DNA of 64,000 nt from Elusimicrobiota bacterium (GTDB lineage: Bacteria > Elusimicrobiota > Elusimicrobia > UBA1565 > UBA9628): contig JBIOJO010000013.1 in the NCBI GenBank assembly GCA_044450965.1, forward strand, positions 1,853-65,852, given 5' to 3'. The notes below the pieces were generated by a model. The model worked only from the letters and a program-made list of their open reading frames with translations, made no database searches and was not told the DNA's origin. The first letter of the stretch is position 1. Each line of letters begins with the position of its first letter. Made by a program: the position numbers and the translations under genes. Of this stretch, positions 1 through 64,000 are shown piece after piece.

Positions 1-10
1 CAGGCCGATG

Positions 11-463
11 TTAGCCACCAACTAGCCGCCGTGTACTTCTGAGCTCCTTACGCGCGTCATGCGGTGCTACGAAAATTGTCTCTACTGCTTTGAAATGTTT
101 TCCATGCTTTGAGACTACGTGCACTTCAAAACGAATTTCTTGACCGTTCGACAGCTTCCCATTTACAAATCCCTCCTTCGTCCCGGGGAGCAGTTCCAAC
201 CTCAACTCGGCTTCTCGAAGAACTACAGATCGAAAGCCGTGCTTCTCCAGTTGGTCCTGGAATTTAAGGCATGCAAGTCTCATTGCCTCATCTTTTTCTT
301 TGGAACTTGGCGTGCCCGCAGCCGCTGCGAGCAAGTTGATCTTTGTTCCGTCGAGATCTTTCAGGATCAAACCAAAGAGCCAATAACCATCGAAATCCGA
401 ATGCCGGCTTGTAAACGTCCCGAGAAAACCCCGCAGGACGCTCTTCAATAATTTCTCTGTCAT
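11..463 (-). CDS. hypothetical protein (150 aa), in low-GC segment at window start
   Basis: ORF in AT-richer region (1-1500) compared with the rest of the window; no recognisable motif. Confidence 0.35.
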   Translation of the reverse strand: MTEKLLKSVLRGFLGTFTSRHSDFDGYWLFGLILKDLDGTKINLLAAAAGTPSSKEKDEAMRLACLKFQDQLEKHGFRSVVLREAELRLELLPGTKEGFVNGKLSNGQEIRFEVHVVSKHGKHFKAVETIFVAPHDARKELRSTRRLVGG

Positions 464-562
464 AATGCGTGGCTAACGAATCGCTCTGCCGCCCGTGTTA
501 TGGAATTCCTTACCGATACGCGCCGGCAGAAGCGCGTGGCTAGACCTCACGAGCCCCATTTG

Positions 563-1468
563 TTACCACTCTTCATCATAGACATACCATCCATCCCCAA
601 TCGGGAAATATGTGCGATAAGGCCAGCCTTTAACCGACTTGGGCAAATCAATCGGCGACCATAGGTATCCTCGATTATTTTCGGTTGTTGCCAGTCTGGT
701 TGAGTCAAATATTAGCGCAACGGAGCCGTACCCGGTCTCATTGTTAAGCCAGATGGCTTTAATGCCTGCAGGCCTGCCGATTGACTCGTAGAGTAAATGT
801 CGCTGATCTTGGATCGAAGGATCTTTTACTCTAAAGAACATCCCTGAACCGTCCCCAATAGTAACACGACCCACATTGTCTTCCTTTATCATTCTTACGA
901 GTTCCGCGTAGTCGGCTTTATGGTGAGAAAATGCTTTCGCTAAGTAGACATCCGAATCAACCCAAACAGCCCAGGACCGTAGAATCGGCAGCGCCGTGAT
1001 AACAACGAGCAGGATCGCTAATCGCCAGCCGTGTGCCCAATGAAATGGCTTCTCTTCGAAGACCTCGCGAAGTCCGAGAATTCCGATGCACAGAACGCCC
1101 AGAAGCAACGGCAAAACTATTGTAAGAAGCCCAAAATTGAAACGCATTGGCCAAAGGCACCACCAATATAAAATGATGTGCAGAAATATTAATGAACTGC
1201 CACCGAAATACCGGGCTGCGGGAGAGATATCTCTCGTCCTTACCCGCCCCGCAAACCAAAGAGCCGAAGATAGAAGTGCTACAAGGAAGCCCCGGCCTTG
1301 AAAAACCAGCGTGAGGAACGCCGTGCCCGCTATCCAGATAAATCCAGCACGAATAAATTGTTGCATAGCGGTTGGGAGGTCTAACTTTGAATTCGACTGA
1401 TCCGTATAACTCGGAGCCGAGAGCAAGTCATTTCGCGAATTGTAACAGGGAAACCAGTGCTTTGCCAT
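563..1468 (-). CDS. hypothetical membrane protein: about 5 N-terminal TM helices plus a C-terminal soluble domain
   Basis: Hydrophobic segments in the N-terminal 170 aa, W/Y/G-rich soluble C-terminus; low-GC region. Confidence 0.4.
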   Translation of the reverse strand: MAKHWFPCYNSRNDLLSAPSYTDQSNSKLDLPTAMQQFIRAGFIWIAGTAFLTLVFQGRGFLVALLSSALWFAGRVRTRDISPAARYFGGSSLIFLHIILYWWCLWPMRFNFGLLTIVLPLLLGVLCIGILGLREVFEEKPFHWAHGWRLAILLVVITALPILRSWAVWVDSDVYLAKAFSHHKADYAELVRMIKEDNVGRVTIGDGSGMFFRVKDPSIQDQRHLLYESIGRPAGIKAIWLNNETGYGSVALIFDSTRLATTENNRGYLWSPIDLPKSVKGWPYRTYFPIGDGWYVYDEEW

Positions 1469-1501
1469 GGCAGGAGAGCCGTATCGAAACCGGGAAAGGC
1501 C

Positions 1502-1537
1502 GACCAGACTGGTCCGTATAGCTCAGGAGCGGACCAG
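1502..1537 (+). promoter_or_regulatory. Overlapping alternative hairpins built from three copies of GACCAG/CTGGTC in the 5' leader of the cld-like gene
   Basis: GACCAGaCTGGTC (6-bp stem) shares CTGGTC with CTGGTCCG-13nt-CGGACCAG (8-bp stem); the two structures are mutually exclusive. Confidence 0.3.
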
Positions 1538-1581
1538 TGGGCACCTCGACACCCCCCGACGGTAAAAAGTAGAATCATCCC

Positions 1582-2355
1582 GTGACCCAGCCCAACCATC
1601 CCTCCGCTCCCTCTCATTCTCACGCCCCCGCCGAAACGCCCGCGCTCGACCTTCGCGAGAAGGGCGGCGCCAAGGACGGCGTTCCTCAGACGTCCGACCG
1701 CCGCCTGTTCATGCAGTTGACCGCCTTCAGCGGCTGCCGCGACGCGCACAAGCTGATTAACTCTTTAATAGGCACCGGCGTGGACTGCGTGCTGTACGAA
1801 GAGCTCAACGATCCGACCGGCGTCGCGGTGCTGGCCATGTCCGAGGACCCCAATCTTCTCATCACCAAGCTGCGCCACGACCTCAACGGCGGCCCGTTCG
1901 CCGACTTGAAGGTCAAGCCCGAGTTCTCCATGCTGGGCCGCACCTACTCCCTGGGCTATGAGCCCAAGCTGGAGGACTGGCTCCTGCACCGCCCCCGCCG
2001 CGTGGTCTCCGACCCCGCCACCCCGTGGGCGATCTGGTACCCGCTGCGCCGCACCGGCGCGTTCTCCCGCCTGCCCAAGCCCGAGCAGGGCCAGATCCTG
2101 AAAGAGCACGGCATCATCGGCCGCCAGTTCGGCGACGCCGGCGTGGCCACCGACGTGCGCCTGGCCTGCCACGGCCTGGACAAGAACGACAACGACTTCG
2201 TGATCGGCCTGCTGGGCAAGGAACTGTTCCCGCTGTCCGCGTTGGTCGAGACCATGCGCCCCACCGTGCAGACCTCGCAGTACATCCAGAACCTCGGCCC
2301 CTTCTTCGTGGGCCGCGCGATCTGGCACACCCCCCAGAAGGAGGCCGCCAAGTGA
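1582..2355 (+). CDS. chlorite dismutase family protein (Cld/HemQ-like, heme-binding) with a low-complexity N-terminal extension
   Basis: About 210-aa core with the general look of the Cld/HemQ ferredoxin-like fold (IWYPLRRTGAFSRLP..GIIGRQFGD); adjacent to a DUF420 gene. Confidence 0.45.
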   Translation: MTQPNHPSAPSHSHAPAETPALDLREKGGAKDGVPQTSDRRLFMQLTAFSGCRDAHKLINSLIGTGVDCVLYEELNDPTGVAVLAMSEDPNLLITKLRHDLNGGPFADLKVKPEFSMLGRTYSLGYEPKLEDWLLHRPRRVVSDPATPWAIWYPLRRTGAFSRLPKPEQGQILKEHGIIGRQFGDAGVATDVRLACHGLDKNDNDFVIGLLGKELFPLSALVETMRPTVQTSQYIQNLGPFFVGRAIWHTPQKEAAK

Positions 2356-2753
2356 CCAAGAAATTCCGCGTCGCCATGTCGGAGCGCTGCTTCCGCTTCA
2401 AGCCCGACGCTCTCCCGTCCCACGCCCCGCACAAGCCCGGCGTGTACGAGTTCGTGACCTTCGACGCCCAGAAGAACCCCGTCGTCCTGTACGTCGGCGT
2501 GGCCATGGACAAGGCCATCTACCAGGCCCTCGACGACCACTGGAACGACAAGGCCAAGCCCGGCCGCACCGAGCTGTTCGCTGCCGCCCCCGACATCTAC
2601 TTCGACTACGTGGCCTCGGCCGACATCGCCGACATCGAGGAGCTCAAGGACATCGCGGGCTCCTTCATCGCCCGGCATAAGCCCAAGTTCAACACCGGCC
2701 CCGCGCCCACGTCCGGCAAGCACGCCGCCGTCGAGGTCGAAGAGGTCGGGTGA
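2352..2753 (+). CDS. GIY-YIG-like domain protein (about 133 aa)
   Basis: KPGVYEF...VLYVGVA resembles the GIY-YIG motif pair; GTG start overlaps the upstream stop (GTGA). Confidence 0.4.
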   Translation: MTKKFRVAMSERCFRFKPDALPSHAPHKPGVYEFVTFDAQKNPVVLYVGVAMDKAIYQALDDHWNDKAKPGRTELFAAAPDIYFDYVASADIADIEELKDIAGSFIARHKPKFNTGPAPTSGKHAAVEVEEVG

Positions 2754-3166
2754 TCCCGCTCGAGTCGTTTCCGGGTCTTAACGCGTCGTTAAACGCCACC
2801 ACGGCCGTTTTACTTTTGACCGGCTGGTTCCTGATCCGGGCGGGGAAACGCGAGGCGCACCGCTGGACCATGGTGACCGCGTTCTGCGTCTCCGCCGTGT
2901 TCCTGGCGTGCTACCTGTGGTACCACGCCCACCACGGCGTCACCCATTATCAGAAGACCGGCCTGATGAGGACCGTGTACTTCACCATCCTGGGCACGCA
3001 CACCGTTCTGGCCGTGCTGGTCCTGCCCATCATCCTGCGAACCTTGTACTTGGCGGCGACGGAGCGGTTCGAGGAGCACCGCCGGGCGGCCCGCTGGGCC
3101 TTCCCCATCTGGCTGTACGTCTCCGTCACCGGCGTGCTGGTGTACTGGATCCTGTACCGGCTTTAA
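2750..3166 (+). CDS. DUF420-like 4-TM membrane protein (YozB/CtaM-like, associated with heme-copper oxidases)
   Basis: 138 aa, four TM helices, conserved His residues; GTGA overlap with the upstream gene. Confidence 0.5.
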   Translation: MIPLESFPGLNASLNATTAVLLLTGWFLIRAGKREAHRWTMVTAFCVSAVFLACYLWYHAHHGVTHYQKTGLMRTVYFTILGTHTVLAVLVLPIILRTLYLAATERFEEHRRAARWAFPIWLYVSVTGVLVYWILYRL

Positions 3167-3173
3167 GCCGCGG

Positions 3174-4004
3174 TCACGACGCGCGCGGCTTGCGCGCCGC
3201 CAGTTCCAGGAAGTACTTGGTCATGCAACCCGCGGCCCACGCCGTGACCATGAACTGGAGCGCGTTGAAGACCAGCCCCGAGAGCAGGGCCCCGGCGGCA
3301 CCGGCGCCCGCCGCGGCGGAGCCCGCGCGCAGGACGACGTTCACGATCACCGCGGGAATCATCCCGACCAGAGCCGCTGCGATCAGCGCGGCCATGAAGA
3401 CCACGGTCTCGCCGAAGCTCCCGCCGACCAGCTCCCAGCTGCGGGAGAGGCCTTCCCGGGCGCTCAGGTCCTCCACCAAGGTCGCGCAGACGGCCAGGCT
3501 CAGGCGCACGAAGAGGTAAATGCCCGGGATGACGAAGAGAATGAAGCCGAACCCCAGAGCCGCGCCGATCATCGCCGACGCCAGCAGGACGCTTCCCATC
3601 CGGCCCAGCGCCTCGACGAACAGGTCCGTGACCGACGAGGATTCGCCGCGCAGCGCGCGCGCCGCAAGCAGGATGGTCGCGGCGTAGCCGATCAGGCCCA
3701 GCGCCATCGCCACCAGCGCCACGATGGCCAGCATGCCCAGCGCGGGCCAGTTCTGCCCGCTGATGGCGTCCTTGACGGCGTTCTGGTCGGTCAGGCCCGT
3801 GATCAGGCCCACGACGAAGCCCAGGAGCTGGGAGGGAAGCGAGCACAGGGCCCACAGGCCCAGCAGGACTCCCGCGTTGTCCAAAGTCGCGTTGGTGGCG
3901 GCGGAGAATATCCCGCCGAGGCCCGGCATGGCGGCGGACGGCGCGGGTGAGGCGGGGGCTTGTTCCATGACGGCAAGCGTAGCGGGACTGCGCCCGCGCG
4001 TCAA
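3174..4004 (-). CDS. hypothetical Gly/Ala-rich polytopic membrane protein
   Basis: Multiple hydrophobic helices; no recognised motif. Confidence 0.4.
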   Translation of the reverse strand: MTRGRSPATLAVMEQAPASPAPSAAMPGLGGIFSAATNATLDNAGVLLGLWALCSLPSQLLGFVVGLITGLTDQNAVKDAISGQNWPALGMLAIVALVAMALGLIGYAATILLAARALRGESSSVTDLFVEALGRMGSVLLASAMIGAALGFGFILFVIPGIYLFVRLSLAVCATLVEDLSAREGLSRSWELVGGSFGETVVFMAALIAAALVGMIPAVIVNVVLRAGSAAAGAGAAGALLSGLVFNALQFMVTAWAAGCMTKYFLELAARKPRAS

Positions 4005-4010
4005 GGGGTG

Positions 4011-4610
4011 CTAAGGCGCGGAGCGTGCCGCCGTGGGTGAAGCCGGGGCGTAGAGCGCCTTCAGGAAGTTCTTGTCGTCCTGCCATGCGGCCTCGGCGTC
4101 GGCCGCGAAGTCGGAGCGAGTGCGCTCCTGCGCGGCGGCGAACTGGTTCCAGCGCGCCTCGCGCGCGGCGAAGAACTCCTGCATCTTCTGCTTCTGTTGC
4201 GTCTCGAAGGACTTCACCATGGTGCCGCGCAGCCGCTCGTAATCCGCGACCGTGGACGCGTGGTCTTTCGGGTCCAAGGTTTCCAGGGTGGAGAAGAGGT
4301 CCACCGCCTGACGGGCGGTGCGCAGCTCGAAGGTCTTGCGCGCGTCGCGGTCCTTGCCCCAGAACTCCTCCCAAAGCAAGGTCTCGCGGGAGGAAAACTC
4401 CAAGCGCGCGGCGTACGCCTCCTGCAGCTTCTTGGTGCGCTGGGCCAGGTACGCCTCCACGCGCTTCTTGCCGTCCTCCGCGGCGGTCTTGACGGCGGCC
4501 GGGGCCTCGTCGGCGGGGGGCGCCTCGGTTTTCTTCCTCGAGGACGACGGGGCGGCGGCGGCCGCGGACGCCAGGCACAACAGGCAGAGGGAGACGCGCG
4601 TGATATTCAT
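4011..4610 (-). CDS. hypothetical secreted protein (signal peptide, coiled-coil rich)
   Basis: N-terminus MNITRVSLCLLCLASAAAAA is a signal peptide; charged helical remainder. Confidence 0.4.
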   Translation of the reverse strand: MNITRVSLCLLCLASAAAAAPSSSRKKTEAPPADEAPAAVKTAAEDGKKRVEAYLAQRTKKLQEAYAARLEFSSRETLLWEEFWGKDRDARKTFELRTARQAVDLFSTLETLDPKDHASTVADYERLRGTMVKSFETQQKQKMQEFFAAREARWNQFAAAQERTRSDFAADAEAAWQDDKNFLKALYAPASPTAARSAP

Positions 4611-4681
4611 TCCATGACCTCGGTTCACGGTCGGAGTGTAGCCGCGGTCTTCGCGCCTGTCAATGGCGACGGCGGGGAGGC

Positions 4682-5002
4682 CTAGACCGAGAACGACTTG
4701 CCGCAGGAGCAGGAGGAGACGGCCTGCGGGTTCTTCACCACGAAGCCCGAGGCCATCAGGCTTTCCGCGTAGTCCACCACGGAACCGCCGATGAAGAAGT
4801 CGGCCTTCGGGTCCACGACGGTCTTGGCTCCGAACGCCTCGAAGACGGCGTCGTCGGGATTGAGCACGTCGGAGACCTCGAACTCGTAGCTCATGCCGGA
4901 ACAGCCGCCCGCGCCCACCTTCACGCGCAGAACCGGCGCCTGGCCCTTCTTCTCGGCCAGAGCCTTGATCTTCTTGGCGGCGTTTTCGGTCAGAGTGATC
5001 AT
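4682..5002 (-). CDS. Fe-S cluster insertion protein, HesB/IscA/ErpA family
   Basis: 106 aa; Cys in GAGGCSG plus C-terminal SCSCGKSF (C-x-C) signature of A-type carriers. Confidence 0.8.
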   Translation of the reverse strand: MITLTENAAKKIKALAEKKGQAPVLRVKVGAGGCSGMSYEFEVSDVLNPDDAVFEAFGAKTVVDPKADFFIGGSVVDYAESLMASGFVVKNPQAVSSCSCGKSFSV

Positions 5003-5006
5003 GATC

Positions 5007-5330
5007 TTAGAACTGCTTCGATTTCCCGCAGCCGCAGGAGCCCTTTTCCAGCGGGTTCTTGATGCGGAAGCCGGAGCTGGTCTCGTCCTCGGCGTAATCG
5101 ATGGTGGCCTGCTCGACGAGGGGGTAGGTCTCGGGGTCGACGATGATGTCGAAGCCGCTCTGCGGGAGGATCTTGTCGGCCGCGCCCTTGTCGTCGAAGG
5201 CGATCTTGTACTCGTAGCCGGCGCAGCCGGACGGGGAGACCTTGATGCGCAGGGACTTGCCCTGCAGCGAATCCTCGGCCTTGATGAAATCCTTGATCTT
5301 ATCGGCGGCGTTGGGGGTGACGGTCAGCAT
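5007..5330 (-). CDS. Fe-S cluster insertion protein, HesB/IscA family (tandem paralog)
   Basis: 107 aa; PSGCAGY plus C-terminal GSCGCGKS motif. Confidence 0.8.
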   Translation of the reverse strand: MLTVTPNAADKIKDFIKAEDSLQGKSLRIKVSPSGCAGYEYKIAFDDKGAADKILPQSGFDIIVDPETYPLVEQATIDYAEDETSSGFRIKNPLEKGSCGCGKSKQF

Positions 5331-5475
5331 GGGAGGGTTCCTTCCTTATTGATACCGGACTTCAATAACAGTATACCCTGTCGACGGGGCGGCGTCAAGG
5401 CGGGCGGATGTAATATCATCGGGGAGTCCGGCACGGATAAAGGACGGAAGATAATAGTTCTCCAGGAGACACGGC

Positions 5476-6132
5476 ATGGCCAAGCTTCTCGCCCTCGCGC
5501 TCGTCCTCGCTTCCACGCCCGCTTTCGCGGCGGACGCCGTATTGGTGAAGCTCAGCGGCCCGGTCTTCATCCGCGCGGGCGGAGCGCCGAAGGACATCCG
5601 CGCCAAAGGCGGCGAGGAGCTGATTTATGGGGACGCGGTCCGGACCGGCCCCGGGGCCGTCGCCCAGATCGAACTGACCGGCCGCGGCGCGGTGCTGGTG
5701 CGCGAGAATTCCGCGTTCATCCTGCAGGGCGACCCGCAGATGACCTTGCTCAACTTCAAGTTCGGCGAGTTTTTGATCGGCCTGCGCAAGGCGCTGACGT
5801 CCGGGGAGAGCTTCCGCGTTCGCACGCCGGCGGCCGTGGCCGCCGTGCGGGGCACTTTGTTTTGGGGCAAGAGCGACGAGAAGAAGACCACCACGTATGC
5901 GGGCCTGGAGCACGTGATCGCCGTGACCGCGAAAGGAAAAACCGTCCTGATTCCGGCGGGGCTCACCACGACCGTCGCCTACGGCGAACCGCCGTCCGAT
6001 CCGAAGCCCCACGATATCGCCAAGTCCTATTTGAACAATTTCGCCGTGGACGGAGACATATTGGGCCTGGGCGATCTGCTTGAGGCCCCGAAGCCGGACG
6101 TCCCCAAAGCGCCCCCTGCCCCCAAGAAATAG
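5476..6132 (+). CDS. secreted FecR-domain protein
   Basis: Signal peptide; RTPAAVAAVRGTLFW matches the FecR-domain core; paralog at 47939..48532. Confidence 0.5.
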   Translation: MAKLLALALVLASTPAFAADAVLVKLSGPVFIRAGGAPKDIRAKGGEELIYGDAVRTGPGAVAQIELTGRGAVLVRENSAFILQGDPQMTLLNFKFGEFLIGLRKALTSGESFRVRTPAAVAAVRGTLFWGKSDEKKTTTYAGLEHVIAVTAKGKTVLIPAGLTTTVAYGEPPSDPKPHDIAKSYLNNFAVDGDILGLGDLLEAPKPDVPKAPPAPKK

Positions 6133-6270
6133 GCGGTCGTCTCTGGACTTGGCGGGGGCAAGAAAAGTATCCTTTTCTCGACGGGGAGAAGGCCCGAAGA
6201 CGGCGATCAAAGTCGTCCCGGGAAAGGCCCCGTCGGAACGCCGAGACATCACCATGGAGAGAATAACCCT

Positions 6271-8454
6271 ATGGCCCACCATCGACACGGAGCCCTTGAG
6301 ATGACCACCACCCAGCCCCAGACGACCTCCCCGTCCTCCGCCCCCATCGCGCCGAAGGTGTCCGAATACTACGGCTGCAACGTGTTCGGCGTGGAGACGA
6401 TGAAGCTGCTTCTGCCGAAGGAGACCTTCCGCAAGGTCCAGGACGCGATCGAGAAAGGCGAGCGCCTCGACATCGACGCCGCCAACGCCGTCGCCTCCGC
6501 GATGAAGACGTGGGCCATCCAGAAGGGCGCCACCCATTATTGCCACTGGTTCCAGCCGCTGACCGGGACCACCGCCGAGAAGCACGACGCGTTCTTCGAC
6601 ATCACCGGCCCCGGCTCGGTTCTCGAGACCTTCACCGGCCAGATGCTGGTGCAGGCCGAGCCCGACGCCTCCTCGTTCCCGTCCGGCGGCCTGCGCGCCA
6701 CGTTCGAGGCCCGCGGCTACACCGCGTGGGACCCGACGTCGCCCGCGTTCATCCTGGAGTCTACGGGTGGGAACACTTTGTGCATCCCGACCTGCTTCGT
6801 GTCCTACACCGGCCACGCGCTGGACACCAAGACCCCGCTGCTGCGCTCTATCGAGGCGCTCAACAACGCGGCGCTGGGCATCCTGGCCTACTTCAAGAGC
6901 GACGCGAAGAAGGTGGTCTCCACCCTCGGCGCGGAGCAGGAGTACTTCCTGATCGACCAGGAGTACTTCGACGCGCGCCCCGACCTGCTCCTGTCGGGCC
7001 GCACCTTGTTCGGCGCGGCGTCCCCGAAGGGCCAGCAGCTCGAGGACCACTACTTCGGCTCCATCAAGGACCGCGTGTTCGCGTACATGACCGACATGGA
7101 GAGCGAGCTGTACAAGCTGGGCGTTCCCCTGAAGACGCGCCACAACGAGGTCGCCCCGCACCAGTTCGAGTGCGCGCCGATCTTCGAGGAGGCGAACGTC
7201 GCCGTCGACCACAACCAGCTGGTCATGGACGTGATGAAGCGCGTCGCGGTGCGCCACGGCCTGGCCGCCCTCACCTACGAGAAGCCCTTCGCGGGCGTCA
7301 ACGGGTCGGGCAAGCACAACAACTGGTCGTTGGGCACGGACACGGGCAAGAACCTGCTGTCTCCCGGCGCCACGCCGCAGGAGAACCTGCAGTTCCTGAT
7401 CATCCTGGTCAGCATCATCAAGGCGGTCCACGAGCACAGCCTGCTGCTGCGCGCGTCCATCGCCTCCTCGGGTAACGACCACCGCCTGGGCGCCAACGAG
7501 GCCCCGCCGGCGATCATGTCGGTGTTCCTGGGCGAGCAGCTGACGAACGTCCTCAACGACCTGGAAAAGGGCGTGACGACCAAGCAGCTGGACCCGATGT
7601 GGATCCCGTTCGGCATCGACAAGATCCCGCCGGTGCTCAAGGACAACACGGACCGCAACCGGACCTCGCCGTTCGCCTTCACGGGCAACAAGTTCGAGTT
7701 CCGCGCGGTCGGCGCGTCCGCCAACAACGCCATTCCGATCACGACGGTCAACACCATCGTGGCGGGCCAGCTGATCGAGACGAAGAAGCTGATCGACGCG
7801 GCCATGAAGGGCGGCAAGCCTTTCAAGGACGCGGCCACCGAGGTGCTGCGCAAGCTCTACAAGGAGTCGAAGGCCGTCTGCTTCGAGGGCAACAACTACT
7901 CCGAGGAGTGGGTGAAGGAGGCCAAGAAGCGCGGCCTGCCCAACGAGAAGACCACGCCCGCGGCGCTGAAGGGCTTCAACCTGAAGAAGTCCGTCGAGCT
8001 GTTCGCGAAGCTGAAGGTCCTCACCGACGAGGAGTCGCACTCCCGCTACCACATCCTGCTGGAGAAGTACGCCAAGGACCTGCACATCGAGGCGAAGCTG
8101 GTGTCCGAGATGGCGACGACCTTGTTCGTCCCGGCGGCGCTCGAGTACCAGAACCAGATCGGCTCGGCCTTGCTCGCGCAGAAGGCCGCGGGCGTGAAGG
8201 CTCCGGCTCAGGCGTCGTTGCTGCGCTCGGTCTCCGACCGGGTGGAGGGCGTCCTCAAGAACGTCGAGGCCCTGGAAGGGGTGCTGTGCGACGCGGAGGC
8301 GGTGGAGGACGTGGAGAAGAAGGCCTTCGCGTACTGCGAGAAGGTGAAGCCGTACTTCGACAAGATCCGGACCGACGTGGACGCGCTGGAGCTGCTGATG
8401 CCGGCGTCCTCCTGGCCCGTGCCGAAGTACCGCGAGATGCTGTTCCTGATGTAA
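6271..8454 (+). CDS. glnN: glutamine synthetase type III
   Basis: 727 aa; N-terminal KVSEYYGCNVFGVETMK...HYCHWFQPLTG and overall length typical of GSIII. Confidence 0.85.
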   Translation: MAHHRHGALEMTTTQPQTTSPSSAPIAPKVSEYYGCNVFGVETMKLLLPKETFRKVQDAIEKGERLDIDAANAVASAMKTWAIQKGATHYCHWFQPLTGTTAEKHDAFFDITGPGSVLETFTGQMLVQAEPDASSFPSGGLRATFEARGYTAWDPTSPAFILESTGGNTLCIPTCFVSYTGHALDTKTPLLRSIEALNNAALGILAYFKSDAKKVVSTLGAEQEYFLIDQEYFDARPDLLLSGRTLFGAASPKGQQLEDHYFGSIKDRVFAYMTDMESELYKLGVPLKTRHNEVAPHQFECAPIFEEANVAVDHNQLVMDVMKRVAVRHGLAALTYEKPFAGVNGSGKHNNWSLGTDTGKNLLSPGATPQENLQFLIILVSIIKAVHEHSLLLRASIASSGNDHRLGANEAPPAIMSVFLGEQLTNVLNDLEKGVTTKQLDPMWIPFGIDKIPPVLKDNTDRNRTSPFAFTGNKFEFRAVGASANNAIPITTVNTIVAGQLIETKKLIDAAMKGGKPFKDAATEVLRKLYKESKAVCFEGNNYSEEWVKEAKKRGLPNEKTTPAALKGFNLKKSVELFAKLKVLTDEESHSRYHILLEKYAKDLHIEAKLVSEMATTLFVPAALEYQNQIGSALLAQKAAGVKAPAQASLLRSVSDRVEGVLKNVEALEGVLCDAEAVEDVEKKAFAYCEKVKPYFDKIRTDVDALELLMPASSWPVPKYREMLFLM

Positions 8455-8467
8455 AAGGAGTTTTATC

Positions 8468-9547
<1,080 letters not shown>

Positions 9548-9551
9548 TATT

Positions 9552-9616
9552 GGGGTCAGGCTTCAACTAATCAACTTATTCGGAAAAATAAGTTGATTGA
9601 GTTGAAGCCTGACACC
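9552..9616. repeat. Long AT-rich near-perfect palindrome (27-28 bp arms, 9-nt loop) with GGTCAGGCTT termini
   Basis: GGGGTCAGGCTTCAACTAATCAACTTATT cggaaaaat AATAAGTTGATTGAGTTGAAGCCTGACACC; arms are complementary with one bulge; related element at 56633..56711. Confidence 0.6.
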
Positions 9617-9631
9617 CTCCCAGGAGATAAC

Positions 9632-10117
9632 ATGACCACCGCCACCGCTACCCCCGAGACCACGCCGATCGCCGTCGGAGCCGTCGCCCCCGATTTCAAG
9701 CTGCCGGATTCGGAGAAGAAGGAGTGGACGCTCTCCGAGTTCAAGGGCAAGAAGCCCGTCGCCCTGTTCTTCTACCCGCTGGACTTCTCCCCGACCTGCT
9801 CCAAGGAGAACGTCTGCTTCTCCCAGGACCTGTCCCGCTACGAGCAGTTCGCGCAGGTGTTCGGCATCTCCGTGGACTCCGTCTGGGCGCACAAGGCCTA
9901 CAAGGCCGCCAACGGCCTGAAGCACACGCTCTTGGCCGACATGCACCGCTCCGCGATCAAGGCCTACGGCCTGTTCCTGCCCGCCGCGAACATCTCCCAG
10001 CGCGCCACCGTCCTGATCAACAAGGACGGCAAGGTGGCGTGGGTGAAGGTCGAGGCCGACATCACCAAGGAGCGCGACTACAAGGAGCTGGAAGCCCAGC
10101 TCGCGAAGCTCGCCTAA
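9632..10117 (+). CDS. peroxiredoxin (AhpC/TSA family, 1-Cys/Prx-type)
   Basis: FKGKKPVALFFYPLDFSPTCSKE peroxidatic Cys motif; AGGAGA RBS. Confidence 0.85.
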   Translation: MTTATATPETTPIAVGAVAPDFKLPDSEKKEWTLSEFKGKKPVALFFYPLDFSPTCSKENVCFSQDLSRYEQFAQVFGISVDSVWAHKAYKAANGLKHTLLADMHRSAIKAYGLFLPAANISQRATVLINKDGKVAWVKVEADITKERDYKELEAQLAKLA

Positions 10118-10142
10118 GAATCACGACGAGTCGCAAAGGAAA

Positions 10143-10179
10143 GCGCCCTCGGCCGAAAGGCCGGGGGCGCTTCGTTTTC
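10143..10179 (+). terminator. Rho-independent terminator after prx
   Basis: GCGCCCTCGGCC gaaa GGCCGGGGGCGC stem followed by TTCGTTTTCG. Confidence 0.55.
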
Positions 10180-10236
10180 GGCGATTGCGTTTTGCGGAGT
10201 TCACTGTTGTCAACAACAGTGGAATTGATGGAAACG

Positions 10237-10725
10237 CTATTTGCCCTGACTGATCGTCGGGCCCGGGGGGATTTTTCTCACGAGACCCCCGATGAAATCT
10301 TGGCTACAGGTAGAATCCTCGAAGCTTTCGCGTTTGAGGGTAAGACCGAATTTCATCCAATACACCGCAATCGAATCCTTGGTTGTGCATTGGCCGACTG
10401 GATTGGATCGATAGAAATCCAAGGTCCTATCCAATTTTTTGAGTTCTTCAGCGGTTATCCAAAGAGAAGATTGTCGATCAGTCCCGGAAATATGGATTTT
10501 ACGGAGATCAGCTCCGCTCATTTTGAGCGTATAGGATTGATCGTTGAAGCATCCTTTAGAATGGAAAATAATTTTTACCGTTTCATTCGTGGCCAGTTCG
10601 GCGACTGAGCGGCGGGCGTTCTTTGAATTCTGTGCGGAGGTCGTGATCGCTGTGCAGAAAAGGATAAGTCCGGAAAACCAAAGTGCCTTCTTGATCACCG
10701 CATGTACACGCTTAAGCGGTGCCAT
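10237..10725 (-). CDS. hypothetical secreted protein in a low-GC islet
   Basis: Signal-peptide-like N-terminus (MAPLKRVHAVIKKALWFSGLILFCTAITTSAQ); local GC far below the window average. Confidence 0.4.
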   Translation of the reverse strand: MAPLKRVHAVIKKALWFSGLILFCTAITTSAQNSKNARRSVAELATNETVKIIFHSKGCFNDQSYTLKMSGADLRKIHISGTDRQSSLWITAEELKKLDRTLDFYRSNPVGQCTTKDSIAVYWMKFGLTLKRESFEDSTCSQDFIGGLVRKIPPGPTISQGK

Positions 10726-10898
10726 TTCGTTTTGGAGTCTTCGGCTTCCATGCACAGGCGCGCCGCTTCCTTGAGCCGTTTGTCCAACTCAGCGAGGGTG
10801 CGGGCTTGCGTGTGGCAACCCTTCAAGGCGGGAACCGTGCCGACGAAAAGTCCGTCTTCGTCTCGTTCCACGACGACGGGAAACCGGTACTTCCTCAT
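10695..10898 (-). CDS. hicB: HicB-like antitoxin domain protein (UPF0150), orphan
   Basis: MRKYRFPVVVERDEDGLFVGTVPALKGCHTQARTLAE matches the HicB N-terminal fold; no HicA partner found. Confidence 0.45.
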   Translation of the reverse strand: MRKYRFPVVVERDEDGLFVGTVPALKGCHTQARTLAELDKRLKEAARLCMEAEDSKTKWHRLSVYMR

Positions 10899-11017
10899 GC
10901 CGATAGCATAGCAGGGGCTTCCGGGCGTCGCAAGGCGGGGTGCCATTTCCAGATATCTCCACTCAGTATCCGCGGCAGGGGGTGGAAAAGTTCCCATTCA
11001 GGGCCTATGCTTCAGGC

Positions 11018-11503
11018 ATGAAACCGAATTTCAAACGGCTCCTCTTCGCGGCGGTCTTCGTTTCCGGGTGCGCCTCCGCCCCGCATAAGCCCTTCGTCCA
11101 GCTTCCGCCGGCCCCGAACACGGCCGCCGTGTATTTCTTCCGCCCGTCGGAGATGACCGGCATGCTGCTCAAGCCGACTCTCTCCGCGAACGGCGCGGCG
11201 CTGGGCAAGCTCGGCAACGAGACCTGCGCCGTCGCGAACCTGCCGCCGGGTTCCATCGCGCTGCGCTCCCAGTGGGCGGGCATCCCGGGTTCGTCCCGCG
11301 ACGACTCCGCGACCGTGAACGCCGAGGCGGGGAAGAACTATTTCGTCCGCGTGCGCTATCACACCGCGAAGTCCCACGCGGTGGCTCCGGCGGGAGTTCT
11401 CTCGTTCGAGGACCGGACGGGCCTGGAGGAGACGACCGAGGCCGAGGCCATGCCCAACCTGGAACGCATGGGCGCCTGCGCGACGCTGGCCCCGGCGAAG
11501 TAG
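11018..11503 (+). CDS. hypothetical lipoprotein
   Basis: Lipobox LLFAAVFVSGCAS; beta-rich remainder. Confidence 0.45.
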   Translation: MKPNFKRLLFAAVFVSGCASAPHKPFVQLPPAPNTAAVYFFRPSEMTGMLLKPTLSANGAALGKLGNETCAVANLPPGSIALRSQWAGIPGSSRDDSATVNAEAGKNYFVRVRYHTAKSHAVAPAGVLSFEDRTGLEETTEAEAMPNLERMGACATLAPAK

Positions 11504-11506
11504 AGA

Positions 11507-12034
11507 CTAGCGCCGGATCAACTGGCCCAGCAGGCAGAGCTGCGCCAGCCCCACCAGCAGGCACGCCAGCCGGAACAGGCGCTGCTTGCGCGCGGCCACG
11601 TGCGCGCTCTCCGCGATCTGGCCGATGATGTCCTCGTAGTAGGCCGTCGCCGTGATCCCGCCGCCCAGGTACTTGTCGAAGCGGAAGATCAGGTCGCCGT
11701 GCGTGTATTTGGCCAGGTCGTCGGGGGAGATGAAGTTGTCGGCCGTTCCGGGCCGGTGCCGGGGGGGCTCCAGGAACGCCAGCCACTTGGGCAGGCGGTT
11801 CAGCGGCGCGAAGGCGAACAGCCCCAGCGGCAAGGCGATCGTCAGGGCCGTCGTCGCCAACGAACCGAGCGGGTCCGAGGCCGCCGTGATCTTCAGGAAC
11901 GCCAACTCGGCCGCCGCGAAGACGGTGAGCGCCCCGACCTTCGTCTCCGTCCACTCCACCGCGTGGCGCATGCTGTCCAGGATGATCCACAGACGCCGTT
12001 CCGGCTCCGGCGTCAGGTGGGCGGAGACGCTCAT
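11507..12034 (-). CDS. hypothetical membrane protein (3 TM) co-oriented immediately downstream of the desaturase
   Basis: Two adjacent TM helices near the N-terminus and one at the C-terminus; start lies 2 nt after the desaturase stop. Confidence 0.4.
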   Translation of the reverse strand: MSVSAHLTPEPERRLWIILDSMRHAVEWTETKVGALTVFAAAELAFLKITAASDPLGSLATTALTIALPLGLFAFAPLNRLPKWLAFLEPPRHRPGTADNFISPDDLAKYTHGDLIFRFDKYLGGGITATAYYEDIIGQIAESAHVAARKQRLFRLACLLVGLAQLCLLGQLIRR

Positions 12035-12035
12035 C

Positions 12036-13070
12036 CTAGGCGGCGCTGCACGACGGCGCGCAGCGGACCGGGTGCGCGTTGTCCACGGCGTCGAAACCCA
12101 CCAGCTTGCCGGTCTTCTCGTCCCACAGGGCGAGGGACATGCACGACAGGCTGTTGAACAAGGTCAGCTTGGTGACCTTCTGGAAGACCGGGTTCTCCTT
12201 CATGCACCGCTCCAGGTTGTAGTTCGGGATGCGGCTGTTGAGGTGGTGGATGTGGTGGAAGCCGATGTTGCCGCTGACCCACTGGAGGATCCGGGGCAGC
12301 TCGTAGTACGAGCAGCCCTTCAGGCTGGCCTCGGTCAGGTCCCAGTTCTTGTCGGGACTCCAGTAGGTGCCTTCGAACTGATGTTGGATGTAGAACAGCC
12401 AGACGCCGGCGGACGCCGTGATCAGCACCAAGGGGAGCTGCGCCCTCAGGAACGGCCACAGGCCCACCGTGTACGACGCGATGAGAAGGATGGAGGCCAA
12501 AACCACGTCGGTGAGCAGAATGCTCAGCCGCTCCTGCTTCCAGTCCGGCGGCACGATGACCGGGATCCGGTGGTTGATGACGAAGTGGTACGCCGGACCG
12601 ATGATGAACATCACCGGCGCGGAGCGGTACACCCGGTACTTCCACTGCCCCCAGCCCGAGAGCTTGTCGTACTCCTCGATGGTCAAGGTGTTGATGTCGC
12701 CGTACCCGCGCCGCTCCAGGTTGCCCGAGGTGGCGTGGTGAATGGCGTGCGTCTGCCGCCAGTAGCGGTACGGCGTCAAGGTGAACACCCCAAGCACCGC
12801 GCCGACCATGTCGTTGGCGCGCTGGGACTTGAAGAAGGAGCCGTGGCCGCAGTCGTGCTGGATGATGAACAGGCGCATCATGAAGGCCGCGCCGGGAAAG
12901 GCGAGCAGCAGGCTCAGCCAGCCGTGACCGCGGCTGTGCAGGAAGTGCATCAGCACGACGATCGCGAGATAAGGGAGCGCCGTGTTCGCCAGTTGGCCGA
13001 TGCTGGCGAGGAGATTGGGTTCCTTATATTTAGCAAGCAACACGTTGAGCGAGGCGATGTCTTTAATCAT
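12036..13070 (-). CDS. membrane fatty acid desaturase (acyl-lipid desaturase, DesA-like)
   Basis: Three histidine boxes: HDCGHGS, HAIHHATSGN, FHHIHH; multiple TM helices. Confidence 0.85.
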   Translation of the reverse strand: MIKDIASLNVLLAKYKEPNLLASIGQLANTALPYLAIVVLMHFLHSRGHGWLSLLLAFPGAAFMMRLFIIQHDCGHGSFFKSQRANDMVGAVLGVFTLTPYRYWRQTHAIHHATSGNLERRGYGDINTLTIEEYDKLSGWGQWKYRVYRSAPVMFIIGPAYHFVINHRIPVIVPPDWKQERLSILLTDVVLASILLIASYTVGLWPFLRAQLPLVLITASAGVWLFYIQHQFEGTYWSPDKNWDLTEASLKGCSYYELPRILQWVSGNIGFHHIHHLNSRIPNYNLERCMKENPVFQKVTKLTLFNSLSCMSLALWDEKTGKLVGFDAVDNAHPVRCAPSCSAA

Positions 13071-13276
13071 GCCTGAATAGGATGCTCGTATTGTCTCGAA
13101 AAATCAATAGATGGATGGGAAGTCCGCGACGCCGATTCGCCCACCCAGGAATCTATGTAACACGGCCGCGCCGCGGCTCCCGGGCCTTCGGACCTGGATG
13201 GAGGTGGGCCATAGTCGTCCGCCATTCGGGCCGAATGGTCCCCGACGGTCCGGCCGCTGGGGCTTATAATCGGTTC

Positions 13277-15550
13277 ATGAGATTGCTGCGGAGAGCGCTC
13301 GCGGTCCTTCTGTCCTACGCGATCGGAGTCCAGCCCGCCGTCGCGCAGTTTAATGTTGGGCGCGTCGCGGCGCCCTCCGTTTCCGGCGCGGGCTCGGCCG
13401 CCGCGGCGGTCAATTCCGGCGCGTCGGTCCAATCCGTCCAACTGACGACGTTGGGCGTCGTTCCCAATCTTTCCGTTGCCGCTTCCCTGAGCGCGCCGTC
13501 GGTCATGGCCGCCCCGTCCGTTTTCGCCGTGCCGGTCGCGGCCGTGCTTCCCGTGTCCGCCGTTTCCGCCGTCGCCGTCGCTCCCGCCTTGGCCCTCCGC
13601 GCCGTCCCCGCCGCCCCGACGGCGACGCAGCCCTCGAAGCCGGAAAAGATTTCCGTCACGCAGCATGTCGCGCAAATCTCCGTCGCAGCCCAAAACGCCG
13701 TACATGACATCGGCCGCGCCTCCGGCGCGGAATCCCGCGAGAAGGCCGACGCCCAGTTCACCGCGCTCCTTGAAAGCCGCCGCATCGCCGCGTCGGACGG
13801 GATCGAGACGCGCGTCCCGTCGGCGCTGTCCCGCGCGGACGCGCCGCGCGCCTATCTCGACGCGCCGACGCCCGCGGCGCCGAGCGGAGGGGAAAAAGCC
13901 GGCGTCCCCGCGCCGAAGGCCCCGAAGACCGGGATCTTCACCGTGTTCCGCGATCCGGTCCGCAACAGCGCGTTCTGGCGCTACGTCTCCGGCTACGCGA
14001 TCTTCCTGTTCGGCTACGAGATGTACGTGGTCGGCCTGCCCTACCTGATCTCGTCGATGACCACGAACTCCCTCAAGGAGCACAAGGACGCCCGCGTCGG
14101 AAACGACGAGGCGGTCAAGGAGCTGATCCGCACCAACCGCTCCCTGTCGCGCATCGCCCACTGGTTCGCCCAGGGCGTCAGCTACATCGCGATTCCTCTT
14201 TTCACCCGCAATCAGGAGACGGACGGTCCGAAGAAGTGGCTGGTGAAGTCCATGCTGATACGCGCCGGCGTTCTGGCCGCGGTTCCGGTCGTGTTCTTCG
14301 CCACGGGCGTGCTGGGACTGCACGCGGCCATGTGGGTGCTGTTCGGCTTGATCGCCGCGCAGGCGTTCTTCCAGGGAATCTCCGTGACGGCCGAGGGCGC
14401 CGCGACCACCCGCCTGCTGGGCGACAAGAGCGTCACCACCGACGAGCGCACCAAGGCCAACTCGATTCTGACCGTGCTGGCGGCCGTCATCGCCATCATC
14501 GGCCCGCTGGTCGCTGGGCAGATCGCCATGATCGGCCCCGTGATGGGCAAGAGCGGCGTCGGCGGCGCGGTCATCTACGGCATCTACGCCGGCGCCATCG
14601 CCGTGACCGGCCTGATCTACGCCACCATCAAGATGTTCGGCGGTCAGAGCGAGTCCACCAAGCTGGCCATCGCCCGCGGCGAGAAGCCGGACGCGGCCGC
14701 GCCGAAGACCCTCAAGGGCGTGATGAAGGAGCTGTGGACCTCCATCAAGGACGGCACCCGGATCGTTTTCAAGGACCGCCTTTTGCGCACCATGCTGCTG
14801 ATGTCCATGGTCAGCTCCCTGTTCTCCGACCCGCTGGTGTTCAACGTGCTGCCCGAATACATCGAGGGCCTGGTCGCCAAGAGCCCCGGCTCCGTCGGCG
14901 CCATCATGGGCATTCCCGGAATCGGCTGGTTCCTGAAGACTTTGACCGCCACGCCGATGGGCAACTTCGCGCTGATGATGGTCATGGCCAGCGTGGGCAG
15001 CATCGTGGCCACCTTGCTGATGAAGCCGCTGACCAAGCTGTTCCACAAATTCGGCTTCAAGACCGAGGAAGGCCTCACCGTCCCGTTCTACTTCCTGGCG
15101 GCCTTGGAAGCGCCCCTCTTCTTCCTGATGATCAACACGCCCACCATGCTGGGCGCCATCGCGCTGTACGGCCTGCAGTCCTTGGTCACCGGCTTCATCG
15201 GCATCGCCATCCAGGGTCTCTACCAGAAGAACCTGGGCAACCAGAAGGACGGCGACGTGAACAAGATCCTGGCGGCCGACTCCCTGCTGGGCATCGGCGC
15301 CGCCATCGTGTCCACCTTCGCCTACGGCTTCCTGCTCAAGAACATCCCCATCGCCACGTCCTTGATGATCGCCGCCATCGCCACCGGCGTGGTCGCCTTG
15401 ATCCGCCTGGCGGCGCCGTTCCTGTCGTTCACGAAGGATCAGCGCAAGCCGCCGTCCGATCCGCCGGCGCCCAAGGTGCCGTCCGCCAACGCCCTGCCGT
15501 CCACGGGCGTCCACAACGGCGCGAACTCCGTCCAATCCACGAACCTCTGA
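13277..15550 (+). CDS. MFS-type transporter with an N-terminal signal peptide and a roughly 200-aa Ala/Pro/Ser/Val-rich low-complexity extension
   Basis: 12-14 predicted TM helices after aa ~220 with an MFS-like loop arrangement; start chosen at the MRLLRRALAVLLSYA signal-like Met rather than the track start. Confidence 0.45.
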   Translation: MRLLRRALAVLLSYAIGVQPAVAQFNVGRVAAPSVSGAGSAAAAVNSGASVQSVQLTTLGVVPNLSVAASLSAPSVMAAPSVFAVPVAAVLPVSAVSAVAVAPALALRAVPAAPTATQPSKPEKISVTQHVAQISVAAQNAVHDIGRASGAESREKADAQFTALLESRRIAASDGIETRVPSALSRADAPRAYLDAPTPAAPSGGEKAGVPAPKAPKTGIFTVFRDPVRNSAFWRYVSGYAIFLFGYEMYVVGLPYLISSMTTNSLKEHKDARVGNDEAVKELIRTNRSLSRIAHWFAQGVSYIAIPLFTRNQETDGPKKWLVKSMLIRAGVLAAVPVVFFATGVLGLHAAMWVLFGLIAAQAFFQGISVTAEGAATTRLLGDKSVTTDERTKANSILTVLAAVIAIIGPLVAGQIAMIGPVMGKSGVGGAVIYGIYAGAIAVTGLIYATIKMFGGQSESTKLAIARGEKPDAAAPKTLKGVMKELWTSIKDGTRIVFKDRLLRTMLLMSMVSSLFSDPLVFNVLPEYIEGLVAKSPGSVGAIMGIPGIGWFLKTLTATPMGNFALMMVMASVGSIVATLLMKPLTKLFHKFGFKTEEGLTVPFYFLAALEAPLFFLMINTPTMLGAIALYGLQSLVTGFIGIAIQGLYQKNLGNQKDGDVNKILAADSLLGIGAAIVSTFAYGFLLKNIPIATSLMIAAIATGVVALIRLAAPFLSFTKDQRKPPSDPPAPKVPSANALPSTGVHNGANSVQSTNL

Positions 15551-15590
15551 CGCGCGCCGCGTTGGACCGGCGGATTGTTAGAATGAGGTC

Positions 15591-16109
15591 ATGAACCGAT
15601 TCCTCGTTCTCCTGTCGGCCGCCGTCCTGGCCGCTTCCGCCGCGGCCGCCGCCTCGCCGGGCGCCGCCGCGGATTATGCCGGCTTCGTCTCGGCGTGGCG
15701 TCAGGACTGCACCAACGGCTGCGGCGTGCCCGCGGGCGCCGGGCCCGGCCAGGCGGCGGCGTTCCGTTTGGACGTTCCGATGAACCCGGGAGAGGCGCGC
15801 ACGACGAAATTCGAGCGCGAGTTCGTTTTGGCCCCGACCGGAGAGCGGATCAAGGCGGCCTTCACCGTTTACGCCGTGTGTCCCCACGGCGCCAAGCCCG
15901 AGCCAGGCGGCGACTCCTGCCCGTCGCGCTACGTCCAAATCCAGGCCGTCCTGTCGGGCGACGCCCGCGCCTTCTGCGCCGCGTCCTTGAACGACGCCGA
16001 CGCCCGGCCGTTCCCCGTCATGATGTGCGCCGGGGAGAACCTGCGCCGCCCCGGCGAAAGGCTGGGGATCAGCTTGTCGCGCCAGGCCGTCGCGGCGCTC
16101 GCTCCTTAG
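15591..16109 (+). CDS. hypothetical secreted Cys-containing protein
   Basis: Ala-rich signal peptide; 6 Cys. Confidence 0.4.
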   Translation: MNRFLVLLSAAVLAASAAAAASPGAAADYAGFVSAWRQDCTNGCGVPAGAGPGQAAAFRLDVPMNPGEARTTKFEREFVLAPTGERIKAAFTVYAVCPHGAKPEPGGDSCPSRYVQIQAVLSGDARAFCAASLNDADARPFPVMMCAGENLRRPGERLGISLSRQAVAALAP

Positions 16110-16606
16110 CGGAGGAAGATCAACGGCGCCCAGATCGGCGCCGTGGCGACGCCCAGAACGAGCGCGACCGCGACCGGATAAACCACCAGCGCCGCGGGCA
16201 CCTCCCACACGCGGTTCCAGCAGGAACGCAGCGGGCCGGCCTCGTGCTCCTCGTAGCTGGGAACGCGGAACAGCGGACGGCAGCGGCCGGTGGGGGCCGA
16301 GACCTCGTAGTCGGTCAGATCCCAGTCCTCGCCGACCCGGCGGGCTTTTCCCAACGCCGGAATTTCGGAGCCGGCGCACAGTTGGCGCGGCAATGTCTCC
16401 AGCTTCTTGTTTTGCGCCATCTCCACCGGCAGGCAGGTGATGTCCAGCACGGTCCCGTCGCGCTCGACGCGCAAAGTCCGCCCTGTGTCGGAGGTGTAGT
16501 AGCGGGCGTACGAATCCTCGAGGAAGTAGGACCGGGCGGGGCCGGGCGTCGCGCAGGCGCTCAGCAGCGCGGCCAGGCCCGCGGTCCGCGCGGCGCGGAG
16601 GTTCAC
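16106..16606 (-). CDS. hypothetical lipoprotein with a C-terminal TM anchor
   Basis: Lipobox LLSACAT; C-terminal hydrophobic helix. Confidence 0.4.
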   Translation of the reverse strand: MNLRAARTAGLAALLSACATPGPARSYFLEDSYARYYTSDTGRTLRVERDGTVLDITCLPVEMAQNKKLETLPRQLCAGSEIPALGKARRVGEDWDLTDYEVSAPTGRCRPLFRVPSYEEHEAGPLRSCWNRVWEVPAALVVYPVAVALVLGVATAPIWAPLIFLR

Positions 16607-16612
16607 GCCGGC

Positions 16613-16855
16613 CTACTCTTTTTCTTTAAGGGACGAATTGTTGTCGGCGATGAACGCGCGGATCGCGTCCGACATCTCGAGAATCTTAAGCCACTGCTCC
16701 TTGTAGAGAGTGACGGGGAAGCGGCCCATGCCTTAGAGGGACACCGCGCCCTTCTGGCTGACCTTCAGGGAGATGCCCCGGGAGCCGGCCTTCTTCAGCG
16801 CCTCGTTTTCCGCCTTCAGCTTCGCCAATTCGGCGATCAACGCTTCTTCGCTCAT
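16613..16855 (-). pseudogene. Small gene (about 80 codons) interrupted by an in-frame TAA
   Basis: MSEEALIAELAKLKAENEALKKAGSRGISLKVSQKGAVSL-TAA-GMGRFPVTLYKEQWLKILEMSDAIRAFIADNNSSLKEKE reads continuously through the stop at about 16733-16735; ATG overlaps the upstream stop (ATGA). Confidence 0.35.
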
Positions 16856-17136
16856 CAGGGTCTCCTCGGGGCGACTTCAAAACGGCGGAAAGTGGAGTTG
16901 ACCGTCTCTCCGGCGCGCGTGGTCCCGCGCGCGGCGACGGTGTGCGTGCCGGCGCCGTAGCCGCTCCAGTCGTACCACCACAGGCCGCAGGCGTGGCGGC
17001 AGCGCTCCCACGGCCCGCGGTTGATCGAGATCTCGGCCTCGATCAGCGCCTCGGTCGCCGAGATGCGGAACGTGTAGCTGGCGGGGGCGATGGTCTCGCC
17101 GGAGCCCGGGTAGTCGATTTCAATTTGTGGCTGCAT
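16855..17136 (-). CDS. hypothetical 93-aa protein (possible Ig-like beta fold)
   Basis: ATGA-coupled to the downstream small gene and overlaps the upstream GT-C gene by 17 nt. Confidence 0.4.
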   Translation of the reverse strand: MQPQIEIDYPGSGETIAPASYTFRISATEALIEAEISINRGPWERCRHACGLWWYDWSGYGAGTHTVAARGTTRAGETVNSTFRRFEVAPRRP

Positions 17137-18690
17137 GGGGATGCTCGTGGACGGCGTTCGGTGGGATTGTAACTTTAATGCCGGTCATTCGCGGTGCGGC
17201 GCTGAGCTGGAAGACGTAGCCGTTCCGGTTCTCGGCCAGGATCGTGAAGCGCTTGTCTTCGCGGATCAGGCGGCGCAGCGCCGTGAACTTGCCGCCGCAC
17301 AGTCCGTAGCGCGCGTGAAAGGTGCCGGTCAGGGTCTCGACGGTCTCGTCGGCGTCGAGCTTTCCGTTGGCGACGTCGAACCAGCTCTGCCAGATCTGCG
17401 GGTTCCAGTAGTACATGAACGTGGGGTCCATCAGCACCGGGTACTGGTGCTGATGGTTGTAGAAAAGCAGCTCCGGGGTCTCGTCCCAGTCGCAGGTGTA
17501 GATCATCTCGCCGGGCGGAGCCTTCGCGGCCAAGACCGCGGCCAGCTCCTTGAAGCGCGGCGGGTTGATGCGGGAGAAATCGTTGTAGACGATGTTGGCT
17601 TCCGAACCGCTGGCCGCTCCCATCGCGATCAGCCAGGCGAAGGCGAAAGCCATGCCCGGCTTGCCGTAGTCCCGGCGGAAGTCCTCCGGGCCGTAGCCGG
17701 CGAACACGTCCTCGAACAGGAACGCGCAGAACAAGGTCGTCACGGGGATCGAGTATTCGACGAAGCGCTTGGAGCCGCAGGTGAGAAGGACGACGATCAG
17801 GGCGATCGGAAACATCAGGCGGGTGCGCTCCGACAGCGGCGTGCGGCGGTGCATGAACACGAAGAAAATCCCGACCAGGTGGGCGATCAGCACCGCGTGC
17901 GCGCCGACGATCTGGCGCGTGTCCAGCGGGAGAAATTCGCCCGCCAGGTAGAGGTTCACCTTGCTGGTCATCGCCAGGAACATCACGTAGAAATTCTGGA
18001 CGTAGAAGAACGTGAGGTTCTTGGGGAAATAGGGATGGAGCAAGGTCGCCAGGGCGTAGGCGCCCAGGCCCGCCAGCAGGATGCCGCGCTCGTCGCGCCG
18101 TTCGACGACTTTCAGGTAGGCCCAGCGCACGACGGAAAAGACCTGGGGGAGGAACGCGGCCACGTACGACAGCGGATACAGAAAGCTCATGGCGGCGAAC
18201 CGTTTCCGGTTGCCGTTGATCAGGAAATGGATGCTCCATAGGAGCAGGGCGGCGGACAGCACCTGGGGCCGGAGCACCATCATCCGCCACCAGAAGAAGC
18301 CTCCGCCCAGGAGGAACACCCAGAACCAATAAAGGCGGTCGCGGACCTTGTTGAGCGTCAGGATGGCGAAGAAGCTGGAGAGAGTGAAGGCCGAGAGAAC
18401 CAAGGTCGCCGCCTTGCCGCCGGCCATCAGGTCGCCGAACGTGAACGGAATCAGGAACAGGTGGAAGACGATGCTTCCGTCGCTGAAGCCGTCGCGCCAC
18501 AGGCTGAATTGGGTCCAGGGGAAGCCCGAGCGGAACAGGCCGTGGTGGCGGAGAAGCCAGGCGAACTTGATGTGGTAGTAGGAGTCTTCCTCGCCGAGGA
18601 ACGGCGTCTGGTACTGATACGCGGCGCAGATGGCGGCGCACACGGCGAAGGCGGCCAGCCATTCCAGCCAAAATCGGCGCGTTCGGCCCA
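17120..18690 (-). CDS. polytopic membrane protein with a C-terminal periplasmic domain, putative GT-C type glycosyltransferase
   Basis: About 12 TM helices then a 150-aa soluble domain; start taken at MGRTRRFWLEWLAAF because the upstream in-frame part is antisense to gene 18752..19333. Confidence 0.4.
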
Positions 18691-18751
18691 TAGACGGGAT
18701 TGTAATAAATCCTTTCCGCGTGTCTTCGTTCCAATGTGACTTAATCGTCCC

Positions 18752-19333
18752 TTGAATTCGCCCGGGCCCGGGGCTACACTGACGACGAGGGTCCTCTCCG
18801 CCGAGATGATCAAAACCACCCGTTCCCGCCTGGAGATTCGACAGGAGCCCGACCGGACGTCGTCGGTCGTCGGCGCTTTGCTCGTGGCCGTCGGGGCGAC
18901 CGAGGCGCTGCTGTCGATCGCCGCGCTGATCGCCGAAGGCGCGGCGCCTTCGGGCCGCGGCTTCCTTCTGCCCGCGATCCGGCTGGCCGTGTCGGCGCTG
19001 TTCGCGGCGTCCGGCTGGTTCTTCCTCCGCGGCCGGTCCCGCGTGGTGCTGGACCTCGATCACCGGATGGTCGCGCGCTACATGGGCGTCGGCAGCCGCT
19101 CGAGCGGCGGCAACGAAAGCTGGGACCTCGAGGAATTCCGCGCGGTGGTCCTGGTGCGCCGCGAGAGGCGCCGGCCGTTCTCGGGATTCCGGTCGCGCAC
19201 GGAGGCCGTCTGCCTGCGCCGCCCCGACGGCAGCGATCTGGAGCTGCATTGGTCGTCCGACGGCGGCGCGGAGATCGCGGCGCGCGTCGCGGACTTCTCG
19301 GGCCTGCCTTTCCTCGGCCGCGACGCGACCTGA
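18752..19333 (+). CDS. hypothetical 2-TM membrane protein
   Basis: Two hydrophobic helices followed by a charged domain. Confidence 0.4.
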   Translation: MNSPGPGATLTTRVLSAEMIKTTRSRLEIRQEPDRTSSVVGALLVAVGATEALLSIAALIAEGAAPSGRGFLLPAIRLAVSALFAASGWFFLRGRSRVVLDLDHRMVARYMGVGSRSSGGNESWDLEEFRAVVLVRRERRRPFSGFRSRTEAVCLRRPDGSDLELHWSSDGGAEIAARVADFSGLPFLGRDAT

Positions 19334-19355
19334 CGCGGCCGCGCGATGTGGTAAC

Positions 19356-20426
19356 ATGGGCGGCGTGAAAAACCTTCTTTTCTCCCTCTTGCTGCTGGCG
19401 CCCGCCGCGCGCGCCGCGTCGCCGTCCCGGGAGGAGGCCGCGCGCTTCGCCGCCCTGGCGTTGAAGTGCGCGACGGTGGAATTCCCGAACAAGGCCGACC
19501 ACATCGCCGACGGTCCGGACGACCTGGCCCGGCCGCGCGACGCGCATCCGGCGTTCTACGGCTGCTTCGACTGGCATTCGAGCGTGCACGGGCATTGGCT
19601 GATGGTCCGGACGCTGAAGCTGTATCCGGACCTGCCCGACGCGGCGCGCCTGCGCGCGGTCCTGGACGTCCAGCTTTCGACGACCGCGGTCGCGGGGGAG
19701 ATCGCGTATTTGGCGAAGCCCAGCCGGAAGTCGTTCGAGCGCACCTACGGCTGGGCCTGGCTGATGAAGCTGGACACGGAGCTGCGCGGCTGGGATGATC
19801 CCGACGCGCGGCGCTGGTCGGCGGCCCTGGCTCCGCTGACGCGGGAGTTCGCGCGGCGCACGCGGGACTTCCTGCCCAAGCTGACCTATCCCCTCCGCGT
19901 CGGGACCCACCCGAACACGGCGTTCGCGCTGGCTTTCGGCCTGGACTACGCGCGCGCGGCGGGGGACAAGGAACTCGAGGCCCTGCTGGTCGAGCGGACG
20001 AAGACGTATTTTCTCGCGGACAAGGACTATCCCGCGGCCTGGGAGCCGGGCGGGGAGGATTTCTTCTCTCCCGCGCTCCTGGAAGCCGACCTGATGCGCC
20101 GCGTGCTTCCGCCCGCCGCCTTCGCCCGCTGGCTGGACGGCTTCCTGCCGCTCCTGGGCCGCGGCGGGCCGGCGTCCTTGACGACTCCGGCGATCGTGAC
20201 GGACCGTTCCGACCCGCGCATCGTTCATTTGGACGGCCTGAATCTCAGCCGCGCCTGGTGCTTCCGGGGAATCTCGGCCGGCCTGCCGGCCGACGACCCG
20301 CGCCGGCGGGAGCTGTCCGCGCTGGCGCGCCGGCATCTGGACGCGTCCCTGCCGCACGTGACCAGCGGCGCCTACGAAGGCGAGCACTGGCTGGCGACGT
20401 TCGCCGTGTTCGCGCTGGCGCCCTAG
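19356..20426 (+). CDS. secreted hypothetical protein, possibly DUF2891-like
   Basis: Signal peptide; conserved-looking HPAFYGCFDWHSSVHGHW block. Confidence 0.4.
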   Translation: MGGVKNLLFSLLLLAPAARAASPSREEAARFAALALKCATVEFPNKADHIADGPDDLARPRDAHPAFYGCFDWHSSVHGHWLMVRTLKLYPDLPDAARLRAVLDVQLSTTAVAGEIAYLAKPSRKSFERTYGWAWLMKLDTELRGWDDPDARRWSAALAPLTREFARRTRDFLPKLTYPLRVGTHPNTAFALAFGLDYARAAGDKELEALLVERTKTYFLADKDYPAAWEPGGEDFFSPALLEADLMRRVLPPAAFARWLDGFLPLLGRGGPASLTTPAIVTDRSDPRIVHLDGLNLSRAWCFRGISAGLPADDPRRRELSALARRHLDASLPHVTSGAYEGEHWLATFAVFALAP

Positions 20427-21547
20427 CGAAGCCGCGGCTCGGCGCCGCGTCCGTCCCGGATGGTGAAGCGCTTGAACGCCGTCCGGAGCGTCGCCGCGAT
20501 CGTCCGGGGAACCGCCAGTTCGGCGCCGATGCCGTCGAAGCGCGGGTCGTGCGCGACGCGGAACACCTCGACGCCGGCCGCGGCCGCGCGGTCGGACAGC
20601 TCCTCGACCAGGTTCAGGATCGGATCGGTCGCCCGGAAGCACCAGGGACAGGAACGATGGTTCACGGACAGCCGTCCGCAGGCCGCGCAGGAGCGGCCCA
20701 TTTTCGCCCAGCCTTCGCGGACCAGGAGGCGCTTCACGCAGCCCTGCTGCAGCGCCTCGGCGACGCGCTCCAGCCCCGCGACGGCGCCGCCCGCGCGCGC
20801 TTCGGTCAGGAAATGCGAGACCAGGACGTCCTCGCGCAGCTTCAGCGCCTGGAGCTCGTTGTGCCTCACGCGCTCGACGACGGCTTCCACCGGACGCTCG
20901 GGTCCCAGCAGGGATTCGTGGATCAGTTGGTTCTGCGGATCGGCGTCCAACAACGGCTCCAACGCGGTCAGAAGGCCCGGCTCCGATCCCAGCACCAGCC
21001 GGTCGGCGCGCCGAGTCCGGTAGAGAGCGTTGACGCGGGCGGCCAGCGCGGACAGGTCTCCGCCGTCGAACGCCCCCGAAAGGGTTTCCAGATCGTGCGA
21101 TTCGCCGAGATGAATCTCGGTGAACCGCGCGGATCGCGGGTCGCATTGGAGCGACAGGAAGCGGTAGCTCCGTTGGCGCAGGTCGTTCAGCGGGCGCAGG
21201 TAGGGGCGATTTGAAACGGTCAAAGAGGCGCTCAGCGTTTCCGGCACGGCGAACGTCTCGAAGATCCCGTACTTCACGCAGGAGTAGACGCACAGCCCGC
21301 GCCGCGCGCCCGGGACGAAGCTCCGGCGCACGAAGGAGGAGATATGCTCGGTGTCTCGGGGCGCTCCCAACGGGCCGCCCTTCGCCGCGGCGGCTTCCTT
21401 GATCAGCCGGTCGAGGGTCGCCGGATAGGCGCCGGACGCGTCCACCGGCAGATGCAGGCTGACGACGTTCGGTTCGGAGGACTTCCAAGCGGCCAGCGCA
21501 TCCACTTTTTCGGCGCTGAGGAAAAATGACGGAGTGTCTGAATGCAT
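20423..21547 (-). CDS. hypothetical protein with a C-terminal Cys4 zinc ribbon (possible eRF1/Pelota-like baeRF-type fold, speculative)
   Basis: 374 aa; CAACGRLSVNHRSCPWC near the C-terminus; no GGQ seen. Confidence 0.4.
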   Translation of the reverse strand: MHSDTPSFFLSAEKVDALAAWKSSEPNVVSLHLPVDASGAYPATLDRLIKEAAAAKGGPLGAPRDTEHISSFVRRSFVPGARRGLCVYSCVKYGIFETFAVPETLSASLTVSNRPYLRPLNDLRQRSYRFLSLQCDPRSARFTEIHLGESHDLETLSGAFDGGDLSALAARVNALYRTRRADRLVLGSEPGLLTALEPLLDADPQNQLIHESLLGPERPVEAVVERVRHNELQALKLREDVLVSHFLTEARAGGAVAGLERVAEALQQGCVKRLLVREGWAKMGRSCAACGRLSVNHRSCPWCFRATDPILNLVEELSDRAAAAGVEVFRVAHDPRFDGIGAELAVPRTIAATLRTAFKRFTIRDGRGAEPRLR

Positions 21548-21613
21548 CGAGAGGACCTTGATCCGAGGATAGCCCGCCCTTCCAGCCGTGTCAAGTTAAC
21601 TCCCGGCAAACTC

Positions 21614-23590
21614 TCAGCGCGCGCGAAGGCTCCGGACGGCGCCGTCCCAGCCGATGAAGAACGGGGACTCGGAATCCTGGAGGACCAGCCCGCCTTCCAG
21701 GACGCGCAGGCCGTCATAAGAACCGGGTTTTTCCGCGGGAACCGGCAAAGTCCAGTCCTTCACGGGCATTCCGGTGCTTTCGTCCATCTCGACCAGGCGG
21801 TTCGCCTCGAAGACGATCCAGGCGTGCCCGCCCGCGCGGTGCACCAGGCGCGGCGTGTGCGGGGGGGCTCCGACGGGGCGGGGCCAGCGCTCGAACAGGC
21901 GCTTCGACTGGATTTTTGGCAGCACCGTGCCGCTCGGGTCGATGACGTTCCAGTCGTAGGCGTACTGGTAGATCAAAGTTCCATCCGGCAGCACATCGAG
22001 TTGGAGGCCCCCGATCGTGCTGAGCCCGGACCAACCGTGCTTCCAGAGCGTCTGAATTTTCCCGTCCTCGAAGCAGACGGCCACGGCTTCCTCGTCGCCG
22101 ATCCTCACGGGGACGAAATACGCGGTCTTGCCGCCTACCTGATAGGCGAGCGCGGTCCGGGCCGACGCGTACAGGTTCTCGGCGCGGCCGGGAAGGCGCC
22201 AGGTCCGGGCGTGCGGGGCGGGGCGGGACAGCGTCAGTCCATCCTTGGCGATCGTCGCGGTGAGAGGCAGTTCCTGGGATTGCAATGAGATCAGGCCGAA
22301 TCCCGTCTTGGACTGAGAGCACGTCCGCGCCCGGCCGTCGTCGTCCATCGCGCAGAATTGCGATTCGAGCCCTTTACGGAAGCCGACGCCGAGGACGCCT
22401 CCTTGCCGCAGGAGGTTCTCGGCGGTCCCGAGTTCGGGATCGACCGGATGCACGCCGCTTTGCGGACGTCCGACCCAGAACGAGGTCTTGTTCCCGGCCG
22501 CGGTCGTGACCCGGCGCTGGACCAGCAGGCGCCCGTCCCGGTCCCACACCGCGGCGTCCACGTGGGTCCGGTAGGGCTCGTTCAGAGCGAAGCGTCCCTT
22601 CTCTCCGTCAGGCAGGAGTCGTCGCACGCGGCCGTCGGGAGAGATCCAGAACAGCCCGCCGGCGACCGTGTCGGCGAGCGCTCCGGCGGACCGGACGGCG
22701 GGATACAGCGCCGCCTCGGCCTCCTCCGTCGAGGTTCCGATGGCCAGCAGCAAAGACGCCGTGCCCGGCTTGACCAGCCGCAGCGACGAGGTCAGCTGCG
22801 CGTAGGCCAGCTCCTCCGCGCCCCAGCAGAGCAGGAGGCCGGCCGAGAACAGCAGGGCCGTGCCGAGCATCCCGCCCGCGCCGAGGGGCGCCGCGCGCTC
22901 CGCTTTGGCCGCGAGGGGCTTCAGCGCGCCGGCTTTCGCCGCGAGCCCCGCCAACGCCGCGAGAAACAGGATCGGGCCGAACGACTCCACGCGGTCGGAG
23001 AAGAACGCGGGGTATTGCAGGCATAAGAGGATGGGGACCGTCTCGGCGGCGGCGAAGACGCTCCCGATCAGGCCGCCGGCGACGGCGTGTCCCAGGACGT
23101 AGGAGGCGGCGTAGCACGACGCGATCAGCTCGAAGGCCAGGAACGCGACCAGGCCGCGGTACATCATGGCGTGCGTCCAGGACGTCCAGGTCGCCGGACC
23201 GTTGAAGTCGAAGATGGCCCTGCTCCAGCCGGGCGCGACCAGTCCGCCGACGACGGCGGTGAGCAATATGAGGAGGACGAACTGGATCAGCGCGCCCGTC
23301 AGGCCGCGGAGGAGGCGTCCGGTCGCCGACGCGGGAAGCGGCGCGTCGGCATCGCGGACGGCGGCGGCGCGCAGGCCGGCGCCGGCGGAGGAACCGAAGA
23401 TCACGGCGGCGATCGGCAGTCCGACGATGGCCCACCACCACATCCCGGCCTGCAAGGAGACTCCGACGTCCAGGCCTTTCTGCTTGGCGACCAGGTATGA
23501 GAGCGGGGGGAGCAGGACGCAGGACGCGGCCAGGCCGATCGAGGTCATGCGGTTCTTGCGGAGCTCGAGCGAGATCAGCGCGGTATTCAT
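21614..23590 (-). CDS. ABC-2 type permease fused to a large C-terminal extracytoplasmic (beta-rich) domain
   Basis: About 6 TM helices in the N-terminal 330 aa then a 330-aa W/G-rich domain; overlaps the upstream ABC ATPase stop. Confidence 0.55.
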   Translation of the reverse strand: MNTALISLELRKNRMTSIGLAASCVLLPPLSYLVAKQKGLDVGVSLQAGMWWWAIVGLPIAAVIFGSSAGAGLRAAAVRDADAPLPASATGRLLRGLTGALIQFVLLILLTAVVGGLVAPGWSRAIFDFNGPATWTSWTHAMMYRGLVAFLAFELIASCYAASYVLGHAVAGGLIGSVFAAAETVPILLCLQYPAFFSDRVESFGPILFLAALAGLAAKAGALKPLAAKAERAAPLGAGGMLGTALLFSAGLLLCWGAEELAYAQLTSSLRLVKPGTASLLLAIGTSTEEAEAALYPAVRSAGALADTVAGGLFWISPDGRVRRLLPDGEKGRFALNEPYRTHVDAAVWDRDGRLLVQRRVTTAAGNKTSFWVGRPQSGVHPVDPELGTAENLLRQGGVLGVGFRKGLESQFCAMDDDGRARTCSQSKTGFGLISLQSQELPLTATIAKDGLTLSRPAPHARTWRLPGRAENLYASARTALAYQVGGKTAYFVPVRIGDEEAVAVCFEDGKIQTLWKHGWSGLSTIGGLQLDVLPDGTLIYQYAYDWNVIDPSGTVLPKIQSKRLFERWPRPVGAPPHTPRLVHRAGGHAWIVFEANRLVEMDESTGMPVKDWTLPVPAEKPGSYDGLRVLEGGLVLQDSESPFFIGWDGAVRSLRAR

Positions 23591-24459
23591 CGGGAACCTC
23601 CGTGAACGGACAGCAGGGCTTTGATCGTTTCGGTCATGGGCAGGGCTTCCTCGTCGGCGGCCTCCAGCCCGGCCGCGAGAAGGCGTCCGCGGGCGTCGGC
23701 GTCGAGCGCCGCCCAGGCGCCGACGGGGCCGGAGGAGGCCAGAGCCGCGATGCCGTCGGGGGCGCGGAAGCCGGGGCCCGGACGGCCGGTGACGCGGCGC
23801 GCCTCGGTCCGCAGCTTCTCGGCGTCGTAGATTCCGGCGATCTTTCCGCCGGACATGACCCAGATCTCGTCCAGCAGGCCGGACAGCTCATCAAGCCGGT
23901 GGCTGGCGATCAGGACGGTCTTCCCCGCCTCGCCCAGCTCGGAGACCAGGCCGGAGAGGACCTCCTCGCGCACCAGCGCGTCCAGCCCGGACGTGGGCTC
24001 GTCCAGCAGATATAAGGACGGGTCGTGCGCGGCGGCGCACACCCAGGCCAGCTTGCCGAGCGTGCCCTTGCTGGCGCCGGCGACGCGGATCTCCGGGGCC
24101 AGGCCCAGCCGGCGGCACAGCGCGTCGGCGCGCGCCGCGTCCCAGCGGTCGAACAGCTTGGCGCGAAGGGCCAGCGCCTCCCCGACGGTCATGAAATCGT
24201 GAAAGACGGGGCGCTCGGGCACGTAGCCGACGAGGCGCCGGATGCCGCCGTCGCCGTTCAGGCGGTTCCCCAGAACCTCGACGCGGCCCGATTCCGGAGC
24301 CAGAAGGTCGAGCAGGACCTTGAACAAGGTCGTCTTGCCCTCGCCGTTGCGTCCGAGCAGGCCGATGACCTTGCCCTCGTCGGCGCGGACAGACAGGCCG
24401 TCCAGCACGCGCCGTCCGTCGAAACTGCGCGTCACGCCGTCTAGGATGATGGGATTCAC
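23587..24459 (-). CDS. ABC transporter ATP-binding protein
   Basis: Walker A GRNGEGKTT, signature LSGG-like GTLGK, Walker B LYLLDEPTSGLD, H-loop. Confidence 0.85.
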   Translation of the reverse strand: MNPIILDGVTRSFDGRRVLDGLSVRADEGKVIGLLGRNGEGKTTLFKVLLDLLAPESGRVEVLGNRLNGDGGIRRLVGYVPERPVFHDFMTVGEALALRAKLFDRWDAARADALCRRLGLAPEIRVAGASKGTLGKLAWVCAAAHDPSLYLLDEPTSGLDALVREEVLSGLVSELGEAGKTVLIASHRLDELSGLLDEIWVMSGGKIAGIYDAEKLRTEARRVTGRPGPGFRAPDGIAALASSGPVGAWAALDADARGRLLAAGLEAADEEALPMTETIKALLSVHGGSR

Positions 24460-24827
24460 GGTTCCTCCCGGCGGGCCTCGCGGACCGCCGCTTCGACGTC
24501 GTTCCAGCTGAGACCGCCGCGTCGCGCCTGGCGGAGGGACTCGCGCAGGCGGACGCGCATGTCGTCCAGCCCGCTCTTCGCCATGCGGGGGGCGGCGTCG
24601 GCGACCACGGTGCCTTCGCCGCGGCGGGCGTCCAGCACGCCTTCGACGACCAGCTCCCGCACGGCGCGGGCGACGGTGTTGGGGTTGACCTTCAGGGTCT
24701 CGGCGAGTCCGCGGATGGACGGCGCCGGATCCCCGGGGCGGAGCGCGCCGCGGGCGATGAGGCCGCGCAGGCCGGCCTTGATCTGCTCGTTCAGCGGCAC
24801 CGGCGAACGCGAGTCGATGTTGATCAT
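24456..24827 (-). CDS. GntR family transcriptional regulator, YtrA subfamily
   Basis: 123 aa; winged HTH (PSIRGLAETLKVNPNTVARAVREL) with the short C-terminus typical of YtrA; first gene of a GntR-ABC-permease operon. Confidence 0.8.
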   Translation of the reverse strand: MINIDSRSPVPLNEQIKAGLRGLIARGALRPGDPAPSIRGLAETLKVNPNTVARAVRELVVEGVLDARRGEGTVVADAAPRMAKSGLDDMRVRLRESLRQARRGGLSWNDVEAAVREARREEP

Positions 24828-24828
24828 A

Positions 24829-24862
24829 TGTGTACTAGTGAACTAGTACACTAGTATTCTAG
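24829..24862. promoter_or_regulatory. Palindromic operator immediately upstream of the gntR start
   Basis: GTGTACTAGT ga ACTAGTACAC (perfect 10-bp inverted repeat) followed by a third ACTAGT; a second palindrome GTCAAGGG gt CCCTTGAC lies at about 24881-24898. Confidence 0.5.
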
Positions 24863-25359
24863 CCCCGGGCCTTCATTTTGTCAAGGGGTCCCTTGACGCG
24901 AACGGCCGACGCCTCTATTCTGACAGCGGAGGAACCATGTCCACCCTGCTGATTTTCCTGCTGGGAGCGCCGCTTCTGCTGTTGGGAATCGCGCCGGCGG
25001 CGGCGCTGTGGCGGCGCCGCGGCGAAAAGAGGACCGTCCACCGGCGCGCGCCCGCGCCGCCGCTGATCATGCCGACCGCCGAGGAGACGGCGGCGAGCAT
25101 CGAGCGTTTTCGCGACGCCGTCCGCCGCTTCCGGGAGACCGAAGCGGCATGGGAGTCGGAGCGGATTCGGGCCTTGACGGGACACGACGGCGGGGGTATC
25201 CTTCGTCGACGGCGCCCTCGGAGGACATCCCGATGAACCCCCTCGCTTTTCTCGCCTTGATCCCGCTCTCGATGCTGGCCGCGATGTACCTTTACGAGCG
25301 CACGCACCAGGAAGTCGCCATGCGGGTGCGCTCCGACGGCCGCCGCGCGCCGCGCTGAT

Positions 25360-26142
25360 CTAGCGCTGGCAGGACGGGCAGTAGCGGCTGGCGCGGCCGC
25401 CGATGCTTCGGCGCGTGTCCAGCGTCTTGGCTCCGCAGGTTCCGCATATCTCCCGGCCGTAGACCATGACGCCCATCTGCATGCGGCCCGGGCGACCCAG
25501 CGGATCCAGGAAAGACTCGTCGTCGAGGGTGGCTCCGCCGGCCTCCACGCCGCGGCGAAGGATGTCCGCGCAGGCGAGGGCCAGGAGATCGCTTTCGGCG
25601 CGGCTCAGCGACTTGCCCGCCCGTCCGGGGCGGACCTTCGCCTGATGCAGCGCCTCGGTGGCATAGATGTTTCCCAGTCCCGCGATCAGACGCTGGTCCA
25701 TGATCAGGGCCTTCACCGGCGCGGTGCGCTTGCGCAGAACCTTCCAAAGATAGTCCGCGCTGAATTCCGGATCCATGGGCTCCGGACCCAGCTTCGGCAG
25801 GGGGCAGCCGACGCGGCCGAAGCGGCGGGAATCGTGGAAAAGCACTTCATCGGCGTCGATGCGCATGGCGAATCGGACGTGGGGGCTCACGCCGCCCACG
25901 GTGATTCGCCCGGACATGCCAAGATGGAACACGACGCTGGGGCGTCCTTCCAGGTCGGCGACCAGGTATTTGCCGCGGCGGGAGAAGCCTTTGATCGTCG
26001 CGCCGTTGAGAGCCTGGACGGCGGCCGCGGGCGGGCGGCGGTAGAACGTGGGCTTGCCGATCTTCGCCGAGGAAATGATCTTGCCCGCGTAGCGTTCGTG
26101 CAGGACGCGGCGCACGGTCTCGACCTCCGGCAGTTCGGGCAT
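25360..26142 (-). CDS. fpg: formamidopyrimidine-DNA glycosylase
   Basis: N-terminal MPELPEVE, C-terminal zinc finger CGTCG...CPSCQ. Confidence 0.85.
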   Translation of the reverse strand: MPELPEVETVRRVLHERYAGKIISSAKIGKPTFYRRPPAAAVQALNGATIKGFSRRGKYLVADLEGRPSVVFHLGMSGRITVGGVSPHVRFAMRIDADEVLFHDSRRFGRVGCPLPKLGPEPMDPEFSADYLWKVLRKRTAPVKALIMDQRLIAGLGNIYATEALHQAKVRPGRAGKSLSRAESDLLALACADILRRGVEAGGATLDDESFLDPLGRPGRMQMGVMVYGREICGTCGAKTLDTRRSIGGRASRYCPSCQR

Positions 26143-26678
26143 CAGCGGGCGCCTTGGTTCCAGGGCATTCGCGCGAGGATCATCGCCATCGTGCAGGTGT
26201 CGGTGACGGCGGAAAACATCAGCCCCGCGGCCACGAAGGCCGACAGGCCGAAAAATGCGCGATGAACAAGGAGGCCGAGGGCGATCCCCGCGGCGACCAG
26301 GAGGCCGGCGGCGAAGCGTACCTGTCGTTCCAGGCTCCAGACCCGGGAGAAGCCGCGCACGACCGGGCTTCCCGACGCGATCCACGCGTCCAGCCCTCCG
26401 CGCACGACCTGAATGTCGCGGTGGCCCAGCTGGTGGAGCTGGGTGGCGGCGGACGCCGCGCGCGCGCCCGAACGGCACAGCAGGTACACGGGACGGGAAC
26501 GATCGAGCGCACCCACGTGCTCGCGCAGCCGCGATAGCGGCAGGTTCAGCGCGCCTTCGACGCGGAGAGCGTCGATCTCGGAGACTTCCCGCACGTCCAC
26601 CAGCTGCGCGCCGCCGCTTTGATCGACGGCCCGGTGCGCCGCCGCCGGCTCGATGAAGGAGTAGTGCTCCTCGATCAT
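26142..26678 (-). CDS. rhodanese-domain sulfurtransferase with a C-terminal 2-TM anchor (YgaP-like)
   Basis: Rhodanese active site VYLLCRSGARAASAATQL; two C-terminal TM helices; start overlaps the moeZ stop. Confidence 0.65.
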   Translation of the reverse strand: MIEEHYSFIEPAAAHRAVDQSGGAQLVDVREVSEIDALRVEGALNLPLSRLREHVGALDRSRPVYLLCRSGARAASAATQLHQLGHRDIQVVRGGLDAWIASGSPVVRGFSRVWSLERQVRFAAGLLVAAGIALGLLVHRAFFGLSAFVAAGLMFSAVTDTCTMAMILARMPWNQGAR

Positions 26679-27820
26679 CAGTAGGTCGGAACCGACGGGT
26701 CGATATCCTCCGACCACGCGGTGATGCCGCCGGCGACGTTCGTCGCGTCGAAGCCTTGCGCGCGCAGCAGCTGCACGGCGCGGGCGGAGCGGCCGCCCAT
26801 CTTGCAGTGCACGATCAGCTTCGCGGCCTTGTCCAGCTCGCCGACGCGCTGGGGCAGCTCGCCCAGGGGGATCAGCTTGGATCCGGGGATCTTGGCGATC
26901 TCGTACTCGTGCGGCTCGCGCACGTCCAGAAGGACGAACTTCTCCTTCTTGTCGATCTTGGCCTTCAGCTCTACGACGGTGATCTCGGGAATCATGTTGG
27001 CGGGTTTCTCCTTGAGGCCGCAGAAAGCCTCGTAATCGATGGGGGCGGTGATCGTCGGCTTGTCGCCGCAGACGGGGCAGGCCGGATTCTTCTTCACCTT
27101 CAGCGTGCGCCACGACTGCTCGAGCGCATCGTACAACATCAGGCGTCCGACCAACGGCTTGCCGATTCCGAGGATGAGCTTGATCGTCTCGATGGCCTGC
27201 ATGGTGCCGATCACGCCGGGGAGCACGCCCAGCACGCCGCCCTCGGCGCACGAGGGCACCAATCCCGGGGGCGGCGGCTCGGGGTAGAGGCAGCGGTAGC
27301 AGGGGCCGTCCTTGGCTCCGAACACGGACAACTGTCCTTCGAACCTGAATATCGAGCCGTACGCGTTGGGCTTGCCGGTCAAGACGCAGGCGTCGTTCAC
27401 GAGATATCTCGTCGGAAAATTGTCCGTCCCATCGGCGACCACGTCGTACTGCTTGAAGAGTTCGATGGCGTTCGCCGAACTCAGTTTGATTTCGTGGGTT
27501 TCGACGGATATGTAGGGATTCAACGCCAGAAGACGTTTCTTGGCGGACATGAGTTTGGGCGTGCCGATGGCGGCCGTGTCATGAATGATCTGCCGTTGAA
27601 GGTTCGACTCATCGACGACGTCGAAATCCACCAAGCCGATGCGCCCCACGCCGGCCGCCGCCAGGTACAGCGCCAGCGGGGAACCGAGGCCGCCGGCCCC
27701 GATGCAGAGCACCGAGGAATTCTTCAGCTTCTTTTGCCCTTCCGGTCCCACCTCCGGCATGATCAAATGCCGGTTGTACCGGAGAAGATCCTGCTTCGTC
27801 AGTTCGGCGTTAGGCGCCAT
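26678..27820 (-). CDS. moeZ: sulfur-carrier adenylyltransferase MoeZ/MoeB (E1-like with a C-terminal rhodanese domain)
   Basis: ThiF/MoeB Rossmann motif GAGGLGSP, CxxC pairs, C-terminal rhodanese HCKMGGRS. Confidence 0.85.
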   Translation of the reverse strand: MAPNAELTKQDLLRYNRHLIMPEVGPEGQKKLKNSSVLCIGAGGLGSPLALYLAAAGVGRIGLVDFDVVDESNLQRQIIHDTAAIGTPKLMSAKKRLLALNPYISVETHEIKLSSANAIELFKQYDVVADGTDNFPTRYLVNDACVLTGKPNAYGSIFRFEGQLSVFGAKDGPCYRCLYPEPPPPGLVPSCAEGGVLGVLPGVIGTMQAIETIKLILGIGKPLVGRLMLYDALEQSWRTLKVKKNPACPVCGDKPTITAPIDYEAFCGLKEKPANMIPEITVVELKAKIDKKEKFVLLDVREPHEYEIAKIPGSKLIPLGELPQRVGELDKAAKLIVHCKMGGRSARAVQLLRAQGFDATNVAGGITAWSEDIDPSVPTY

Positions 27821-28100
27821 GCGTCGAACCCCCCGCGATGGCGGGCACGATGAGAATGGTATCTCCGTCCTTGACCGGCGTCGCCAGCCCCTGCTTGTCG
27901 CGGGCGTCGTCGTCATTCACATAAACATTGACGAACGAGCGTAATTTCCCGTCGGGAGACAGCAATTGCGCCTTCAATCGGTCGTGCTGCTTGAACAAGA
28001 CGTCCAAAGCCTCTCCGACGTTCTTGGCGTCCACGGTTATCTTTTCTTGTTTGTCGGCAAACGCTCGCAGCGCGGTGGGCAGTCGTATCTCGATAGCCAT
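27810..28100 (-). CDS. cysO: CysO/MoaD/ThiS-like sulfur carrier protein with a 5-residue extension after the Gly-Gly
   Basis: 96 aa beta-grasp; ends ...IVPAIAGG-STHGA; GGAGGG RBS. Confidence 0.65.
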   Translation of the reverse strand: MAIEIRLPTALRAFADKQEKITVDAKNVGEALDVLFKQHDRLKAQLLSPDGKLRSFVNVYVNDDDARDKQGLATPVKDGDTILIVPAIAGGSTHGA

Positions 28101-28106
28101 ATAAAT

Positions 28107-28553
28107 TCATCCCTCCAAATATATCGTTTCTTCGACGAAGGAGCGTCCGTCCTCGGTCCGCTGCCAGCTGCGCGAGTCGGCGATCTTGCCGTCGTCCACG
28201 CGCACGATCCAGTAGCTGAGGCACGGCCACGCCATCATCAGGTCGAACGGCGACGGCCAGGCCGGCGCGTTCGGATGCGAATGAAAGAAGCCCACGACCC
28301 CGCGGCCCGTGCCGGACATTTCGGCTTCGACCTTCGCCAGCAGGCGCGGTTCGATCAGGTAGCGGTTCGTCTTGGCCGACGAGTCCCAGCCGTTGGGCAG
28401 GGGGCGCGCTTCGTCCACGACGACGGGGCGGCCCGGCGCGTCGAAAGAGTCGGGGAGCGGGCCGAGGAGCAGGCCGCAGCCCTCGTCGGGGAAGGCCTTC
28501 TCGCAGGTCTCCACGACGATCTTCTCCAGCGCCCGGCCGACCCGCAGGCTCAC
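28107..28553 (-). CDS. mec: JAMM/MPN+ metalloprotease (Mec+-like)
   Basis: JAMM motif GFFHSHPNAPAWPSPFD plus upstream E; GTG start overlaps the cysM stop (start call uncertain). Confidence 0.6.
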   Translation of the reverse strand: MSLRVGRALEKIVVETCEKAFPDEGCGLLLGPLPDSFDAPGRPVVVDEARPLPNGWDSSAKTNRYLIEPRLLAKVEAEMSGTGRGVVGFFHSHPNAPAWPSPFDLMMAWPCLSYWIVRVDDGKIADSRSWQRTEDGRSFVEETIYLEG

Positions 28554-29479
28554 GGCGTCCAAAACCTCTCGCCCAGGTAGCGCTCCCCGGCGTCCGGAAA
28601 AACGGTGGCGACGACGGCCTCGCGGCCCTGCTCGGCCAGGTCCCGGCCGAGACGCACGGCCGCGGCCAGGTTCGCGCCGCCCGAGGGTCCCAGCAGGATG
28701 CCGCCGCGCCGCGCCAGAACGCGCGCGGCCGTCTGGGCTTCCTCGGTGGAGACCTCGATTTTGGAGTCCGCCACGGCCATGTCGTAGATGGCGGGGACGA
28801 TGGACGTGTCCATGTGCTTGAGGCCTTCCAGTCCGTGCATGGGGCCGTCGGGCTCCATGGAGACCAGGCGGATGTCGGGGTTCAGTTCGCGCAGGCGCCG
28901 ACCGGCGCCCACGAAGGTGCCGCTGGTGCCCAGGCCCGCGACGAAGTGGGTGACCTTGCCGCCGGTTTGAGCGAAGATCTCCGGAGCCGTCGTCTCGTAG
29001 TGCGCGCGCCACGTCATGGGGTTCGAGTACTGGTCGGCGTAGTAATAGCGGTCGGGCTCGGCCTTCATCATCAGCCGGACTTCGCGGATGGCGCCGTCGG
29101 ATCCTTCGAGGGGGTCGGTGAACAACAGCTCGACGCCGTACGCCTCCAGGATGGCGCGGCGGTGCTTGGAGATGGAGCCGGGAACCGCGAGGCTGACCTT
29201 GCGTCCCAGGCGCGCGCCGATCCACGCGTAGGCGATGCCGGTGTTGCCCGAGGAGGAGTCCAGCAGGATTCGGTCCTTGTCGAGCTTCCCGGTCGCGAGC
29301 GCGTCGCGGAAGATGAACCAGCCGGCCCGGTCCTTGATTGAGCCGCCGGGGTTGTGCCACTCGGCCTTGCCCATCACGCGGACTTTCTCGCCCAGCTCCG
29401 GGAACGCGAACGATACGTCGAGGAGGGGGGTGTCGCCGACCTTCACGTCGGGGAATACGGCGGGGGAGGCGGTCGGCAT
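28550..29479 (-). CDS. cysM: cysteine synthase CysM-type (PLP-dependent, thiocarboxylate-using)
   Basis: PLP lysine motif GGSIKDRAG, SSGNTG, GLGTSGT glycine loop. Confidence 0.85.
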   Translation of the reverse strand: MPTASPAVFPDVKVGDTPLLDVSFAFPELGEKVRVMGKAEWHNPGGSIKDRAGWFIFRDALATGKLDKDRILLDSSSGNTGIAYAWIGARLGRKVSLAVPGSISKHRRAILEAYGVELLFTDPLEGSDGAIREVRLMMKAEPDRYYYADQYSNPMTWRAHYETTAPEIFAQTGGKVTHFVAGLGTSGTFVGAGRRLRELNPDIRLVSMEPDGPMHGLEGLKHMDTSIVPAIYDMAVADSKIEVSTEEAQTAARVLARRGGILLGPSGGANLAAAVRLGRDLAEQGREAVVATVFPDAGERYLGERFWTP

Positions 29480-29485
29480 CGGGTC

Positions 29486-29514
29486 CAGTATATGATACCT
29501 GACCTATTTGGTCA
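29486..29514 (-). promoter_or_regulatory. Candidate sigma70 promoter for the cysM operon with an inverted repeat across the -35
   Basis: On the minus strand TTGACC-17nt-TATACT; TGACCaaataGGTCA palindrome overlaps the -35. Confidence 0.4.
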
Positions 29515-29536
29515 AGATTGACGGCCGCTCATCACG

Positions 29537-30868
29537 TTAATCGCGTGGGAGCCGGTTCACATGCATGTCGATGGTGTCCGCTTCGAAGTTGTAGCTGTCG
29601 CGGCGCCAGATGTTGACGAACATGTAGGCCATCGGGAGGTACATCGCGGCGAAAGCGACGAGCTTGGCGGAATTGGGCCAGTGCGAGACGCCGATGGCGG
29701 CCATTCCCGCCATGCCGGCGAAAAATCCGATCATGCCCCGGAAGGCGTTCCTCTGATATCCCTTCTGGGCCGCGGCCTTGATCGCCTTCATCTCTTCCCA
29801 TCCGGGCATGGCGTCGCCGCCTCCGATGATCCAGCCGGTGAGCCAGGCGTGGTCGGACGACGCGTACCGAGTGCGGTCGATGGCCGAGCCGTAGAACTTC
29901 TCGACTTTGAGGACGTCCGTTCCGCGCGCGGCGCCCATTTCGAAGCGCGCGAGCGCCGCCTTCAGCTTCGGGTTTTCGCTGTAGGCCGCCCGGGCGCGGT
30001 CCGCGTGCATGTCCAGGAACTCGGCGATCTTCGTCGTCCCGGAGCGGGTCTCCGGGGATTCCTCATATTCCTTGGTCAAGGCTTCGGCGATATCGGGCTG
30101 GCGGAGGGCGGCCTTGAGGATCTCCGTCTGGCGAATGGTCCACGGACCGGGCGCGGCGCGGCCCAGGCTTTCCAGGCGGGCGCGATACAGCTCGGTGAGG
30201 GTCTGGTAGCGCTTCTCGGGCGCCTCGTCGGCGGCGTGCCAGCCGTCGGCGTCGCGGGCGATGATGTTCGTCCCGTCGAATTCCCCGGCGGCTATTTTCC
30301 CGGGCAGGTCATGAATGAACGCGTCGATCAGCTCCGAGCGTTTCGTCTCGTAGGCCTTCACCGATGCGACCGCCGCGGCGACTTGTTCGGCGCGCTCGGG
30401 CGACAGGTACAGGGCGATTCCGGCCGCGTTGGCGGTCTTGTGCGAGGCGTTCTGATAGGTCCCAATGCGGACGGGTTCCGCGACGGAGGCCAGGGCCTCG
30501 TCCGCGACGGCGGCGGCGTGGGCCTCGGCCGGGACGGCGGCGCGCGACAGGACCGCGAGTTTTTCGGCGGTGGGGAGAGCGGCGAAAGTCTGGGGCGTGA
30601 GGCCCTGCGCCTGGATCGCGTCGGTCAGCGGCGTGAGGGCTTGCGGGGCGGAGACGAAGGGGAGGCGGCCGCCGGCGTCGGGAGAGCTCAGCGCGGTCAG
30701 CGACGTGTATCCCAATCCCGCGACGCGATCCGAGCCCGCCGCGGTGACGGCCGCGGCCATGGGGCCAACCCAGGCCCCGGCCTCCGCGGCGGCGCCGGCG
30801 ACGACCTGGGCGCGGGCGGAGACGGAAAGGATCAGGAGCGCGGCGAGAGGAGACAGGAGTTTCACCAT
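29537..30868 (-). CDS. hypothetical secreted Ala-rich protein with a C-terminal membrane anchor
   Basis: Signal peptide MVKLLSPLAALLILSVSARA; C-terminal hydrophobic segment. Confidence 0.4.
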   Translation of the reverse strand: MVKLLSPLAALLILSVSARAQVVAGAAAEAGAWVGPMAAAVTAAGSDRVAGLGYTSLTALSSPDAGGRLPFVSAPQALTPLTDAIQAQGLTPQTFAALPTAEKLAVLSRAAVPAEAHAAAVADEALASVAEPVRIGTYQNASHKTANAAGIALYLSPERAEQVAAAVASVKAYETKRSELIDAFIHDLPGKIAAGEFDGTNIIARDADGWHAADEAPEKRYQTLTELYRARLESLGRAAPGPWTIRQTEILKAALRQPDIAEALTKEYEESPETRSGTTKIAEFLDMHADRARAAYSENPKLKAALARFEMGAARGTDVLKVEKFYGSAIDRTRYASSDHAWLTGWIIGGGDAMPGWEEMKAIKAAAQKGYQRNAFRGMIGFFAGMAGMAAIGVSHWPNSAKLVAFAAMYLPMAYMFVNIWRRDSYNFEADTIDMHVNRLPRD

Positions 30869-30955
30869 GGAGACAGTGTAGCTCCACGGCGGTTTCCCGC
30901 CGAGTGTCCTAAGACCCAAACGCCTCGGGTCTTGGGTCCCAGCCCCGCTTGGGCG

Positions 30956-33046
30956 CTAGGCCTTTTTCGGCGGCTCGCCGGAGTCCTGAGGGACCAGGCG
31001 CATGCCGGAGCCCATCAGGCTGGCCATGAACGCGGACAGCATGTTCGCGCTGCCGCCGCCGTTGCCGTCGCCGCCCACCATGATGTCGGGGGTGATCTTG
31101 ACCTTGCCGTCGGAGACGCGCTTCATGACCTCAATCATGGCCAGCGGTCCTTGACCGACGGCGGCGGCCTGGCGGACGTACGCCTCCGCGGTGGCCTGTC
31201 CGATGGCCAGGATCTTCTCGCCTTCGGCCTTGCCGACGGCCGCGATGCCGGCCGCGATGCCTTCCTGCTCCAGGCGCGTGGACTGGCTGCGCCCTTCGGC
31301 CGTGATGATGGCGCTTTGCTTGGACTGGGTGGCGATCTGGACGTCGATCTCGGCCTTCACCAGCTGGGGCTGGAGGTCGGCCTGGGCCTTGGTCTTCTCC
31401 ATCTCGCGGCGGCGCGCCTCGGCTTCCTGCTGGGAGTCGAACATGGACATCTGCTGGGCGGCCACGACTTTGTTGGTGAGCGTCTGCATCAGGCGCTCGG
31501 GCAGCACGATCTGGCAGATCAGGACGGACACGCACTCGACGTGGTACTTGGTGAGCTCCTCGACGATGTGCTCCTCGGCCTTGCGCTGTTCCTCATGCCG
31601 GTCCTGCATGAACTTCATGGCTTCGGACGACGAGGCCTGGTTGCGGAAGGAGGAGTCGATCAGCGGATGGACGACGTGCTCGATCAGGTTGTCGATGGTG
31701 CCGATGCGCGCCAGCATGTGCGGCGCCTGCTCGGGCAGGACGCGCAGGATGACCTTGACCTCGACCGTCATCTCGAAGCCGTCCTTGGAGACGATGGCCA
31801 GCGGGTTGAACGCGCGCTCGCCGCGCTGGGATTTTTCCTCGGCCCAGTCGATGGTGACGTTGGTGGTGGGGATGATATGCGGAGTGTAGGCCAGCTTATT
31901 GAGGTAGTAGGTGCCGGGTCCCAGCACTTCGCGCTGGATGCCGCGGTAGCCGGAGTCCACGACGTAGCGTTCGATGCCGTCCTTGAGCCGGTCCTCGGGC
32001 CTGGCGTTGGGGGAACCCGCAGCGGCGCCGATGGCGGCCGGATCCTTGCCGATGTTGGAGACGATGACCGAGACCTCGCCGCGCTCGACCTGGAGCACGT
32101 TGTCCAAAGTGGCGTCGAACATCAGCGGGTTGATGTAGTAGGTGCCGGGCTTCAGGAAATCCAACTGCGGTCCGCGCTGTCCGGCCGCCGCCAAGAACGC
32201 GGCGCCGTCCTGGAAATCCTTGTGGCCGGCGACGGCCTTGGCCACGTACTCGGACGGGGGCAGGGGTTCGCCGTCGCGCGCGGTCACCATGCCGACCTTC
32301 TGGGCGGGGATGAGGATGGCGTCGCGCATCTCCACCTGGAACAGCGCGGTGTTGACGCGGTAGGAGCCGGGGAGCAGGATGTCGATCTGCGGCCCCTTCT
32401 GTCCGTTCTTGGCGAGGAAGGCCTCGCCGTTCTGGAAGTTCTCGTGGCCGGGGACGCTGCGGCCGAGCAGGCGCCCGGAGGAGATGGGCTGGCCATCGGT
32501 GGCGACGACGACGCCGATCTTGTTGTTGGGGATGCGCAGGGCGGGCTTCTTGGTGATCTTGAAGAGATACGGGTTCACGCGGTAGGTGCCGGGCGGCAGG
32601 ATCTGGACCTGCGGGCCCTTCTCGCCGCCGCCGGTCAGGAAGGCCTCTCCGTCCTGGAACAGGTTGTGGTTGTCCAGCGCCTTGCCGAAGATCCGTCCCG
32701 GAGGCACCGGGGCGCCGTCGATGGATTCGACGAGTCCGATCTCGTTCTCGGCGATCATGACCATGCCCTGCTTCTCGGTGCTGTAAAGGAAAGGAGTCAG
32801 CAGGTGCAGGCCCGGGCCGAGGATGCGGGCCTGGATGCCGACCTCGCTGGCCATGGCGACAACGCGGCCTTCCGGCATGCCGCGCCCGAACCAGCGCCGT
32901 TCCAGCACCGCGATCTGGGTGCCGCCGATGATGACGATGGAGTTGTAAAGGAAGACGACGACGGCGAAGAAGCCCAGGACCAGCAAGGCGGGGCCGAATT
33001 CGACGCTGATGCCGAGCGTGGCGAGGACGGGGGCGAGGGGATTCAT
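30956..33046 (-). CDS. flotillin-like SPFH/band-7 protein (YqiK family) with five internal repeats in the N-terminal extension
   Basis: N-terminal TM; repeated G(E/A)AFL..G.(K/R)GPQ..L.PG.YR(V/I)N units; SPFH domain and long Ala/Glu-rich coiled coil. Confidence 0.7.
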   Translation of the reverse strand: MNPLAPVLATLGISVEFGPALLVLGFFAVVVFLYNSIVIIGGTQIAVLERRWFGRGMPEGRVVAMASEVGIQARILGPGLHLLTPFLYSTEKQGMVMIAENEIGLVESIDGAPVPPGRIFGKALDNHNLFQDGEAFLTGGGEKGPQVQILPPGTYRVNPYLFKITKKPALRIPNNKIGVVVATDGQPISSGRLLGRSVPGHENFQNGEAFLAKNGQKGPQIDILLPGSYRVNTALFQVEMRDAILIPAQKVGMVTARDGEPLPPSEYVAKAVAGHKDFQDGAAFLAAAGQRGPQLDFLKPGTYYINPLMFDATLDNVLQVERGEVSVIVSNIGKDPAAIGAAAGSPNARPEDRLKDGIERYVVDSGYRGIQREVLGPGTYYLNKLAYTPHIIPTTNVTIDWAEEKSQRGERAFNPLAIVSKDGFEMTVEVKVILRVLPEQAPHMLARIGTIDNLIEHVVHPLIDSSFRNQASSSEAMKFMQDRHEEQRKAEEHIVEELTKYHVECVSVLICQIVLPERLMQTLTNKVVAAQQMSMFDSQQEAEARRREMEKTKAQADLQPQLVKAEIDVQIATQSKQSAIITAEGRSQSTRLEQEGIAAGIAAVGKAEGEKILAIGQATAEAYVRQAAAVGQGPLAMIEVMKRVSDGKVKITPDIMVGGDGNGGGSANMLSAFMASLMGSGMRLVPQDSGEPPKKA

Positions 33047-33188
33047 GGACGACCTCCTAAGATGGGGCCCGACGCCCCAATACTAGGAAGTCGTTACTTT
33101 TGTAAGCAAGGCCTATGAGGGCCCCTCTTCATGGCGGGCCATGGAACAAAATCGAGGGGCAAACCGTATGATAGAGAGGCCTTGACGA

Positions 33189-33509
33189 ATGAACAATATA
33201 CGATTATCCTATATTCATAGTCACCAGATAGACATGGCAAAACTCCTCGCCGTCTCTCCCGTCGGGAAGAACGGACAGACCGTGGTTCCGTCGAAGATCC
33301 GCCGGCTGTTCAAGCTGGAGGAAGGGCGGGCTCTCGTCGGCTTCTATCTAGACGGCGACCGCGTCGAACTGGCGCCGATCTCGATCGTGCGTGAGAAGCT
33401 CGATTATACGGAAGCCGAGTTGGATCATCTGGAGCGCTTGGGAAAAGCGCGGCGCGGAAAGTCGTTCAAGAACGGTCGGAAAGCGAAGGCCCACCTCCGC
33501 ACCCTCTAA
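33189..33509 (+). CDS. AbrB/MazE/SpoVT-type antitoxin-like DNA-binding protein
   Basis: Swapped-hairpin motif VSPVGKNGQTVVPSKIRRLFKLEEG; AT-rich upstream region with a TTGACG promoter-like element. Confidence 0.5.
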   Translation: MNNIRLSYIHSHQIDMAKLLAVSPVGKNGQTVVPSKIRRLFKLEEGRALVGFYLDGDRVELAPISIVREKLDYTEAELDHLERLGKARRGKSFKNGRKAKAHLRTL

Positions 33510-33513
33510 CGGC

Positions 33514-33666
33514 GTGTTCGTCTCGTTCGCCCCTGCCTTCCTCAGGCAGATGAAGAAGCTCGATCCTCCGGTTAAGACGGCCGCCCGGTCCGCGGTTGAG
33601 AAAGTCATCGACTTCTATGAATCCGGCCGCCGTACGCCCGGCTTTTTAACGCGCCGGCGTTGTTAA
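33514..33666 (+). pseudogene. 3'-truncated RelE/ParE-like toxin gene fragment (about 50 codons)
   Basis: VFVSFAPAFLRQMKKLDPPVKTAARSAVEKVIDFYESGRRTPGF resembles a RelE/ParE N-terminal half; it stops where the convergent nrdB ends. Confidence 0.35.
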
Positions 33667-33668
33667 GG

Positions 33669-34667
33669 CTAGAACTCGTCGGTGAACGCGACGGCGCCGG
33701 TGACGCCGGTCTGGTACGCGGAGACGCGGCGCTCGAAGAAGTTCGCCAGCTCCTGCACGTCCTGGAGCTCCATGAAGTTGAACGGGTTCTTGGAGCCGTA
33801 GACGGGCTTGATGCCCAGGTTGCCCAGACGCTGGTCGGCGACGCACTGCAGGTACTGGCGCATGCCGTTGGCCGACAGCCCGGCGATGCCCAGGCCCAGA
33901 AGGTCCTCGGCGAAGGCCATCTCGCACTCGATGGCTTCCTTCATCATGGTGATCACGTCCTGCTCCATCTTGGGCGTGAACAAAGTCGGATCCTCGGCGC
34001 GGGCGGTCTTGATGATCTCCATGGCGGCGGCGATGTGCATGGACTCGTCGCGGAACACCCAGTTGGTGCCGCCGGCCAATCCGTTCAAGAGGCCCTTGGA
34101 CCGGAGGAAGTAGACGTACGCGAAGGCGGCGAAGAAGAACAGTCCTTCCACGCAGGAGGCGAAGCAGATCAGGTTCATCATGAACTGCCGCTTCTGGTCC
34201 TGGGTGTCCAGTCGGTCCAGGGAGTTGATCGAGTCGATCCACTTGAACATGAACTCGCCCTTCTTCTTGATGGACGGGATGTTCTCGATGGCGGAGAAGG
34301 CTTCCTCGCGGCCGGCCTGGTCGGGGATATAGGTGTCCAGCAAGGTCAGGTAGAACTCGACGTGGACGGCCTCCTCGAACAGCTGGCGGGACAGGTACAC
34401 GCGCGCCTCGGGGGAGTTCACGTGCTTGTAGAGGTTGAGCACCAGGTTGTTGCTGACGATGGAGTCGCCGGTGGCGAAGAACGCGACCAGGCGGTTGATC
34501 AGGTGGCGCTCGGCCGGGGTCAGCTTGGTCTTCAGGTCGGTGACGTCATGGGAGAAGTCCACTTCCTCGACGGTCCACGTGTTCTTGATGGCCGCCTTGT
34601 ACATCTCGAAGTACACGGGGTACTTCATGGGGCGCAGGGTCAAGTTGAAGCCGGGGTCGAGAATCAT
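33669..34667 (-). CDS. nrdB: ribonucleotide reductase class I beta subunit
   Basis: Diiron ligands EEAVHVEFY...ESMH, typical 332-aa length. Confidence 0.9.
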   Translation of the reverse strand: MILDPGFNLTLRPMKYPVYFEMYKAAIKNTWTVEEVDFSHDVTDLKTKLTPAERHLINRLVAFFATGDSIVSNNLVLNLYKHVNSPEARVYLSRQLFEEAVHVEFYLTLLDTYIPDQAGREEAFSAIENIPSIKKKGEFMFKWIDSINSLDRLDTQDQKRQFMMNLICFASCVEGLFFFAAFAYVYFLRSKGLLNGLAGGTNWVFRDESMHIAAAMEIIKTARAEDPTLFTPKMEQDVITMMKEAIECEMAFAEDLLGLGIAGLSANGMRQYLQCVADQRLGNLGIKPVYGSKNPFNFMELQDVQELANFFERRVSAYQTGVTGAVAFTDEF

Positions 34668-34714
34668 GGGAGTCTCCGTAGAAAAACGAACGGAAGAAAA
34701 AACGACGAAATCAT

Positions 34715-34747
34715 CCGGTGGGAGGCCCCTGAGGGGCCTCCCACCGG
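34715..34747 (-). terminator. Perfect 15-bp-stem hairpin between nrdA and nrdB (terminator/attenuator)
   Basis: CCGGTGGGAGGCCCC tga GGGGCCTCCCACCGG followed on the minus strand by a T-rich tract (TTTCGTCGTTTTTTCTT). Confidence 0.55.
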
Positions 34748-34759
34748 ATACGGGTTATC

Positions 34760-37180
34760 TTACTGGCAGGACTCGCAGCTCTCCGGGTTCTCCAGGGAGC
34801 AGGCGACCTTCTCCGCGTCAGTCGTCGCCGGCGTGGGAGCCGACGGCAACGGGGCGGCGGTCACCGTCGCGGTCACGGTCGTCTTCGCGATCTTCGTCGC
34901 GGGACGCGAGCGCAGGTAATACGTGGTCTTGAGCCCCTTCTTCCACGCGTACATGTACATGGAGGAGAGCTTGCCGATGTTCGGGCTCTCCATGAAGAGG
35001 TTCAGGGACTGGCTCTGGTCGATGAACGCGCCGCGGTCGGCGGCCATGTCGATCAGCGAGCGCTGAGGAACTTCCCAGACGGTGCGGAACATGGCCCGGA
35101 TGTTCTCCGGGATCTCGGCGATGTCCTGGATGGAGCCTTCGGCCATCTTGATGCGGTTGCGCATTTCCTCGTTCCACAGACCCAGCTTCTTGAGCTCCAG
35201 GCACAGGTACTTGTTGACCTGCAGGAACTCGCCGGACAAGGTCTCGCGCTTGAAGAGGTTCGAGATCTGCGGCTCGATGGCCTCGTAGGAGCCGACGATG
35301 GACGCGATCGTCGCCGTCGGCGCGATGGCCAGCAGCAGGGAGTTGCGCAGGCCCTTCTTGACCATCTCCGCGCGCAGCTTCTCCCACCGGGTCATGTCCG
35401 ACGGGGTCACGCCCCACAGCTCGAACTGGAACACGCCCTTCGCGGCCTTCGTCTCCGGGAAGGCCAGATGCGGGCCCTTCGCCCCGGAAAGCTCGACCGA
35501 CGCCGACAGCGCGTGGAAGTAGATTTCCTCGTTGATCTTCTTGGACAGCTCGCGCGCTTCCGGCGCGTCGAACGACAGCCCCATCTGGAAGAACGCGTCC
35601 TGCAGGCCCATCACGCCCAGGCCGACCGGCCGCCACTTCTTGTTGGAGTCCGCAGCGGCCTGCGTCGGGTAGAAGTTGATGTCCACGACGCGGTCCAGGT
35701 ACTTCACCGCGGTGCGGACGTTGGCCGCCAGCTTCACGAAGTCGAAGCGGCCGTCCTCCACGTACTTGCTCAGGTTGATCGAACCCAGGTTGCAGACGGC
35801 GGTCTCGCCCTGGGAGGTGACCTCGATGATCTCCGTGCACAGGTTCGACGAGTGCACGACGTTGGCCGGCGACCCGGTCTGGTTGGACTTGAGGTTGCTG
35901 GCGTCCTTGAAGTTCATCCAGCCGTTGCCCGTCTCGGCCAGGGACTTCATCATCTTCGCGTAGAGGTCGCGCGCCTTGACCTGGCGGGCGTACAGCTTCT
36001 TTTCCTCGCCTTCCAGGTACGCTTCCTCGAACGCCTTGCCGTACAGGTCGGTCAGCTGAGGCATCGTCTTCGGGTCGAACAGCGACCAGAGGGCGTCTTC
36101 CTCGACGCGCTGCATGAACAGGTCGGGGATCCAGTGGGCGAGGTGCAGGTTGTGCGCGCGCCGGGCGGCGTCGCCCGTGTTCTCGCGCAGTTCCAGGAAC
36201 TCCTCGATGTCGGGGTGCCACGTCTCCAGGTACACCGCGCAGGCGCCCTTGCGCTTGCCGCCCTGGTTGACCGCGACCACCGAGCTGTCGAGGGTCTTCA
36301 ACCACGGGATGATGCCGTTGGACTTCCCGTTCGTCGAGCGGATCAGCGAGCCGCGCGCGCGGATGCGGGAGTAAGACACGCCGATGCCGCCGGAGAACTT
36401 GGACAGAAGGGCGATGTCGGTGTAGCGGTTGTAGATGGCTTCCAGGTCGTCGATCGGGCTGTCCAGCAGGTAGCACGACGACATCTGCGGATGGCGCGTG
36501 CCCGAGTTGAACAGGGTCGGCGAGCTGGGCATGTGCTCGAAGCGGGAGATCAGGTTGTAGAACTCCACGGCTTCCTGCACGTTCTCGGCCAGGCCGCAGG
36601 CGACGCGCATGAAGAAGTACTGCGGGGTCTCCAGGACCTCGCGGCTCTCCGGGTTCTTCAGCAGGTAGCGGTCGTACACCGTGCGCAGGCCGAAGTACTC
36701 GAACAGCTCGTTGCGCTGGCTCTCGATCGCGTCGTTGAGCTTGCGCGCGTTGGTCGCCACGAACTGGCCGACCTTCTCGGACATCAGGCCGTGCCGCACG
36801 CCGGCGGAAATGGACTGCGAGAACGAATGGATGTCCTGGTTCTCGACTTCCTTGGCGATGTACGTCGACAAAAGACGAGCCGCGAGGCGCGAATACTCCG
36901 GCTCCTCGGCGATCAAAAGCGCCGAGGTCTGGATCGAAAGATTGTCGAGCTCCTTCGTGGTGGCGCCGTCGTACAGGCCGCCGATGGTTTTGGTGGCGAT
37001 CTTCAACACGTCCACGTTTTCAAGACCCTGGCCGCAGCGCGCGACGGCGCGCACGATCTTGTTGACGTCGACCGGTTCGAGGGAGCCGCTGCGCTTGCGC
37101 ACCTGCATGGTGGTGGCGTTCGCATCCTCGTTGTTCGTGCTGCTGGGGGTGACAGGCGTGGTTTGGGCAGCCGTGTTCAT
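34760..37180 (-). CDS. nrdA: ribonucleotide reductase class I alpha subunit
   Basis: N-terminal ATP-cone (VRKRSGSLEPVDVNKIVRAV), active-site NLCTEI, C-terminal CESCQ redox tail. Confidence 0.9.
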   Translation of the reverse strand: MNTAAQTTPVTPSSTNNEDANATTMQVRKRSGSLEPVDVNKIVRAVARCGQGLENVDVLKIATKTIGGLYDGATTKELDNLSIQTSALLIAEEPEYSRLAARLLSTYIAKEVENQDIHSFSQSISAGVRHGLMSEKVGQFVATNARKLNDAIESQRNELFEYFGLRTVYDRYLLKNPESREVLETPQYFFMRVACGLAENVQEAVEFYNLISRFEHMPSSPTLFNSGTRHPQMSSCYLLDSPIDDLEAIYNRYTDIALLSKFSGGIGVSYSRIRARGSLIRSTNGKSNGIIPWLKTLDSSVVAVNQGGKRKGACAVYLETWHPDIEEFLELRENTGDAARRAHNLHLAHWIPDLFMQRVEEDALWSLFDPKTMPQLTDLYGKAFEEAYLEGEEKKLYARQVKARDLYAKMMKSLAETGNGWMNFKDASNLKSNQTGSPANVVHSSNLCTEIIEVTSQGETAVCNLGSINLSKYVEDGRFDFVKLAANVRTAVKYLDRVVDINFYPTQAAADSNKKWRPVGLGVMGLQDAFFQMGLSFDAPEARELSKKINEEIYFHALSASVELSGAKGPHLAFPETKAAKGVFQFELWGVTPSDMTRWEKLRAEMVKKGLRNSLLLAIAPTATIASIVGSYEAIEPQISNLFKRETLSGEFLQVNKYLCLELKKLGLWNEEMRNRIKMAEGSIQDIAEIPENIRAMFRTVWEVPQRSLIDMAADRGAFIDQSQSLNLFMESPNIGKLSSMYMYAWKKGLKTTYYLRSRPATKIAKTTVTATVTAAPLPSAPTPATTDAEKVACSLENPESCESCQ

Positions 37181-37325
37181 CCTTTCCTCCGTGAATTTTG
37201 TAGCGTTCTTCTGCTCGGATCCGCGGCGCGGCCCGCGCGCGTTTTCGAGCAGGGGACTAGAATAACCGATGGGATTATTTTTGTAAAGACCCAGGTGGAC
37301 ACCCAGGATTGATGAGAGGTTTCAA

Positions 37326-37886
37326 GTGTTGTTGAGTGCTGTATTCTACATTGCGACTATTGTCATTTCAGGCTGCGCGAAGGCTCCGCCGCCGCTGCGC
37401 GCGCTTCCGGACTTTTCCCTGACCGCCGTCACCGTGGACGGGACCTCTCCGCTGGACCTGCGCGCGCTGCGCGGCCGCGCGTGGATCGCCGATTTCGTGT
37501 ACACGAGCTGCGCCGGACCGTGCCCCATGCTCAGCGCGAACATGGCGTCGCTTCAAAAGCGCCTGCCGAAATCCGTCGGGCTTCTGTCGTTCACCGTGGA
37601 TCCGGACCACGATTCGCCGGAAGTGCTGACCGTCTACGCGCGCAAGTTCGCCGCCGATCCGCAGAGGTGGTTTTTCGTCACGGGCGACAAGCCCGTGCTG
37701 GTGAAATTATTCCGGGACGGCTTCCAGATCGCCGTCGCCGAAAGCGCGGACGCGCCCCAAGGCCAGAACGTCGCGCACACGACCAAGTTCGTCCTGATCG
37801 ACGGCGACGGACGCATCCGGGGCTATTACGACGGCGACGACGCCGCCTCGCTGGACAAGCTCGCGGCCGACTCGTCGCGTCTTTAG
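37326..37886 (+). CDS. SCO1/SenC copper chaperone (thioredoxin fold), lipoprotein
   Basis: CxxxCP motif YTSCAGPCPM; lipobox VISGCAK. Confidence 0.8.
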   Translation: MLLSAVFYIATIVISGCAKAPPPLRALPDFSLTAVTVDGTSPLDLRALRGRAWIADFVYTSCAGPCPMLSANMASLQKRLPKSVGLLSFTVDPDHDSPEVLTVYARKFAADPQRWFFVTGDKPVLVKLFRDGFQIAVAESADAPQGQNVAHTTKFVLIDGDGRIRGYYDGDDAASLDKLAADSSRL

Positions 37887-38299
37887 GCCCGCTTCGAGCG
37901 CAGGTGGAATAAAAACGGCGCCAGCAGGACGGCGCCCAGCCAGGTGTGCACGAACGCCGCTCCTGATCGCGTCGTCTCGTCGACGGCGTAAAACAACACG
38001 GGGACGGTCAGGAAAAGAATCCCGAAGCAGGCGAGCAAAGTCACGCCGCTTTTCTTCTTTTTGCGCTGCTTGAGGCCGGGCTCCACGTGAACGCTCCAAA
38101 GATAGCCGAAGAGAACCAAGAAGATTAAACCGGCGATCGAGTGCGCGTGCAGGACGGTCGGCTTCCAAGGCGAGGGCTGGGGGCCGTAGCCTTCGTCGGT
38201 CATCATCCATTTCGCCAGCGCCCAAACGACGAGGCCGGAGGCGTACAGAAACGCCGAAGTCCACAGCAGGACGGATTTAAAACGGCGATCCAGCTTCAT
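37883..38299 (-). CDS. 4-TM His-rich membrane protein, candidate di-heme b-type cytochrome (DUF4405-like)
   Basis: Four TM helices each bearing a conserved-position His (LHAHSIAG, WSVHVE, FVHTWLG, LFHLRS). Confidence 0.35.
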   Translation of the reverse strand: MKLDRRFKSVLLWTSAFLYASGLVVWALAKWMMTDEGYGPQPSPWKPTVLHAHSIAGLIFLVLFGYLWSVHVEPGLKQRKKKKSGVTLLACFGILFLTVPVLFYAVDETTRSGAAFVHTWLGAVLLAPFLFHLRSKRA

Positions 38300-38808
38300 T
38301 TCGCGGGAGCCTCGTTTATAACGCGATGAACGGCGAGGACGCGCCTCACCCCGCGCGTGACGGCCTCGGACGTGATGCTGGCGCCGGTGATGTTGCGCAG
38401 TCCGCGGCGGACCAGGAGCTCGTCGTTCAGCGGCTTGCCCGCGAACTGGCCCAGCCATTTCTTCGGGGCCTGGTATTCGTCGGGCTCCGCGAAGGACAGG
38501 ATCTCCACGAAGCGCACGGTCGCGTCCGGATCCACGGCCACCATGAAGGTCTCGTTCATCGTCCGGACCTTGTGGGACTCGAAGTAGGCCGTGCCGACGA
38601 CGCCCTTCGTGGACGTCCCGACGTAGTAGGTCCAGACCTTGGAGTCGAGCTTCGATCCCGAGTCCTTCTCCACGGCGGAGGCCTGGGCATCGGTCAGGAA
38701 CGCGGTGCGGCGTTCGACCCTCACGCCTTCGGGGAAGGCCAAAGCCAACGCCTCCTTCTGCGTGAGCAGGACCTTCGCCGCGGCGCTCGCGGGGACGAAC
38801 GCCGTCAC
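38296..38808 (-). CDS. FMN-binding domain protein (RnfG/NqrC-like FMN_bind), substrate for ApbE flavinylation
   Basis: RNITGASITSEAV matches the covalent-FMN attachment motif D/N-x-x-[ST]-G-A-[ST]; N-terminal signal/anchor; start codon uncertain (GTG). Confidence 0.55.
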   Translation of the reverse strand: MTAFVPASAAAKVLLTQKEALALAFPEGVRVERRTAFLTDAQASAVEKDSGSKLDSKVWTYYVGTSTKGVVGTAYFESHKVRTMNETFMVAVDPDATVRFVEILSFAEPDEYQAPKKWLGQFAGKPLNDELLVRRGLRNITGASITSEAVTRGVRRVLAVHRVINEAPAK

Positions 38809-38816
38809 GAACAGCC

Positions 38817-40133
38817 CTAAAATATATATCCGACGCCGAGGTTCCACTGGTTCACTCCCGTATGCGCCTGGTTGAGCTTCCACTGCTGGTCCAGCTTGAG
38901 CACGACTTGAGGGATCGGCTTGTACGTCAGGCCGAGCGTGTATTCGACGCGGCTGTTCGCGGGGTCCTTCGCGTCGCCGGCCGGCACCCGCCACTGCGTA
39001 TCATAGCGTTCGTACCGGAAGAAGGGCGCGAGCGATTGGCCCTTCGGGTTCGGAACCAAGGTCAAGACGTCGTACGCCGCCTCGGCGTACCCGCCGAACA
39101 GGCGGCGGCCGATGGACTGGTTCCCGGCGAAGCCCTGAGCGACGTCCAGATTCGCCGCGTTGCCTATCGTTCCCTCCGCGTAAAGCCCGCGCACGGATGC
39201 GCCCCGCCATTGCGCCTCGGCGTGCGCTTCCCACAGCGTCACCGGCACGCTCGCGGAGGAATTGCCTCGGTCGGCGCGGCCCAGGTACAGTCCCGCTCCG
39301 GCCTTCACGCCCGGAGCCGCGGCCCAATCGACCCGCGACGCCCAGGCCAAGTCGTCGGCCGGGCTGTTCGCGCCTTCGGTGCTGGAGCCGCGGAGGCCGT
39401 TCGCGGCGGTGAAGCCGTCGGACGCGGGCGCCGCCGTTTTGGCGGCGCTCAGGGCCGCGAGCGCGTAGGTCCGGTACGAGACCGGGCCCCATTCTCCGAA
39501 GACCCCCGCGCCGTTCTCATGCCATGTCGACGGGATGATCACGGTTTCCACGCCGGGGCGGTTGACCCCGTGGAACGCGGTCGGCTCGTGCACCTCGTTG
39601 ACGAGGCCGAGGGGGACGATCACGTGGCCGACGCGGGCGCCGAATTCCTTCCAAGGCCGGAACTCGATGTACGCCTGCTCCACGCCGATCTCTCCCCGGT
39701 TCTCGTCGGCCTGCCCGGTTCCCGCGTGCTCGACCTCGAACTCGGAGTTGAACAGGATCCAGTCGTTGAACTTATAGCCGGTGTAGAGGACGAAACGCCG
39801 CAGATCGAAGGTCTTCTTGAGGCCGGAGGCGTCGCCGTTCTGCCGGCTCCGCGACGGCGCAAGATAGACGAACTCTCCGTAGCCGCCGAACGAAATCTTG
39901 TCGGGGCGGACGCCGTAAATCTTCGACGCCGACGGCCCGAAGCCGGGTTGGGACGAGGGGGCGGGGGCTTCGGCCGCGTCGCCCAGCTTGAGCGTCTCGA
40001 TTTCCTGGGTCAGGGCGTCGACCTTCCGCTCCAGTTCGGTCAATTGGGACCTTTGCGAGTCGTCGGCGCGGGCGAACGGGGCGGCGGTCAGCGGAACGGC
40101 GGCGGTTAAGACGGCGGCGAAAAGGCGCTTCAT
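38817..40133 (-). CDS. outer-membrane beta-barrel protein (porin-like) with an N-terminal coiled coil
   Basis: Signal peptide, alternating amphipathic beta strands, C-terminal ...GVGYIF aromatic terminus. Confidence 0.5.
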   Translation of the reverse strand: MKRLFAAVLTAAVPLTAAPFARADDSQRSQLTELERKVDALTQEIETLKLGDAAEAPAPSSQPGFGPSASKIYGVRPDKISFGGYGEFVYLAPSRSRQNGDASGLKKTFDLRRFVLYTGYKFNDWILFNSEFEVEHAGTGQADENRGEIGVEQAYIEFRPWKEFGARVGHVIVPLGLVNEVHEPTAFHGVNRPGVETVIIPSTWHENGAGVFGEWGPVSYRTYALAALSAAKTAAPASDGFTAANGLRGSSTEGANSPADDLAWASRVDWAAAPGVKAGAGLYLGRADRGNSSASVPVTLWEAHAEAQWRGASVRGLYAEGTIGNAANLDVAQGFAGNQSIGRRLFGGYAEAAYDVLTLVPNPKGQSLAPFFRYERYDTQWRVPAGDAKDPANSRVEYTLGLTYKPIPQVVLKLDQQWKLNQAHTGVNQWNLGVGYIF

Positions 40134-40984
40134 GGATGGCTTCCTTTTATAGCGGAGGTGGAGACGGCGGTGAAGAAGGATCGTCCCGGGAAGGACGGGG
40201 GCGTGCGGCCCAGGACGTAGAGGGCGGTGGACCAGGCGTCGGCGTCGGTCGCGCTCGGGAGAACCGCGGTGGCCTGGACGGCGCGGCGTACCGGGAGGCC
40301 GTCGAACGGTGAGGCGATGTGTCCGGGCCGCTCGGAATCGCCGGAGGTGGAAACCGAGGCGTTCCGCACGGTCAGCGGCTCGTCCCGGCCGGGCAGCGCG
40401 ACCGACCAATCGCCGCCGTCTTCCGCCGTTCCGAGCGCCATTATTTGTCCGCCGAAGTTGATGAAGGCGTTGGCGATGCCTTTCGCGCGCAGAACCTCGC
40501 CGGCGCGGTCCAGCGCCCAGCCCTTTCCGATCCCGCCGAAGTCCAGGCCCATGCCGGACTGAGGAAGCTCGATGGTTCCGGCCGCCGGGTCCAGCCGCAC
40601 CTTCGACCAGCCGATCAGGGGCAAGGCGGCGGGCCCGCGCCGGAGGACGGGCAGGATCGCCGGATCGAAGGCGCCGCCGGTCTCCCGGGCCAGGCGCAGG
40701 GCGGCTTCGGTCTGCGCGTACAGGCCGGGGGAGGCGCGGAACGGCCCTCGCCCGGCGGAAGCGTTCAGCGCGTTGAGCTCGCTTTCCTTTTTATAGAGAC
40801 TCAAGACGCGGTCCCAATGGTCGATCTCGTCGAACGCCGCGGCGACCGCGGCGCCGGCGCCGTCGCCCCGGGCTTCGATCGAGCAGAAGGTGCCCATCAG
40901 CCAGCGCGTGCGGGCGATTTTGCTCTCCGCGGCGTCCGCTCCGGCCGCGCCGAGCGTCAGCGCCGACATGACCAGGGCGGCCAT
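40130..40984 (-). CDS. apbE: FAD:protein FMN transferase, ApbE family
   Basis: ApbE signature LDFGGIGKGWALD and overall ApbE length; signal peptide. Confidence 0.8.
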   Translation of the reverse strand: MAALVMSALTLGAAGADAAESKIARTRWLMGTFCSIEARGDGAGAAVAAAFDEIDHWDRVLSLYKKESELNALNASAGRGPFRASPGLYAQTEAALRLARETGGAFDPAILPVLRRGPAALPLIGWSKVRLDPAAGTIELPQSGMGLDFGGIGKGWALDRAGEVLRAKGIANAFINFGGQIMALGTAEDGGDWSVALPGRDEPLTVRNASVSTSGDSERPGHIASPFDGLPVRRAVQATAVLPSATDADAWSTALYVLGRTPPSFPGRSFFTAVSTSAIKGSHP

Positions 40985-41057
40985 TTTCTTATTGATAAGC
41001 GATTTCAACAAGGAAAAGATAGCACACCTCTTATTGAAATACAATATCAATAAGAAA

Positions 41058-41094
41058 ACGGGCAAAAAGAAGGCCCGCCTCGCGGCGGGCCTTC
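41058..41094 (-). terminator. Rho-independent terminator after the dsbA-like gene
   Basis: GAAGGCCCGCC tcgc GGCGGGCCTTC followed on the minus strand by TTTTTGCCCGTTTTCTT. Confidence 0.6.
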
Positions 41095-41106
41095 GGCATG
41101 GGCGCT

Positions 41107-41877
41107 TTAGACGCCCAGCTTCGTGATGATCTTGTCGAACTCCTCGGGCGGGTAGGCGCCGCGCAGCGGAACGCCGTTGATCAGGAAGCCCGGCGTGCCG
41201 GAGAAGCCGAACGAGTGGGCTTCCTTCATGTCGGCCTCGATCTTCGCCTTCACGGCGTCGCTGGTCCGGTCGGCGTCGGCCTTCTTGACGTCCAGGCCCA
41301 GGTCCTTGACGACCTTGCGGAAGTACTCGTCGCCGATCTGGCCCTGGTTCTGGAACATCTTGTCCTGGAAGATCCAGGCCTTGTCGGGGCTCTGGATCGC
41401 CACGGCCTCGAACCACTGGGCGGCCGGCATGGCCAGGTGATGGATCGCGACCAGAGGCAGGTTCTTGTAGATGAAGCGCATCTTCGGACCGTACTTCTGG
41501 CGGACCTGCTCGAGGACCTGGTAGCCGCGGGCGCAATAGGGGCACTCGAAGTCGGAGTACTCGACGACCGTGATCGGCGCGTTCTTGTCGCCGCGGATCC
41601 GCGTCTTGTCGTCGATGACGGGCTTGTAGGGATTCTTGAAGGCGTTCTCGAGGTCCTTCTTCTCCTGCTCCTCCGCTTCCTTCTGCTTCTTCATCTGGTA
41701 GTCGGCCTGGGCGTCCACGACGACCTCGAAGAACGCGGCCTTGTCGGCCTTCTTCAGGGCGGCGAGCACCAGGTCGGGGTTCGCTTCAAGAGCTTTCTTG
41801 AGTTCGTCGCGGGTGATCGCGGCGAAAGACGGGGAGGCGATCAGCGCGCAAAGGACGGCGGCGACGATTCGATTCAT
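41107..41877 (-). CDS. DsbA-family thiol:disulfide oxidoreductase
   Basis: Signal peptide; active site CPYC; thioredoxin fold length. Confidence 0.8.
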   Translation of the reverse strand: MNRIVAAVLCALIASPSFAAITRDELKKALEANPDLVLAALKKADKAAFFEVVVDAQADYQMKKQKEAEEQEKKDLENAFKNPYKPVIDDKTRIRGDKNAPITVVEYSDFECPYCARGYQVLEQVRQKYGPKMRFIYKNLPLVAIHHLAMPAAQWFEAVAIQSPDKAWIFQDKMFQNQGQIGDEYFRKVVKDLGLDVKKADADRTSDAVKAKIEADMKEAHSFGFSGTPGFLINGVPLRGAYPPEEFDKIITKLGV

Positions 41878-42380
41878 GAGGGTCTCCTGTTCAGAAGGCT
41901 GAGAATATCATTTTCCACGGCGCGCGCGTCCAGCGGGCCCACGTAGCGCCGCACGATTCCTCCGTCCGGGGCGATCAGGAACGTCGTCGGCAGCATGTGG
42001 ATCGCGTAGGCGTCCATCGTCTTGCGGTCGGCGTAGAGGATCGGGTATTTGAGACCGTATTTCGCGGCGAAAGGGGGGACGACCTTGGCCGCGTCGTCGT
42101 CCACGCTCACGGAGAGCATCTCGAAGCGGTCGCCCAGGTCCGAACGGCGCAGCTCCAGGAGCGCGGGGATCTCGTCCTTGCAGGAGTCGCACCAGGTGGC
42201 CCAGAAATTGAGGAGAACGACGCGCCCTTTCCGGGAGGACAAGGTGATCGTCTTGCCTTCGGGGGACGTCAGGGCGAAATCCGTCGCGAGGCCGGTGGAG
42301 TCCCCGCCGCGGCACGCGGACAGGGCGCCGACCGCCAGCGCGGCCAGGACGAAGAGGCGGGATCGGGAGAAGATGGTCAT
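41874..42380 (-). CDS. TlpA/ResA-like redoxin lipoprotein
   Basis: Lipobox ALSACRG; WATWCDSCK CxxC motif. Confidence 0.75.
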   Translation of the reverse strand: MTIFSRSRLFVLAALAVGALSACRGGDSTGLATDFALTSPEGKTITLSSRKGRVVLLNFWATWCDSCKDEIPALLELRRSDLGDRFEMLSVSVDDDAAKVVPPFAAKYGLKYPILYADRKTMDAYAIHMLPTTFLIAPDGGIVRRYVGPLDARAVENDILSLLNRRPS

Positions 42381-42392
42381 CGCTTCAATTAT

Positions 42393-42438
42393 AGGAAAAG
42401 AACCGCCGCCTCCCGGCCTTGCGGCCGGAAGGCGGCGG
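42393..42438 (-). terminator. Rho-independent terminator after the tetR gene
   Basis: CCGCCGCCTCCCGGCC ttgc GGCCGGAAGGCGGCGG with a T-rich tail on the minus strand. Confidence 0.5.
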
Positions 42439-42448
42439 CTTAAACGGG

Positions 42449-43090
42449 TTAGCACCCGCAGGGAGTCTTCGGACCCATGGTATTATCCCTCCTATTTTCG
42501 GCTTGATGCTGCTCCAGAACCGAGCGGGCGATTCCGCCGACCCGCTTGAAAATCTTCGAGTCCCTCTGGGAGCGCGTCAGCATGATCGCTCCCTCGTACA
42601 TCGCGACGATGGACTCCGCGGCCGCCTTCGAGTCCAGCGTCGGTCGGAAATATCCCGACTTCTTGAGCCGTTCCAGGCATTCCGCGATGCTGGACGCCCA
42701 TTCCGCGAAGAAGCCGCCGACCCGCTCGCGGAAGACCTCGTCCTTGTCGCTCATCTCCAGCGCGATGTTGCCGACGAAGCAGCCCGCCTTGCAGCCGATG
42801 CCCTGGAAGAACTTCGCGCCCTCGTCGAACATCGCCTCGACGGCCTGCTCCGGCGCCGCGTGGCCGCACAAAGGCTCCACCCGGGTCCGGAATTCGTTGA
42901 TCTTGTAGTCCAGCACGGCCAACGCCAGCTGCGACTTCGAGCCGTAGTGATGAAAGAGGTTCGCCTTCGTCATCCCGCTGGCCTTGGCGATCTCGTCCAT
43001 GCAGGCGGCGCCGTATCCTTTGAGATGGATGACGTGCTCCGCTTGCTGGAGGATGCGCTCTCGGACCGCGAGGTCTGGCTTTCGTCCCAT
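42449..43090 (-). CDS. TetR/AcrR family transcriptional regulator
   Basis: N-terminal HTH GYGAACMDEIAKASGMTKANLFHHYGSK. Confidence 0.75.
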   Translation of the reverse strand: MGRKPDLAVRERILQQAEHVIHLKGYGAACMDEIAKASGMTKANLFHHYGSKSQLALAVLDYKINEFRTRVEPLCGHAAPEQAVEAMFDEGAKFFQGIGCKAGCFVGNIALEMSDKDEVFRERVGGFFAEWASSIAECLERLKKSGYFRPTLDSKAAAESIVAMYEGAIMLTRSQRDSKIFKRVGGIARSVLEQHQAENRRDNTMGPKTPCGC

Positions 43091-43152
43091 AATTGATTGA
43101 CTGACCGTCCGGTCAAAGAATAACACGAATCGGAAAGTTTGTCAAGCCTTCT

Positions 43153-44241
43153 TTATCCGATCGGCGTCACGCCGATGCCGCGGCGGACGGGGGCCAGGTC
43201 GTAGACGCCGCCGCGCGCGATTCTCAGTCCGCGCGTCGGGTCGCGTTTGAGCCACAGCGGCGTGTCCAGGTCCACCACGCCGAACCCGCCGACGCCCGCC
43301 GCGAAATGGGCGGCGCAGGCCATCGCCAGGGAGGTTTCGATCATGCCCCCGATCATCAGGCCCAATCCCCCGGCGCGGGCGATCAGCGCGCAGTCCCAGG
43401 CCTCGAGTATCCCCATCTTCATCAGCTTCAGATTGAGCACGGAAACGGCTCCGCTCCGCGTCAGCCCCAGCGCGTCGGCGCGGCCGCGCACCGACTCGTC
43501 GGCCGCGACGGGGACCCCGCCCAAACGGGCGACGCGGGCCAGGCCGTCCCAATCGTCCGCGGCGGCCGGCTGCTCGAACTGGGCGATGCGCAGGCCGCGT
43601 TTCCTCAATAGACGGAGCAGCTGGAGGGATTCCCGCGGCCCGTATCCCTGATTGGCGTCGAGCATCAAGGTGAAGCGCGGGTCCACCGCCGCCACCGCCG
43701 CCACGCGCGCCGCGTCCGACTCTGGGTCCTTTCCGACCTTGATCTTGACCGTGCGCACGCCGAACGCGCGGATGCGCCGGGCGGCCGCCGCCGCGGCCTC
43801 CGGAGGCAGGATGGTGACGGTGACGTCGCTGGTCACGCGGGTTTCCGCGCCGCCGAACAGCGCGCGCAGCGGAAGACCCGCGCGGCGCGTCCAGGCGTCG
43901 AGCAGGGCCATGCCCAGCGCGGCGCGCGCGGCGCCGGCGCCCTTCGGCAGCGCGTCCTCCAGTTCGACCAGGCGCGGACGCCAGGCCGCGCCGTCCCGGC
44001 CCAGCCACGCGCGTCCGGCCCGGCGGATCGCGGTCAGCGCGCCGGCGGCCGTTTCGCCGTTGAAGGCGGTCAGGGGGGACGCCTCGCCGTGGCCCACGGT
44101 GCCGTCCTTGAGCGTCAGGCGCACGAAAACTCCGGCGTGCTCGTGGGCCGTTCCGCCCGCGATCTCGAAGGATTCGGCCAGCTCGGAAATGAACGGCCGC
44201 GCCGCGACGTCGGCGATCTCGGCCCCGCCGGCCCGGCTCAT
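43153..44241 (-). CDS. enolase-superfamily enzyme (mandelate racemase/muconate lactonizing family, dipeptide epimerase-like)
   Basis: KIKVG, LMLDANQGY, EQP metal-binding/catalytic motifs. Confidence 0.7.
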   Translation of the reverse strand: MSRAGGAEIADVAARPFISELAESFEIAGGTAHEHAGVFVRLTLKDGTVGHGEASPLTAFNGETAAGALTAIRRAGRAWLGRDGAAWRPRLVELEDALPKGAGAARAALGMALLDAWTRRAGLPLRALFGGAETRVTSDVTVTILPPEAAAAAARRIRAFGVRTVKIKVGKDPESDAARVAAVAAVDPRFTLMLDANQGYGPRESLQLLRLLRKRGLRIAQFEQPAAADDWDGLARVARLGGVPVAADESVRGRADALGLTRSGAVSVLNLKLMKMGILEAWDCALIARAGGLGLMIGGMIETSLAMACAAHFAAGVGGFGVVDLDTPLWLKRDPTRGLRIARGGVYDLAPVRRGIGVTPIG

Positions 44242-45281
44242 GGAAGCTGAGTCACGGTGCAGGCGTCGGCGAAGGAGAAGCCGTAGACCCCGCCGCCCTT
44301 GCTTCCGGGAATCACGTCCAGCTCGTGCGGCTTGTCGCCGGCGTCTCGCGCCAGATCGTACAGGCGCTCGCTGTCGGCCAGGACGAAGCTGCGGCCGTCT
44401 TCGTCGTAGCGGATGTCCCGGCCCGCGATGCCCTCGTACAGCCACTGCTGATCGCGTTTGATGAAGAATTTCGTCTTCTGGCCCGGCGCCGGGGCCAGGA
44501 CCGCCATCGCCTGCGGCGCGACGTAGACGACGCGCACGAGGGCGCTTTGGTCGTCGTTGCTCTTCGCCAGGCGCAGGCCGTCCGGTTCGGTGTCCCACTT
44601 TCCCAGAATGGAGAGCTCTCCCTGGCGGGAATCCACGAGCAGGAGCTTCTTGGCGGGGTCCATCTCCGCCTTCAGCATGCGCGTCTTGGCGCGCGCGCCC
44701 ATGTCGACGTCCGGTGTCGCGTGGCCGCACTCGGTGCGCTGCGGCTCGGGCGAATCGACAGGCGGGGGGAGGGGATCGGTCGTCAAATCGTACAAGGCGT
44801 CGCGGATTTCGCCCTCGAATTCGGCGTATCCGCCTTCGCCCAGATGGTCGAAGACGATCTTGCCCTTGCGGTCCAGCAGGTACAGCGCGGGCCAGCCGTC
44901 GTTCCCGTAGGCCTTCCAAAGCTTCCGGTCGTTGTCCAGGATCACGGGGAAGTCGATCCCGATGCGCTTGAGCTGGGTCCGGCCCCAGACCGCGTCCTTT
45001 TGGATCTCAAGATCCGGAGTCACCACGCCGATGACCATCAGCTGCCTCAACGCGTAGCGGTCGAACCAGGCTTCCAACGTGGGCAGAAGGCGGATCGAAT
45101 GCAGTCCGGTCGGATTCAAGAAGACGACCAGGACGATCTTGCGGTCGCGCATCATGGCCAAGGACAGGGGCTTGGCGTTCACCCAGGCGGCGCCCGGCGG
45201 AAACTCGGGGGCGGGAGGCGTGATGGGACGCATGGCGGCGGCGGGCGCGCACAGCAGAACGGCGAGCGCGAGAGCCTTCAC
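44238..45281 (-). CDS. secreted protein with an N-terminal thioredoxin-like (redoxin) fold lacking CxxC, plus a C-terminal domain
   Basis: Signal peptide; KIVLVVFLNPTGLHS...GWPALYLLDRKGKIV resembles a redoxin fold. Confidence 0.35.
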   Translation of the reverse strand: MKALALAVLLCAPAAAMRPITPPAPEFPPGAAWVNAKPLSLAMMRDRKIVLVVFLNPTGLHSIRLLPTLEAWFDRYALRQLMVIGVVTPDLEIQKDAVWGRTQLKRIGIDFPVILDNDRKLWKAYGNDGWPALYLLDRKGKIVFDHLGEGGYAEFEGEIRDALYDLTTDPLPPPVDSPEPQRTECGHATPDVDMGARAKTRMLKAEMDPAKKLLLVDSRQGELSILGKWDTEPDGLRLAKSNDDQSALVRVVYVAPQAMAVLAPAPGQKTKFFIKRDQQWLYEGIAGRDIRYDEDGRSFVLADSERLYDLARDAGDKPHELDVIPGSKGGGVYGFSFADACTVTQLP

Positions 45282-46168
45282 TCCTCGTCTCCCGCTTCGC
45301 GCCCGGTCAGCGCGATCTCGACCAGGGCGGAGAGACGCTCGGCGCGCTCGACGGAGCCGGTCTTTTGATAGATGGAGAGCAGGTTGCGCATCATGCGCGC
45401 CAGAATCTCTCGGGGACCGCAGGGCTTCAGGTACTCCTCCCGGAATTCGTAGCCGTTGCGCACCAGCATGCGTTTGACCTCGTGGCCGTCCATCAGCTTG
45501 CCCGAGCGGAACGCGTCCAGGTAGCGCGCCTCGCCCTCCTCGCGGAAGCCGAGCAGGAAATGCCCCGGGGTTCCGACTCCGTAGATGGGGAGCTTCAGGC
45601 GCTTGGCCGCCAGCAGGTAGAGGACCGAGAGGGAGACGGGGATTCCGCGGCGGGTGTCGATCACGCGGGTCAGGGCGGAATTGTCGGGATCGTAGTAATT
45701 CGCCTCGTTGCCGGCGAAGCCCATGGATTGGAACAGGTGGGCGGACAGGAGGCGGGCCGACTCGGTGACGGACGCCTCGTACGGGATCTCGTCGTCCACG
45801 GCGGCCGCCACGCGGTCCAGCCAGCGGCCGTACACGGCGGGATCGGCGCCGGGGCGGATGAAGCGCGAGAGAAGGAAGGAGCCGGTTTCCAGATCCGGGA
45901 CGCGTTGGGCGGCCAAGGAGAGGAAATCGCGCTTCAGGTCCTGGAAGCGCAGTTCCTCGGCCATCTCGTCGAAGCGCGCGGCCAGCTCCGGCTCGGAGAC
46001 CGCGCGCGCGGCTTCCAGGAACGGGATGGCGGGGGCGCCCACGTCGAGCAGGCGGCGGCGGACCATTTCCAGGCTGCGCGGGTCCTCGTCGTCGAGGAGA
46101 TCCACGAGACTGCGCAGGGCGCTGTCGTCCAGGCTCACGCGGGCATTGTAGCGGTAGCGTGTTGCCAT
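45278..46168 (-). CDS. transglutaminase-like / SirB1 (UPF0162) family protein
   Basis: GVGTPGHFLLGF block and C-terminal TPR-like helices. Confidence 0.45.
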   Translation of the reverse strand: MATRYRYNARVSLDDSALRSLVDLLDDEDPRSLEMVRRRLLDVGAPAIPFLEAARAVSEPELAARFDEMAEELRFQDLKRDFLSLAAQRVPDLETGSFLLSRFIRPGADPAVYGRWLDRVAAAVDDEIPYEASVTESARLLSAHLFQSMGFAGNEANYYDPDNSALTRVIDTRRGIPVSLSVLYLLAAKRLKLPIYGVGTPGHFLLGFREEGEARYLDAFRSGKLMDGHEVKRMLVRNGYEFREEYLKPCGPREILARMMRNLLSIYQKTGSVERAERLSALVEIALTGREAGDEE

Positions 46169-46192
46169 TTCAAGGCTAGAGGGACCGGGAAT

Positions 46193-47929
46193 ATGATTGA
46201 ATCCGAAGATATGGGAGCTCCCCGCCCCCACGAGGCGCTGAACGTCCTGCGCGCCCTGGAAGAACTCGCCTCCGCGGACCCGCTGAACGTGCGCGGCGTC
46301 CTGGCCACTTTGTTGACCTTGGACGGCGCTCCGCACGAGCGCTCCGGGGCTCTGGCGCTGTTCTGCGACGACGCGGCGACCGGGGCGGACGGCGCCCGTC
46401 CCTTGGGAACGTTGCCGGAGGACCTGCGCGAGGCGGCCGAGCGCGCGATGACGGAGCAGAAGCCCGTCCTGGCGGAGCTCCGCCTGGACGAGGACGAAGC
46501 CCTGTTCGGCCCCGGAGGGCTGGAGGGGCGCGCGGAGCTGTGGCTGGAGCCGGTGACGGGCGATCTGCGCGAGACGCTGCGGGAGGCGCGGGAAACCCTT
46601 CTGCGGGGCGAGGGCCTGGTCGTCGAGCTTATACTTTCCGGCGACGAGCCGGGCCGGCGCTTCCAGCGCGCCCCGTCCGATCCGGCGGTGCGGGCGTGCT
46701 ACGCCGAAGGCCAGCCGGAATTGGACGAGGAATCGGGCCGCGGAGGCGTGCGGCGGGTTTTCCGCCTTCCGCTGATCCCGATGGGCAAGGCCCTGCTGAT
46801 GGGATCCGGAGAGGACGTCCGCCGCCTGGCCGATCTTCTGGACCGCCTGGGCTTCGTCGTGACGATCTCCGATCACCGCCCGGGCCGGCTGCGCGGCCCC
46901 GACTGGGACCGCGCGCGCTGGCAATTGGTGGAGGGAACCTGGGACGCGGCTCGTTCCGCGGCGCGGCCCGACGCGGACACCTACGTCGTGATCATGACCC
47001 ATAGCCTCTCCGCCGACGGGCGGGCGCTCAAGGGGGCGCTGCAAAGCCCGGCCCGCTACGTCGGCCTGGTCGGCCCGGCCACGCGCGCGGCGAAGCTGCT
47101 CGCCGAACTCAAGGACAAGGGCGTGGAGCCGCGCACCGGCGTGTTCTCCGCCCCCGCGGGTTTGGAAATCGGCTCCGAGACGCCGGAGGAAACGGCTTTG
47201 TCCGTCGCGGCGGAAATATTGGCGGTGCGCTTCGGCCGCAAGGGCGGGCGCCCCGCGCGCCTGCGCCCGTCGGGCTCGTCGCCGTCGGCGCGCATGGGCG
47301 GCGTGAAGATTCCGGGCCTGGTTCTGGCCGCGGGCCGCGGCCGCCGCTTCGGCGGAGGCTCCAAGATGCTGGCCGACGTGGACGGCCGGCCGGTGCTGCG
47401 CCACGCGGTGGAGTCGGCGTTGGGCTCGCGGCTGGATCCGGTGATCGTGGTCCTGGGCGCCGGCGCCGAGGCGGGCCTGAAGGCGATCGAGGGTCTGGAC
47501 GATCCGCGCCTGCGCGTGGTGTTCAATCCGGCGTGGGCGTCGGGCAAGGCCTCGTCGTTCCAGGTGGGCCTGCGCGAGGTTCCGGCGGACGCGCCCGGCG
47601 TGGTGGCGCTGCTGGGCGACATGCCGCGCGTGAAGCCGTGGCTGATCGACCGCGTGGTGTCCGAGTTCGAATTGTCGGGACGCTTCTGCTTTCCGATCTA
47701 TCCCGGCCCCGAGGGCCCCGAGAAGGGCCATCCCACCGCCTATCCGCGCGAGCTGTTCGGCGAGATCGGAAACCTGATCGGCGACGACACCGCGATGGCC
47801 GCGGTGCGGCGGCACTGGTCGGAGGCGGTGAAGATCCCGCTGGACGACGCGAACACGCAGGCCGACATCGACACGGCCCAGGACCTGGAGTTGCTGAAGG
47901 TCAGACCGGAGCAGGGCCGGCTGCTCTAG
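46193..47929 (+). CDS. XdhC/CoxI-family accessory protein fused to a MocA-like molybdenum cofactor cytidylyltransferase
   Basis: XdhC Rossmann KALLMGSGEDVRRL...VIMTHS; C-terminal NTP-transferase GLVLAAGRGRRFGGGSKMLADVDGRPVL. Confidence 0.65.
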   Translation: MIESEDMGAPRPHEALNVLRALEELASADPLNVRGVLATLLTLDGAPHERSGALALFCDDAATGADGARPLGTLPEDLREAAERAMTEQKPVLAELRLDEDEALFGPGGLEGRAELWLEPVTGDLRETLREARETLLRGEGLVVELILSGDEPGRRFQRAPSDPAVRACYAEGQPELDEESGRGGVRRVFRLPLIPMGKALLMGSGEDVRRLADLLDRLGFVVTISDHRPGRLRGPDWDRARWQLVEGTWDAARSAARPDADTYVVIMTHSLSADGRALKGALQSPARYVGLVGPATRAAKLLAELKDKGVEPRTGVFSAPAGLEIGSETPEETALSVAAEILAVRFGRKGGRPARLRPSGSSPSARMGGVKIPGLVLAAGRGRRFGGGSKMLADVDGRPVLRHAVESALGSRLDPVIVVLGAGAEAGLKAIEGLDDPRLRVVFNPAWASGKASSFQVGLREVPADAPGVVALLGDMPRVKPWLIDRVVSEFELSGRFCFPIYPGPEGPEKGHPTAYPRELFGEIGNLIGDDTAMAAVRRHWSEAVKIPLDDANTQADIDTAQDLELLKVRPEQGRLL

Positions 47930-47938
47930 AGCCTTCGG

Positions 47939-48532
47939 CTAGGGCTTGTCGGCGGCCAGCAGGCCGCGCAAGACGTCGAGCTCCGCGTCGTTGTGCCCAT
48001 GACCGCCCTTGAGAGGGGCGTCGTCGTGCGTCACGCCCGACGCGGTCTTCCAGAAACGGAACGGCAGGTGGTGCTCGGCCGCCATCGGCACGGTCTTCAT
48101 GCCCTTGGCGCTCACCTCCAGCTCTCCGCGGCAGATGCAGACCTGGACCTCTCCGCTGGGAACGACCTCGACGAAGAAGTCGGTGCCGCGCACGGCCGCC
48201 ACGGCGGACGGCGTCCGCACGGAGAAACGCAGACCCGGGCGGTGCTTCAGCACGCTGAGCAAAGAACCGAGCGTCAGCCGGAACGAGGACTTTCGCGGGG
48301 TGAAGATCGCGGGGCCGTGCAAAAGGAACCGTCCGCCCTCGATGCCGAGGGTCGCGGTGCCCGTGGCCAGTCGGATCTCGGCGTCCGGAAGCTCGTCGCC
48401 GGCCGTCAACGCGCGGCCGCCGGCGGTGAGCGCTCCGTCGACGGAGATGACGCGGCCCGCGGCGGAGGAGAAGCGTGGAACGGAAACGAGGAGCAGCGCC
48501 GCCAATAAACCGCCGCCGATGAGCTTATTCAT
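47939..48532 (-). CDS. secreted FecR-domain protein (paralog of 5476..6132)
   Basis: Signal peptide; VRTPSAVAAVRGTDFFV FecR core. Confidence 0.5.
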   Translation of the reverse strand: MNKLIGGGLLAALLLVSVPRFSSAAGRVISVDGALTAGGRALTAGDELPDAEIRLATGTATLGIEGGRFLLHGPAIFTPRKSSFRLTLGSLLSVLKHRPGLRFSVRTPSAVAAVRGTDFFVEVVPSGEVQVCICRGELEVSAKGMKTVPMAAEHHLPFRFWKTASGVTHDDAPLKGGHGHNDAELDVLRGLLAADKP

Positions 48533-48594
48533 GGGATTCTCCTGCGCACGCCCATCATAGCAACTGTCTTTGACGACAGTTCGAATGTGAACAA

Positions 48595-49077
48595 CTAAGC
48601 CGCGTACTCGACCGAAACGACGGTCCAGCGTTCGCCGTCCCATTCCAGAACCCCGCCCGTCTTGAGTCCGAACAGGGCCTGTACAAACGGTCCCGACCAA
48701 GGCACGAGGTCGCCGCCTTCCTCGGCCTCGTCTTCTCCGACGATGCGTATGATTCGTTCGGCGCCGTCTTCGCGGCGTAAAATCACGCGCGCGCCGAAGC
48801 GAATATCCTCTTTCGGCGTCGTCGCCACGGGGATGGCGGTCTCCAGTCGGGCGCGGACATAGCGAAGGTCCCGCTCGAGTTCTCTCTTTCGTCGTCGGCG
48901 CGCGGGATCGGGCTGCGCGCCGGAATAGCCCGCCAATTCCGCGACGATATTCTCCTCGGCCGCTTCCAAAAGCCTCGCTCCGCGCGGCGTCACGTAGTTG
49001 GGAAAGGGGGAGAGAGGCTTCTCCGGCGGGTTCTCGTCCGGCTCGGGACCGTCCTCCTTGACGAAGGCGCGGCTCAC
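48595..49077 (-). CDS. GreA/GreB-family C-terminal domain protein (Rnk-like)
   Basis: IRIVGEDEAEEGGDLVPWSGPFVQALFGLKTGGVLEW matches the Gre C-terminal FKBP-like domain. Confidence 0.55.
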   Translation of the reverse strand: MSRAFVKEDGPEPDENPPEKPLSPFPNYVTPRGARLLEAAEENIVAELAGYSGAQPDPARRRRKRELERDLRYVRARLETAIPVATTPKEDIRFGARVILRREDGAERIIRIVGEDEAEEGGDLVPWSGPFVQALFGLKTGGVLEWDGERWTVVSVEYAA

Positions 49078-49081
49078 GGGA

Positions 49082-50386
49082 TCAGCCGCGGGCGGCGATG
49101 CGCGCGCAGGCCTCTTCCACGGTCATGGCCTGCTCGTCGCCGGTCGCCAGCGACTTGACCTGCACCACGCCGCGCGCGGCCTCGTCGGGGCCGATGACGA
49201 CGGCGTAGGCCGCCTTCTTCTGGTCCGCGTACTTGAACTGGTGCTTGAGCTTGCCTCCGCCGGGGAACACGTCCACCGACAGGCCCTTGGAGCGCAGGAC
49301 CGTGGCGACCGCGATGGAGCGGCCGCGCAGCTCGTCGGAGAAAACGGTGACGACGGCGTCCGGCGTCCCGGTGGCCGCGTGCTTGCCCATCTCTTCCAGG
49401 ATCAGCATCAGCCGCTCGAAGCCGATCGAGCCGCCGCAGGCCGGAATGGGCTGGCCCCCGAACTTCTCGGTCAGGCGGTCGTAGCGGCCGCCGCCGCCCA
49501 GAGAACCGGACAGGGAGGGATGGCGGAACTCGAACACCGGTCCGGTGTAGTAGCCCATGCCGCGCATCAGGTTCGGCGTCAGCACGATGTCGGCGTCGGG
49601 CATCACGCTTTTCACCGCGTCGGAAATCTTGGAGAGGTGCGAGAACTCGCCCTTCACCGCCGCGTGCATGTCGGGACCGGCCTCGGTGGACATGATGGAG
49701 CCCGACAGCGTCTTGGCCGCCGCGGCGCCGACCTCGAGCTCCAGCTCCGCCAGCACCTTCGCCGGCTCCACCTTGTCGAGCTTGTCCACGATCACGCAGG
49801 CCGCGCCGCGCTTGTCCGCGGGCACGCCGGCTTTCTCCAGCGCCTGGTCCACGAAGCGGCGGTCGTTGAGGTGGACCTTCACGCCGGTCAGGCCGAACGC
49901 CTTGAACACCGTGAGGATGGCGGTGATCACTTCCACTTCGCCGCCCCAGGAGTCCGCGCCGATGATGTCCACGTCGCACTGGGTGAACTCGCGGTAGCGG
50001 CCCTTCTGCGCGCGCTCCGCGCGCCACACCGGTCCCATGTTGAACGCCTTGAACGGATGCGGCAGCAAGGAGCCGTGCTTGGTGTAGTAGCGCGCCAGCG
50101 GCAAGGTCAGGTCGAAGCGCAGGCCCAGGTCGGCCAGGTCCGTCTTTTCCGCGTGCGCGCGCTCCAGCGCCTCGCCGCGCTTCATGATCTTGAAGATCAG
50201 CTTCTCGTTCTCGTTGCCGCCCTGCCCGACCAGCACCGAGAGGTCCTCCACCGCCGAGGTCGCGACCGGCTGGAAACCGAACGAACGGTAGATCTTCTGG
50301 ATGGTCTCGATCGCGTCGTGGCGCAGGGCGACCTGTTCCGGGAGAAAATCACGGAAGCCCGACGGCGGCGCGGTGGGGATGGACAT
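49082..50386 (-). CDS. hisS: histidine--tRNA ligase
   Basis: Class II motifs; GFRDFLPE, anticodon-binding domain; overall length. Confidence 0.9.
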   Translation of the reverse strand: MSIPTAPPSGFRDFLPEQVALRHDAIETIQKIYRSFGFQPVATSAVEDLSVLVGQGGNENEKLIFKIMKRGEALERAHAEKTDLADLGLRFDLTLPLARYYTKHGSLLPHPFKAFNMGPVWRAERAQKGRYREFTQCDVDIIGADSWGGEVEVITAILTVFKAFGLTGVKVHLNDRRFVDQALEKAGVPADKRGAACVIVDKLDKVEPAKVLAELELEVGAAAAKTLSGSIMSTEAGPDMHAAVKGEFSHLSKISDAVKSVMPDADIVLTPNLMRGMGYYTGPVFEFRHPSLSGSLGGGGRYDRLTEKFGGQPIPACGGSIGFERLMLILEEMGKHAATGTPDAVVTVFSDELRGRSIAVATVLRSKGLSVDVFPGGGKLKHQFKYADQKKAAYAVVIGPDEAARGVVQVKSLATGDEQAMTVEEACARIAARG

Positions 50387-50438
50387 GGCGGAGAGTTTAT
50401 CAAACTCGGGCCCCAACCGAAGCCGGCGGGTGACGTCG

Positions 50439-51950
50439 TTACTGGGTCAGAGGACAGCCGTCGTGGCAGTCGACGACTTGCGACGGCGCGGGCAGGAATT
50501 TCGGCTGCGGCGGAGCCGAAGCGGCGACCGGAGCGCTCGCGGGCGCCGGCCTGGGGATCGCGACGACCGGCGGCAGGGGGGTGTCCGGCGGGAGCGGCGG
50601 CACGGGTTGCGGGGGGCCGCCGACGCCGACCTGGGTCAGGTTGAGCGGAGTCAAGTCGCCGAACCAACTCACGTTCTCCTGCACCATCCGCCACGCGAAC
50701 GGATAGACCCCGGCCTCTTTCGGCGCGATGACCTTGAAGTGGAAAACGTGGGTTTGTCCGGGCTCCACGCGATCGGGTCCGCTCAATTCCACGCGGCTTC
50801 TTCCCCAATAAGCCGCGTCCTCGGGTTCCGCGCCGAGCTTGTAGCCCTCGGCCGCGGTCCAGACGGTGCCGCCGACGTTCTTCATCGTGACGGACGCCGT
50901 GGCGAGCCTGCCGGGGCCGATGTTCTGCGGCGGAGGGGCGACGGCGACGAATTTGGCGTTCGTGCCGAGGGCCGGCTCGTACGCCAGCGCCTCGGCGCCG
51001 AAATTGGTCCGGGTGTACAACTCCGAATAGGCGATCTTGAAGTAGCCCTGCTCGCCCCACCAGGTTCCCCAGCTGTTCTTGACGATGAAGGCCTGGATCG
51101 CATCGTCGTAGCCGACGATCAGGACGTCGTGCGACCCTTCGGCGACGCCGCTCACGTGGGAATAGACGCCGCCGACGTAGGAATAGAAGTCGCTGTAGAC
51201 GTTGAAGATCACGGGAATGGGTCCATAGGAGACGAGAGCCGCCTTGAGCGCGGCGACCGATTTCCCGACGCCGGTGTAGCCGGCGAGGCGCGGCGGGCCG
51301 GACCCGTTCGGGTTGCGACGGCCGCGGAAGGGGCAGGCCGGCGTGGCGAAGGGCTCCGCGTAATCCACGTACGGGAAGGAGGATTCTTCGGGAAGTCCGT
51401 ACCCCATGATGAACTCGGCGACTTGATCCGGATATCCCCCGTCGCACGTGTCCGCGCCGCAGGAGAGGATGGTCTGCGGAGCCAGGATCGGTTCGTCGGC
51501 GAGGCCGCGGAGCATCAGGTAGGTCTCGAAAGCGGAGGTCTCGGCGAACGCGACGCAGCTGCCGCATTGCCCCTGGTCCTTGATCGGAGTCACGTAGTTT
51601 TTGCCGTACCAGTCGCGGTAGTCCAGCTTGTCCCTCGAGCGCGGCACCGCGAAGCGCTGGGTGTGCGGACGGGTCGTCACTTCGCCGCGATCATCGAGGA
51701 CCACCGCCTCGTCCGGGGAATGCGCCCTTCTGTTGCGAATCCGGCCCAGGCGCTTGACGCGCTCGGCCGGGGCCAGACGGTTCATGGACGTCGGTCCGGC
51801 CGTCCATTGCGCCCCGGCCTGCTGAATTGCCGCGTTGATGCTCTCGACCTCGGACGGTTCCGGTTTGGAGGCGACGGCCTCCTCCTCCTGCGCCCGCGCC
51901 GCCGAGGCGATGAAGATCAGCGACGCGACGACGGCGATCTTGAGAACCAT
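50439..51950 (-). CDS. secreted papain-family (C1A) cysteine peptidase with a C-terminal beta domain and Pro-rich tail
   Basis: QGQCGSCVAF catalytic Cys, NSWG..WG oxyanion/Asn-His region; signal peptide. Confidence 0.7.
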   Translation of the reverse strand: MVLKIAVVASLIFIASAARAQEEEAVASKPEPSEVESINAAIQQAGAQWTAGPTSMNRLAPAERVKRLGRIRNRRAHSPDEAVVLDDRGEVTTRPHTQRFAVPRSRDKLDYRDWYGKNYVTPIKDQGQCGSCVAFAETSAFETYLMLRGLADEPILAPQTILSCGADTCDGGYPDQVAEFIMGYGLPEESSFPYVDYAEPFATPACPFRGRRNPNGSGPPRLAGYTGVGKSVAALKAALVSYGPIPVIFNVYSDFYSYVGGVYSHVSGVAEGSHDVLIVGYDDAIQAFIVKNSWGTWWGEQGYFKIAYSELYTRTNFGAEALAYEPALGTNAKFVAVAPPPQNIGPGRLATASVTMKNVGGTVWTAAEGYKLGAEPEDAAYWGRSRVELSGPDRVEPGQTHVFHFKVIAPKEAGVYPFAWRMVQENVSWFGDLTPLNLTQVGVGGPPQPVPPLPPDTPLPPVVAIPRPAPASAPVAASAPPQPKFLPAPSQVVDCHDGCPLTQ

Positions 51951-52030
51951 CGCACCAGTATAAAGGGTGCGCCTCGGCCGCGCCAGAGGGGAAACCGATT
52001 TTTTACCCACGTTTTATCTAAACTGTCCGA

Positions 52031-55000
52031 GTGAGCGGAACGCTGAAGGTCTTTCACGGCCCCTTCGAGGCTCTCGAAGACGCGCTCGCCGCGCGCGTCG
52101 CCGAACTGCGTCCGAAAGAGGGGGACGCGCCGCTGCTGATCGTCGCGCCGTCGCGCGCGATGGCGGAGCGTCTGGAGCGCCTGCTGTCGGTGGAGAAGGG
52201 CCTGCCGCTGCTCGGCGTCCACTTCCACACGTTTCATTCCCTCGCCGCGGCGATCGTCGAGGAAGGGGGTTTTCCGGACGGCGTGCTGATCTCCGATCCG
52301 TTGTTCCACGACGCCGTCGTGGACCAGGTTCTGGACGAGGCGCCGTCCTTGGGCATCGCCAAGGAGCTGCGGCCCAAGGCCTTGGCGGCGGCCGTGCGTT
52401 CCAGCCTACGCGACCTGGTGGACGCGGGCGTGGACCCCGCCCTGCTGGCGGAGAACTTCGGCGACGAGCTCCTGCGCGAGGACGCGGACGAGCGCGCGCG
52501 CTTCATCGCGCTGCTGTCCCTGTTGGCCGTCTATGAGAAGAAGCTGGCGAAGCTGGGCGTCCTGCCGCCGTCGGCCTTGGTCCGGCGCGCGGCGCTGCTG
52601 GCCCCGGAGTCGAAGTGGCTGGGACGGTTCCGCGAGGTGTTCTACTACGGCTTCTACGATTTGACCGGCCTTCAAGCCGACGCGTTCGAGGCCGTGACCT
52701 CGTCGCGCCCGTCTCGGCTTTATTTTCCTTACCGCAAGGGACACCCCGCGTTCCGCTTCGCCGACGCGTTTTTCGACGTCAAACTGGCGGGACGCGAGCC
52801 GGTCGACGTGTCTCGCCCGGGCGGGCCGGGAACCGCTCTGGGGCCGGCGCTCGATGCGCTGTTCGATCCGGCGGGGCTCCCATCGAAGGTCGACTCGGAG
52901 ATGATACGCGTCGTCTCGGCTTCCGGCGCGCGCGACGAGGCCTGGGCCTCCGCCAAGGAGGCTTACCGCCTGATCGAAGACGGCGTGCCGTGCGGGGAGA
53001 TCGCGGTGATCGCGCGCCAACTGGAGCCGTACCGCGCCGCGCTGACCGAGGCCTTCGCCGCGGAGGGCCTGCCTCTCGATCTGTCGGCGGGCGAGCCCAT
53101 CCTGCGCCACCCGCTGGCCAAGGCCGCGCTGGACCTGCTGACCCTGCGCCGCCGCGATTTCCCGGCGCGCGCGGTCGAGGACCTGGCCGCGTCGCCGTAC
53201 TTCGAATCGGCGGATCCCGGGCGCGTGGCGCTGTGGCGGAAGCTGATCGCCGCGCTGGGCGTCCGCGCGGGCTGGCTGCAGTGGCGCGGGAAGCTGGAGC
53301 CGCGCGCGCGCGGCCCCGTGGAGCTGTATCCGCACCGCGTCCGCGAGGGCCTGGCCGGCTTCGCCGTCCCGGCGGCGGACGTGGCCGCGCTGTGGGATTT
53401 CCTGGCGGGCGTGCGCGACGGTTTGGGCGGCCCGGCGGCGCCCTGGTCGAAGCGCGTCGAGGAGGCCCGGGCCCTTCTGGCAGCGCATCTGGGATTTCCC
53501 AAGGATCCGTCGCCGGCGGAGGCCGACGCCCGCCGGGCGGTCGCCGACGCCCTGACGGAGCTGGAGGCCTTCGACCGGCTGGGCGCCGCCGCGTCGTGGG
53601 AGGATTTCCTGGACGCGTTCGAGGCGAAGCTGACGCGCGCGACGCGCTCCGTCGGCGCCGGAGAGGGCGGCGTGCGCGCGCTGGACGCCATGGACGCGCG
53701 CGGACATCGCTTCCGCGCGACCATCGTCATGGGCCTCAAGGAAAAGCTGTTCCCGCGTCAGATCCAGGAGGATCCCATCCTACGCGAGGGCGCGCGCGCC
53801 GCGTTGCGCCACCCCGCCGGCTACTGGATCGGACGCAAGGCCGCGGGCCACGAGGAAGAGAGGCTTTTGTTCTATCTGACCGTCGCCTCCGCGCGCGAGC
53901 GCCTCACCTTGATCTATCCGCGCTCCGACGAGAACGGCCGCGCCGACGTCCCGTCCACTTATCTCCGCGAGCTGTGCCGGGCCGCGGGCCTGCCCGCGCC
54001 CGGAGAGGACGACGCCTGGCGCGTTCCGCGTCCGCCGGCGGAGCGCCTGCGCGCGACGCCGGCCGCGCGGCGCACCCCCGCGGAGGCGGTCCTGCTCTGC
54101 GCGCTGGAGGGGGGCGATCCGCCCGCGGCTTTGGACGCCGGAGGCGCCCTGGCCGAAGGCTTCCGCCTGGCCGCGGCGCTCAACGCGCGCGGAGGCCCGG
54201 GACCGCACGACGGGCAGGTCCCTCCGCCCGCGGCCGCCCTCGCCGCCTGGAGGAAGTCCGGCCTGTCCCCGACGGCATTGGACGAATACGCGAAATGTCC
54301 TTTTAAATTTTTTGCGTCGCGTGTCCTGGGCCTCTCCGATCGCGAGGAAGGAACCGAACGGGGGGAATTGTCGTCCGCCGCGCGCGGGCAGGTCTATCAT
54401 GGCGTGCTGGAGAGGTTCTACCGGACATTGCCTGAGGCGGTCTGGGTGGGACGGGGCGACGCCCCCGGCCACCTTAATGCGGTGTTGGCCGAGGCGTTTG
54501 CCGAGAACGATTGGCGGGTGCTGGGGCTGTATCCGTTGCTGTGGGAGGCGGCGCGACTGGAAATGAGCGCGCACCTGCACGCGTTTGTCGCGTGGGATCT
54601 GGCGCGTTTGCGCGCCGGCTCTTTCCGGCCGCGTCTGTTTGAGGCGAAGTTGAAGGGTGAGCCGGAAGGGGGTGCGCCCGCGGGTATTCCCTGGCGCGGC
54701 ATCGTGGACCGCGTGGACGCCGACGAGGCCGGCGTGAGGTTTCGTGTCGTCGACTACAAGACACGCAAGAGCGCCAGTTGGAGCAAGAATCTGTCTAGGA
54801 AAATCGCCGAAGGCGAGTCTCATCAGATCCCGTTTTACGCGGTTCTGGCAGCGGGAGCGCTGGGCAACGGTTGGGAATTCGCCGGCGGCGAGTTGCTCTT
54901 CCTGGAGGCGGACGAAGACGCGCATGCGTCCGGGCTGACGTCCGAGGATTGGGCGAAGGCGCGTGAGCCGTTTCTACGCACATTGGCGGTGAAGGTGGAG

Positions 55001-55132
55001 GCCATCGGTCGCGGGAGATTCCCGATCCGGCCAATGGACGGCGAGGGAGGTCACTGCTCCTGGTGCGACTTCCCGACCTTGTGCCGCAAATCGCACGGCC
55101 CTTCGCGGGCCCGAGCCGCCGTCGCCGCCTAG
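52031..55132 (+). CDS. addB: AddB-type helicase-nuclease subunit (inactive helicase fold + PD-(D/E)XK nuclease with an Fe-S cluster)
   Basis: C-terminal VVDYKT nuclease motif and Cys cluster ...HCSWCDFPTLC; no Walker A at the N-terminus. Confidence 0.7.
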   Translation: MSGTLKVFHGPFEALEDALAARVAELRPKEGDAPLLIVAPSRAMAERLERLLSVEKGLPLLGVHFHTFHSLAAAIVEEGGFPDGVLISDPLFHDAVVDQVLDEAPSLGIAKELRPKALAAAVRSSLRDLVDAGVDPALLAENFGDELLREDADERARFIALLSLLAVYEKKLAKLGVLPPSALVRRAALLAPESKWLGRFREVFYYGFYDLTGLQADAFEAVTSSRPSRLYFPYRKGHPAFRFADAFFDVKLAGREPVDVSRPGGPGTALGPALDALFDPAGLPSKVDSEMIRVVSASGARDEAWASAKEAYRLIEDGVPCGEIAVIARQLEPYRAALTEAFAAEGLPLDLSAGEPILRHPLAKAALDLLTLRRRDFPARAVEDLAASPYFESADPGRVALWRKLIAALGVRAGWLQWRGKLEPRARGPVELYPHRVREGLAGFAVPAADVAALWDFLAGVRDGLGGPAAPWSKRVEEARALLAAHLGFPKDPSPAEADARRAVADALTELEAFDRLGAAASWEDFLDAFEAKLTRATRSVGAGEGGVRALDAMDARGHRFRATIVMGLKEKLFPRQIQEDPILREGARAALRHPAGYWIGRKAAGHEEERLLFYLTVASARERLTLIYPRSDENGRADVPSTYLRELCRAAGLPAPGEDDAWRVPRPPAERLRATPAARRTPAEAVLLCALEGGDPPAALDAGGALAEGFRLAAALNARGGPGPHDGQVPPPAAALAAWRKSGLSPTALDEYAKCPFKFFASRVLGLSDREEGTERGELSSAARGQVYHGVLERFYRTLPEAVWVGRGDAPGHLNAVLAEAFAENDWRVLGLYPLLWEAARLEMSAHLHAFVAWDLARLRAGSFRPRLFEAKLKGEPEGGAPAGIPWRGIVDRVDADEAGVRFRVVDYKTRKSASWSKNLSRKIAEGESHQIPFYAVLAAGALGNGWEFAGGELLFLEADEDAHASGLTSEDWAKAREPFLRTLAVKVEAIGRGRFPIRPMDGEGGHCSWCDFPTLCRKSHGPSRARAAVAA

Positions 55133-56625
55133 GCGGCGGCCAAGGTGAAGGAGAAGCGCGAGCCCTTCCCGGGCCGGCTGTCCAGCTCCAGCTCGCTGCC
55201 GTGCGCTTCGAGGATCATCCGCGAGAGCGCCAAGCCGACGCCGAAGCCCTTCGCCGTGCGCTTGCCCTGCTCGGTGCGGTAGTAGCCGGAAAAGATCTTC
55301 TCGCGGTCCTCGGGCGCGATGCCGATGCCCGTGTCCTTCACGAAAACCTCCACGCGTCCGTCGGCGCGCCGCAGCGCGCCCAAGCTCACCGCGCCGTTTT
55401 CCGGCGTGTACTTGAACGCGTTCGTCAGCAGGTTCGCCACGACCAGCGGGAGCGCGTCCGGATCGCCGGAAACCGCGGGCAGGCCCGGCGCCACGTCCAG
55501 CGTGACGGTCAGCTTCTTGCGCCGGGCGATCACCTGCAGGCGCTCGAGAGACTGGCTCAGCAGGGGGGCCAGCTCCACGCGCTGGGACTCCAGGTTGAAT
55601 TTCCCCGACTCCAACCGGCCCAGGTTCAGCAGGTTGGTGGCCATGGCCGACAGGGCGCTGACGTTGGCGTCCAGCATCTCGTGCCAGGGAGCGTCGGCGG
55701 GGGACTTGTCGTTCTCCATCAGCAGGACGTGCGCGGTATGGATGACGGTGAGGGCGTTGTTGAACTCGTGGCTGACGCCGGAGACCAACTGCGACTTCAG
55801 CCGGTTGGTCTCGCGCTCGCGCTCGAACTGGGCGTTGAGCTTGCCGGCCATGGCCCGCATCGTCTCAATAAGGTCGTGAAGCTCCCGAGGGGCGTCCCGG
55901 TCGTCCTGAAGAGTCCAAATCTCTCCCAGTTTCCACGCGCCCGCCTGCGCGCGCAGGCGCAGGAGCGGATTGACCAAGATGCGCGCGACCATGGCCGACA
56001 GCGTCAGCGCGCCGAAGACGCCGAAGATCAGGATGAATCCGAACGTGGCGAAGGCGGCGGATCGGGCGGCGCGGCGCTGGGCGTCCATGCGCTGGAAGCC
56101 GATGCGGCCGATGCGCGCCATCCTCTCCACCAGGGAGTCCACGTCGTCCTTCATCAGCGCCTTCTCGACGGCCTCGGCGCGGTTCATGTTCCCGCGCTGC
56201 GCCCGCTCCAAAATCTTGTTCTCCGATTCGATGTATTGATCGAACTGCTCCCCGATTTGGCTCCATTCCTTGAGCTCCAGCGGGTTCTTCAGGCGGGAGG
56301 CGAGCCGGCGATGGTTGGCGCGGAACTCCGCGATCGCGGCGCGGCGGCGGGCCAGCCAGTCGGGCTTGTGCGTCAGCAGGTAATCCGCCGCGTCGATGTC
56401 GATCTTGTGCACCAGGGCGCGCTGGGCCGGCAGATCGGCCAGGAAAGAGAGCTCCTCGGCGAACCCGGCCTCCAGGCGGTCCTCCTCGCGGCTGCTGGTC
56501 AGGTAGGCCACGGTGGAGAGCCCCGTGAAAACGCATAGGGCGGTGGCCAGCAAAGCGGTCAGGCGCGCGCGGAGGGTCCAGGTCTTCACGACGGTATACT
56601 GCGATTTAAGCCCTTGTCCCCGCAA
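55129..56625 (-). CDS. sensor histidine kinase (2 TM, HAMP, HisKA, HATPase_c), no cognate regulator nearby
   Basis: H-box SHEFNNALTVI, N/G1/G2 boxes LLTNAFKYT, DTGIGI, GFGVGLALS; TTG start per track. Confidence 0.8.
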   Translation of the reverse strand: MRGQGLKSQYTVVKTWTLRARLTALLATALCVFTGLSTVAYLTSSREEDRLEAGFAEELSFLADLPAQRALVHKIDIDAADYLLTHKPDWLARRRAAIAEFRANHRRLASRLKNPLELKEWSQIGEQFDQYIESENKILERAQRGNMNRAEAVEKALMKDDVDSLVERMARIGRIGFQRMDAQRRAARSAAFATFGFILIFGVFGALTLSAMVARILVNPLLRLRAQAGAWKLGEIWTLQDDRDAPRELHDLIETMRAMAGKLNAQFERERETNRLKSQLVSGVSHEFNNALTVIHTAHVLLMENDKSPADAPWHEMLDANVSALSAMATNLLNLGRLESGKFNLESQRVELAPLLSQSLERLQVIARRKKLTVTLDVAPGLPAVSGDPDALPLVVANLLTNAFKYTPENGAVSLGALRRADGRVEVFVKDTGIGIAPEDREKIFSGYYRTEQGKRTAKGFGVGLALSRMILEAHGSELELDSRPGKGSRFSFTLAAA

Positions 56626-56632
56626 CGTCGAG

Positions 56633-56711
56633 GCGGGGTCAGGCTTTTACTTATTTCACTTATTCATGCGCGACGTTTCAATAAGTGAAATAAGTAAAAG
56701 CCTGACCCCGC
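56633..56711. repeat. Perfect 32-bp inverted repeat with a 15-nt loop, AT-rich interior, GGTCAGGCTT termini
   Basis: GCGGGGTCAGGCTTTTACTTATTTCACTTATT catgcgcgacgtttc AATAAGTGAAATAAGTAAAAGCCTGACCCCGC; lies in the divergent HK/addA promoter region. Confidence 0.65.
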
Positions 56712-56730
56712 TTCATCCTATAATCCGTGG

Positions 56731-59700
56731 ATGGACGCCCCCGACCGCGAGCACCGCGACCGCGCGCGCTTCCGGCTCGACGCGAACGTGGTGGTCGAGG
56801 CGGGGGCGGGCACGGGCAAGACCACCTTGCTCACCGACCGCATCTTGTTCCTGGTGCTGGGCTGGGACAAGCCGGCGCCGGTGAGCGTGGACCGCGTCGT
56901 GGCGCTGACCTTCACCGAGAAGGCCGCGGGCGAGATCAAGCTGCGCCTCTCCGACCGCCTGGCCGAGCTGGCGGGGCGGCTGGCCGGCGGCGCGCTGGGC
57001 GGCGCGGCGGCCGAGCGCGCCGACCGGACCTTGGACGAATTGCGCGGCCAGTTCGGCAAGCAGGACGCGGAGCTGCTGGCGCGCGCGCGCGCGGCGCTGG
57101 AGGATCTGGACAAAGCTCCGATCGGCACGATCCATTCCTTCTGCGCCCAGATACTGCGTCTTCATCCCGTCGAGGCGGGCGTGGACCCCGGCTTCCGCGT
57201 GGACGAGGGCACGGCGTTCGAGGAGCTGTTCGCGTCCGAATGGGCGGCCTGGCTGGACGACGAGTTGGGCGAGCGGCCGCCGCGCCGCGGGGCGTGGCTG
57301 GAACTGCTGGCCGTCGCGGAGCTGGACGAGCTGGAGGCGCTGGCGCGGGAGCTGTGCGCGGAGAAGCTGGAACTGGGCGGCCAGGGCGGACCGGATCCCG
57401 CGGCCGCCTCGGCGCTGCGCGCGCTCGCGAAAAGCGCGGCGAACCTCCCGGAGGGGCGTCCCAAGCCGCGCGGCAAGATCCTGGAGGCGCTGGCCGAGAT
57501 CGGCGCGCGCCTGGAAGCCGCCGCGGAGGCCGCGGAGTCGGACGCGCCCGCGCTGGACGCCGCGGAGCCTCCCGCGCCGCGCGACGCGAAGTGGCCGTCC
57601 GCTTGGGAGGAGGATCCCGCGGCGGAGGCTTTGTACGAGCGCCTGTCCGCGGTGGCCGCGTCGGCCAGCCCGCGCGGGGAGGCCGCCGCACGCCGCGCGG
57701 CGCGCCTGCTGGTCCCGTTCGCCGAGCGCTTCCGCCGCGAATTCGCGCGCCGGGGCTGGGTCTCCTTCGATGGGCTTCTTCGCCGCGCGCGCGACCTGGT
57801 CCGGGACCGGCCGCGGGTGCGAGAAGAGGTCAAGCGCCGCTTCGCCGCGCTCCTGATCGACGAGTTCCAGGACACCGACCCTCTGCAGGGCGAGCTCCTG
57901 ATGTATCTGGCCGAGAAGCCGGAAGGCGGCGCCAAGCGCTGGCGGGACGTGATCCCCGCGCCGGGCCGCGTGTTCGTGGTCGGCGATCCGAAGCAGTCCA
58001 TCTACCGATTCCGCGGGGCGGACATCGCGGCCTACGAGGGCTTCGTGGACCGTCTGCGCGAAACGGGGGCGCTGGTCTGCGACCTGACCGCGAACTTCCG
58101 CTCGGTGCCGGGAGTGGTGGGGCCGGTGAACCGGGCGTTCGAAAAGGCGATGGTCGCCGAGCCGGGCGCGCAGCCTCCGTACAAGGCCATCCTGGCCGCG
58201 CGCGCGCCCGGCGCGCCGGAGCCGGCGGTGCGCGTCGTGGCGGTGACCGATCCCTCGGGCGTGTCCGACGCGGCCGACGTCCAGCGCGCCGAGGCGAGTT
58301 GGATATCCCGTTGGATTTCCGAGAATGCGCGCGTTCCGGGAGCCTCGAAGGAAGGCCGGCGTCCGTTGAAGGACATCGCCGTGCTGCTGCGTTCGTCCAC
58401 GTCTCTGCCGTCTTTGTTGGACGCTTTCAAGAGGGCGGGAATTCCGTACGCGGTCGAGATCGAGCGGTTCTTCTACGAAGCGCCCGAAGTGTCCGACTTT
58501 TTGAATCTTCTGCGGGCGCTGGACGACGACGGCGATCGCATCGCGATCGCCGGGCTGCTCCGTTCGCCGTTGGCCGCGTTGACCGATGGAAGTCTTCTGG
58601 CGCTATCCCAGGAAGACGGGCTCACGTACCGCCGCGATCCGGCGAGAGGCGTCATTCCGGAGGGGGAGCGTCGCCGCGCGGCGGACCTGTTCGAGGCCCT
58701 TCGGTCTCTGCGCGCGCGCGTCGGCCGCGAGCCTCTCGGCGACCTGGTCGGCGCCGCGCTGGAAAAAACCCGCTTGGTCGAATTGTCCGCGCGCGCGTAT
58801 CACGGCCAGCAGACGGTTTCGAATCTGCTGAAGCTCCGGCGCCTGGCGGTGGAGGCGTCCGACGGACGGGGCGCGACATTGAAGGAATTCGCCGCCCACG
58901 TCCGCGACGCCGCGCGCGAGTCCCGCCGCGAGGGCGAAAGCCCGCTGGCCGACGAGAAGCTGGAAGCGGTGCGCGTGATGACCATGCACAAATCGAAAGG
59001 GCTGGAATTTCCGGTGGTCATCGCGGCGAACCTTTCCGGCAAGCCGGGCGGGGGAAGCGAGAAGCCGGTCTCCCGCCTGGACCCGGCGACCGGCCGCGCC
59101 GCCCTGCGCCTGGGAAGCCTGGCCTCCGCCGCGATGGCGCTGGCCGACGCGCGGGAGAAGGAGATGGAGCGCCGGGAGTCCGTGCGCCTGCTCTACGTGG
59201 CGATGACCCGCGCCCGGGAAATCCTCTATCTGGTCGGACGGGAGAAAGCGGCGAGCGGCTCCCTGGCCTCGCATCTGGACGGGGCGGGATCCTGGCCCGG
59301 CGAGGGACGCGAGGGCCATCTGCCCGCGGCCTTCATCGACGCCGCCCAGACCCCGGAGCCCGCTTCCGCCGCGCCCGCCGCCGCGTCGTCCGATCCGAAG
59401 GACGTCGCGGCCGTCGTCGCCGCGTGGGAGCGGCGCGCCGTTTTGAGGAAGTCCGCGGAGACGCCGCGCGCGCGCGCCGCGACCGCGTATTTGCGCGAAC
59501 TGCCGAAGCGGCCGTCGTCCGCGGAAGAAGGCGGCGGATCTCCGGCCGGGGCGGAGGTGGGGCAGCTCTGCCACCGGGTCCTGCAAGAATGGGACTTCCG
59601 CGCGGGCGGCGACCTCAAGAAGGAGACGAAAAGCGCGCGGGAGCTTTTGGAGCGGCGCGCGCCGGGCCCCCGTTGGCCGGAGGCGGAAGCCGAAGCGGTG

Positions 59701-60012
59701 AAAATCCTGGAGACGTTCGTCGCGTCCAAGGCCGCGAAGTCCTTGGCCATGGCCGAGATTCTGGGCCGGGAGACGCCGTTCGCGTACGCCGACGGAGACA
59801 CGGTGGTGCGCGGCGCCGCGGACCTGATCTATCGCGACGGCAAGACGGTGGTCGTCGCGGACTTCAAGAGCGAGAAGGTGGACGAGAAATCCGCCGCGGC
59901 GATTCGCGCCCGCTACGCGGAGCAGGGCCGCGCCTACTGCGAGGCGGTGGAGCGGGCCTGGGGCGTCCCGGCGGAGTTCCGGGTGCTGTTCCTGCGCCGT
60001 CCGGACCTCTGA
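56731..60012 (+). CDS. addA: AddA-type helicase-nuclease subunit (UvrD-like helicase + C-terminal PD-(D/E)XK nuclease)
   Basis: Walker A EAGAGTGKTT, UvrD motifs; C-terminal AADLIYRDGKTVVVADFKSEK nuclease motif; TATAAT 8 nt upstream of the ATG. Confidence 0.8.
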   Translation: MDAPDREHRDRARFRLDANVVVEAGAGTGKTTLLTDRILFLVLGWDKPAPVSVDRVVALTFTEKAAGEIKLRLSDRLAELAGRLAGGALGGAAAERADRTLDELRGQFGKQDAELLARARAALEDLDKAPIGTIHSFCAQILRLHPVEAGVDPGFRVDEGTAFEELFASEWAAWLDDELGERPPRRGAWLELLAVAELDELEALARELCAEKLELGGQGGPDPAAASALRALAKSAANLPEGRPKPRGKILEALAEIGARLEAAAEAAESDAPALDAAEPPAPRDAKWPSAWEEDPAAEALYERLSAVAASASPRGEAAARRAARLLVPFAERFRREFARRGWVSFDGLLRRARDLVRDRPRVREEVKRRFAALLIDEFQDTDPLQGELLMYLAEKPEGGAKRWRDVIPAPGRVFVVGDPKQSIYRFRGADIAAYEGFVDRLRETGALVCDLTANFRSVPGVVGPVNRAFEKAMVAEPGAQPPYKAILAARAPGAPEPAVRVVAVTDPSGVSDAADVQRAEASWISRWISENARVPGASKEGRRPLKDIAVLLRSSTSLPSLLDAFKRAGIPYAVEIERFFYEAPEVSDFLNLLRALDDDGDRIAIAGLLRSPLAALTDGSLLALSQEDGLTYRRDPARGVIPEGERRRAADLFEALRSLRARVGREPLGDLVGAALEKTRLVELSARAYHGQQTVSNLLKLRRLAVEASDGRGATLKEFAAHVRDAARESRREGESPLADEKLEAVRVMTMHKSKGLEFPVVIAANLSGKPGGGSEKPVSRLDPATGRAALRLGSLASAAMALADAREKEMERRESVRLLYVAMTRAREILYLVGREKAASGSLASHLDGAGSWPGEGREGHLPAAFIDAAQTPEPASAAPAAASSDPKDVAAVVAAWERRAVLRKSAETPRARAATAYLRELPKRPSSAEEGGGSPAGAEVGQLCHRVLQEWDFRAGGDLKKETKSARELLERRAPGPRWPEAEAEAVKILETFVASKAAKSLAMAEILGRETPFAYADGDTVVRGAADLIYRDGKTVVVADFKSEKVDEKSAAAIRARYAEQGRAYCEAVERAWGVPAEFRVLFLRRPDL

Positions 60013-60091
60013 CGCCTTCCGGTATAAGACCTAACCCGCCGAGGGCCGTTGGACTCAGGACGCCGGACGCTCCCGGGTCTACACTGAAGTC

Positions 60092-61687
60092 ATGAGACTC
60101 CTGTTCCGGCTTCTGCTCCTGCCCCTCGCGGTCCTGAATTCCCGCGCGGCGATGGTTCAGGTCGCCCCGGCGGAAGTCCCGCACATCATCGCTCCGTCGG
60201 TGGCTTTCGGCCAGTCCTCGGCCCCGGGTCTGTATTTGGTTCCGACCGCGCCTTTCCTGACGATCCCGCCCGCGCCGGTCCTCATCATACCGGCCGCGCC
60301 GGTGATCCTGACCCCGGCGCCGGTGATCGTGACGGCGGCGCGTCCGCTCACCGAACTGGAAGCCGCGCCGGAGAAGCTGCCGTCGCAGGGCGACCTCAAG
60401 AAGCTGGCCGAGTCCCTGGCCCCGTCGCGCGACGCCGCGGACGCGTCCGACGCCTCCCGCGCGGGCGCGCTTGATTCCACTTTCGACGGCAAGTTGGCTC
60501 CCGAGGCGACGGCCTGGGACGACGTGTCGGAGCGGTTCGCCCGCGGCCCGCTGACGCCGGGACTTCCGGTGGTGGAAACCGCGGCGCGTTCGCTGATCGC
60601 GCGCCTCCTGCCCGCTTTGTACCGCCGGGTCCCGGCGGCCTCCGCCTACGACCGAAGCGAGAACCCGGTGACGGGCCACACGTGGACGCCGGAGAAGGGG
60701 CACCTGATCGAGATCGCGCCGGTTCGGGCCGATTCGCGCGGTGAAGTGAAGAACGCCTTCGGCGGAGACGGCGCGACGCGGGTCCAGCAGAAGATGGAGC
60801 ACCTGATGGAGTTCGCGCACGAGTATTTCCACGTTCTGTTCGATTCCGCCGTCCGCCGCACGGAGAACCACGCGCCGCATTCCGTGTACTCGGCCATGAC
60901 CGAGGGCTTCGCCGTCAGCGGAGAGCAATTGCTGGCCGAGCGCATGCTGGATTTGGTCCCGTCATTGGGCCTTGGGCCGCGCGACGCCATGGATCTGGTC
61001 TCCGTCTCCCGCGAGCGCCGCCGTTGGCTGGACACCGAGGACAACCATTACTCGGAGGGAATCATCGCCTGGCGCAAGGCCCATGAGGAAGGGGGATTGC
61101 AGGGCATGATCTCATTCCTGTCCTCCCTGTCGGCCCGGCGCATGGCGGGAACTTCGCGCTCCGACGCCGCGTACCAGCTGGCGCTGGGCGATCACAAGCT
61201 TTTGGCCGCGTACTTGGGCCGCCAGGACAACGCCGTGCGCCGCGGCTTCGATGCTTTCGCGAAAGCCGCGCGCGGCGAGAAGTTGAATGAAGTCGAAACG
61301 CGCGAGGCCGCCGCCGCCGTGGAGCTGGCCGGCCCCGAAGGCTGGCGCCGCCTCTTCGACCGGACCTTGCTGGCCGACAAGCGAATCAAAGAGCCGAAGG
61401 CCGCCGTCGAGACGGCGAACTGGTGGGACAAGAAGGCCGAGCCCATGGCCAGCGTCGAGCCCGTCTTCGCGCTGGCGCGCCTGAGTCCCGCCGCGGGAGC
61501 CGCGCTGTCCCATTACCTCGCCGCGACTATCTCCGACCGCGGCGGCGCCGTGCGCCTGTTCGAGCGCCCCGGGCCCAACGAGAAGACCAACGCGATCATC
61601 AACGGCGCGGGCGGGCTGCCGTGGGCCGCGGCCGATCAGAAGGCCTGGGACGACGGGCTGATGCGCTGGCTGATCGGGACGAATTAG
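60092..61687 (+). CDS. secreted protein with a Pro/Ala/Val-rich repeat N-terminus and an HExxH zinc-metallopeptidase-like motif
   Basis: Signal peptide; PAPVLIIPAAPVILTPAPVIV repeats; FAHEYFH...TEGFAVSGE (HExxH plus downstream Glu). Confidence 0.4.
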   Translation: MRLLFRLLLLPLAVLNSRAAMVQVAPAEVPHIIAPSVAFGQSSAPGLYLVPTAPFLTIPPAPVLIIPAAPVILTPAPVIVTAARPLTELEAAPEKLPSQGDLKKLAESLAPSRDAADASDASRAGALDSTFDGKLAPEATAWDDVSERFARGPLTPGLPVVETAARSLIARLLPALYRRVPAASAYDRSENPVTGHTWTPEKGHLIEIAPVRADSRGEVKNAFGGDGATRVQQKMEHLMEFAHEYFHVLFDSAVRRTENHAPHSVYSAMTEGFAVSGEQLLAERMLDLVPSLGLGPRDAMDLVSVSRERRRWLDTEDNHYSEGIIAWRKAHEEGGLQGMISFLSSLSARRMAGTSRSDAAYQLALGDHKLLAAYLGRQDNAVRRGFDAFAKAARGEKLNEVETREAAAAVELAGPEGWRRLFDRTLLADKRIKEPKAAVETANWWDKKAEPMASVEPVFALARLSPAAGAALSHYLAATISDRGGAVRLFERPGPNEKTNAIINGAGGLPWAAADQKAWDDGLMRWLIGTN

Positions 61688-61740
61688 CATCGTGACGCGG
61701 CGATAGTTCGAGTCCCAATCCCGCAGCCACTCTCAGCAAT

Positions 61741-61776
61741 AAGTCCCTCGCCGAAGAAGCGAGGGACTTTTTTGTA
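61741..61776 (+). terminator. Rho-independent terminator
   Basis: AAGTCCCTCGC cgaagaa GCGAGGGACTT TTTTTGT. Confidence 0.65.
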
Positions 61777-61789
61777 GGATGCCAAAAGA

Positions 61790-62431
61790 ATGTCCGGGAT
61801 CTATTGCTTCGGTGACAGCATCACGCGTGGAGAAAACGATCTCCTTCATGGCGGCTGGGCCGATCGTCTCAAGGCATTCTATCTTCGGCAATATTGTCGG
61901 GACGGAGACGAAGAGCGATGCGTCTACAATTTAGGGATCGGGGGAGAAACGACCGCGGGACTCCGGCGCCGATTTCTTCCCGAATTGCAGGCTCGACTTG
62001 ACCCCGATGGGCGTTCCGTCGCCTCTTTCGCATACGGCGCCAACGATGCCGCGGGAACGGGGAAATCTTTCGTCGTCCCCATTGCCGAGTACATAAAGAA
62101 TCTCTCTTATTGCATCGACGCGGCGAAGAAGATGGGCTGTGAAGTGTTCTTGTTGAATATCACGCCGGTGAGCGATGTCGTGGACGGCGCTCGTAAACCC
62201 AATGGGCGACTCCGTAAGAATCTATTTATTAGGCGTTATAACGAAGCGTTGCGCGGCCTCGCTTTAGAAAATGATGCCGTTCTGGTCGATGTTCACTCCG
62301 ATTTCGTGACGTACAAGCGCACGGCGTTATTCGCACCGGACGGCGTTCACCCCAATGCCGCCGGACACGCCTTGATCTACCGCGCGGTAAAGAAGCAGCT
62401 GGAAATCAGGAAAGTTCTAAAGTCGTCATAG
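61790..62431 (+). CDS. SGNH/GDSL hydrolase (lipase/esterase)
   Basis: GDSL block CFGDSITRG near the N-terminus; GxND and DGVHP catalytic blocks; lower GC than neighbours. Confidence 0.8.
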   Translation: MSGIYCFGDSITRGENDLLHGGWADRLKAFYLRQYCRDGDEERCVYNLGIGGETTAGLRRRFLPELQARLDPDGRSVASFAYGANDAAGTGKSFVVPIAEYIKNLSYCIDAAKKMGCEVFLLNITPVSDVVDGARKPNGRLRKNLFIRRYNEALRGLALENDAVLVDVHSDFVTYKRTALFAPDGVHPNAAGHALIYRAVKKQLEIRKVLKSS

Positions 62432-62467
62432 TCGGGCGGCCATTCAAAACGACACGTTACAACACGA

Positions 62468-62500
62468 AAGCCCCCCGGTGATGGGGGGCTTCCTATTTTG
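62468..62500 (+). terminator. Rho-independent terminator after the GDSL hydrolase gene
   Basis: AAGCCCCCC ggtgat GGGGGGCTT CCTATTTTGG. Confidence 0.65.
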
Positions 62501-62604
62501 GGGTCGTGTGGCTCCACCTTGAAGCGTGGTTATTTGTAATATTCAACGTCGCCATGCGAAGCGTTCATACCCTTCAAAAAACCTTCAACCCGCCCGGAGT
62601 CCGA

Positions 62605-64000
62605 ATGTCCCGGTCTTGCCTCGTCTCGACGATGTGCCTGCTGCTGGCCAGCTCCCCCGTGTTCGCTCAGAACACGGGCGTGATCGACAAGGAAGGCTCC
62701 CGGCCGGCCGCGCAGGCGAACGCCGCGAGCCGGGCCGCCCAAGCCGACGCGGAATCCTCGAAGCTGAACGTGAGCGGCGGCGGAGACGTCACCTACGAGC
62801 AGGTCTCGGCGGATCCGGACAACGTGGAACTGAACTACCGCTACGCTCAGGCGCAGATTCGCCGTGGACAGCTGAAGGGCGCTTCCGCGACGCTGGAGCG
62901 CATCCTCCTTCTCGACCCCGAACTTCCGCAGATCCGCCTGCTCTACGGCGTGGTCCTCTATCGCTTGGACAACCTGATGGAGGCCGAGCACGCCCTCTCC
63001 GCCGCGCTCGCCTCGAATCCGCCCGACGCGATCAAGGCCGAGGCGGCGCGCTACCTGGCCGAAGTCCATCGGCGGCAGAAGCGGACCCAGCTGACGGGCC
63101 GCTTGGGCGTGGGCTGGGAGTACGACGACAACCGGAACGCCGCCCCCGCGACCGGCATCAGCCAGTTCGCCGGGCTCCCGGTCCAGCTGAGCCCCGGCTC
63201 GATGCGCACGTCCGACACGAGCGCCCTTTTCCTCGGCAACGTCGAGGCGCATCACGACCTCGGCCTGCCCGCCGGCCACGAGGTCTTCGCGACGTTCAAC
63301 TATTACCGCGCCGAACAGACGAATCTCAAGAACCTGAACCTGACCGCGTACTCTCCGGCGCTCGGCGGCGTGTACAAGACGCCGTACCTCAACGTGACGC
63401 CGCAGCTGGTGTACGACTACGTGCTGCTCGCGCAGACGAAGTTCATGGCCGACCGCGGCGTCGACATCCGCTTGGACAAGACGCTGAGCGCGCGCGCCGC
63501 CGTTTACGCGGATCTTCACGACGTCCGCCAGGTCTACTCGCCCACCGCGGTCGTCCCCGCGGCGTCCGACCGCACCGGGATCCAGGTGGACGCGACGCTC
63601 GGCGGCGAATACTCGATCTTCCCGACGAACCGCGTCGGCCTCAGCGCGCTCTACGCCGTCAAGCACGCGCAGAACATCGCCTTCTCCTACTTCCGCAAAG
63701 GTTTCGGCGTCAACGACACCTGGCTTCTCGGCAAAGGAATGTTCCTGCTGACGGCCGTGCGCCTGAACGTCGACAACTACGGCAACGCCGACCCTCTGGT
63801 GGGCCCAGGACTGCGCCGCGACACGATCCTCCAAACCGACGTGACCTATGGAGCGCCCCTGAGCCTGCTGCACCCCAAGCTCCAGGACCTGGTCCTCACC
63901 CTCACCTACGAGAACTACGACGCGATGTCGACGCTCTCGAACTACGCCTACACGAACAACAAGATCTCGGGCATGCTGACCTACAAGTGGGCGGCGGGGT
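62605..64000 (+). CDS. TPR-containing outer-membrane beta-barrel protein (Slam/DUF560-like), 3' end beyond the window
   Basis: Signal peptide MSRSCLVSTMCLLLASSPVFAQ, N-terminal TPR-like helices, then alternating beta strands; open reading frame runs to the window end (not in the ORF track because no stop). Confidence 0.45.
   Translation, partial: MSRSCLVSTMCLLLASSPVFAQNTGVIDKEGSRPAAQANAASRAAQADAESSKLNVSGGGDVTYEQVSADPDNVELNYRYAQAQIRRGQLKGASATLERILLLDPELPQIRLLYGVVLYRLDNLMEAEHALSAALASNPPDAIKAEAARYLAEVHRRQKRTQLTGRLGVGWEYDDNRNAAPATGISQFAGLPVQLSPGSMRTSDTSALFLGNVEAHHDLGLPAGHEVFATFNYYRAEQTNLKNLNLTAYSPALGGVYKTPYLNVTPQLVYDYVLLAQTKFMADRGVDIRLDKTLSARAAVYADLHDVRQVYSPTAVVPAASDRTGIQVDATLGGEYSIFPTNRVGLSALYAVKHAQNIAFSYFRKGFGVNDTWLLGKGMFLLTAVRLNVDNYGNADPLVGPGLRRDTILQTDVTYGAPLSLLHPKLQDLVLTLTYENYDAMSTLSNYAYTNNKISGMLTYKWAAG

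Follow-up and report, generated by a model that had tools for sequence, protein, structure and literature searches.

A perfect palindrome between a histidine kinase gene and addA in an Elusimicrobiota genome is very probably a MITE-like TIR dimer of the TIRtron family

Two divergent genes of an Elusimicrobiota MAG, one for a histidine kinase and one for an AddA-like protein, are separated by a palindrome, which raises the question of whether this sequence is a control site shared by the two genes or a mobile repeat that landed between them. We analyzed it within a 64,000-nucleotide stretch of the MAG, referred to here as the window. The perfect 32-nt inverted repeat with a 15-nt spacer that had been described at positions 56633 to 56711 is present exactly as claimed, with one arm, GCGGGGTCAGGCTTTTACTTATTTCACTTATT, at 56633 to 56664, its exact reverse complement at 56680 to 56711, and the spacer, or loop, CATGCGCGACGTTTC at 56665 to 56679. 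In a repeat search, the arms stretched to 35 nt (56630 to 56664 and 56680 to 56714) at 97% complementarity, with one mismatch, and the resulting palindrome at 56630 to 56714 is the longest inverted repeat in the window. On the plus strand, the left arm contains a terminal core, GGGGTCAGGC (56635 to 56644), and a sub-terminal tandem repeat (56645 to 56664) made up of TTTTACTTA, then TTTCACTTA, then TT, in which the two units are identical at 8 of 9 positions with a 9-nt period. The right arm mirrors this arrangement on the minus strand, with the tandem repeat at 56680 to 56699 and the core GCCTGACCCC, the reverse complement of GGGGTCAGGC, at 56700 to 56709. A single arm, GGGGTCAGGCTTTTACTTATTTCACTTATT, is not self-complementary and carries neither a GTAG nor a CGTC tag, and the bases that flank the palindrome are GAGGC on the left (56630 to 56634) and GCTTC on the right (56710 to 56714). 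Elsewhere in the window, we observed an inverted repeat at 34713 to 34749 with perfect 18-nt arms and a 1-nt spacer (ATCCGGTGGGAGGCCCCT-A-AGGGGCCTCCCACCGGAT), the sequence of which is unrelated to the palindrome family.

The palindrome is predicted to form a very stable hairpin, with a folding energy of -63 kcal/mol as RNA (z = -14.3, with 0 of 200 shuffles as good) and -38 kcal/mol as DNA (z = -12.7, with no shuffle equalling the score). Such stability would suit a structured RNA that acts as a bidirectional terminator, mRNA stabilizer, or small RNA, as would the position of a second copy at 9552, just downstream of a gene end, and the A- and T-rich flanks of some copies in other genomes (for example, L018). 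In contrast, the copy at 56633 lies between two divergent gene starts and thus not at any 3' end, a terminator scan of positions 56450 to 56850 found no terminator-like site and no T-tract terminator, and a search of the whole window at the Rfam gathering score gave no match. An E-value search of the element against Rfam returned only sub-threshold generic miRNA hairpins, which we judged meaningless. We consider a structured RNA an extremely improbable explanation of the element.

To place the palindrome relative to its neighbors, we examined the divergent genes and their shared promoter region. The minus-strand neighbor encodes a HisKA/HATPase_c histidine kinase, and the plus-strand neighbor (56731 to 60012) encodes the AddA-like protein, with UvrD-helicase and PD-(D/E)XK regions. 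The original prediction had the right arm overlapping the -35 region of a TATAAT box located 8 nt before the addA ATG and the left arm overlapping the ribosome-binding site and start of the kinase gene. The TATAAT box is present on the plus strand (56719 to 56724), 6 nt before the ATG at 56731. The insertion lies 5 to 9 nt upstream of this box, and the outer end of the right arm fills the position where the addA -35 element would be. A promoter consensus scan of positions 56450 to 56850 detected no -35/-10 pair resembling that of sigma-70. The proposed overlap with the kinase ribosome-binding site or start is not supported, since four kinase orthologues begin with M-K/R-x-W, which matches a GTG at 56587 to 56589 on the minus strand and not the mechanical TTG start at 56625. 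This alignment makes the GTG the probable true start codon and places the left arm 41 to 44 nt upstream of it.

We then compared the kinase/addA region with those of four related Elusimicrobiota genomes (L123/L124, L125, L126/L127, and L128), in which AddA is 84, 81, 80, and 78% identical to that of the window. All four keep the arrangement of a minus-strand kinase gene and a plus-strand addA, and the palindrome is absent from the orthologous spacer in each of them; these spacers are 71, 59 to 76, or 29 nt long or contain an extra gene. In three of the four, ATCCTATAAT is kept 6 nt before the addA ATG without the palindrome beside it, and we read this sequence as the host -10 box for addA and not as part of the element. 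A MAFFT alignment of the spacers misplaced the gap, and the empty site was clearer when compared by eye: the occupied site in the window reads GCAACGTCGAGGC, then the GGGG...CCCC insert, then GCTTCATCCTATAAT, whereas the empty site in L126 reads GCAACGAGGC-TAAATCCTATAAT, with the junction GAGGC/TAAAT. On this comparison, the copy at 56630 to 56714 is an insertion specific to this Elusimicrobiota lineage.

In the same spacer of L128 (AddA 78% identical), positions 9076 to 9984 hold a 302-amino-acid gene between the kinase gene and addA, with a signal-peptide-like N terminus and no Pfam match on record, so the kinase/addA spacer appears to be a recurrent site of change. We also observed that a -10-like box lies only about 6 nt from the start codon of each divergent gene, ATCCTATAAT in the case of addA and a AAATCGCA-N-ATA-type box in that of the kinase gene, and that these are conserved among the relatives (window positions 56590 to 56730; L123, 403 to 473; L126, 9925 to 10000). 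This spacing points to a very compact divergent promoter whose transcripts lack leaders, and the addA mRNA is probably leaderless.

These comparisons bear on the proposal that the sequence is a dedicated regulatory palindrome, that is, an operator or cruciform through which the divergent promoters of kinase and addA would be regulated together. The palindrome takes up most of the space between the divergent genes, its right end lies at the addA -35 position beside the conserved TATAAT box, and its four ACTTAT-type 9-mers, arranged as two plus two inverted units, resemble protein-binding sites. However, it is missing from relatives that have both this gene pair and its TATAAT box, and thus it is not a conserved regulatory site of kinase and addA. 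The left arm is clear of the kinase start, the promoter scan detected no sigma-70-like pair across the palindrome, the second copy in the window lies in the unrelated context of mrp and ahpC genes, and the same termini bound transposase genes and recur in at least 120 unrelated loci of many phyla, as described below. A dedicated regulatory role is therefore very unlikely. It is possible that the insertion alters kinase or addA expression, and any such regulatory effect would be a by-product of the insertion.

The second family member, at 9552 to 9616, reads GGGGTCAGGCTT-CAACTAATCAACTTATT-cggaaa-AATAAGTTGATTGAGTTG-AAGCCTGACACC and sits between the stop codon of an Mrp/NBP35 gene (9547) and the start of an AhpC gene (9632); like the palindrome as a whole and its spacer, it is assigned to neither strand. 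It and the copy at 56633 are the only two dimers seen in the window. The two had been said to share their termini and an AT-rich interior. The termini are indeed common to both, with GGGGTCAGGCTT on the left and AAGCCTGACACC on the right of the 9552 copy, and the interior of that copy is AT rich, but its sequence differs from that of the 56633 interior. Within these termini, the left end of the 9552 copy carries GGGGTCAG and the right end carries GCCTGACACC, which differs by one base. Its tandem unit, CAACTAAT/CAACTTAT, is identical at 7 of 9 positions with a period of 8.

The site of this second copy varies among relatives. The orthologous Mrp/AhpC spacer starts 4 nt past the Mrp stop codon and differs in content from genome to genome, with palindromes of differing interior in three relatives, a lone left arm in a fourth, and no element in a fifth, as seen when positions 9552 to 9616 of the window were compared with L209 (4085 to 4142), L210 (4093 to 4155), L212 (3766 to 3795), L214 (4081 to 4109), and L001 (1 to 57). 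The site is empty in L214 (Mrp 87% identical), which has a 29-nt spacer, and is occupied by other variants across L209 to L213. L209, whose Mrp is 97% identical to that of the window, has the same flanks and the same rare right terminus, GCCTGACACC, and yet its interior is unrelated. L210 (Mrp 94%) has a third interior together with a duplicated flank, L212 (Mrp 91%) has a solo left arm of the CAACT type found in the window, and the L001 palindrome carries a one-base indel in both arms. From these sequences, either the Mrp/AhpC site would be a hot spot or interiors would be exchanged at fixed termini, and the swapped interiors are not explained by plain cut-or-copy transposition. In two other assemblies, contigs that encode an identical AhpC protein end inside a 9552-type palindrome (L001, 1 to 71; L002, 1 to 40), which indicates that palindromes of this type break short-read assemblies.

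Other features of the window were also recorded. An AT-rich inverted repeat at 40981 to 41061, with a 17-nt spacer between 32-nt arms that are 81% complementary, lies immediately upstream of the start of a minus-strand gene and adjoins a terminator-like hairpin at 41067 to 41085. This repeat lacks the GGGGTCAGGC termini and has the CTTATTG motif that is common in interiors of the family, and it could be either a decayed family copy or an unrelated operator. The first 2,000 positions of the window have a G+C content of 53%, compared to 61 to 72% in the other 2-kb segments, and contain two minus-strand open reading frames (11 to 463 and 563 to 1468) with no Pfam match; this segment may be foreign DNA.

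To find further family members, we scanned one genome per species with the pattern GGGTCAGGCTT-N30-60-AAGCCTGAC. This DNA-first scan found at least 120 loci in many phyla and groups, including Desulfobacterota, Bacillota, Planctomycetota, Actinomycetes, Nitrospirota, Chlamydiae, Acidobacteria, Opitutaceae, Elusimicrobia, and others, with cultured isolates among the hosts. Nearly all of the listed matches are palindromic on both strands, even though only 9 nt were demanded of the right end. When the first 12 interior positions were compared between the two arms, 10 or more were complementary in 62% of 123 distinct interiors, while the identity between different elements over these 12 positions is just 36%, and thus the arms co-vary. 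As to whether the element is unique or conserved, its termini recur in at least these 120 loci, and its position between the kinase gene and addA is not kept in the four relatives. Of the mobile or regulatory palindrome family that had been suggested, it is the mobile part that stands, given the same termini in many phyla and at Y1-transposase genes, and not the notion of a dedicated regulatory site.

The arms of this family have a common anatomy. In 226 non-redundant arms, collected with a search pattern that preset positions 1 to 10 (GGGGTCAGGC), positions 11 and 12 are TT in about 85 to 90%. After the TT, a variable 8- to 9-nt unit occurs twice in tandem, as in GACTTATT-GACTTATT or TTCACAAG-TTCACAAA; a tandem identity of at least 7 of 9 positions at the best period, mostly 8, was found in 27% of the arms, compared to 3% of shuffles. 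A scan of metagenome contigs for the exact arm subtypes of the window, with the pattern GGGGTCAGGCTTYWACTWATN{0,1}YMACTTATT, gave no match, and a full-text search of the literature for the terminal sequence returned unrelated primer matches only.

The distribution of copies points to mobility. L209 carries two solo arms of the 56633 subtype (GGGGTCAGGCTTTTACTTTATTTACTTATT) where the window has no element, and within 7 kb it has one dimer and these two solo arms; in other loci, some elements sit in the loops of other copies. The elements make no target-site duplication, as identical flanks of 3, 4, and 5 nt were found in 2, 1, and 0 of 88 copies, respectively, which is the chance level. We also found that 10 of the 88 copies (L003 to L122) have at least 4 consecutive complementary flanking bases outside the GGGG/CCCC tips, compared to 0 of 88 in a shifted control. 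These complementary flanks, together with the copies inside loops, suggest either that insertion favors hairpin loops or that the flank is copied in inverted form. Many ends are stuttered: immediately beyond the true terminus, at either end of the element, there are 1 to 3 partial copies, in tandem, of some flanking bases followed by GGGGTCA(G...) (L062, 6790 to 6930; L027, 3310 to 3450; L048, 2690 to 2830; L099, 2060 to 2140; L170, 1105 to 1200; L177, 1264 to 1310; L210, 4075 to 4100).

A short element with only terminal inverted repeats (TIRs) could also be a MITE derived from an insertion sequence with a DDE transposase, such as one of the Tn3 family, the inverted repeats of which start with GGGG and so resemble the GGGGTC start seen here. 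The absence of target-site duplications argues against this origin, no recurrent DDE gene is found near the 120 listed loci, and genes that lie between such termini encode Y1_Tnp proteins, not DDE transposases, so that this source is most improbable. A Tn3-type TIME, considered for the GGGGTC start, was rejected on the same two grounds of missing target-site duplications and Y1 transposases inside. An integron attC site was also considered and rejected: attC core motifs have the order RYYYAAC...GTTRRRY, whereas the order here is reversed (GTCAGGC...GCCTGAC) and position 3 differs.

The genes associated with these termini emerged when solo termini near the elements were listed, since some lie about 1 kb apart and enclose a gene. 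The link to these genes, termed TIRYT, was seen only from elements with solo termini more than 1 kb apart, and an all-against-all BLAST of open reading frames within 1.5 kb of the 120 listed elements gave no large cluster. The proteins enclosed in L084 and L041 (332 and 300 amino acids, respectively) have an N-terminal Pfam Y1_Tnp domain with an HUH motif and a weak C-terminal match to Bac_DnaA_C. Three further loci hold homologues, so that 5 of the 120 listed loci (each 8 kb or less) contain a gene with Y1_Tnp and Bac_DnaA_C-like regions. A PDB search with a single TIRYT sequence found no match; only a profile of three of the proteins reached E. coli TnpA_REP (PDB 4ER8), over residues 21 to 144, and DnaA domain IV, over residues 175 to 310.

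To ask whether the termini accompany such genes in general, we used the TIRYT profile in a protein-first scan of metagenome contigs, which gave 80 loci identified from the protein alone. The sequence GGGGTCAGRC (GGGGTCAG[G/A]C) precedes the TIRYT gene by no more than 160 nt in 49 of 67 testable loci and, inverted, is found at or just past the TIRYT stop codon in 40 of 70; 30 of 57 loci have it at both ends. By chance, any one 10-mer would be expected approximately 3 x 10^-4 times per such stretch, and thus the association of the termini with TIRYT genes is not due to chance. The elements bounded in this way are 950 to 1,040 bp long, with TIRs of 21 to 36 nt. The genuine TIRs closest to the arm in the window, GGGGTCAGGCTTGA(A/G)TTATTTACTTATT, are those of L143 and L149. 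A tblastn search found no TIRYT gene in the 64-kb window, and in a search for an Elusimicrobiota TIRYT, the best 120 homologues of the L143 protein that were listed came mostly from Bacillota or unnamed hosts. In one TIRtron subfamily (L162 to L169, L174, L182, L184, and L191), the left TIR has GGTATTGACA at its inner end. A -35-like hexamer, TTGACA, is thereby placed some 30 nt ahead of the start codon of the TIRYT gene, and the TIR may thus contain the transposase promoter.

In two genomes, short palindromes can be compared directly with a TIRYT element. The TIRYT gene of L041 is bounded by GGGGTCAGGCTTCACAATTTCACAAAAT and its inverse (element at 3833 to 4870), and a short palindrome 2 kb away (1602 to 1677) has arms equal to the left TIR. 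In Desulfotruncus alcoholivorax DSM 16058, the TIRYT gene (L215, 1501 to 2379) is bounded by GGGGTCAGGCTTGAAATATTCCCTTATT and ...GAATAATTCAAGCCTGACCCC, and in a short palindrome elsewhere in the genome (L075, 564 to 619), both arms match the left TIR of the element (L215, 1445 to 2411) exactly. Thus, where the left and right TIRs differ (L041 and L075/L215), the dimers are left-left, not left-right. Since both arms equal the left TIR, the dimers look like inverted duplications of one end, and this composition does not fit a simple origin by internal deletion.

These properties agree with a known type of element. TIRYT genes have been described as RAYT-like genes flanked by TIRs that share GGGGWSAS, and 26 genes from complete genomes underlie the published account of TIRtrons, which are elements of about 1 kb that encode a TIRYT (Di Nocera et al. 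2013, BMC Genomics 14:522, PMC3733652). The same paper reports that the TIRs additionally occur as "moderately abundant" families of repeats, with "many organized in dimers or clusters." Most TIRYTs belong to TnpA_Y1 subclass 2.1, with Bac_DnaA_C or HTH C-terminal domains, and this subclass is found in about 15% of surveyed strains, as stated in a later survey (Quentin et al. 2018, BMC Genomics 19:475, PMC6006769). The termini of the 56633 copy fit GGGGWSAS, as GGGGTCAG at 56635 to 56642 and its mirror image at 56702 to 56709, and their 10-mer is the one found about 40 to 70 nt upstream of the TIRYT start and over the stop codon. Singles (L118, L209, and L212), dimers, and clusters (L017 and L073) were all seen here. 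In contrast to the published cases, the present dimer comes from an Elusimicrobiota MAG, forms a perfect palindrome with 32-nt arms, and is not accompanied by a TIRYT gene in the window. The 8- to 9-nt sub-repeat of the arms, the left-left dimers, the stuttered ends, and the swapping of interiors are not described in the available text of PMC3733652 and PMC6006769. On this evidence, we conclude that the sequence at 56630 to 56714 is very probably a non-autonomous, MITE-like TIR dimer derived from a TIRtron, with two inverted TIR copies head to head.

Among the closest known systems are also the REPIN/RAYT systems, which were reportedly described by Bertels and Rainey in 2011 and Nunvar et al. 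in 2010; the structure of TnpA_REP (4ER8) is said to come from Messing et al. in 2012. The element could be taken for a classical REP or REPIN of the kind that a canonical single-copy RAYT mobilizes in Escherichia and Pseudomonas. It is a REPIN-like doublet of inverted units that is non-coding and intergenic, forms a long hairpin, and makes no target-site duplication, and the associated proteins are Y1/HUH, IS200-like proteins that score best among NCBIfam models against REP_Tyr_transpos and match TnpA_REP in their N terminus. However, the NCBIfam scores of 60.7 and 72.7 bits are below the 80-bit cutoff, and the proteins, at about 300 amino acids, carry an added C-terminal domain with an HTH like that of DnaA domain IV. 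REP units are 20- to 40-nt imperfect palindromes with a GTAG (or CGTC) tag at one end (PMC3733652), whereas a single arm here is neither palindromic nor tagged. In addition, REPs are species specific, while the terminal 10-mer is common to many phyla, and the genes are flanked by long TIRs and not by REP hairpins, which is the distinction drawn between RAYTs and TIRYTs in PMC3733652 and PMC6006769. A classical REP or REPIN is thus a highly improbable identity for the palindrome.

The TIR dimer differs from other mobile elements as well. The IS200/IS605 family, including IS608 and ISDra2, shares the HUH-Y1 domain (Pfam Y1_Tnp), the lack of target-site duplications, and presumably single-strand chemistry, but its members use same-orientation sub-terminal hairpins and have no TIRs, in contrast to the 21- to 36-nt inverted repeats seen here. 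The MITEs Correia/NEMIS, RUP, and Nezha are likewise short, TIR-only, and non-autonomous and can enter promoters and fold into hairpins; unlike the element studied here, they are DDE derived and have target-site duplications.

Single-strand chemistry is established for IS608 and TnpA_REP, and given this enzyme class (IS200/IS605 and RAYT) and the absent target-site duplications, we infer that the palindrome is mobilized in trans through a single-stranded intermediate. A TIRYT encoded elsewhere in the genome would presumably act on it, with the two arms pairing into a hairpin in single-stranded DNA, and integration would make no target-site duplication, as in the IS200/IS605 family. The outer 10-mer GGGGTCAGGC would presumably be recognized and cleaved by the catalytic Y1 domain, and the lineage-variable, AT-rich, 8- to 9-nt tandem repeat would presumably be bound by the DnaA-domain-IV-like HTH, although Quentin et al. 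(PMC6006769) doubt that the DnaA-like domain reads the TIRs. Insertion into the short divergent promoter region left the addA -10 box and the kinase-proximal 41 nt intact but replaced the sequence at the addA -35 position. A more specific model, which we regard as unlikely, is that the GGGGTCAGGC termini are fixed recombination or cleavage sites, the sub-repeats are an exchangeable specificity module read by the HTH, and the dimers are fold-back duplicates of the left end and not products of internal deletion. If it were true, interiors could be swapped without moving the ends, which would account for the Mrp/AhpC site. Our literature search found no experimental work on the TIRYT family, including on transposition.

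The palindrome is thus very probably a mobile repeat that landed in the promoter region shared by a DNA-repair nuclease and a sensor kinase and not a control site for the two, and this reading is useful for annotation and explains assembly breaks at such elements. TIR dimers of TIRtrons are an already described but poorly studied kind of element, to which an Elusimicrobiota member is added here. The terminal 10-mer, which was preset in the DNA-first pattern, is the same from Bacillota to Planctomycetota and Elusimicrobiota, and the scans yield substrates that may be used to test a Y1 transposase that works with inverted repeats instead of sub-terminal hairpins.
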